Shown here: positions 1-35,173 of the stretch, in pieces
Layout of the letters: each line of letters begins with the position of its first letter
How positions within the stretch are numbered: position 1 is the first letter of the stretch
Notes under the pieces: generated by a model
What the model was told of the DNA's origin: nothing
The model's database searches: none
What the model saw: the letters and a program-made list of their open reading frames with translations, nothing else
Translations under genes and position numbers: made by a program
Assembly (NCBI GenBank): GCA_900617105.1
Contig: UYFQ01000701.1
Span: 1-35,173 of the forward strand
DNA: 35,173 nt
Direction: 5' to 3'
Source: Hydrurus foetidus
Taxonomy: Eukaryota

Positions 1-389
1 GTTGGATATAGCATAGCTATCCCTATGGGGACAATCCCTTTGGGGGAATTCCCTTTGGGTAATATCACTTAAGCCCAAGTGGAGGAGCGAGGGTAGCGCT
101 CACAGACCCGAGACCATCACTCAAACTGTACTGAAAGTTGCAACTGATGATGACAGTGAACAGCCAACTGTAGCTAGTATAGCTAGCCATGAACTGCTAT
201 GTTTTGACACAATGAGCACTTCTAATTAAAGAGACTATATGGCTGTGTGCCATTATACCTACACTAGAGTGAGCTGTTGAAGCGACCTTGGTCGACTAGC
301 TGAAAGCAAAGTGTGTTCTAAACGAATCACTGCTATCAACCAGGTGCTTTGACTGGATCCAGGATCCAAAAGACAGCCTTATTCCAAGA
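1..389 (+). repeat. Copia 5' LTR
   Basis: Matches 5501-5889 apart from 2 substitutions and 2 single-base homopolymer indels; identity stops after TTCCAAGA. Confidence 0.95.
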
Positions 390-399
390 TAATTAGAAG
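390..399 (+). promoter_or_regulatory. Non-canonical primer-binding site TAATTAGAAG (putative self-priming or half-tRNA type)
   Basis: Directly follows the 5' LTR, has no TGG, and is the exact reverse complement of LTR 219-228 (CTTCTAATTA). Confidence 0.7.
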
Positions 400-416
400 C
401 CGCTAGCTAGCTCAGA

Positions 417-3400
417 ATGAGTCAGCGAGGCGAGAAAGGCGCTGCCCAATCGAAACCTGAGAAGGGTGAAAAGCGCGAAAGTTCAGCAATCGCAGATGGC
501 TCGAGGCCAGAAAGTTTGCCTGAGATAACCCACAACGGGTGGAAAGAATGGGACGACAATATGCTGAAACTGAAAGAGTACATGAGAAGCAACTTTCAGG
601 ACCTTCAGAGCATCTGTCCCGACCCAATGCTGCTCACCATCAAACCTGCCTACAAGGTTTACAACTTCAAGCCGCCCAACTTCACATTACTGGAATCGTT
701 CACCGAAATCTCGGATCCAAAGGGATATCGAGCAAAGATGATGATGAATGATATCAATACCGACAGAGCATTGGTGAATAAGAGGATAATGAAGCAAATG
801 GACGATCGTGAATCGGCATATCGCCTGATTCGGAGCATGTGTTCACCATCGCTAAACGCGATTCTGATAGTGAATTCGGAATTCATAGCAGTCGAATTCG
901 ACGATCCACTTAAACTACTCGAAGTTATCAAGTCAGTTGTTACATCAAGATGTGATGGTAATCAGGAATTTGAGCGGTCCCAGGCCCTACGGGACTGGTA
1001 CACGCTGACTATGAGTACGGGTGAAGACATCGTACCGTACGGACGACGTGCGGTCAAGCTTTTCGATCGACTCGCTGCAACAGGAGTACCGGAAGCGCAG
1101 ATTCCAAATGCTGTCCAACAAGCGACAAAGCTAATTGAGGGGTTGAGTAGTACCTCACAGGTCTATCATGACTACAAGAACTATCTCAGCAATTATTTGG
1201 AGTGCAACAAGATTGACATTTATCCGAAGACCCTGATGGAAGCCATCAACGGAGCGACTAGATTCCATCGTGGGGTAAAGGGTAGCGCATTACAATCAGC
1301 GATAGTGACTCACCAAACGGCACTTGCAGCAAAGAACCTCATGAAACCGGGCGGTCCCCCAAAGGGCGAAAAACCACCCGCTAAAGAAAAGGCCAAGAAG
1401 ATCAATCCGGCAAAGATTAAAGAGCCGAAAGTGTCCTTTGCTAAAGATACAAAGGAGGGCAAGTTCAGTGGGATTTGTTACCACTGTGGAAAAGCAGGTC
1501 ATCGTGCTAGTGAGTGCAGAAAGAAGGCAGCCGGAGAGCCTCCTTCAGCCCCAAAAACATCAATGTCGGCGAGGAGACAAACTGAGGAAGATGACCCCAG
1601 TGCTCAAGGAGATGTCTACACTGCTTTTGGCCAAATGTGGGATCAAGAGGTTAACGAGAATGAACATGGCGACAGGCACTGTAGCGTGTGCTATACCACC
1701 ACACCGGTGGAAGTCGCAACCCTCGGTCCTCGGACCGATTTTTCTGCAAACCGTAACATCAACCAACATAGTACCTCCGAAGCCATCTTTGACACTGGAG
1801 CTACTGGCACCATCATTACATGTGCGGATGTTCTGAGTGACATCGCGACATGCACTCCTACTGTGTTCAAAGGCTTGCATGGTTCGCTTACTGTAACTAA
1901 AGCAGGAAACCTTCGTGACATTGGCATCGTTCATTTTGATCCGCGTGCTGGACTTTCCATCGTATCGGCATCCGATTGCCTGTTGCAAGGGCACAACTGG
2001 GAGTTTCGCCAGGGTTCTATGATAGATCAGGATGCATTTCTGCTCCACACTGATCAGAGCACCTACAAATTCCAACATCGTGGAGGGCTATATGTCGCCG
2101 ATTTGGCGGTGCCTCCGGAGCCGCGATATTCTGACGCCGCAGAGCGCAGAAATGCATATGCTCATCCGGCAGTGGTAAAAACACCATCTACAAGTATATT
2201 TTACTCTACAAAACTGCCTACAACGGACGCCAACGAAGCCAAATTCACGAAACGCGAAGTTCAAAGAAGCGCTGATGCACGACGCATGCAAGCGAGTTTG
2301 GGATTTCCACCAGATCAGAAATTCATTTCTGCATTGCGAGCTGGAACGTTTCTCAACTGCGACATCTTACCTGAAGATGTCGCACGTGCTACAGAAATTT
2401 GGGGACCAAACACGGCGTCACTCAAAGGACGCACTACTCGGCTGAGGCCTATGCCACCACCACAGCTACCTACTACGACACAAAACTTTGATGCGCAACA
2501 CATGCAATGTGACATCATGTTCATAAATAAACAGCCATTCCTAGTTTCAATTACCCATCCACTGGGAATTGTTTTGGTCGGCTGTGTTGACAATGTTACA
2601 ACGCCGGTGCTCAGACAGAGCCTCAAGCGCATGTTCGGCACCATCGGGTCCCGACGAATTTCAATCGTGAAATTTACAAGTGACAATGAGCGAGGCATCG
2701 CTGCACTTTTCAACGACATGAACGCCATGGGTGTCGAAGTGATTGCGGTTGGTCCAGGGCAACATGATCATATTATTGAACGAATGATCAGGCACCTAAA
2801 GGAGACCATCCGCTGTACCATCTTCAGTCTACCGTACCTACTGCCTGACATACTCATGTCCTACCTCGTGACAGCCTCTGCGAAGAAGTTACTACTCTTT
2901 CCCTCATCGACGAGGACAGATAGAATTTCCCCTTTTGAAGCTTTCTTTGGTAGAAAGGCGGACACGAAAAAAGATATTGGACCACCATTCGGGTCATACT
3001 GCCAAGTCACCGGGAGGGTGCTTAGCAACAACATGGATCCAAGAACCATTGGATGCCTATACCTAGAACCAAAGATGAATGGGACAGGCACTCATTCCTT
3101 TATGCGCATTGACACTAGGAGCGTCATATCGGCCAACCACTATGTGGTGCTACCGATACCACCACTCGTCACCACCACTGTAAATGGGTGGGCATCGAAG
3201 AACAAGATACATACATCGAAAGAACCAATATTCACTTTCCATGATAAAGACATCACAGGAGATATCGACGATGATATTGTCACAATGGATTCACCTTCAA
3301 TACCGGTGCCAACAATCCCGTTTCAACTTACACCTCCAATCTTACCGGTGTTCCCGGATGAAACCGACACGCCTCATACCATGATGGAACCTCAAATTGC

Positions 3401-5315
3401 TCAAGACCAAATTGAGATTCGGGGTGAAATGGAATCGGCGGGTGCTGAAAATACTAGTAATCTGACTTCCGACGAAGTATCCGGGCCAGAAACTACATTT
3501 GAAGCGGTACCGGAGGAGCAACCAGAGGCACCACCTACCACCGCAGTACGTACGTACATACCTAGTGCACCAGTTGAATTGCGTGAGAAGTCGACGAGAA
3601 TTCGAAAGGCACCAGACCGACTCAACTTAGTAGCTGACAAACTACCTATTCCAGCGCAGAAAGAAGGAATTAGGGGTGACTGGTCACTTATGACAGTTAC
3701 CCGGGCACTGAAACTTTTCCCGGATAAGGCTACCGCAGCCATTGAGTCAGAGGTCAAATCACTACTGGCAAAGGGGACATTTTCAGGAGTCCACATGGAA
3801 CAACTCACACCTACTCAGACAAAGAAGATCCTCCGTTCGAACATGAATGTTGTGGAGAAATACCTTCCAACACTAAACTCGAATGGCGATCGCCAAATCG
3901 ACAAGGTCAAGGCGCGCTTCTGTGTGGATGGGCGTGCACAAGTCAGAGAGGACTATGCTGCAGATGAAGTTGAGTCACCAACAGCGAGCATAGCTGCTAT
4001 ATTTACAGTTGCACAGATTGCTGCTGCGGAAAACCGTTTCATCATGGTCGGGGACGTTGGGTCCGCGTACCTCAACGCCAACATGCCTATGGATAAACCG
4101 GATAAAATCCTTCATATGTATATCGATAAGAATGTGACCGACGCCATCATCAAACAAGACAAATCTTTTTCGCCCTTCAGAAGACACAATGGAGGGTTGG
4201 TGGTGAGACTGGACAAAGCACTATACGGGTGTATTGAGTCTGCTAAACTATGGTACAACGAGATAGCCGGAACCCTACGGTCAAATGGTTTCACGGCTAA
4301 CCCGCGCGATATTTGCGTCTTCAACAAGGACATCAAAGGCAACCAATTTACGATCCTAGTCTACGTAGACGATCTAAAGATGACATGCGTGGACAAGAAA
4401 GCGGTTCTTGACATGGAAAAGATTTTGTTGAAAACGTACGGCCAATTCCGTACCACCCAAGAGCGCGTTCTACCGTACCTAGGTTGCATGTGGGATTACA
4501 CTGAGCCTAGATTTGTAAAGGTAACACAGATCGGGATGATCCAAGATTTGATATCATCAAGGGAAAAAAGCCATGCCGAACGCGGTATGAAGCTCATCGG
4601 AGACCCATCATCACCGGGTGCCCCACACCTATTTGAGCGGACCTTGGACTGCAAATTCCTGAATGAGAAAGACGCTAAAACCTTTCACACCGACGTTGCT
4701 ACGGCGCTATACCTGGGGAACCGAACACGCCCAGACATTGTATTAGTGTTGGGTGAACTGTGCAAACGTGTAAAGGCACCGACAACAGAAGACGACAAGA
4801 AACTCGATAGGCTCATATGCTATCTGAGGGCTACTAGAGACAAGCCATTACGACTCGGTTGCACTTTGCCAATGACAGTCACAGTATCAATTGATGCTGC
4901 ATTTGCTAACAGAGAGCAAATGAAATCAACCTCAGGAATGTGTGTCACATTAGGGGTGGGGAATTTTATTTCGAGTTCCAAGGTCCAGAAGCTGAATTCC
5001 AAGTCAAGTACGGAGTCCGAGATCATTGCGGTTTCCGACGGAATGAACATCCCGCTATGGCTTGCTGGTTTTATTGCATACCAAGGACATGGAAAACACC
5101 CAGTGAGGCTGGAACAAGACAATCAGTCATGTATCGCGCTGCTGAAAAAAGGTCGGTCTACCGCAGAGACCACCCGGTTTATTGAGGTACGACAATTCTG
5201 GATCTCAGACTACATCCGTATCGGTGCCGTAAACATTGTCTACGTGCCCACCGAGGATATGACATCCGATTACTACACCAAGCCACTACAAGGAACGATT
5301 TTTTCAAGTTGGTGA
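417..5315 (+). CDS. Copia Gag-Pol polyprotein (single ORF; true end probably 5335 after a 1-nt deletion in a T run)
   Basis: Zinc knuckle CYHCGKAGHRASEC; protease IFDTGAT; integrase D (CDIMF), D (TSDNE), E (IERMIR); RT KALYGCIESAKLWY and YVDDL; RNase H SIDAAFA, SSTESE, QDNQS, DYYTKPL. Confidence 0.96.
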   Translation: MSQRGEKGAAQSKPEKGEKRESSAIADGSRPESLPEITHNGWKEWDDNMLKLKEYMRSNFQDLQSICPDPMLLTIKPAYKVYNFKPPNFTLLESFTEISDPKGYRAKMMMNDINTDRALVNKRIMKQMDDRESAYRLIRSMCSPSLNAILIVNSEFIAVEFDDPLKLLEVIKSVVTSRCDGNQEFERSQALRDWYTLTMSTGEDIVPYGRRAVKLFDRLAATGVPEAQIPNAVQQATKLIEGLSSTSQVYHDYKNYLSNYLECNKIDIYPKTLMEAINGATRFHRGVKGSALQSAIVTHQTALAAKNLMKPGGPPKGEKPPAKEKAKKINPAKIKEPKVSFAKDTKEGKFSGICYHCGKAGHRASECRKKAAGEPPSAPKTSMSARRQTEEDDPSAQGDVYTAFGQMWDQEVNENEHGDRHCSVCYTTTPVEVATLGPRTDFSANRNINQHSTSEAIFDTGATGTIITCADVLSDIATCTPTVFKGLHGSLTVTKAGNLRDIGIVHFDPRAGLSIVSASDCLLQGHNWEFRQGSMIDQDAFLLHTDQSTYKFQHRGGLYVADLAVPPEPRYSDAAERRNAYAHPAVVKTPSTSIFYSTKLPTTDANEAKFTKREVQRSADARRMQASLGFPPDQKFISALRAGTFLNCDILPEDVARATEIWGPNTASLKGRTTRLRPMPPPQLPTTTQNFDAQHMQCDIMFINKQPFLVSITHPLGIVLVGCVDNVTTPVLRQSLKRMFGTIGSRRISIVKFTSDNERGIAALFNDMNAMGVEVIAVGPGQHDHIIERMIRHLKETIRCTIFSLPYLLPDILMSYLVTASAKKLLLFPSSTRTDRISPFEAFFGRKADTKKDIGPPFGSYCQVTGRVLSNNMDPRTIGCLYLEPKMNGTGTHSFMRIDTRSVISANHYVVLPIPPLVTTTVNGWASKNKIHTSKEPIFTFHDKDITGDIDDDIVTMDSPSIPVPTIPFQLTPPILPVFPDETDTPHTMMEPQIAQDQIEIRGEMESAGAENTSNLTSDEVSGPETTFEAVPEEQPEAPPTTAVRTYIPSAPVELREKSTRIRKAPDRLNLVADKLPIPAQKEGIRGDWSLMTVTRALKLFPDKATAAIESEVKSLLAKGTFSGVHMEQLTPTQTKKILRSNMNVVEKYLPTLNSNGDRQIDKVKARFCVDGRAQVREDYAADEVESPTASIAAIFTVAQIAAAENRFIMVGDVGSAYLNANMPMDKPDKILHMYIDKNVTDAIIKQDKSFSPFRRHNGGLVVRLDKALYGCIESAKLWYNEIAGTLRSNGFTANPRDICVFNKDIKGNQFTILVYVDDLKMTCVDKKAVLDMEKILLKTYGQFRTTQERVLPYLGCMWDYTEPRFVKVTQIGMIQDLISSREKSHAERGMKLIGDPSSPGAPHLFERTLDCKFLNEKDAKTFHTDVATALYLGNRTRPDIVLVLGELCKRVKAPTTEDDKKLDRLICYLRATRDKPLRLGCTLPMTVTVSIDAAFANREQMKSTSGMCVTLGVGNFISSSKVQKLNSKSSTESEIIAVSDGMNIPLWLAGFIAYQGHGKHPVRLEQDNQSCIALLKKGRSTAETTRFIEVRQFWISDYIRIGAVNIVYVPTEDMTSDYYTKPLQGTIFSSW

Positions 5316-5489
5316 AGAAAATACTAGGAAATTAAGTACTTCACATTATTGACTTACAGTTGAGCTATTTTTAAAACTTTTATTAGCAACAAAACTTGTA
5401 TGATCACTATAGCTTACCATAGTTACAAACACGATTTATGATTACATTTCTATGAAGAAATATGAATATGCCGCCTGAATGCTTGTGAC

Positions 5490-5499
5490 ATTAGGGGTG
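5490..5499 (+). promoter_or_regulatory. Polypurine tract ATTAGGGGTG
   Basis: Immediately precedes the TG start of the 3' LTR; exact copies occur internally at 3669-3678 and 4949-4958. Confidence 0.8.
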
Positions 5500-5889
5500 T
5501 GTTGGATATAGCATAGCTATCCCTATGGGGACAATCCCTTTGGGGAATTCCCTTTGGGTAATATCACTTAAGCCCAAGTGGAGGAGCGAGGGTAGCGCTC
5601 ACAGACCCGAGACCATCACTCAAACTGTACTGAAAGTTGCAACTGATGATGACAGTGAACAGCCAACTGTAGCTAGTATAGCTAGCCATGAACTGCTATG
5701 TTTTGACCCAATGAGCACTTCTAATTAAAAGAGACTATATGGCTGTGTGCCATTATACCTACACTAGAGTGAGCTGTTGAAGCGACCTTGGTCGACTAGC
5801 TGAGAGCAAAGTGTGTTCTAAACGAATCACTGCTATCAACCAGGTGCTTTGACTGGATCCAGGATCCAAAAGACAGCCTTATTCCAAGA
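5500..5889 (+). repeat. Copia 3' LTR (TGTTGGA...TCCAAGA)
   Basis: Direct repeat of 1-389; terminal inverted repeat matches 6/7. Confidence 0.95.
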
Positions 5890-6095
5890 CTTGCCGAAAC
5901 CTGGAACCCTCCCAAATAATTTTTTTTATGTATTCCTAATCAGGTAAAAGTTGAAAATACGATTCAATTTAGGAAAACGTGTACTATGCATCACAACAGA
6001 GTACGTTCAATATCATACTACAGCAGTGCATGTTGAGGTTTGACGTCTATGTTCCTATCAGAAGAGCAATCTTCCTATCATTTAGATCTGTTAGA

Positions 6096-8023
6096 ATGAG
6101 CGAATTCTTCGAGGAGATTCAGGCGGGCAGTAAGTCGAAGACGACTCTTGCCAACTATGCCAGTAGAGAAAAAAAGTTTCTGCTATGGTTGAAAACTGAC
6201 AGTCCTGGCTGTTGGGACAATGAAACCGACAGACTACCACGTCTTTCGAGGATAACAACAGAGATGATGTGCAAATTTTTATCGGTCCAATCTCTTCACA
6301 GAGTGACAGGAGTAATGAAGAGTCATTCAACTCCTGAGGGTCATCACTCCATGTACGTGAACTTCTTTTCAAGACAAAAATGTCTTATACAGTATCATGT
6401 GATATACAGTAAATGTCTTGTAGTGGTGTATTCTTTTATTAACAGCATTGTTTATTGTGTTAGGATGCACGGGGGACATAAAGTATGAGCACTTGAGAAT
6501 GGACGGTGATCACATAATTGTTGTTATCCCTCGACATAAGGGTGATCGCTGTGGGGAAAAACCGACCGAGAAGTCACTTTATTCCAATCCGACATGTCCT
6601 CAAATTTGTCCATTCCTGGCACTGGGTATTGTATTATTGTCAAGGGAGGTATACAGAGCACACGATAGCATCGTGCTTGGAAAAAAGACAGACGAAAATA
6701 TCAATGTGTGGTTGAGAAGTGTATCAGCAGCAGCTATTGCTGGAGAGGAGGGGGCAATCGTTGGAGTGAATCGTTCATATTTGACATCTCATTGTACAAG
6801 AAAGGGTTCGACATCATATGTGGTATTGTTACCCGGATTGAGTAATGTCATAGCTTGCTGGCTTAGAGCAGGGTGGCAGCTTGGAGGAGTATTACCTGCC
6901 TACATTACTGTCGAGTCGGGGGGTGATCAGACAGTCGGGAGGACTGTGTGTGGATTGCCATCTGGAGAACTCGACTTCACTCTTTTACCAGCGAGGTTCA
7001 AACCGGATGCAAGCATTAGCTGGCCTGATATTGTTTCTAACTATGACTCCTATCCGGACGACTTCCAATCCGTTATACCGTATCTAGTGGCTGCTGTTGT
7101 TCGCAATGCGCAGTGGATTAGCGAGAACCTACCTTCAGGCCATCCCATCTTTCTAGGCCGTTGTTGGAGGTCTGGGGCTCAAGTCAGTCTCAGCTCTTCT
7201 GTTCTCACACCCTCCAGAATGTCTTGCGAACAGACTGGAATGGTTGCAACAGGGATACCACCTCTCCACGTTTTCATGAATCAGCAGCACAAAAGTAATT
7301 CTGCTATCATGTCGGCAATTGTGCATCACAGCAGAGCTGCAGATTCAAGATGTGCTATAGGTAAGAATATCTGTAGGCTGTTAATTGTTACTGGTCACCA
7401 AGTGTAATATTTAATTCAGTGTCCTAAATTTGTTATCAGATATTCGCTTTGACAGAGTGGAGTCTATTCTTGAAGCTCTGCAAGCGTCATTCACGACAGG
7501 CGCTGTAAGTTCTAACACAGCAAACTCAAGCTCAAGATCTAGTTCAAATTCTTCTGCATCCAGCCAGCAAGAAGTCACCTCAGAGGAACTGCCTCTCACA
7601 TGGCAGTACGGTGGAAAGCTTCATCGAGTTCCAGACGGATTCCGATTGGTGACTAAAATGACTTTACAAGTGTTGTATTCGCTCTGGCACGAGGGCATTA
7701 AGACTCAAAGAATAGGACCGTTCAAGCACTTCGATGGCCACGATGTTCACAAAGACGATAGAAAACATTTATCCTCAGCGAGAGCTCTTGTCGCTGAGAT
7801 TGAGAAGTTTTTACCCACTGGATTTCTTGCATTTAGCTCCTCCAGTAGAGATGCAGCATTTAAAATTGCGTTTGATCAAATGGTGTCATCGTTCCATGAC
7901 ACCCAGATTGAGACAAATTTAAAGCGAAAAGCACTCGAGATTACTGCATTCACTACATTGTATACTAGCTTTTACTTGCCGAGCAAAAAAAGAAAAGCCT
8001 TAATACCTGTAGAGCCTAATTAG
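6096..8023 (+). pseudogene. Crypton-type (CryptonS-like) tyrosine recombinase with C-terminal DNA-binding-like domain; intron-containing, internally deleted
   Basis: Motifs HKGD, YSNPxxPQICPFLALG, SHCTRKG, LRAGWxLGGVxxxY, GGDQTVGRTVCGLP and C-terminal GGKLHRVPDGF..LYSLWHEG..IGPF. A GT-AG intron at 7361-7439 joins the 6448 and 7430 ORFs in frame. The N-terminal block (6096-~6390) is cut short and the first catalytic Arg is not visible. Confidence 0.8.
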
Positions 8024-8911
8024 TAAATTGATTTCAGAATCTCTCAAACTTCCATTTGCTCGCGGTGTCTTAGAATCAGAAAGAAAGAAACACATGATCG
8101 ACGCAGAATCAAAGATCAGAATTAGTTACAGGATTGAATGTATCATACGACACACCATACAGTCAAGCGGAGTGCATTCAAGAAGATATCATGAAAATGT
8201 ACTCTGATAGTGATTAGTTGATTACGGAAGATGGCGATAGCAGAGGCGTAATACAAGTGACATTAGCGACTGTCTATCAAGTATCTAAGGGGCCCATTCC
8301 GTCGGCGGTAACGATGGCGCAGTGGATTTTTTTTTCAAGGGTTTCCCCCAATCCTCGTAGGGAGCCAAATTGTAGATTGATTAGTTCACATTGAGATTGA
8401 TGACGATGGCGCTTTCCAAGCATAACAAGATGAGTTCGTCTATGAGGGCTATTGTGATCCCATTGTGCGGCTCTAATATTCGAGGAGAATTCCCGGAAGT
8501 TGTTTCAGAAATTTGATGGCGGCGTTTTGGATGGAGGAATTTTCACGAGCTGCCCTTTCGGTGGCAATGTTTTGACGTTCATCTGAGGGCTTTCGCTGAA
8601 TTTCAGACCCAACGATGAAACTTTTGTTGTGAATGTTACTGTCGAAATGCTTTGTGTCGAGAGATTGATTCGGACGCAACTGAGAACAGTCTGTCCAGAA
8701 GTTCTGAGAAATTTCTGGACCGAGATCTGGAATCACAGCGGAATTTTATGGAAAGTATGTACATAATTTCAATTTCACACCACATAATTTCCTACATAAT
8801 TTTCCCAAAGTTGAACGATTTTTTCAACTCTACCATGAAAGTTGAACATATTTTTCAATTTTCCCCGCTTATGTGTGTATTTTAACAAAAAATGTGAAGA
8901 AAAAGTGTATA

Positions 8912-9116
8912 TTGTGCCGGTCATATCTATACGACGACTTTTTTGGGGGAACCTTTTTTTTGCGGAACAATCCACAGATTTTCGATTTTTTAACGATTTT
9001 TATTTCAAAACCGTGAAATAATCTTCTTTTTGCCTCAAAATCCGGTTTTGGGGACTGTTCCGCAAAAAAAAATCGTTTTTATTTGCGGCTCCGTCGTATA
9101 GTTATGACCGGCACAA
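8912..9116. mobile_element. 205-bp MITE with TA target-site duplication (Tc1/mariner-type signature)
   Basis: 25-bp terminal inverted repeats TTGTGCCGGTCATA(T/A)CTATACGACG with 1 mismatch, TA at 8910-8911 and 9117-9118, and an internal inverted pair TTTTTTTGCGGAACA(A/G)TCC (~8954-8972 / 9052-9070). Confidence 0.85.
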
Positions 9117-9237
9117 TAAAGAGATATATTCGAAAACAATTATGTCAGACTCTTACTGACTAAACTTTCGAAAAAAACCGTTAGGTAAAAAAAATTGAGA
9201 CAAATCCTCATGGATAGAGTTTCGAATATGTATAAAA

Positions 9238-12200
9238 TCAACGTTGTTTATTGATTAATCTTGTCATGTTATGATGACGCAAATTATCATGAAGTTTATC
9301 AACATCACAAAGACTTGAGTAAGGTTCCCAAGTGTTTTTATCAGAAGGGTAATTTAACCATTTGACTAAAAACTCTATTTGAGAACGTTGATGTTGACCA
9401 CGATGATCAAGGATTTCTCCTACGAAGTATTCCATATGGTCACGTCGTGCAACATCTAACGGATTTGTGACCGATGAGTTATATAGAAAGGGTTTCATTG
9501 CAGATACATGATAAACCGTAGTTTTCTGTGTGACAAGATCATATAAAGTGTAACGCGAATTTTCGCCACTAACCACTTTTAATGGACCTCTCCAATGCGT
9601 ATGAAGACGTGAAGGAGGTTATCCATCTCGATAGTGCATTAAGACATATGAGTCTTTGGGGTAATCAACATGCTGATTGATTTGAGACTGACTTTGATGA
9701 AGCAAGTCTGTGCGAAGAAGCTCTTTAGCTGAAGCTTTAAGAAGGCTATCTTGCGTTTTGATGAGATTGCTCATACATTTTGACAAAGGATTGTCATCAG
9801 TAGCAAGTCGCTCAGCAGGAGGTAAAAAGATTCCTCTGTCGTCACATTTCCAAAAAGAAATGCGAAGCAGAGATTTTCAAACGATCACTATGGTTGGCAT
9901 TTAAAATTCGTTGCACAAAAGGCAGTGATGTTTTGTAATCTACTAAAGTGTTAAATTATCAAAATTCAATGCCCGAAGGTGTCTATTAACTTCCTTGTAC
10001 ATGCGCTCAACAATAGCGTTCTCTTCTTATGAATAAGCTAACGTTAAACAATGTTGAGTGCCAATAAGAGATAAATACTCTTTGATAACTTCGGGAATGA
10101 AGTGTGGCCCATTATCAGAACGGAGTTGGAGAGGTGCGCCGAAACGACCGAAATGTTGCAAGAGACATTTAGCTGTCGAAAGTGCAGTAGCATCTTCCGT
10201 GTGAAACAGCTCAACCCATCTTGTGAACTTATCTATTATAACTAGTACGTACCCCGTCTGTAAACGGTCCTATGAAGTCTATGTTTACGCATTTCATAGG
10301 TGTGTAAGTGGTAGTCGAAAAGCCATTTGTGTGATCTATGAACCAACATGCTCACCTTTTGACAACACGAACAGTGATCTATGAACCACCTGACATGCTG
10401 ACGCATATATTGCCAAGTTTCATTTCTGTCTTTGAGACGCTTTAAAGTTCGCTCAAGACCAAAATGGCCAACATGAGAGTTATGTACCTTACTAATCGTA
10501 TTGTACTGCTTACGTATTAGTTTAAACTTCTCAATGATATTTGCAGACATGATTGTCGCAGGAGTATATTCCTGAGGGACATGAACCATATTGTTGCGAC
10601 AGAGTCGAGACAACGAATCAGCTATATCATTGTTAACACTAGAAATAAATTCGATTTTAAATGAGAATTCAGATAAGGCCATAAACCATCTGACGATCAT
10701 AGGATTTGAATTTTCCTTGATGTATAACAAGTTACGATGATCTGAACGTAATGTTAACAAACAATCACGTAATAGCGATTTTAAATACGTGCACGCATTT
10801 TTGTATCACTGCCCAACGAAGGTGAGCTTTGTTGAGTGATTTACTAACAAATGCTATGGGCGTTTCTTGTCCGTCAGCTAATTGGAAAAGTTAAGCACCT
10901 ACACCATAGTCCGATGCATCAGTGTGCAAGTATATTGGATCGGTGTCTCTTAAAAAGTGCATAGTCGTGCATTTAGAAATCTCAGATTTGATCAAGTCAA
11001 ATGCTCTGAGAGCTTCAATTGTCCAAGTTATTTTTTAGACTTGTTATTTATTTTTTTTAAGAAGCAACTGGTGTAATGGATATACAACCGTAGAAGCATT
11101 TTTAAGAAAGTCATTAAATAATTCACCAATCCTAAAAACCTTTTAAGTTGTTTAGATATAGTTGGTTTTAGAAAATCTAAGACATTCCGTATTTTTTGTT
11201 GTGACATTCTAAGTCCATCGGCAGATAAGACTTTGCCAACATAGTCAATTTAAGTATAACCGAGAAAACATTTATTTGGTTTTACAAATATTTTGTGTTT
11301 TCTAAAGCGTTCAAAAACAAGACGAAGTCTAAGAATTAACTCGAAGACATTGCAATCATCAATGTACATTTCGCATATGGAGTATATCAACCCTGCTAAC
11401 ACATTAGTCGACATAATCTGTTGAAAGTAAGAGGGTGCTTGTTTAGGCCCAAAGGGTAAACGAGTGAATTGATATACACCGCAGAAAAGTATGAATGCAG
11501 TATATGCGCGTGCAGCAAGTGTAAGTGGTGCTTGATGATAACCTTGAGTAAGGTCAAGAACAGCGAAAACTTTAGCTTTATGTGCCCCTATCCGACGCAA
11601 CATCTCACCAATGTGCGGGATGGGATGTGATGCATCTTCGGTACAGTTATTGAGGTTCCGAAAATCTATACACATACGCTTAGTTCCATCTGATTTAGGA
11701 ACTAGTAAAACTTGGCTATAATGAGCCGCGTTTGATTTCTCAACAATCCCTTGTTTTTCAAGCTTTGATATCTGACTATGAATGTCAGCTTGATCAACAT
11801 TTGATTTGGACCATGGAGGTTTTCTATGACGTGGGACTTTCCATTTTACGTCATCCACGTTAAAGTCAAAAGGGGGAATATCAGCAGGAGTGGCTAAAAG
11901 TTCACTGCTAAATATATCCTTAAACTCATTGACTAGCAAACGAAGTTTATTTTTCTGATCTTCATCACCTACTATGTGCATTAGCGAGAGTGGGTCTGTA
12001 TCAGGGAATTCATCTATCCAAGGTGAAAACGAGTCATTGATCGAATCGTTGATTTCATCCTCATCAGGGGGCACGAACCCAAAAAGTCGTTCAGACTCTT
12101 AAATTAGAGAAGCTAGTATGACATGTGTTTGGGTGACTGGTGGACTTTCCATTTGGGGTAATGGATCATCTTTTTGGGTCCCCTCGGAGGGTTGCAACTT

Positions 12201-12850
12201 CTCCTTAGGCTGACAGCCTCACGTCATAACCACTTGCTCAGAAGTTAAGACTTTTGCTAACGGGATCATGTTTGACAAAGCATTTGACGTAATTTGACGG
12301 GGAACTTTGAAAACAAATTCATTTAGCGAATTGCTTTTCGTCCCACTATAAGATCAATTTTCGATTCGTTTAAAATGTAAGCCGTGATTGAAAAAGACGA
12401 ATAAGTATTTAAATCAGGTCAAAAATAAGAAAGATTTGAGTCTATGGTGTCAGAAATATCATGACAATGATTATCTAGACCACTACAAACTCCACACAAT
12501 TTCTCTGGAGTGTGACTCGAATGGGAAAGGAAGAGGTGGAAGGCTAGTAGAGGTAGTTAGTTACAGCAGGTGCTAGAAGCTAGGGTTAACTTCTACGTGG
12601 AGGCTGTAAGTGGCTACGACGATACGACAGACTGTAGTGTACGGTGGGTAGTGTACCGTAGTACTATCCGGTAGGATCGGGACCTTGGACCCGGAACTAC
12701 CACAGGAGATTTATAAACGAAATGTGAAAGATTATGTCTAAGTATGATCCGGCGGCTAATGCAATTGCCGGCGAAGGATCCCGTATCCAGAAGAGTAGGC
12801 ACTCTTTCACTTCGACCCAGCATGAGTTGCTGTGATGTAGGAGAAATGAA
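9238..12850 (-). pseudogene. Gypsy pol remnants: protease, RT, RNase H, integrase, chromodomain
   Basis: PR LLDTGS; RT RMCIDFRNLN, LDLTQGYHQ, LPFG, YIDD (11250-12074); RH RSDHRNL..NDIADSLSR and IN HHCC HNSHVGH..CSCCQK (10242-10760); chromodomain EYFVGEILDHR..FLVKWLNY..NTWEP (9238-9430). Confidence 0.92.
12511..12704. mobile_element. 194-bp solo LTR nested in the Gypsy protease
   Basis: TGTG...CACA ends flanked by a GGAG duplication (12507-12510, 12705-12708); removing it restores the frame ...YKSPEKLCGVCSGLDN... Confidence 0.85.
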
Positions 12851-14278
12851 GAAAGGGATGAGTTCTGGATCCGTAAAAATATTAGATGAATTTAGGTTGC
12901 ATAGTTGCATACCTTTTTGTTTCTTCGCGGAGAGCGTCGCTGATGCAGCAGGCTTCGAAGACGTTGACGACGACGACGAGGAAGTCGATGAGGAAGAAGA
13001 AGAGGAAGAAGATTTAGGCACGTTGGGAATGAACTTAGCCTTTGGATCGACTTTCAAAAACTTTTTGTGACCCTCGGACTGAAGGTAGGGTTTGTCTGTA
13101 CTGTTATGGTACGGAGACGAAGTGAAGAAACATGCGGCATTGAGATGGCCAAGTTTCCCACAACCTGTGCAGATAGGTCTGTCAGACTTCTCAGATTGCA
13201 CAGATTGGTCATCCTCTCGTTGACGTTTTTGGATTTGTTTGTCGTGAGAGGTACGATGAGGAGTTTTGATTTATTTCGAATTTTCCCCATATGAAGGGTA
13301 GACATCAATAAATTTCAACGCTTCAATTGATTCACGTACTCTGGCAAGTTGCGCAAGCCATACAAATCGAAAGTCTTCGATTACAATGAGCCGCGGTGTC
13401 ATGTCGAGATGATGATGCAACACTGCTCTCCAGTTGATGGGTTCAGCTGGCAACTTATTGATGAGAATATTAGTTGCTTGCAGCTGCATAGCAGGTGTTG
13501 CATCAGGGAATGCTTCAACAACATCAGCTAAAAACTGATCTGTCTTCTCTTCCACTGATTTGTCCATCAGATCAAACTAAATTTGAACCGGAGTGATGGA
13601 TTCAATGAACCCTAGCGTGTCAATTCGATTGACAGCCGATCTAGGAACTGTGACATTCAATTCTCTACAGAAGTATTGATTTGTCCAACGCTGCCATTTA
13701 TTACAAGCTTCACGACGATCAGGATTTGTCGCAAACTTACGCATGAGAAGCGTTGTAAATGATAGGATGTTGGTAGCGTAGACAACATCAATTGGACGAA
13801 ACGGAGTTCCATTTGAAAGGAGAACCTCCATTACTCGACGAACTTCCTGACGAGAGGGCACGGCACTCAACTCAGGAGGCTTTTCACCAATCTGCACAGA
13901 TTGCTTTGATGGTGCCATCGTCATTGGAATCTCAGCCGAGGCTGGTATCTCAGCCGAGGCTGGTATCTCAGTCGAGACTGGTATCTCAGTCGGAACTGGT
14001 GAAACGTCAGGTAAAATAGCAGGCACGCCACTAACAGACATGACCGCAATTTCCGAAGTCGGCTGAGACGTCGGCAAAGACAGGTCTCCGGCGGGGTCCT
14101 GAATCGCAGGTGATCCAGGAGACTCTACTATGTCCGGAACATTTCGAACTGTCCGGGCAATGTAGGCTGCTCGGGCTGCAATACTGACGGCGCGGGGGAT
14201 GGACGGTCTGCTCGCAACGATGATGCTGCTGGCAGCAGGTTGGCGGGTGGCCCTTTTCTTCATGCGGCGTAGAGCCAT
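12851..14278 (-). pseudogene. Gypsy gag remnants (ORFs 13577-14278, 13271-13567 and the start of 12614-13201)
   Basis: Lies between the LTR and the protease; CCHC knuckle CTGCGKLGHLNAAC followed by a Ser-rich linker. Confidence 0.75.
13930..14000. repeat. 18-bp minisatellite x4 inside gag (EIPASA-like hexapeptides)
   Basis: Unit TCTCAG(C/T)CGAG(G/A)CTGGTA repeated four times, last copy diverged. Confidence 0.85.
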
Positions 14279-14474
14279 TGATGGCGCTCCGATATGAAAT
14301 TTAATGGACGGATGAATAGAAAGAATTGAGAAAAAAAAATCTCTTAATAGGATTCGGTGATGGCCGAATATCGATATTATGGCCGGTGGGGCACTAGGAC
14401 TGTTGGACTGGAAGATGAGGACTGAGGAAGACGGAAACTGAAGACGGTGGGCTGACGGAAAAAGCTCTGGTTAA

Positions 14475-14484
14475 AGATTACAGT
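14475..14484 (-). promoter_or_regulatory. Gypsy PBS ACTGTAATCT, Tf1/sushi-type self-priming
   Basis: Directly follows the LTR end; 9/10 complementary to AGATTCCAGT (14564-14555, minus), which lies 20-30 nt downstream of TATA-like boxes. Confidence 0.7.
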
Positions 14485-14886
14485 TGATAGGAGGGAGTAA
14501 TGTATACAGTACTCTTAACATTGAACAACAATAGGGAAGGACTTTAGACCCATAACTGGAATCTGGGCGTAATGAGCCTATTATACCTAGTATACCTAGA
14601 CACATTGTATCCACATATAGATGCAATAAGGCTACAACGGCGAGAGGTCGCACTTGGGACGACTCCCCCTAAAGGGACACACCTCTGAGAGCGGAATAGA
14701 ATTAAAGGATACCGGACGGTTGTATGGGTTCTCTGGAGTGGCTAGGAGCAAAGGCTGCTGACCGGTGCCGGTCCCTAAAGGGATGGCTGCGGAGGGGGAG
14801 ATGTCGGGCAACGGGACGGGGACGATGACGATGACGATGACAGCGTTGGACTGACAAGCATCGGGAACTAGTCCTTCCAACTATCA
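14485..14886 (-). repeat. Gypsy 5' LTR (402 bp, TGATAG...CTATCA)
   Basis: Perfect 6-bp terminal inverted repeat, TATA-like boxes at ~14594 and 14585, located ~200 bp upstream of the gag ATG. No partner LTR in the window. Confidence 0.75.
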
Positions 14887-15079
14887 TCGCGTCATATCGC
14901 TTTTTACAATAATTGTTTGGTCGTTTTTTCAAATTATTAGCTTCGCATGCATGCTCGTAATAGATAGGCTTTGTTGAGAGTGTTCTCTCACAATCTTTTG
15001 ATCAGCCCTAGTCTATTCAGTCTAACGTATTTTATTACCCCATGGCCAACCAATCCTACGTTGTTATAATGATATGTCC

Positions 15080-15373
15080 TGTAATGTTATCTGAGCACTT
15101 GCGTGCTAGTGAGTGAAGGGAATTCTGACCCAAGGTCCGCCCCCAGTACCCGAGCTTGGTTCGAAAGTGAGAACAGCAGGGGAGGGCGGACGGGTGAGCC
15201 CAGGCGCGCAGGCGCAGCCATTATATAAGATCGCTTCTATTTCCATCGCATTTTATTCGTCTAGGGTGCAACGGAGAGCGCAGAAGGAAACGGCGAGAGG
15301 TCGCACTTGGGATGACTCCCCCTAAAGGGACACACCTCTGAGAGCGGAATAGAACCGTATTCTGTATACATCA
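15080..15373 (-). mobile_element. Probable solo LTR related to the Gypsy LTR
   Basis: TG...CA ends, flanks TGTCC/TGTCA (4/5 match), TATATAA at ~15220-15228, and 66 bp shared with 14636-14701. Confidence 0.55.
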
Positions 15374-15729
15374 TGTCACCAGAATACACAATTACACAAT
15401 ACCGTTTAGTTTTTCTTTTTGACCAATATTTCGAGACTCTACCTTCACATGTGTGTAACTCCGCAAGTAGAAGGTGTAACAACACAAGAAACTTGTGCCA
15501 CTTGTGTCGAGCTCACCTGACGGTCTGTGTTGTTCGACTTGCAAACCGATATCAAACAAAGGAGTTAAAATGTGGGATAAATTTTCGGAGTTCCTCGGAA
15601 GTTCGTCGTCAAGGCATCCTCATCCGTTTGTCTCGGAGTAGACTTCTATTCTTCGAGCTCTTTCATTGTAAGTAACGTCTTGAATCCAGCGCATCATAGA
15701 CAGATCATCTGTACATCTCCGACAGAAGA

Positions 15730-17382
15730 ATGACTGACAGCACGATGAAGGACGTCAAGATTGGTGCGTGGACACTCTGGTAAAATATGATCCTCAGGAA
15801 TCCCTTACCCCAAACCACTTTTGTAAATCACAACGGGTCACCCATATACCCCACTGACATTTCCTCTAGGGCAATCGGAGTCGGTAGCGCATTAGGCGGC
15901 GATTTTTTTGGGTGGGAATTCGTTCTCTATGGCGGATTTTTGTCTGCTTTGGGTGCAACCGCGTTTGCAGCATCGTTCTACTGGTTGTACGCGCTATCGA
16001 TAACAGAACTTGCAGCTCGTTACAGGACATCAGGAGGATCATTCGATTTCGTTCGTGTCGCTCTTGGAAGGCGTGCTGGTGCATTGATGGCTGTCCTTGG
16101 GCTGCTGAAACTACTTCTCGCAAACTCCGCTTTGGCATTAGCGATATCTTCATACTTGATTCAAGGTGGTATGCCCCGCAACATGCAACTCACCTGTTGG
16201 ATCATTACATATGGTGCATTCACTCTACTAGACACTATCGGAGTCAGGCAGTCCGCCAACATCCAAGTTTCAGCTACAGTCTTATGTGTTATGATACTGA
16301 TATTTTACTCGGCGTCCTCGTTCGAGAAATTTAGCTACGCGCGAATCCGTCGAAGTGGTTTAATCAATGACGGTATTCTTGGATTTTTCAAGGGATTCCC
16401 GTTTGCTCTACAATTCTTTGATGGCTTTGAGGAGGTACCTCTATTGATGGGATACGCCATCGACCCTGAAAAATCAATCCCTCAGGCGATAGTATCTTGC
16501 TACATCACAATTTTATTTATCGCTTTAATGATTCTATTCTCTGGTGCGGGCATCACGTCTTTCAGTGTGTTGATAGCCTCAGAAGCACCTCTTATGAACG
16601 GCATAGATGCAGTGTATGGGCACAGTACTTTTGCATCGGATGTAGTTGCGAATTTAGTTGTCGTCGGATTGTTGGTCAATTTTTTCGCTTTTGTTTTATT
16701 CACAAGTCAGCAAATGCAGGCAGTGGCTGAGGCGGGACAACTTCCAGCGTTTCTAGCTTATCGTGATCCTGTGCACGGAGCGCCAATAGCGGCATCTATC
16801 TGCTCTTCTGTGGTTGGATTGATTTTAACAGCTGGTTTCGCCTTCATATTTGGGGAGTCGGCGGCTCAGGACACATTAGTGACAGCCGCTCTAATGCCGG
16901 CTGTGCTCGGCTACGCACTACTACTTGAATGCATAGTGCGCATTAGGGAAGTTGAGAGGAGAAATCTATCCGGCAATGTCGATCCGCACGACTGCGTCAT
17001 ATTAGGACAGGAGCCGGGGGACCTCCGATTCTACTGGGGGCTGAATGGGGCCAAGATGGCGCAGCTTATGTGCGTCATGTTCGTTATCAGTCTCCTTGTG
17101 CTTGCAACCATCTCGCGTGATTTTCGGTGGGGTTTGGTTGTTCTACTTCTTTTGAGCACCTCTATGCTGATTGGGATGGAGAAATTCTTCTCAGCTACGA
17201 AGACCACAACCGAAGATTTCGACAGCAAAACATTCTACGATGAATCCAAGCAGGAAAACATCGATGACACAACTTGTCTATTAGCTCCCTCACTGCCTAA
17301 TACCGACATCAGTTGTTCCGACAGTAATTTCTGCAACGCAAAATTTTCACGAATCGAAGATTTGGAAGTGTACCACTGCTGA
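15730..17382 (+). CDS. APC-superfamily amino acid/amine permease, ethanolamine permease (Eat)-like; exons 15730-15779 and 15870-17382
   Basis: Splicing GT-AG intron 15780-15869 gives MTDSTMKDVKIGAWTLWAIGVGSALGGDFFGW; ELAARYRTSGGSFDFVRVALG, FFDGFEEVPL and DPEKSIP are APC motifs; about 12 hydrophobic segments. Confidence 0.88.
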
Positions 17383-18154
17383 TTACTGTGCACTCACGCA
17401 ATCTCAACGGAATCTTTGAAATCTCGTCAATGACTGCGCACAAATAGAGCGCAGAGTAATTTCAAAGCAAAATGAATAACTTATGTAAATTTTGTGCCAT
17501 AATACTAGCGGCAGAATTGCCTGTCATTTCCGTGCGTCCTGAATCCATCGATATTTGAAAATAGAATATTTTCATCGTGAGCAGTTACGTTGATTTTTTC
17601 AACGGAGCCTCAGGTATCTGATCATTGCGTGTATCACTCCACTCGACCAAATTTTTACGAAATAAAATAAATACAATTCGGAACTTTTTAAAAGGGTCAC
17701 TGCGCATTACAAAACCTATTTTCTAGAAATTGATGACTCATGAGGGCAACTGACATAGCGGATGGGATTTCAAGAAGAGAGTTCCTACTGGCTAAGAAGA
17801 TGACTTACCTTGTTGAGTCGCGCATGTAGGCCATCTCGAACTGTGTTCTCAAAACGCTATCTACACATGATATTATGCAGTTCATTCTTCATTCTTCCGT
17901 ATACGTACAGCGTACAGCAGTACCGGAAATAAACTGCGGGGTGATCAACAGAGGGTCCCCAGTCCCGGCGTCTGAGTTCTGAGCAGCCGTCGTTACACAC
18001 TTCCTTCTTCGCTCGTTTGGAGCCAAAATTATTGCGAAGATAAGCAACAGGATAGTCTATAGCAACATCACCACCTATTCTGTCAACTTTTTAATCTACA
18101 CGCATTAAAGCCGCTCGAATAAGACACTGGTAGTCCAGCATTCCATGCGAAAGA

Positions 18155-20263
18155 ATGCCTGTGGCAAAGGAAGTCAAAGTTGATATTCAAGTTATCGATG
18201 ATAAACTTTTGGCAGAAGGCTTAATTGTCGCGAATGCAGATTCTGACTCTCCGTACACCGGTGAAATAAATCTAGTTGATGTTGCTCCCACGGCTCTAAA
18301 ATTATCGATGTCTTTCAAAAACATCGGTCGGATAGAAAATTTGGTGGGCTTTGACAGACTTGAGAAACTGTGCTTGGACAACAATTTGCTGGAGGAGATA
18401 ATCAATCTCGGACACTTAAAATGCCTGAAGTGGCTGGATTTGTCGTTCAATAAAATTCGAAAGATACAGGGTTTGGAAAATTTGCAGAGCCTAGAAGACC
18501 TGTCATTATACTGCAATAAAATTTTTGTCGTTGAAGGATTAGAAAACTGTCAAAACTTGCAGTGCTTATCTCTCGGTAATAATCGAATAGATTCATTAGA
18601 TCAGATCATTAGATTACGGCAAATTCGCAGTCTGAGAATGCTTACATTGACCAATAATCCGATAGAGATTAATACTGAGTATCGAATGACAGTTTTAGCA
18701 TACGTGGACAGCCTACATTACCTAGATTATGCCATGATTGACAAAAACGAAAAGCTTGCTGCGAAGGAACAGTACCATGACGAGTTACTGGATGTTGAGG
18801 AGAAGGAGAGTGTGATTAACGAGCAACTTGCGAGAGATAAGGCAACTGACCAGTACGTGGTTCTGCTCGGCAATGCCTCCATTCTGTTTGCACACACCAT
18901 GTTCGATGACATGTTCCTGCAGGATCACGAAATAGACAGGCTGAAAAATTTGCCAGGAGTAAAAGAGCATGTAGAACACTTCCGTGCTGGATTCAAAGTA
19001 ATGTCTGAGGAGTACATTCGGTCATCCCTCGAAAGGTGCGTATTCGTGTTCGTCATAGGGGTCCATACTCTCTTGATCTCGTATTCTGCACTAATTACCA
19101 TCATCTGAATTTCTATGAAAGATTTGGTCGTAAGGAGAAGGACATGAATGACTTTGAGAGAACGATAAAGAAGCTGCGCATGGGGGATGACCTCGAGAGC
19201 TCTTCTTTAATTGAGCAATTTGACAAAGCGAAAAAGATAATCGTTAGTGAATTAACTAGCGCAACATCTACAGTATCTGTAAATGAAGGCCAAAAAATGG
19301 TTAGGAAGCTTCAGGAAGATTTGGAGAAGGTGACATATTTTACCCTGATGCACAGTGCCAGTTTATCAGCATTCGAAACCGTATAAAAGCTGATTCATTT
19401 CCTCGAAGGTCTGCGATGAGTTGATGAGTATTGAGTTGCGACTCAACGAAAAGTTCGATGCACTGGTGGACGAATTTGAAAACCGTATCGTAGACGCGAA
19501 GAACATCGCCCTCGAGGCGCAGCAGCTGTTCTTCCGAGTGGTGGAGGAGCTGGAAGACAAGTTCTCCAACGGAGTGCGCGGTGTGTGCTCCGACATGATA
19601 GACAGATACGTGCGGGAAGAGCTGGCGGAGGATTTTTTGTCTGAAGAAGCCATGGCACTTGTGAGTGCTGTGCTGTGAATCATGCTTCACATCTTCATCA
19701 GTTTTTTGCTTTGTACGATATGCATCGTGTGGTTCTTGGCCTCATAAATATCCATCCCTCCATATCCCCACTGTGAACGAAACCAAAGCAATTCTCCTCA
19801 TTCTTTTTTTCCTATCATAATCTTTCCTGCTCTGATTTTTTTCTTAACGTCTCAGGTGAACGACAAAGAAATCTGTCTCGGTCTAGTGAGTGCTTCTCAC
19901 GACCAACACATAGGAAAGATTCTTAAAAAAGAGGACGAGGCGCGCAGCATGGAGTTGGCTCGCACTGTCGAACTGGTCCTCGGGTTCACGTCAGGTGGGT
20001 GCGGTGCACTGTTGAAGTGATCTAATGAGAATTCGTGGGAAATATTTGTCTTGTCTTGCAGGGCTGGCTGCTTCTGGTCCTCATCATTGCAACCGTGATT
20101 ACCATCTGGTATTTGTTTCCGCGATTTAGGTGAGCGTGTGCGCAACAGGGACCGGGTTCTCCAGATAAGAGACCTGTACGGAGCCAACAAGAGCAGCTTG
20201 GCCTCCCTGTTGTCTGCAGATGACGATGACGGCTTCGAGGAGGATGACAATCTCGGAAAGTGA
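18155..20263 (+). CDS. DRC3: Dynein regulatory complex subunit 3 (LRRC48); exons 18155-19035, 19122-19329, 19409-19660, 19856-19994, 20130-20263
   Basis: N-terminal SDS22-like LRRs (LSMSFKNIGRIENL, LCLDNNLLEEI, LKWLDLSFNKI, LSLGNNRI), LRR cap YR..VLAYV..L.YLDY, coiled coil, C-terminal ASHD.HI.KI..EDE and E..RNR.RV..I. All four introns are GT-AG and keep frame. Confidence 0.9.
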
Positions 20264-21118
20264 AGCGAAATGGGGGATGTGACGAGTCGATGTAAACCAT
20301 GACGATCGTGAAGTTGAGTTGACTAGAACTGCAGCTGCTGTCCCCCCGCGCTGAAAGTCACCGATTGTTACACTCCTGTTGTAACGGAAAATAAAATTTG
20401 ATTCAATTGTAAAAAATCACATTATAAATATTGTTTACAATGAATGTACCGCAGCGCAGCGGTACGAGAAAAAATTATGGTCGTTGGAAATAAATATTGC
20501 TGCTACTGTAAATCAACCTACTCCTACTTTGAGCATTTTCCACTCTCAATGCAAATCAATTTATGGACTCGTGAAGACTTTGAAGAATTTCCGTAATATT
20601 TGCACTTGTGACCACACGTAGAACAAAATTATTGGGAAATCGAGGGTAGGAAATTATGTACATGAGTCAGCGATGAGTTCATCATGGCACACGACTAAGT
20701 AACTATAACTATCGTGCATGTAATGTGGCAATATTTGCAGTTCCAGTCTTCACTTCAGGCTCCAATCGATGAAAGGTATCCGAGCTCAAGCTGCAGAAAC
20801 ATATTCTGTGCTGTGCTGTGCTGTACTTCTCATCTCATCTCTCAAAGCGGTGACTGCGGTGCACTGTCCAGCAGCCGTGCCTCTCCTTGGTGCGCGACAG
20901 TGCGTCACAGCACCGTCGATCATTCCGTGTGAAAGAAAGTAGGGGGAGGCAGCCCTGTTGTAGCCGAGATGAGCGTTGCCTTCGAAACGGAAAAGCCGTG
21001 ACGCGACATGCGGCCCAGCAGTAGTCGTGAAAGTGTTCCGCTATCGTAACGCTTTTATCAGCCCTTCATTCGCATCGGTCGTATCTGCACACAACATGCG
21101 GTAGGAAGAAATGCACTT

Positions 21119-35173: not shown

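What the first reader, a model, noticed from the sequence alone, without database searches (positions are those of the whole stretch)
219..399. Copia element with a Tf1-like self-priming structure instead of a tRNA PBS
Seen: the 10 nt directly after the 5' LTR (390-399, TAATTAGAAG) have no TGG and are the exact reverse complement of LTR 219-228 (CTTCTAATTA), so A228 pairs with the first base after U5. Next to this duplex, 237-246 (ATATGGCTGT) pairs 9/10 with 373-382 (ACAGCCTTAT) across an 8x7-nt internal loop. A TATA-like motif at 178-181 lies ~40 nt upstream of 219. Established: in S. pombe Tf1 and Tf1/sushi chromoviruses the first ~11 nt of the mRNA anneal to the PBS, helped by an adjacent R-U5 stem, and are cleaved to make the primer. 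Inference: this Ty1/Copia primes itself. I know this mechanism only from Ty3/Gypsy elements, so it would suggest an independent origin of tRNA-free priming.
Basis: partly seen in the sequence, partly recalled or inferred. Interest (0 to 1): 0.88.

Follow-up and report, generated by a model that had tools for sequence, protein, structure and literature searches.

The report
Self-priming Copia retrotransposon lineage
An intact Copia-type jumping gene has no tRNA-type primer site; the 10 bases after its left repeat pair with its own predicted RNA start, and about 30 distant relatives keep such a pairing with different letters, so the lineage likely primes its own copying, as was already predicted for one plant Copia group.

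Summary
Observation confirmed. Window 1-5889 is a young, intact Copia-order LTR element (LTRs 99% identical, one 1632-codon ORF). Bases 390-399 lack TGG and are the exact reverse complement of LTR 219-228 (0 of 2000 shuffles). Relatives at about 25-40% protein identity keep a perfect 9-19 nt helix at the LTR end with different letters: 20 of 22 in a hand-defined set (cross-pairing control 3 of 506), and 10 of 30 in a blind set, most of whose misses are probably 3' LTRs. The LTR arm begins at an initiator-like CA in 19 of 22 and 10 of 10, so it is likely the RNA 5' end. Tf1-like self-priming is the best reading (about 0.85), but no start site or primer was measured. Not supported: the extra R-U5 stem and TATA are not conserved, and 'Ty3/Gypsy only' is wrong, since self-priming was already predicted for plant TAR/Houba Copia (PMC6317226). 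The lineage includes diatom elements. This scan noted the same thing before on other DNA (31 word-matched findings, at least 6 genomes; those shown mostly diatoms). New variant of a known kind; interest 0.55.

The parts
1..389 (+). 5' LTR (first base outside the window; TG...GA termini by comparison with the 3' LTR)
   Evidence: end at 389 also from diverging contigs
178..181 (+).
216..220 (+). Initiator-like GCACT; predicted transcription start A218 or C219
   Evidence: CA at arm start in 19 of 22 elements and 10 of 10; diatom motif TCAH+1W in PMC4686930; start site not measured
219..228 (+). Predicted self-primer (10 paired nt, 11 nt if the RNA starts at A218)
   Evidence: mean pair probability 0.98
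237..246 (+). R arm of a local R-U5 stem (family-specific, not conserved in relatives)
373..382 (+). U5 arm of the R-U5 stem; family variants A373G and C378T would keep G-U pairs
390..399 (+). Primer-binding site, complementary to 219-228, no TGG
418..5315 (+). Single intact Gag-PR-IN-RT-RH ORF (1632 codons from the ATG), Copia order
1473..1523 (+). Gag CCHC zinc knuckle
   Evidence: Pfam zf-CCHC
2502..2804 (+). Integrase core D-D-E; the N-terminal HHCC motif appears absent
   Evidence: motifs read in alignment A1; HHCC expectation from PMC5445492
3888..4439 (+). Reverse transcriptase (RVT_2, YVDD)
   Evidence: (62.6 bits)
4887..5288 (+). RNase H with D-E-D-D residues present
5493..5499 (+). 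Polypurine tract AGGGGTG; relatives share RGRGTG before TGTT
5500..5889 (+). 3' LTR

Best explanation
This is an intact, young Copia-order retrotransposon whose primer site pairs with a stretch of its own LTR and which likely primes its own reverse transcription with the predicted first 10-11 bases of its RNA, as Tf1 does. Shown: no TGG, exact complement 219-228:390-399, and the same geometry with different letters across the lineage. Inferred steps: (1) Pol II starts at A218/C219 at an initiator-like CA. (2) The RNA 5' end folds onto the PBS. (3) A cut near 228/229 frees a 3' OH, probably by the element's RNase H as in Tf1. (4) RT extends into U5 from base 389. (5) Plus-strand synthesis copies the primer into the new PBS, which would explain perfect complementarity that stops at the start site while the letters drift. 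Unlike Tf1, primer length varies between families (about 9-19 nt) and no conserved accessory duplexes were found.
For: Anchored helix of 9 nt or more in 21 of 23 elements (window plus 22 relatives); the 2 misses are decayed copies with 85-89% LTR identity. PBS of one element against LTR of another: 3 of 506 reach 9 nt, 2 of them one family. TGG within the first 8 nt in 0 of 23. L033 has both LTRs and a 5-bp target duplication, and its 14-nt helix starts at the first internal base. CA at the arm's 5' edge in 19 of 22 against a background of 0.16 (binomial p 8e-13, kinship not corrected). Blind scan of the other loci: all 10 helices of 15-16 nt follow an LTR-end-like motif and all 10 start at CA. 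Mean primer:PBS pair probability 0.80 or more in 21 of 22 folds. Two tRNA-primed Copia controls show TGG and self-helices of only 4-5 nt. RNase H residues intact. Precedent: Tf1 (PMC7175516) and TAR (PMC6317226).
Against: No start site, primer or cDNA was measured. In this element the initiator match is GCACT, not TCAHW, and the helix is among the shorter ones. The accessory duplexes that Tf1 needs are not conserved (bioRxiv 10.1101/2022.12.06.519325). L042 folds without the primer:PBS helix. In the blind set 19 of 30 loci show no LTR-end helix; I read them as 3' LTRs followed by host DNA but did not verify this. For 6 of the 23 elements the LTR end was set by eye with the helix in view.
Confidence: 0.85

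Rival explanations
1. The LTR:PBS helix is real but structural (packaging, dimerisation, or protection of the RNA 5' end), and priming uses something else, such as a host small RNA or a nick elsewhere.
For: No conserved Tf1-type accessory duplexes. Fungal GalEa Copia elements also lack a tRNA PBS and carry a conserved hairpin of unknown role there (PMC5445492).
Against: The 3' arm starts at offset 0 or -1 of the LTR end as the longest helix in 19 of 23 elements, exactly where priming must occur. The helix is Watson-Crick perfect and ends at the initiator. No other primer site is seen (TGG in 0 of 23).
Confidence: 0.09
2. This family is primed by a half-tRNA. The reverse complement of 390-399 contains CU-UCU-AA, which reads like the anticodon loop of tRNA-Arg(UCU) (tRNA loop rules recalled, not from a call).
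For: Half-tRNA priming is known in Copia lineages Osser, Bryco and Bianca (PMC6317226). The window's PBS fits an anticodon-loop pattern at registers 9-10.
Against: It does not explain the matching copy in the LTR at the initiator. Relatives have different PBSs that match their own LTRs, and no fixed anticodon-loop register is shared (7 of 23 have none). Host tRNAs could not be tested: no genome is held and the window has no tRNA gene.
Confidence: 0.04
3. The 10-nt match is chance in an AT-rich stretch.
For: An 11-nt perfect helix occurs by chance elsewhere in the first 700 nt of this element; PBSs are 64-100% AT.
Against: 0 of 2000 shuffles reach it when anchored at 390; 21 of 23 elements show it; cross-pairing gives 3 of 506.
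Confidence: 0.01

Closest known systems
Tf1/Tf2 of Schizosaccharomyces pombe and the Tf1/sushi group (Ty3/gypsy chromoviruses)
   Same: PBS directly after the 5' LTR is complementary to the (here predicted) RNA 5' end; 10-11 nt here against 11 nt in Tf1; no tRNA match (PMC7175516 passages).
   Different: Copia domain order and RVT_2-type RT. Primer length varies from about 9 to 19 nt across families. The three-duplex 'pretzel' is not conserved. Nothing is shown by experiment here.
Plant Ty1/copia TAR lineage (Houba, Osr-1)
   Same: Copia elements predicted to self-prime from a complement of 10 bp or more between LTR and PBS (PMC6317226).
   Different: This element groups with diatom and aquatic-metagenome elements far from the one plant-like Copia in my tree and scores only 62.6 bits on RVT_2. 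No TAR sequence was available, so separate origin is inferred, not tested.
Diatom CoDi elements (CoDiI, CoDiII; CoDi A-D)
   Same: Divergent Copia of aquatic protists, 5-8 kb; proteins named from Nitzschia inconspicua, Fragilaria crotonensis and Chaetoceros tenuissimus fall in the same RT-RH clade, at about 33% identity.
   Different: The main texts of PMC2806351 and PMC2774666 do not describe the primer site (term look-ups; supplement of the first unreadable). The window's element lies in its own sub-clade with no named member. The CoDi group could not be assigned.
Fungal GalEa Copia elements with a Conserved Hairpin Site
   Same: No tRNA PBS; a TAATTAG-like word directly after the LTR in many families (PMC5445492 section 10).
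   Different: Their partner sequence lies 12-41 bp downstream in the internal region and is conserved in sequence; the authors found no LTR complement. Here the partner is in the LTR and the letters vary.

Membership tests
Ty1/copia superfamily | LTRs flanking gag-pol with order PR-IN-RT-RH | tested here: met
Ty1/copia superfamily | RT of the RVT_2 family | tested here: met
   62.6 bits against a cut-off of 31.6
Ty1/copia superfamily | Integrase with HHCC and DD(35)E | tested here: inconclusive
   D-D-E present; HHCC not recognisable in the window's protein or 6 of 27 aligned relatives inspected; no Pfam integrase hit at E 0.1
Tf1-type self-priming (works like) | PBS complementary to an LTR segment, not to a tRNA 3' end | tested here: met
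Tf1-type self-priming (works like) | The complementary segment is the RNA 5' end | tested here: inconclusive
   Indirect only: initiator-like CA at the arm edge in 19 of 22 and 10 of 10; no start-site data
Tf1-type self-priming (works like) | Three-duplex 'pretzel' in the 5' UTR | tested here: not met
   No enrichment of R:U5 or R:post-PBS duplexes over shuffles in 20 elements; only a local R-U5 stem in this family
Tf1-type self-priming (works like) | RNase H cleavage of the RNA duplex yields the primer | not testable with these tools
   RNase H acidic residues intact; needs an experiment
Tf1/sushi group (membership) | Ty3/gypsy order PR-RT-RH-IN with chromovirus RT | tested here: not met
   Copia order
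Plant TAR lineage (membership) | RT-RH clusters with TAR elements | not tested
   No TAR sequence could be fetched; far from the one plant-like Copia used
CoDi lineages (membership) | RT clusters with CoDiI/CoDiII reference elements | tested here: inconclusive
   Clusters with diatom-named proteins (SH-aLRT 99, quick tree, two long-branch outgroups), but no CoDi reference was in the tree

The most novel reading that the evidence does not exclude
A deep, widespread Copia lineage of diatoms and other aquatic protists evolved tRNA-free priming independently of both Tf1/sushi and plant TAR, and does it with a simpler rule: one duplex of any sequence and of 9-19 nt between the capped RNA end and the PBS, with no pretzel. 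Its RT/RNase H would then cut an RNA:RNA duplex by position rather than by a fixed structure. Self-priming in several distant lineages would also reopen the proposal (PMC3601003) that it is the ancestral state of LTR elements.
Probability: 0.5. Interest if true: 0.72.

Novelty: new variant of a known kind. Interest (0 to 1): 0.55.

Why it matters
Self-primed reverse transcription has been shown by experiment for Tf1 and predicted for its group and for one plant Copia lineage. A large protist Copia lineage that keeps the pairing through complete sequence turnover, with the primer arm pinned to an initiator motif, is strong comparative evidence that the mechanism is widespread. It gives a sharp test in genetically tractable diatoms. 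It also means that PBS-dependent annotation would miss or misjudge these elements, and that host control through tRNA fragments would not reach them (inference).

Tried and rejected
No whole genome is held, so host tRNAs, other copies and the 5' target duplication could not be checked. Sequencing runs: no RNA holder listed; all laid runs are contigs and cannot show a start site. In one search no substitution was listed in 214-247 or 379-399 while 210-213, 400, 402 and 404 vary; with about 28 variable sites in 290 nt this is not significant alone (my estimate, p about 0.13 for the 20 paired bases). Viral contigs: no relative. Rfam on 1-6000: 0 matches at E up to 1, so no ribozyme family. No tRNA gene in the window. 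R-U5 stem, third duplex and TATA as lineage features: rejected. Host identity: the neighbouring permease gave no named organism; its nearest Atlas cluster is eukaryotic, commonest Oomycota, a weak hint of a stramenopile; an Atlas look-up of the RT gave no result. Naming the CoDi group failed: cluster look-up gave no accessions and the supplement of PMC2806351 was unreadable; it may describe primer sites. The careful tree did not finish; both trees are quick trees with SH-aLRT only (L025 left out of the second as a near twin of L016, decayed L049 and L080 out of both). The repeat pair 21609-22738 / 27003-28134 is not a second LTR element. Literature: searches listed no paper on self-priming in diatom or stramenopile Copia; the library lacks most subscription journals and Repbase. 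I recall, unverified, Repbase notes on Thalassiosira Copia families that mention no tRNA PBS and a self-priming palindrome.

Full report
THE ELEMENT. Window 1-5889 is one LTR retrotransposon. The LTRs (1-389 and 5500-5889) are 98.97% identical; the window starts one base into the 5' LTR. One open frame runs 411-5315 with the ATG at 418. It holds a CCHC knuckle, a DTG protease motif, an integrase D-D-E core, an RVT_2 reverse transcriptase (62.6 bits) and an RNase H, in Copia order. The polypurine tract is 5493-5499. The termini are TG...GA; contigs diverge after 389, and relative L012 also ends in AGA. Near-identical sequence occurs in freshwater, sediment and one cultured-organism set of runs (20 of 24 listed rows, 8 studies).

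THE OBSERVATION. Bases 390-399 are the exact reverse complement of 219-228 and have no TGG. The 237-246:373-382 stem pairs 9 of 10. Both are in the MFE fold of 210-420 (z -2.33). Anchored at 390, a 10-nt match arose in 0 of 2000 LTR shuffles. An unanchored 11-nt helix exists elsewhere in the first 700 nt, so position matters, not length.

RELATIVES. For 22 of them I could define an LTR start, an LTR end and the following bases; several are one-LTR circles closed on their own overlap. With the window that makes 23. A perfect helix of 9-19 nt starting at the first internal base occurs in 21 of 23. The misses, L049 (5 nt) and L080 (8 nt), are decayed copies with broken frames. Own-LTR shuffles reached the observed length in at most 7 of 2000 for these 21. 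PBS of one element against the LTR of another reached 9 nt in 3 of 506 pairs, 2 of them within one family. None of the 23 has TGG in the first 8 nt.

HOW THE ENDS WERE SET. LTR ends came from two-LTR comparison for the window, L033, L036, L049 and L080; L033 also has a 5-bp target duplication. Ranking by terminal inverted repeat alone put the helix-bearing site in the top four for 16 of 23; 6 ends were set by eye with the helix in view. To limit that circularity I scanned each region for its longest long-range helix: it starts at offset 0 or -1 of the LTR end in 19 of 23. I then ran a fully automatic scan on the other 58 loci. 28 were unusable (no RNase H end, no LTR start found, or too short). 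Of 30 usable, 10 have a helix of 15-16 nt, and all 10 follow an LTR-end-like motif (CAAC, TAAC or CAGCA). One more has a 9-nt helix after CTAACA. The other 19 have only 8-11 nt helices at no such motif; these are probably 3' LTRs followed by host DNA, which I did not verify, and some may be counter-examples.

IS THE ARM THE RNA 5' END? The LTR arm begins within one base of the A of a CA in 19 of 22 elements, mostly TCA, against a background of 0.16 (binomial p 8e-13, kinship not corrected). The same holds in 10 of 10 in the blind set. An initiator-like TCAH(+1)W is proposed for diatoms (PMC4686930, passages), and oomycete promoters use an INR such as TCATTCT and lack TATA boxes (PMC3599244, passages). 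Folding from that start gives a mean primer:PBS pair probability of 0.98 here and at least 0.80 in 21 of 22 elements. This is indirect; no run could show a start site.

WHAT FAILED. Tf1 needs three duplexes (bioRxiv 10.1101/2022.12.06.519325, passages). Across 20 elements neither R:U5 pairing (mean z +0.20) nor R:post-PBS pairing (mean z -0.02) beats shuffles, and the window's own R:U5 duplex has p 0.14. In its favour locally, the window's R-U5 region folds at z -2.4 and two family variants in the stem would keep G-U pairs. A TATA-like word lies upstream of the arm in only 6 of 22.

MECHANISM. Most likely the RNA starts at 218/219, its first 10-11 bases anneal to 390-399, a cut near 228/229 frees a 3' end, and RT copies U5 from 389. 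In Tf1 the first 11 bases pair with the PBS and RNase H cuts between bases 11 and 12 (PMC7175516, passages). Copying the primer into the PBS during plus-strand synthesis (general LTR biology, recalled) would keep the match perfect and end it at the cap while the letters drift, which is the pattern seen. The pairing and its conservation are shown; start site, cut and priming are inferred. Confidence 0.85. Rivals: a structural helix with another primer (0.09), half-tRNA-Arg priming of this one family (0.04), chance (0.01).

PLACEMENT. In a quick RT-RH tree the self-pairing elements and proteins named from Nitzschia, Fragilaria and Chaetoceros form one clade (SH-aLRT 99), apart from a Ty1-like and a plant-like Copia that carry TGG primer sites and self-helices of only 4-5 nt. 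These two outgroups are long branches, and no TAR, GalEa or CoDi reference was available. The window's element sits in a sub-clade without named members, at about 33% identity to the diatom proteins.

WHAT IS KNOWN. Self-primers were proposed for the Copia families Houba and Osr-1 and predicted for the plant TAR lineage (PMC6317226, passages and section 10), so 'Ty3/Gypsy only' is wrong. Fungal GalEa elements lack a PBS but have a different, internal hairpin (PMC5445492, passages and section 10). The CoDi papers do not mention priming in their main text (PMC2806351, passages and section 18, supplement unreadable; PMC2774666, passages). PMC3601003 (passages) speculates that the LTR precursor self-primed. 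Searches listed nothing on self-priming in this lineage; Repbase and most subscription journals are outside the library, and I recall, unverified, Repbase remarks on self-priming palindromes in Thalassiosira Copia families. This scan has noted the same lineage-level claim before: 31 findings match the words in at least 6 genomes, and 7 of the 8 shown are diatom-type Copia. I reached my reading before that look-up; those notes are not independent support. No look-alike of this RT was found among them.

VERDICT. Real and well supported as a lineage-wide feature; a new variant of a known mechanism, not a new kind. What this case adds is an intact element in a separate sub-clade, the initiator test with a blind replicate, and the negative result on accessory stems. 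Interest 0.55.

Noticed in passing
window 2280-2390 (P0001 residues 624-660): The integrase N-terminus lacks a recognisable HHCC zinc motif (QxxLGFP, CDIL in its place); 6 aligned relatives inspected also lack it, while the D-D-E core is intact.
   Followed up: partly
window 382-389 and 5882-5889; L012: Non-canonical LTR end TG...GA, shared with distant relative L012.
   Followed up: partly
L016 1485-1489, L023 2044-2048, L025 1640-1644, L034 3778-3782, L051 2041-2045: In several relatives gag and pol are in frame and split by a single stop codon, suggesting read-through.
   Followed up: no
L081 (NC_015657.1) and L082 (NZ_CP115302.1); also NZ_CP115454.1: Records listed as bacterial plasmids look like eukaryotic Copia retrotransposon DNA: L081 is a Ty1-like one-LTR circle with a tRNA-type PBS, L082 a plant-like Copia. 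Probably contamination or mis-assembly (the third record was not opened).
   Followed up: partly
window 5973-8023: ORFs resembling a tyrosine-recombinase (Crypton-like) element directly downstream of the 3' LTR (resemblance recalled, not searched).
   Followed up: no
window 10242-14470, minus strand: A broken Ty3/gypsy-like element (RT, RNase H/integrase and Gag/protease pieces) (read by eye). Its primer site was not examined.
   Followed up: no
window 15784-17382: Intron-free amino-acid/ethanolamine permease-like gene; the nearest Atlas clusters are one eukaryotic (commonest Oomycota) and then bacterial.
   Followed up: partly
window 21609-22738 / 27003-28134 and 28100-35000: A duplicated gene segment of about 1.1 kb with microsatellites, followed by a TGTC-type simple-repeat array of about 7 kb.
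   Followed up: partly
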